A stretch of DNA of 12,575 nt from a virus (taxonomy: Duplodnaviria; Heunggongvirae; Uroviricota; Caudoviricetes; Crassvirales). The stretch lies in IMG/VR virus record IMGVR_UViG_3300017605_000245, positions 64,001 to 76,575 of that record; one strand, written 5' to 3'. Numbering within the stretch: position 1 is the first letter of the stretch; every line of letters begins with the position of its first letter. The notes beneath the pieces are model-generated. The model was not told the DNA's origin and made no database searches. It saw only the letters and a program-made list of their open reading frames with translations. Below, in pieces: positions 1 to 12,575 of this stretch. The position numbers were made by a program, and so were the translations under genes.

Positions 1-1155
1 CTGAATAAATTGTGCATTCTTAGTACCATATTTCTTACTCATAGCATTTGCTCTACGAATAATTTGTTCAATACTATTTAACTGCACATTAACTAATTCT
101 TTTAGCTTTTCATCTAAAGTCGAACCTTCAGGACCTTGAACCTTATTAAAGAACTCGTTACTTAATTTACTATATCTAGGGTCATAACTTAAAGTACCTT
201 TCCATTGAGATTTATTACGTGTACCAAATTCGTCTACGGTTTCAAATAAAAGGCTAGAATTAATAAGTTCGTTATTCAATATATTCTTAGACATTCCAAA
301 TAGTCTTCTTACTGCATCTACAAATTGATTCCACCAAGACTTTTCAATAGATTGAATCTCTGCTCTGAATTCAGGATTGGAGAATATCTCTGCAATAAAC
401 TCAGCTTGATTAGTAAATCCATAAGATAGATTACCGTCACTATCTCGTTTAGTAGCTAAGAATTTATATTGTTCATAACCTTGGTCAATAATTCTCTTAA
501 ATTCTTTCTCCTCAGGTGTTCTAGGTGCAAAGTAAGCTTGTACTGTGGTACTGTGAACAACCTCGTGAATAAAACTCGAAGCTATAGTTTGACTATCAAA
601 ATTTTCTAACGCTGTATCTGTTACATAAATTGTATTAGTAACTGAATCATACATCATAACAGATTTGTTATCAAATTTATTATAGACTGTAGGATTTGAT
701 TTAGCTGTAACTAACTTAACAGTTGCACCAGACTTACCTAACAACGCTGTAGCTTTATTTAAGAAGAATTCTACATGTTCTGAACTGTGGAATACATCAC
801 TACCAATTAAGTTGTTTAAAACGTCTGTAGGAGATATTGTAGTAACTTCATTATTACCAAACAATACTTCTCTATTTTTATTGTTAACAAATTGATTTAC
901 TTTAGCTTTTTCACCAACAGTAGTTAAAAATAAATCGTCAGCTTTCTCAGAAGTAACTCCTGAGAAGTCTACAGCTTCATCAACAACTTCTTCAACTTTT
1001 GTTTCAGTTAATTCTAAATCAGTAACAGCGGGAAAACTTTCCACACCATTCTGTTCTTGCCATTTAGCAACTTTCAATTCTAACAAGAATGAAGGAAGCT
1101 TACTAGCTTCCAACAATTCTTGAAATTCATTTGATTTTATGTTAATACAATTCAT
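1..1155 (-). CDS. Large virion-associated protein with N-terminal zincin-like metalloprotease domain (partial, 3' end beyond window)
   Basis: Translated by hand: ATG at 1155 (first ATG after an in-frame TAA at 1165-1167), open for 385 codons to base 1 with no stop, so absent from the ORF track. Sequence: MNCINIKSNEFQELLEASKLPSFLLELKVAKWQEQNGVESFP...SSFIHEVVHSTTVQAY...YGFTNQAEFIAEIFSNPEFRAEIQSIEKSWWNQFVDAVRRLFG...KYGTKNAQFIQ. A/T-ending codon bias matches the neighbours. Confidence 0.93.
   Translation of the reverse strand, partial: MNCINIKSNEFQELLEASKLPSFLLELKVAKWQEQNGVESFPAVTDLELTETKVEEVVDEAVDFSGVTSEKADDLFLTTVGEKAKVNQFVNNKNREVLFGNNEVTTISPTDVLNNLIGSDVFHSSEHVEFFLNKATALLGKSGATVKLVTAKSNPTVYNKFDNKSVMMYDSVTNTIYVTDTALENFDSQTIASSFIHEVVHSTTVQAYFAPRTPEEKEFKRIIDQGYEQYKFLATKRDSDGNLSYGFTNQAEFIAEIFSNPEFRAEIQSIEKSWWNQFVDAVRRLFGMSKNILNNELINSSLLFETVDEFGTRNKSQWKGTLSYDPRYSKLSNEFFNKVQGPEGSTLDEKLKELVNVQLNSIEQIIRRANAMSKKYGTKNAQFIQ
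367..567 (-). other. Zincin active-site motifs: HEVVH (553-567, H197-E198-H201) and downstream EFIAEIFSNPEF (367-402)
   Basis: HExxH zinc-binding motif preceded by a beta-strand stretch (MMYDSVTNTIYVTD) and followed about 50 aa later by an ExxAE helix (E252/E256) that typically supplies the third ligand in zincin/gluzincin-like domains of phage polyvalent proteins. Confidence 0.85.
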
Positions 1156-1169
1156 AATTAACCTTTACA
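1147..1169 (-). promoter_or_regulatory. Gene junction B: stop-start spacer TAA-TT-ATG (probable translational coupling)
   Basis: Minus strand reads AAA TGT AAA GGT TAA TT ATG AAT TGT ATT: 2-nt gap, A at -3, only a weak AAGG upstream. Confidence 0.55.
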
Positions 1170-4100
1170 TTTTTTTAAATATTCTATTAATTCCTCACTT
1201 GTCATATCTTTCAATGCTTGTTGAAGGAATCCTTTAGTTACACCATCAGCATAAAGTTCTTCTTTATGCTCTTTATAATAAGTTTCTAACTCTTCAGTAA
1301 AATCATTAAATTCTTTATATTCAACCACTTCCTCTTTAACTTTTAAATCATTCTCTTCCATAATTTGCTCAATCAATCTATTTTTCTGAGTTACTGTTGA
1401 ATTGTCTTTACTATCAAACGACTTTTTACCTGTAGCTAAAGAATAAATATTTTCATTAGCCGTTACTATATAATCAGTACCGTTAAAATCTGTAGTAGTA
1501 TAATAACCTATAGGTGTTAGTTTATCTAACTTAGGTGTACCACTAAATTTCTCACCTGCAATATTTATTAACTGTGCACCACCATTATCTGTAATATTCC
1601 AAACAATCCATGTGTTGTCTTTATATTTAACAACCGAACCTTTAGCTACTTCATGTGTAGTATCTTTAACAAATAATTGTTTAAGTAAATCTTTCTTAGA
1701 TTCTACAGATTTTGTTTCAACTTTAGTTTCAGGTTTTGTAAACACACCTTCGATTACAGGAGGAGTCGATGATAAATTAGTCAAAGGTTCTTTAACTACA
1801 ACATCTTCTTGTGTAAAATCATCTTCTTGTTGTGTAACCTCAGTTTCATCAAAAGGATATTGATAGATTTCATCTAAACCTGCTTTCATTATAGGAGAAA
1901 TTGTTTTGTCTACAGGAAGTATTACATTACGGGTATTGTACTCATTAATTGTAACACCTCTATCTTTCTCTGAAGCAATCGGTTTGATTTTAGCGTAACC
2001 ACCTTCAACAGGAATATATTGTGTATACATATTTTCAAATTCACCTTTAACCTGTCTAGAACCTAATCTTCTATAGAACTCACCTTTAACATTAATAAAT
2101 TCTTTAGTCACCTTAGCATTAAATAATGTAACACCGTCTTTAGAATAAGGCTGACCTTTCATCTTCATTGTTGGACTTACATATTTAACATATCTACTAT
2201 CATTTAAACTTGAAAGATAGAAATGGTCAATAAAGTTTTTATCTACCTCATTAGGGTACTTCGTAAATTCTTTCACATAACCATTAAAGTTATTCTGTAA
2301 GAAGAAACTTGGTGGTATGAATTGGAAGAAACTTGTTGTAGTATTATTAAACCCAGATGTTAAGAATGAATATTTAACTAAATCATTTCCAAATTCAGGA
2401 TAGTATTTAATTAAATCTCTCCAAGAGTTAATCATATTATCAGTGTATTCCTTAGAGTTAGTCTTATTATTTAGAATTAAATAAGACCTTTCTGCAGTTT
2501 TCTTAATAAACAATTCGTCTACAATCTGATATTTACCAGCATACTGATTCTTAAAGTCTATAAATTTATTAGGGAATTCTTCAATCAATCTATTTCTCTC
2601 TTCAGGAGACATATTAAAAGGCTCAAATCCTGACATTAAATAAGTGTTAAACGTTTTATCTAATTTATCACCTAAACCATCTTGAGCATCATCTTCTAGA
2701 TTTACACCATAAACCTGTTTAGAAATCTGATTGTAAGAGTTCCATACGAAAGGAGTTGATGACACAAACAATAGAGGATTACTTTGAACAATCTGCTGAG
2801 TGTTTAATAAATTATACTGATACTGATATGTTAATAGTTTTGGTGAACCATCTTCATATTTCATTTTAGTATCATAATTAAGAACACCTTTATTTTGAAT
2901 ATTCTGAATCTTATTGATAGCAATCAATAGTTGAGTAGTATTTTTACCCATACCATTAACACTATGTTTAGATGCATCTACACTTGATTTTAATTTCTTA
3001 GCATAACCTTGGAAGGTTAAGAAAGTATTAAAAGTATTAGCTTGGAAGTGTAAGTTAGATTTAAATACATTCTCTCTTAATTCACCTAATGGTTTATTAA
3101 TAATAAAACTCTCTACACCAAAATCATTTTTGAAGAAGATTGAGTGGTTTTTAACAATATTCTTAGCGGATTCTTCAATTCTTGCAATATCTGCTTCTGT
3201 AAGTTCATACTTCTCAGGAATACCTACTTTCTCTTTAATTGTCTGTAAGTTACGAGGTGCTATAAAATCTTTAGTGTTCAACATATCTAAGTTGTACTTA
3301 TATAATGTTGTCAACTCATATAGTGTTCTAGCATTCATTTCAATCTGTTCACCATTCTCTAATGTAGTAATGTGAACTAAATCAGTTTTAATTAATTCAC
3401 CTACTTTATAAATTCTAAAAGCATCTTTACTATTTGAAACTTGGGCAGACTTATCTTTGTTTTCATACTGACCAATAAAGTCAATGTATTCACTAATGAT
3501 AGGTTGTGCTAATGTTGACATTACTATGAAAGGATGTACACCTGCACGAAGCATCATGTTACCTGTATTAGTAGTCATCATATTCCAGTTTACATTTGTA
3601 ATATAAGGATCTTTAGCAATATCCACAAATGCATTCATTAATGCTGAAATATTATCTGAAATTGCAAAAGATTTATATGCTTTTACATCTTCATAAGACA
3701 ATTTCTTTTTAGCTCTCTTATTGTAAGAGTCTAACCACGCTTTTAATTCTGCATCTGAAATATCCTGTGAACGAATTTTATCAAATTTAGTATGGTCAGC
3801 AATTGTTGTATAATCTTCACCAGACTTATTAGTTCGTGTAACTTCTAAAGAAGCTCCAGAATGTGAACGTTCACCTAGATAAACATCTGATAAATATATA
3901 TCTGACATTGTACCCATCGCATAGTCAGAAGAAGTATTAGCTTCCTGTCCTACACCTGCAAGACCTGCTAAAAATGAATATTTAGTTACGATATCTTGTA
4001 CAAATTCATAATTATCTAAATCAGACTTCTCTTTAGCAGGAGCTAAATTTTGAGCTTCCATCTTAATATGAGGGAAGTCTAATGGAGTCATAATCTTAGT

Positions 4101-7100
4101 AATATTACTTTGATGTAAAATTAATGATTTATATAACTCAATTACTTTATTTTGAACAGCTTCTTTAGAATTACCTTCAGCAGACGTATAAACTAATTTA
4201 CCTTCCTTCTCTTTATAGTTAGGAAACATAATATACATCTTATCAATGTCAAAGTCACTACCTGTCTTCTTAGTGATACCTGTAAATGCTACAATAGTAT
4301 CTCCCATACCTGCAGGTAATATACCTACTACTCTCATAGCACCATTTGAAGAAGGTCCCTGATTTGGAATACGATATCCAATTATATTTTCTAGAATTTT
4401 ATTATCAATTAATCCTCCTTCCATTTGATTGGTTTCAGGATTTAATTTACCAAATAATTCTTCAGAAGTTCTAGATTCATAATCAGGAATATACTTAGCT
4501 ATAAATGACCCAGAAATCAATATTTCTTCAGGAGAGATAATATCTTCACCGAACATATTTTTAGCTCTTGTACCGTCTGCATTTAGTTTAAAAGTATAAG
4601 GTTTAGTTGTACCACCTAACTCTACAGTAGGTGACCATTTGATATTAATGTTGTCAGAATCAGCTTCTTCTTTAGATAAACCAAAGTTAGACATTTGAAT
4701 AAATGAACCACCATTAGTTTTAATCTTAACAGTTCTATCATTTACAATAGATGCAAAGATATTATCTAGTTTAGATTTCAAACCTGGTACAGCATAAATA
4801 GATAACTTAGCTCGTAATGCTTTAATGATTTCAGTACTAGCATCTCTCGATACTAATTCATCAGCTAAAGTATTATAGAATTTATCTATATTATTAATAG
4901 TACCGTCTTGAGCAATATCAAATTCTTTTACTAAATCATTGTAACCATTAATAACTAATTGTCCTAATGTACTATCTAATTCTTTAGCAAATTCTTCTGC
5001 GGTATATTGTGTATCACCATATGTGAAAATCTTCTCATTAGAACCTAACTTATCTGAGATAAGTAGTAACATGTTCTTTAAAATCTGAGAACCAATATCG
5101 GTTTCCTTATAACCTTTTACAGGTAAATCCTGTTGTAACTTCCAACCTATTGAACTTAAGGTCATTACATTTAAAGGTTTAAATTTACCGTCAGCATCTT
5201 TAACTTCAACACCACTTACATCATTATGAATTTTAGTAGGAACTACTGCTCCTGCTTTAATTGCATCAAATGTTAAAAGTTCATCAACTTCATGATTTTC
5301 CATAAAGTCAAAGATGTCTTTCAATTTAGTGTTGTTACGTAACTGAGGTAATAATACAGCCTGTGAATACTTTAAATAAATAGGAGCACCAACAGCATCT
5401 CTACCGAAGTAAACACCTTTAAGAGGTTGTGCTACTAATTTTAATTCGTCAGGTGTTAACGCCTCTTTATTCTTACCAGTTAACTTATTATAAACAGCTT
5501 CATGTTTAGTTGTATACTTCCCAACACCTAGATAAATAGATTTCCATCTCTTAGGTGTAATCCAAGCCTGAGCATCAGCAGCATTGATGTCATCTTTCTC
5601 CCATTCTTTTACAAGTTCAGGGTCAGATTTAATTACTTCTTTTAGTTCTGCTAAATAAGGTTCTCTAACTTCAACACTTTCTACAATACCAATCTTAAAG
5701 TCTTTATTAACATCACTTAGATATTCGTAGATACCGTCAGTATAAGAAGCTCCAATACGTTTAATATAATCTACAGAGTCTTTATAGTAAGCAACATCAC
5801 CTGAGAATACTTTAGAATATTCAATATGGTTAACTAAACCGTTTAACCATATATCTCCTAGCATCTTAAATAACTGCTTATCATTTAAAGCAAAGTTATC
5901 ACCACTATATTTTTTCCATATCTTAGAATCAATACCTTTACTAATGTAAGAGTTTTGACCTGAACGTTCAATTACATTATACTTAATTAAATCATTCTTT
6001 AAATCTTCAACGTGGTCTAATACCTTTTGTTCAATAAAAGCAAGTATATCATTTTTATAGAACCCAATATTTTCAGTAACAATACTACCATCTGTGTTGT
6101 ATAGAGGCTTACCATCGTATACTTTAAGTGTAGATTTGATTTTATCAAAACTTAAACTTGGAAACAATTGTGATTTAAACGCGTTACCTACAAGTTGACC
6201 ATCTTTATTAACAGTATTACCTTTTTTATCAGTATGATAATATACTTTAAGGTCTTTACCTTTCTTAACCTTTTCAGACTGTTCAGCCATTCTATTAAAC
6301 TCAGCCATCAAATATTCATTGAATAAAAGATTAACGGTAGTTGAAATCTCAGGTTCTTCATTTACAGTATTGAAACCTGCATCTAAAAATAACTGATGTT
6401 CAATATTATACTGTGTTGATTTACCTGGTGCAGTCGTAGTTCTAGTGTGAGTTGTACCGTCAATATGAAAATGAAGTAATCCATTTACAGTATCTTTAAC
6501 ATATTCATTCTTACTAATGTCTTTATTAGTTTTAGCCTTACCTTTCTTATTATCTTTATCTCTAAAGCTACTAAAATGGTTAATCTGAAACTTAGCGATT
6601 CTATCTTTACTAGTAGTTAATTGCTTATCTTCGTTATTAAGTACATCTAAAGCTAATAAATATTTATATAGAGAAGAGTTCTTCTCATAATCACTTAAAG
6701 TATTATACTCGTCTAAGAGCAACTGTCTGTCTTTCTTCCAAGTATTTATCTTATTGTGTAAATAGGATGGATTAGAATAAAGATAACGAGTCTCTCCTGC
6801 TGTCCATACAGATGATTCAGAACCATCTTCTTTAAAGAAAGCGTCACCTTTAGCTATTTGACGATACCAATAAGTATTTAAGATTGGTCTACCATTATTA
6901 TGGTTCTCAATCATCTTCTCAAAAGTCTTTAATGTGTTATCAATAAAGTTATAATAATTTTGGTCTAACTTAGCATCATCAATTTTATCATTACTAAATT
7001 CATTTAAAGCAATATTAAAAGCTGCTTCATTAATATTAATACCTACAGAAGGTAATAACTTCTCAAGAATATTGTAAGCCTTATCTTTATTAGAATGAGT

Positions 7101-8465
7101 CTTATTAGTTAATAACGTCTTAAGTTTAGCAACAACTTCATTTCTTTCTTGAAGTTTATCCTTAGTTAGAATACCTTTATTATTAGAATCAAATCCAAAA
7201 TGTTCTTCTAACTGATATTCCCAATTATTAAGAATACTTGTTTCAGCTTTAGTATCTTTAGAAGCATCTCCTTTATTATAATTATATTCCTTACCTGTAA
7301 TAGCTTCTTTAATAACTACGTTTACAATAGCTCCATTTGCAAGAGTCTTCTTTTCGGTAACAGCAGGAACTACAACTACTTCTTTAGAATCAACATCTGC
7401 ATATTCATAGTTATTCTTCTGAAGATTCATTACATTAACAAAACCTGCTTTAAAGTTTAAAACATTAATACCTTCGATAGTATTAGTCTTAGTTGGTAGT
7501 CTGTTAATCTTCTCTAAATATTCTACAACATTATTTAAATATTTAATATTATCAGAATGTTGTTTTAATTTATCAATAATAGTTTCAAATATGTCTTCAA
7601 CTTTACCTTGACTATCAACAGTAACAGGATTATTTTTAAGTAATGCTGTAATCTTATTATAAAGATTATTGTAGTCAATAGATTTAGATTGTCCAAAATC
7701 TTCATCAATATCAGAAGGATTCTTAATTAAAGATAATCTGATTTTTACTGCTGCAGTAACTTTACTTTTAGGATTAACTTTAAATGATGCTTGACCAAAT
7801 ACAGGATCACGTTGTTCCTGAGTGTCAGGGTCAACATCTTCTTGGTTATATTCCTCATTGTAAGCAATGTTTCTAGCTTTATAGAAGTCTTTAATCTTAG
7901 ATATCATCTCATCTAACGCTTTCTCATCATCTAAGATTTGAAATAAGGCACCTCCATTGTTTGCAAGGGTATCGCTATCGCTCATCATTAATTCAGAACC
8001 TAGCTCGTCTAAATGAGTCACAATAGATTCCTTTAGACTTTGTTTAGATGAGTTGTCTGACATATCTAAAGTATCAAAATCTAAATTAAAACCACCTTTT
8101 TCAATGTAGTTATTCGCTAATATCTCTACTAGCGAACTAACTGCACGTTGTGATTGTAAAATATTATAAAGATATGGTTCTACAACATCTTCATACTGTC
8201 TTTGATATTGAGCATCTAGATAATACATTCCTGTATTGTCTTCAAATAGTTCAGGTTCAAACTTATCGTTCACTCTCCCACTAAATTGTGGGGGAATGAA
8301 GTCTAATTGCTGTTCCATTAATGATTCATAATCACCAAATTCTTTCTTAAAAGTTTCAGATTGAAACATTACCATTTTCTTATCAGCTAAATCTTTACCA
8401 AATTTATCAATAAGTTTTTTATGTAATGTAGATTCTAAACCATTTCTTAATATAATACAGTCCAT
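1158..8465 (-). CDS. Virion-packaged DNA-dependent RNA polymerase, single-chain two-barrel (crAss-like phage vRNAP, phi14:2 gp66-like), 2435 aa
   Basis: Complete ORF from ATG 8465 (first start after in-frame TAA at 8487-8489) to TAA 1158-1160. Carries GSDFDIDKMY (D1404/D1406/D1408), YRIPNQG (R1365), ADAQAWITP (D964), PLKG and LKYS lysines (K1016, K1032) and AFVDIAKDP, in the order expected for fused beta/beta'-like DPBB barrels. Confidence 0.93.
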   Translation of the reverse strand: MDCIILRNGLESTLHKKLIDKFGKDLADKKMVMFQSETFKKEFGDYESLMEQQLDFIPPQFSGRVNDKFEPELFEDNTGMYYLDAQYQRQYEDVVEPYLYNILQSQRAVSSLVEILANNYIEKGGFNLDFDTLDMSDNSSKQSLKESIVTHLDELGSELMMSDSDTLANNGGALFQILDDEKALDEMISKIKDFYKARNIAYNEEYNQEDVDPDTQEQRDPVFGQASFKVNPKSKVTAAVKIRLSLIKNPSDIDEDFGQSKSIDYNNLYNKITALLKNNPVTVDSQGKVEDIFETIIDKLKQHSDNIKYLNNVVEYLEKINRLPTKTNTIEGINVLNFKAGFVNVMNLQKNNYEYADVDSKEVVVVPAVTEKKTLANGAIVNVVIKEAITGKEYNYNKGDASKDTKAETSILNNWEYQLEEHFGFDSNNKGILTKDKLQERNEVVAKLKTLLTNKTHSNKDKAYNILEKLLPSVGININEAAFNIALNEFSNDKIDDAKLDQNYYNFIDNTLKTFEKMIENHNNGRPILNTYWYRQIAKGDAFFKEDGSESSVWTAGETRYLYSNPSYLHNKINTWKKDRQLLLDEYNTLSDYEKNSSLYKYLLALDVLNNEDKQLTTSKDRIAKFQINHFSSFRDKDNKKGKAKTNKDISKNEYVKDTVNGLLHFHIDGTTHTRTTTAPGKSTQYNIEHQLFLDAGFNTVNEEPEISTTVNLLFNEYLMAEFNRMAEQSEKVKKGKDLKVYYHTDKKGNTVNKDGQLVGNAFKSQLFPSLSFDKIKSTLKVYDGKPLYNTDGSIVTENIGFYKNDILAFIEQKVLDHVEDLKNDLIKYNVIERSGQNSYISKGIDSKIWKKYSGDNFALNDKQLFKMLGDIWLNGLVNHIEYSKVFSGDVAYYKDSVDYIKRIGASYTDGIYEYLSDVNKDFKIGIVESVEVREPYLAELKEVIKSDPELVKEWEKDDINAADAQAWITPKRWKSIYLGVGKYTTKHEAVYNKLTGKNKEALTPDELKLVAQPLKGVYFGRDAVGAPIYLKYSQAVLLPQLRNNTKLKDIFDFMENHEVDELLTFDAIKAGAVVPTKIHNDVSGVEVKDADGKFKPLNVMTLSSIGWKLQQDLPVKGYKETDIGSQILKNMLLLISDKLGSNEKIFTYGDTQYTAEEFAKELDSTLGQLVINGYNDLVKEFDIAQDGTINNIDKFYNTLADELVSRDASTEIIKALRAKLSIYAVPGLKSKLDNIFASIVNDRTVKIKTNGGSFIQMSNFGLSKEEADSDNINIKWSPTVELGGTTKPYTFKLNADGTRAKNMFGEDIISPEEILISGSFIAKYIPDYESRTSEELFGKLNPETNQMEGGLIDNKILENIIGYRIPNQGPSSNGAMRVVGILPAGMGDTIVAFTGITKKTGSDFDIDKMYIMFPNYKEKEGKLVYTSAEGNSKEAVQNKVIELYKSLILHQSNITKIMTPLDFPHIKMEAQNLAPAKEKSDLDNYEFVQDIVTKYSFLAGLAGVGQEANTSSDYAMGTMSDIYLSDVYLGERSHSGASLEVTRTNKSGEDYTTIADHTKFDKIRSQDISDAELKAWLDSYNKRAKKKLSYEDVKAYKSFAISDNISALMNAFVDIAKDPYITNVNWNMMTTNTGNMMLRAGVHPFIVMSTLAQPIISEYIDFIGQYENKDKSAQVSNSKDAFRIYKVGELIKTDLVHITTLENGEQIEMNARTLYELTTLYKYNLDMLNTKDFIAPRNLQTIKEKVGIPEKYELTEADIARIEESAKNIVKNHSIFFKNDFGVESFIINKPLGELRENVFKSNLHFQANTFNTFLTFQGYAKKLKSSVDASKHSVNGMGKNTTQLLIAINKIQNIQNKGVLNYDTKMKYEDGSPKLLTYQYQYNLLNTQQIVQSNPLLFVSSTPFVWNSYNQISKQVYGVNLEDDAQDGLGDKLDKTFNTYLMSGFEPFNMSPEERNRLIEEFPNKFIDFKNQYAGKYQIVDELFIKKTAERSYLILNNKTNSKEYTDNMINSWRDLIKYYPEFGNDLVKYSFLTSGFNNTTTSFFQFIPPSFFLQNNFNGYVKEFTKYPNEVDKNFIDHFYLSSLNDSRYVKYVSPTMKMKGQPYSKDGVTLFNAKVTKEFINVKGEFYRRLGSRQVKGEFENMYTQYIPVEGGYAKIKPIASEKDRGVTINEYNTRNVILPVDKTISPIMKAGLDEIYQYPFDETEVTQQEDDFTQEDVVVKEPLTNLSSTPPVIEGVFTKPETKVETKSVESKKDLLKQLFVKDTTHEVAKGSVVKYKDNTWIVWNITDNGGAQLINIAGEKFSGTPKLDKLTPIGYYTTTDFNGTDYIVTANENIYSLATGKKSFDSKDNSTVTQKNRLIEQIMEENDLKVKEEVVEYKEFNDFTEELETYYKEHKEELYADGVTKGFLQQALKDMTSEELIEYLKKCKG
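3606..3662 (-). other. Probable bridge helix region of RNAP (ISDNISALMNAFVDIAKDP)
   Basis: Amphipathic helix ending in VDxAK about 200 aa after DFDID, resembling the AVDxxK bridge-helix motif of single-chain two-barrel polymerases (eukaryotic RNAi RdRPs, phage vRNAPs). Confidence 0.6.
4242..4256 (-). other. RNAP catalytic Mg2+-binding loop DFDID
   Basis: Minus-strand GAC TTT GAC ATT GAT = DFDID, the DxDxD motif of two-barrel polymerases. The DFDID variant (rather than cellular NADFDGD) is the one described for crAss-like vRNAP. The conserved R-x-P motif (RIP, 4365-4373) lies 39 residues upstream. Confidence 0.92.
5364..5576 (-). other. Probable second (beta-like) DPBB barrel motifs of the RNAP: D964 (DAQAWITP), K1016 (PLKG), K1032 (LKYS)
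   Basis: An acidic residue followed by two lysines, upstream of the DxDxD barrel, as in two-barrel polymerases. Assigned by motif order and recall of the family, not by alignment. Confidence 0.6.
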
Positions 8466-8472
8466 ATTAACA
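8457..8472 (-). promoter_or_regulatory. Gene junction A: stop-start spacer TAA-T-ATG (probable translational coupling, no Shine-Dalgarno)
   Basis: Minus strand reads AAA TGT TAA T ATG GAC TGT ATT: 1-nt gap, A at -3, no AGGAG upstream. Consistent with SD-independent initiation known in Bacteroidota. Confidence 0.55.
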
Positions 8473-11400
8473 TTTTTGTTGTGTTCTTATTTTTTCAGCT
8501 AATTTTAACAGTTGCTGTTCTGCATCTTCTGCAATCTTAGTAAACTTCTCTACAGCTACTTGATTACCTCTCTTGGTCATATTCTCAACATTGTTTCGAG
8601 ATACTGTTAAAGTTTTCTCAAGTCTCTCCTGTTCTAATAAATCATCACCTTTAACTTCTAATCCTTTAAAAGCTTCTTGATAATCTTTATATTCAGGTGT
8701 ACCAGGTATATCTGTCTTATTCACGATTGTAATTGTTTCTTTAGGTAAAGATACGACTTTTTCCTGAGATTTCAAAATATTTTCGTAATTATTTTCAACA
8801 GTTTCTCTAATAAAGTCTTCAACCATATCATAAGTCTCTAATTGACCATCAATATAAATACCTTCGTCAGAATAAACAACCTCTTCTACTGCAATAAATT
8901 TACCATCAGCATCTAAAACATAATCAGGACTTTTAATAGTGTCACTGTCAAGTTCACGTTTATTTAAAATGTTACCAACAATTTTGCGATATTCAGCAAC
9001 TTTTTCAACTTTTAACTTATCCTTATCAATAGCTGAAACAGCTTCTTCCTGAGTTTGAACTACAGGATTTACTATTGTTTCTACAGGTTTAGCTTTAGAT
9101 TCAATTGTAGAACTTATCCACAATTCAGAACCTCTATTCTTTTTAATATCCTTAGCTTTAGTATCTGTAGATTGTTTAAAAGAACTTCCATTAGGATCTG
9201 TATCTAAATTAGTATTAACAATTTTATTATCAAATAAGTATTTTAAATATGTAGCATTCTTAAAGTTTAAGTCTTTATTTACATTAGCATCTGTAGTAAT
9301 TGTCATTACATTGTGATACTTATTTTGTAAGTCTTTACCTAATTCTTCCATATCATATTGGAAGTAATCTTTATTATTATAAGTAATGTATCGATTTCCC
9401 TCTATATCTTCTTTAATTACAATTGATTGGTCATTATTACTATCTTCAAGAACTAATGCTTCAATTAATTTACTGATTTGAATCGTAGCAGGATTATTTC
9501 CTAGTAATTCAATCTCGGAAGATAATACTTTTAGAACTTCATTATAAACATCTTCATTAACTCCTTTTAAGCTAATTAAATTTTCAGTTCTTAATTCAGG
9601 ATTATGCAATAACTCACTATAAATCTGTGCCAATGTAGAAGCTTTAACTTCATTTAGTCTACTAAAGTTTAGTTTAACAGGAACATTATCTCCTTTAGGA
9701 TTTTTAATTACAAGAAAAATTTGACCCTTTTGACTTTCAACAGTCTTACTAATATTAGATGTTAAAGGTGCTTTATTGTCAGATACTAAAATTAAATCTC
9801 CTTTATTATTAACGTGATAAAGAGTTACTTTATTCTCAGGATTTTTTGAGTCTAAAGTTCTAATATAATCTATTTCTAAAGGATTATTCTTAACAGGTTT
9901 ACCACCTTCAAACTTAGTATTAAAACTAGGAGTCTCTTGATTGGTAACTGTAGTACTTAAATCATCTAATGTAGCTCCTGCAATAAGAGCATCTACAATA
10001 TTAGTTCTAAGTTTAACTGCATTAGGTCCTTTAAATGATGACCATGATTTAGCTTGTCCGTTATTATAAACAAAGTTAAGAGGTAGATTATCAATTAAGA
10101 ATTGTCTATTACCTGCTAAATCATCTCTAGTTTGAAGAATTTCAATTGCTTTTTCAATTCTTTCTTTATCTTCTTTCTTTGTAGCGGAATTAAACGTAGG
10201 TTTTTCATTAAGTTCAAACGTAACTACATCACCTTTCTTATCACGAGGTTCCATCTGATAAGTTTTAAAAGACGGATTGTTATTATCGTAACCAACTGTC
10301 TTATGGTCTGAAAACGTAGTACCTCCTGTAACAGGATTAATAGTTGTTACATCAACATCATCTGCAGAATTCTCATCTGATACATCTTGCGTAAAAGTAT
10401 GAGTAGTAACCTCACCTGTAGTAGGACTTGTTAAAGTAACACTATTAGGAGTAGTTGCTGTAACTGTCTCAGGCTCTTGCGTAACAGGATTAACAACAGT
10501 AGTTGTACCTGCAGGTTGAGTTTGTGCAGCTAGTGCCGCTTGTTTTAAAGCCTCTTCCTCTGCAGCCTTAGCTTCTAATTCTGCAAGTTTTGCAGCTTCT
10601 TCAGCATCTTGGTCAATCTCTCTATTGGTAATCTCTCCTGCTTCTAATTCAGCTTTCTTAACATTATAAGCTTTCTTTAATACAGGATTATTCTGTAAAT
10701 CAAGTTTCTCTAATTCTTCAAGAGTAGTTGCCGCAGAAATAGCATTAGATGTTTCATCTAAAGATAAAACCTTAGCAGGTTCTACTGCAGCTTTAATTTC
10801 CTCTTTAACTTCTACGTGTTTATTAAATTGTTGATTATGAAAATCATTATCCCAAATTAAATTGTTAGTAGTTTCTTCAAAATCTCTTAAATCAGACTCA
10901 GCTTTATCAATCTTTTTATTAAGTTCTGTTAATACAGGACTTTTAGGTTCAACGGTTCGAGTTTTATAAATATCTTCCATTCCTGCTTTATAGTCAGGAT
11001 TAACTTCTGTTGTAGGAGTATGTGTTAAAACTCTAGCTTTCTCAGATTTTAACTTCTCAAGTTCTTTACGTGTATCATATTCCTCAGCTCTTTCATTGAT
11101 AAACGCATCGCTTACTTTATTTAAATAAGTTAATACATCTTCTTTATTTGCTTTAGGGTCATTAATTTTGATAATATTAGTAGCCATATCTTTGAAAGAA
11201 GTTAAATCCTTTTGCAAAGATTTAGCTTTTTCAACCATATCTGATGTACGTTTTAAGTTATCTTTATTGATCTTACCTGTATCTTTATCTTCTTGTGGAA
11301 ATATAGTCTTTAAATGCTCTTGTAATGCCTCAATAGATGCTTCATCTTCAGTAATAAAACTTGAAATCAAATCAGTTTCAGTTTTCTTTTTAAGATAATC

Positions 11401-12575
11401 AACTAATTCTACGTCTCCTGCTTCAACAGCTTTATCATAAAGTTTTGATACTTCCTCATTCATATCTAAAGCAATTTTAACTCTAGCTACATTTTCAGGA
11501 ATTAAGATATCGTCACCATTCTCATCTTTTCTACGAATTTCAATATCTTCACCTGTCTCAGGATCTTTAGATAATTCAGTTTCGTAAAGTGGTAAGTTAA
11601 CATCTGTTAGTTTAACACCGATTCCTTGAACTTTATTTCTAAGCCTTTCACTATTAGATTGATCACGTTTATCTTGTTTGTAACCACTTACCACAGATAT
11701 AGGTGAACCTAAGATTCCGCCTAAGAAACCCGCAACCTGTCCTTCAGTTGTACCTAAAGTACGAATAAAATCTTCACCTAATGTACTTAAACTATAATCA
11801 TCCATGAATGACTTACCAAGTTTACCCTGTAAACCACTTTCAACATTTCGATTTTCTGTTGCAGATTGTGCAATCTCTTCACCACCTTCTGATAAAAAAG
11901 ACTGTCCTATCCTTTTAGCAGCTTTTCCTACAGTTTGTGTTGCAGAAGGAGTCATTACATTATTTACTAAATTTTTAGTAGTGTTTTTACCAAATAATAG
12001 TTTAGCTTGAATGTAGTTAGGTCCTGCGAGAATACCTACGTTCTTAATAAACGTATTCTTCATTGCTTCACCTTTCTGAGTTTGAAATTCTTTCTCAGCT
12101 TCAGCTTCTAAGTTATTGATTTGTGTATCATAATCTTCTTGAGAAATAAGACCTTGTGTTTTTTGTAAAGCGAGACTATTAACAAAAGCTTCATGTTCTT
12201 TAAAATAATTAGTTTTAAATTCATCTTTACGTGCCTCCATTGTATCGCCTACACCTTTAGCTTCAGCTCCTGCTTCAAAATAAGTATTAACTGCAGGGAT
12301 CATAAGATTATCAATCTTATCAATAGTAACTCCAGCAGCAGTTAATGCTTTACGAGCACCTTCTACATTTTTACCATATTTTGTAAGTTGTGCTAATTTT
12401 GTAGCACCTCCAAATATTTTATTACCTGCTCCAAGTGCTTTTAAGGCTGCACCAGGTGCCATAGCCGAGATTAAATATCCCACACCATCAGCACCTTCAG
12501 TAGCCCAAAATTCACCAGATGTAACTTTATCTAAAAAATCTCCATCTTCAACAGTCTTACTTACATATACAGGAA
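8467..12575 (-). CDS. Large virion/ejection protein with Gly-rich membrane-type helices and coiled coils (partial, 5' end beyond window; >1368 aa)
   Basis: The frame stays open upstream of the track's GTG at 12483 to the window edge (adds PVYVSKTVEDGDFLDKVTSGEFWATEGADG before V-GYLISAMAPG). Stop is TAA 8467-8469. Contains FWATEGADGVGYLISAMAPGAALKALGAG, EGGEEIAQ and GQVAGFLGGILGSPISVVSG segments, then charged helical regions. It lies directly upstream of the vRNAP. No catalytic motif recognised. Confidence 0.88.
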   Translation of the reverse strand, partial: PVYVSKTVEDGDFLDKVTSGEFWATEGADGVGYLISAMAPGAALKALGAGNKIFGGATKLAQLTKYGKNVEGARKALTAAGVTIDKIDNLMIPAVNTYFEAGAEAKGVGDTMEARKDEFKTNYFKEHEAFVNSLALQKTQGLISQEDYDTQINNLEAEAEKEFQTQKGEAMKNTFIKNVGILAGPNYIQAKLLFGKNTTKNLVNNVMTPSATQTVGKAAKRIGQSFLSEGGEEIAQSATENRNVESGLQGKLGKSFMDDYSLSTLGEDFIRTLGTTEGQVAGFLGGILGSPISVVSGYKQDKRDQSNSERLRNKVQGIGVKLTDVNLPLYETELSKDPETGEDIEIRRKDENGDDILIPENVARVKIALDMNEEVSKLYDKAVEAGDVELVDYLKKKTETDLISSFITEDEASIEALQEHLKTIFPQEDKDTGKINKDNLKRTSDMVEKAKSLQKDLTSFKDMATNIIKINDPKANKEDVLTYLNKVSDAFINERAEEYDTRKELEKLKSEKARVLTHTPTTEVNPDYKAGMEDIYKTRTVEPKSPVLTELNKKIDKAESDLRDFEETTNNLIWDNDFHNQQFNKHVEVKEEIKAAVEPAKVLSLDETSNAISAATTLEELEKLDLQNNPVLKKAYNVKKAELEAGEITNREIDQDAEEAAKLAELEAKAAEEEALKQAALAAQTQPAGTTTVVNPVTQEPETVTATTPNSVTLTSPTTGEVTTHTFTQDVSDENSADDVDVTTINPVTGGTTFSDHKTVGYDNNNPSFKTYQMEPRDKKGDVVTFELNEKPTFNSATKKEDKERIEKAIEILQTRDDLAGNRQFLIDNLPLNFVYNNGQAKSWSSFKGPNAVKLRTNIVDALIAGATLDDLSTTVTNQETPSFNTKFEGGKPVKNNPLEIDYIRTLDSKNPENKVTLYHVNNKGDLILVSDNKAPLTSNISKTVESQKGQIFLVIKNPKGDNVPVKLNFSRLNEVKASTLAQIYSELLHNPELRTENLISLKGVNEDVYNEVLKVLSSEIELLGNNPATIQISKLIEALVLEDSNNDQSIVIKEDIEGNRYITYNNKDYFQYDMEELGKDLQNKYHNVMTITTDANVNKDLNFKNATYLKYLFDNKIVNTNLDTDPNGSSFKQSTDTKAKDIKKNRGSELWISSTIESKAKPVETIVNPVVQTQEEAVSAIDKDKLKVEKVAEYRKIVGNILNKRELDSDTIKSPDYVLDADGKFIAVEEVVYSDEGIYIDGQLETYDMVEDFIRETVENNYENILKSQEKVVSLPKETITIVNKTDIPGTPEYKDYQEAFKGLEVKGDDLLEQERLEKTLTVSRNNVENMTKRGNQVAVEKFTKIAEDAEQQLLKLAEKIRTQQKC
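10300..10605 (-). repeat. Low-complexity protein linker: Ala/Glu/Lys helix (EEAAKLAELEAKAAEEEALKQAALAAQ) followed by Thr/Pro/Val-rich segment with imperfect NPVT/SPTT repeats
   Basis: Translation shows VVNPVTQE, TSPTTGE and TINPVTGG. The 13-mer gtaacaggattaa occurs at 10328-10340 and 10481-10493. Confidence 0.6.
11683..11742 (-). other. Putative GxxxG-type transmembrane/membrane-inserting helix GQVAGFLGGILGSPISVVSG
   Basis: 20 uncharged residues with repeated Gly at i/i+3/i+4, followed by basic YKQDKR. Confidence 0.55.

Follow-up and report, generated by a model that had tools for sequence, protein, structure and literature searches.

How do the crAss-like phages, which are the most abundant viruses of the human gut, bring a giant virion RNA polymerase (RNAP) into their host? 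The transit of the ~600 kDa RNAP and its partners through a tail channel of <50 Å is considered an open question (PMC10172136, PMC13434306), and the workings of the crassvirus ejection proteins are described as unresolved (PMC13434306). The locus presented here raises the more specific question of why three neighboring cargo genes are almost devoid of cysteine, and why the few Cys residues that they do encode are placed where one protein faces the next. The window, meaning the whole 12,575-nucleotide stretch of DNA that was analyzed, forms the right-hand end of a viral contig of 76,575 bp whose GC content is 30%. All of its long ORFs lie on the minus strand, in the order A-R-C, and its features are as follows:

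8467..12573, minus strand: protein A, a gp67 homologue by position; 5' end cut by the contig end; 1368 aa visible
8470..8472, minus strand: codon of the Cys that is the last residue of A (..RTQQKC, then stop), from the translation
1158..8465, minus strand: predicted virion RNA polymerase R, 2435 aa, with Cys at residues 3 and 2433 only
8457..8459, minus strand: codon of R Cys3 (MDC..), from the translation
4242..4256, minus strand: DFDID catalytic motif of R, residues 1404-1408
1167..1169, minus strand: codon of R Cys2433 (..YLKKCKG, then stop), from the translation
1..1155, minus strand: protein C, gp65-like; 385 N-terminal residues of 1395 aa, with the gene reaching contig position 60968
1147..1149, minus strand: codon of C Cys3 (MNC..), from the translation
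553..567, minus strand: HEVVH (HExxH) motif of C, residues 197-201

The window is identified by homology and gene order as the virion RNAP cargo block of an uncultured crAss-like phage, comprising a gp67-like A, a gp66-like R and a gp65-like C. R is assigned to the crAss-like virion RNAPs of the gp66 family, named after the enzyme of Cellulophaga phage phi14:2. It matches phi14:2 g066 in tblastn (2e-131, 30% identity, 68% of the query covered) and PDB entry 6VR4 (6vr4_A) in phmmer (E 1.5e-176), and the Asp columns of the DFDxD motif (D464, D466 and D468) are invariant in an alignment of 21 sequences (alignment A1). Protein A, which has ~160 N-terminal residues beyond the visible part, is 51% identical to the A protein of a related locus, L002. 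The HEVVH motif of C fits the zincin-like protease domain, with its HExxH, that has been reported in gp65 orthologues (preprint 10.1101/2020.03.07.982082). Pfam gave no match in A, R or C, and PHROGs gave none in A or R and a single marginal one in C (phrog_37402, function unknown, E 6e-4). The same contig also encodes the crAss-type major head protein, portal, terminase and GroEL. A circular join of the contig, which would carry A in frame to 1517 aa and give it an extra Cys at residue 82, was rejected as a coincidence. Here, the 148-aa joined piece matches, at 70% identity, a portion of a 337-aa gene that stands by itself on the 95.9-kb parent contig of L002, and it shows no similarity to any A protein. 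As the piece is part of a separate gene, the 76,575-bp contig is a fragment without the tail module.

Translation of the three genes yields four Cys residues in 1368+2435+385 = 4188 residues (0.08%), and all four are at facing termini. The initial annotation had placed four terminal Cys residues at these same positions and none elsewhere, and the translation agrees with it throughout. The full C protein (1395 aa) contains Cys3 only, the extra 1010 residues past the window being Cys-free. The earlier statement that tens of Cys would be expected also proved sound, as both estimates fall at ~46-52: positional base composition predicts 11.4+29.3+5.5 = 46, and the Cys content of the rest of the phage's predicted proteome (1.23%) predicts 51.5, for which the Poisson P(<=4) is 1.3e-17. 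In the other reading frames of the same DNA there are 4-141 Cys codons. The A, R and C proteins are consequently not typical of their own phage, falling far below its proteome in Cys as Cys-suppressed phage ejection proteins do. R and C do begin at the first start codon past an in-frame stop, as had been claimed. Their N-termini showed no homology to one another within the window.

Could such a placement be a by-product of DNA or translation signals at tight gene junctions, or chance in a Cys-poor, AT-rich genome? The two junctions of the window are alike (AAAAATGT..TAAT(T)ATG.A.TGTATTA) and its genes are 1-2 nt apart, both of which favor a signal in the DNA. Chance is opposed by the calculation that one Cys within three residues of each of the four facing termini has a probability of ~6e-12 for the window alone. 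Evidence against a DNA signal came from the relatives of this phage, as explained below.

A survey of crAss-like cassettes was assembled from two IMG/VR scans and the named phages. It comprised 110 loci, being the best 80 of at least 547 IMG/VR hits plus 30 other loci, which form 81 clusters at 90% identity in the catalytic region and range from 75% down to ~23% identity to the catalytic region of this RNAP. Start codons were taken as the first ATG, TAG was read as Gln in sixteen loci, and a junction was defined as the boundary of consecutive low-Cys proteins, each of at least 1000 aa. Across the 81 clusters, 108 of 114 junctions carry Cys on both sides. In 66 of these 108, the N-terminal Cys of the following protein occupies residue 3, within an overall range of residues 2 to 7. 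The C-terminal Cys of the preceding protein lies 0-2 residues from its end in 88 of the 108 and ranges from 0 to 8, with two loci placing it 17 or 31 residues away. Internal Cys residues of the cassette proteins number 170 in 433,338 residues (0.039%). For the other ORFs of the surveyed loci, the Cys content is 1.12%, and 10% have a Cys in the first 12 residues.

At the outer ends of the chains, the residue is missing. The N-terminal Cys is absent in 57 of 65 chain-first proteins, and in each of the eight that have one, A is truncated, encoded on the opposite strand or located elsewhere. Likewise, 74 of 76 chain-last proteins lack a C-terminal Cys, which is present in two. In the cultured phage phi14:2, gp67 ends in ..NTIC, gp66 begins with MAC and ends in ..QECK, and gp65 begins with MSC, with no other Cys in 5398 residues. 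The crAss001-like phage has the same terminal Cys pattern, and the pair is retained in the TAG-recoded lineages. Two expectations of the initial annotation are thereby substantiated, namely that the terminal Cys residues are conserved in homologues, which holds down to ~23% identity, and that they are partnered across the junction.

The six junctions that are not paired each have a specific explanation. One concerns phi14:2 gp71, whose gene does not adjoin the block, and two are artefacts of the length filter caused by the interrupted RNAP genes of L004 and L043. A further two are likely the result of mis-assigned starts, in L021 (..INMVC) and crAss002 gp33 (..KYMSC), in which an internal Met gives M-x-C. 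The sixth, in L073, is a real exception: the protein starts with MGC, the preceding ORF is without a C-terminal Cys, and the two ORFs have a frameshift-like overlap. Separately, a lone near-terminal Cys with no evident partner is found in crAss002 gp30, Fpv3 gp30 and an 861-aa protein of crAssphage LMMB, all of which are smaller, cargo-like proteins.

If facing Cys residues belong together, they should be lost together when the boundary between two proteins disappears, and this was observed. In A+R fusions (3.5-5.2k aa), the A/R pair is absent and the R/C pair is retained. In L067, which has the architecture A followed by R+C, it is the R/C pair that is absent; whole-protein BLAST showed this fusion to be collinear with the separate R and C of its relatives and to contain a Cys-free linker of ~100 aa. 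The A+R+C fusions (L017 and L022-24; >5,100 aa, up to 5636 residues) contain zero Cys. Conversely, L061 has an extra protein between AR and C, and this protein carries Cys at both ends and nowhere else. In p-crAssphage and crAss002, the domains are partitioned differently and the single boundary is flanked by ..SC(M/S), then stop, and MSC. The co-loss of paired Cys put forward in the initial annotation is thus seen in all three kinds of fusion, and is complemented by a gain at the additional boundary of L061.

These changes were placed on a maximum-likelihood tree built on the catalytic region. The fused or split state of A and R changes 7 times on the tree, and so does the N-terminal Cys. In 5 phylogenetically independent pairs, Cys changed in the same way in 4-5 and in the opposite way in 0; the sign test gives p 0.06-0.125, five pairs being too few to reach significance. 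For R+C, two of four pairs "did not differ" on the tree because L009 and L102 had been labelled as fused on the basis of length. This label was wrong: in both, R has a longer tail and C follows as a protein of its own. Profiles of 150 aa from the termini of split cassettes did not map the old junctions in fused proteins, the tails being too divergent.

The coupling is also seen when the genes are apart, as A is from R in crAss001-like phages and other lineages of the gut. A is on the opposite strand in PhiCrAssBcn1 (crAss001-like, L030) and in L016, L019 and L020, where it ends in ..RCNS, ..NCH or ..NCRK. In L005, gene C is 6 kb from R and ordinary Cys-containing genes lie between. The most demanding case was L026 (genome G002), in which R starts with MAEPSC and A is absent from the locus itself. 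Sequence similarity revealed no A homologue in either G002 or G003, and the G002 partner was located by a scan of ORF properties. As predicted beforehand, it exists: on the opposite strand of the 116-kb contig, at a distance of ~15 kb, lies the gene for a protein of 2014 aa or more, in which the second-to-last residue (position -1) is the sole Cys. As pairs persist with A on the opposite strand or ~15 kb off, the rule acts at the level of the protein and not of the DNA. It is a matter of observation that the Cys pattern exists and is conserved, that it follows protein boundaries and that it does not depend on where the genes lie. These findings bear on the earlier proposal of a gene-order-colinear chain A-R-C, of which the linear order, with a single Cys at each terminus, stands and the dependence on gene order does not; the order is that of the proteins.

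The same observations dispose of a signal at tight junctions almost completely. Cys is kept on opposite strands, at distances of 6 kb and ~15 kb and in recoded genomes, and both the spacing and the codon context vary. With the chance calculation given above, an origin in DNA signals or in base composition deserves next to no credence.

A control was provided by genes that are broken when the protein is not. In L004 and L043, the RNAP ORF is interrupted inside the DFDxD codons by an insert of ~950 nt. In L004, a group I intron model matched the insert at both ends (E 2.8e-7 and 6e-5, below the Rfam gathering score), and a 214-aa ORF lies within the insert. The RNAP break is free of Cys in both loci, as expected if the RNAP is continuous after splicing.

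It could be argued that each terminal Cys acts alone, for instance in forming a homodimer, in attachment to the portal or capsid interior, or in acylation, and that there is no A-R-C chain. The lone Cys of some smaller cargo-like proteins and the unpartnered N-terminal Cys of L073 would suit such a role. This explanation predicts neither the joint loss of facing Cys residues on fusion nor the Cys-free ends of the chains, and it gives no reason why an R with an N-terminal Cys should foretell a distant A with a C-terminal one. Independent action is hence judged very improbable.

The reading that is favored here, and that we hold to be rather probable, is that head-to-tail disulfides turn the cargo into a pseudo-polyprotein, which is ejected as one thread and separated by reduction. 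A, R and C would have been purged of Cys in the manner of other ejected phage proteins, save at the termini that face the next protein. There, the C-terminal Cys of one protein and the N-terminal Cys of its successor would be joined by an inter-protein disulfide, a step that is probably preceded by non-covalent docking of the tails. Against this reading, the sequences beside the Cys show little conservation among Crassvirales, and no shared docking interface stands out. Proteins that are translated separately would in this way be concatenated head to tail, producing a linear thread of >5,000 residues with continuous N-to-C polarity. The overhangs past the bond would be ~0-2 and 2-4 residues, so that the junction should be hardly thicker than a single chain and could pass a narrow tail channel as a polyprotein does. 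Once inside the host, the reducing cytoplasm would open the bonds, thereby freeing the RNAP and its partners. We infer the bond, its timing, the threading as a single chain and the reductive release from the sequences.

A linear pairing, that is, the C-terminus of A with the N-terminus of R and the C-terminus of R with the N-terminus of C, is the only one that accounts for every architecture with no change of partners, and the polarity that results is that of the fused polyprotein. Parity alone would permit other pairings, such as a cyclised R together with A joined to C. The wider form of the proposal covers all of Crassvirales: single terminal disulfides would stitch the cargo into a thread of >5,000 residues that passes in fixed order from N to C, is reduced in the cytoplasm and is interchangeable with gene fusion in evolution. 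The case for this order-wide version is finely balanced.

What type of bond holds the facing termini together? Co-loss on fusion and the parity rule indicate that the termini are coupled and are silent on bond type, and this leaves room for pairing through a bridging metal ion or through non-covalent docking with Cys contacts. The role would then be stoichiometric co-packaging or regulation of the RNAP and not threading. The site of assembly favors such pairing, as virions assemble in the reducing cytoplasm, which also speaks against a disulfide, as does the fact that many hosts live in the anoxic gut. Further support for a docked structure comes from short helical modules beside the Cys residues that are common to near relatives. 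A short helix motif, (S/T)xEE..I..C, precedes R Cys2433, and the N-terminus of C is a conserved module of ~45 aa in which C3, N5, Q33 and P42 are invariant in 8 relatives (alignment A3). When the C-terminal 80 aa of R were co-folded with the N-terminal 80 aa of C (8-row alignments), the score was 0.31, the mark being 0.32 and the controls scoring 0.00, a result that tips the balance in neither direction.

Several features are difficult to reconcile with a metal site or a docking interface. There is one Cys per terminus only, and its surroundings offer no further conserved ligand for a metal: the invariant columns are E110 and C118 in the R C-terminal alignment (A2) and those listed above in A3. 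The floating position of the Cys suits a flexible tail over a structured site, and the strict exclusion of other Cys residues is expected if thiol oxidation matters. Metal-mediated or docked pairing is for these reasons regarded as unlikely. By comparison, a disulfide between flexible tails with a thin junction would fit the floating Cys, the surrounding tails, which are divergent and often of low complexity, and the exclusion of other thiols. It would also fit the composition of the flanks: Lys or Arg occupies 31% of positions within three residues of the C-terminal Cys as opposed to 13% overall, an enrichment that would favor a reactive thiolate.

The cargo block itself is of a known type. 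The orthologues of gp65, gp66 and gp67 are virion proteins (preprint 10.1101/2020.03.07.982082), and phi14:2 gp67, gp66 and gp65 were found as virion components by mass spectrometry. In crAss001, gp47, gp49 and gp50 are the cargo, and partial unfolding is needed for passage through tail constrictions of <50 Å (PMC10172136). The virions of crAss001 also contain inter-subunit disulfides in tail and portal-vertex proteins (PMC10172136). The arrangement in the window resembles phi14:2 gp67-gp66-gp65 (structure of gp66, PDB 6VR4) and crAss001 gp47-gp50-gp49 in that a homologous R lies between a giant A and C, and the Cys pattern is shared with phi14:2 and the crAss001-like phage; the window R differs in being only ~30% identical to phi14:2 gp66. 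Virion packaging and ejection are known only for cultured relatives.

Some crAss-like virion RNAPs are fused polyproteins, for which proteolytic cleavage has been proposed, perhaps by the zincin domain (Drobysheva et al., preprint 10.1101/2020.03.07.982082). These unite the same modules in a single chain of 3.5-5.6k aa, and they can be read as the peptide-bond equivalent of a Cys-linked chain. They differ from it in that the fusion points are Cys-free and that cleavage, not reduction, is the proposed release; the fused forms may be released by the zincin domain instead.

The Schitoviridae provide a second comparison (N4 gp50 and gp51/gp52; DEV gp71-73). Here too, a giant virion RNAP and its partners are ejected via a narrow tail, and Cys suppression is documented for the ejection proteins of N4-like phages (PMC11445570). 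In contrast to the crAss-like cargo, these proteins have essentially no Cys and no terminal pairs. The N4-like virion RNAP is a single chain, arranged as beads on a string (PMC13434306), and is of an unrelated RNAP type, the enzymes being fundamentally distinct in structure (PMC13434306). Full-text searches on crAss-like phages yielded no mention of the terminal Cys residues, nor do the preprint 10.1101/2020.03.07.982082 and the crAss001 atlas (PMC10172136) refer to them. The Cys rule and the chain model are the new features of this otherwise known block.

The closest parallel in mechanism lies outside the phages. In diphtheria toxin and the clostridial neurotoxins, two chains joined by one disulfide cross a narrow protein channel and come apart when the bond is reduced in the target cytosol. 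The chains of these AB toxins arise by nicking of one precursor, and the interchain bond is not at the extreme termini. The likeness would be one of mechanistic logic only, with no homology, and the phage proteins differ in being translated separately and joined end to end. Co-variation of paired Cys, as such a mechanism would require, was found: 108 of 114 junctions are paired, and pairs are lost in fusions and gained in L061.

An order-wide rule of one Cys pair per protein boundary, with none elsewhere, turns the question of tail transit into a concrete, testable model. If the model is true, the cargo travels as a single covalent thread that is built in one of two ways, gene fusion or terminal disulfides, and this would be a mode of phage-protein delivery not previously described. 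The rule also suggests that infection may depend on redox conditions. In addition, it has practical uses in reading these genomes. With it, a gene broken by an intron can be told from a break between proteins, and a partner that is missing from a locus can be predicted at another place in the genome. It also marks true protein boundaries and start codons, having flagged the starts of crAss002 gp33 and L021 as likely mis-assigned.

The R/C junction, at which the virion RNAP (R) is followed by protein C, is flanked in the near relatives by two conserved elements, which were defined by alignments of the R C-terminal region (A2) and the C N-terminal region (A3):

Window 1161-1300, C-terminal end of R (alignment A2)
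Window 1030-1155, N-terminal start of C (alignment A3)

The RNAP is closed by a short helix, (S/T)xEE(K/R)..II.NC, and protein C is opened by a module of ~45 aa, M.NC(I/V)N......L....L.SP.....K...WQ..N....FP. Both may be docking elements, and they are seen in this subclade only.

The terminal-Cys rule, that is, one Cys on each facing terminus of consecutive cargo proteins that are Cys-poor elsewhere, extends to recoded lineages. The cargo genes of 16 loci within L085-L110 of the comparative survey (for example, L085:641-18387) are readable only if TAG is a sense codon, with 22-64 in-frame TAGs per complete giant gene, which is the stop-codon recoding already known from certain crAss-like lineages. 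Here, 3-8 internal Cys are tolerated, yet the terminal ..KKECE* / MQC is retained.

For crAss002 gp33 (L027:12586-25323) and L021:16416-20735, the true start probably lies downstream of the annotated or first-ATG one. Translation from an internal Met would yield MSC (residue 33) in the former and MVC (residue 11) in the latter, both in line with the rule, and the longer version of the L021 ORF overlaps the RNAP gene at its end. The sole real exception is L073:7130-21399. Here, the ORF after that of the RNAP overlaps it in another frame; this ORF, of 1161 aa, lacks a terminal Cys and has internal Cys at 353 and 360. After it lie a protein of 871 aa that carries Cys at each end and a protein beginning MGKC. 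This arrangement may reflect a frameshift or a different partition.

Cys is wholly absent from 31 of the 37 smaller ORFs upstream of the chain. Three such proteins, directly upstream, are Cys-free but for one near-terminal residue:

L027:1891-3564, crAss002 gp30, single Cys at position 550 of 557
L028:3039-4835, Fpv3 gp30, single Cys at position 5 of 598
L029:825-3410, crAssphage LMMB 861-aa protein, single Cys at position 860 of 861

The lone Cys of these three proteins has no obvious partner and might serve in homodimers or in another link.

The contig that carries the window, 76.6 kb long, covers part of a genome of ~96 kb. It lacks the module for tail and cargo that lies between the head genes and the gene for A, the gp67-like cargo protein. 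An in-frame join of its ends (G000:C1:1-445 plus window 12573-12575) was rejected as coincidence, as the left-end 148-aa ORF is a portion of a separate gene of ~337 aa.

Finally, two vRNAP genes are split by an insert of ~950 nt, with the break exactly within the DFDxD catalytic codons and no terminal Cys at the break in either:

L004:14261-15206, insert (L004 lies on the same contig as L031)
L043:11291-12232, insert

A group I intron model matched both ends of the L004 insert (E 2.8e-7 and 6e-5, both below the gathering score), and the 214-aa ORF inside it is probably a homing endonuclease.
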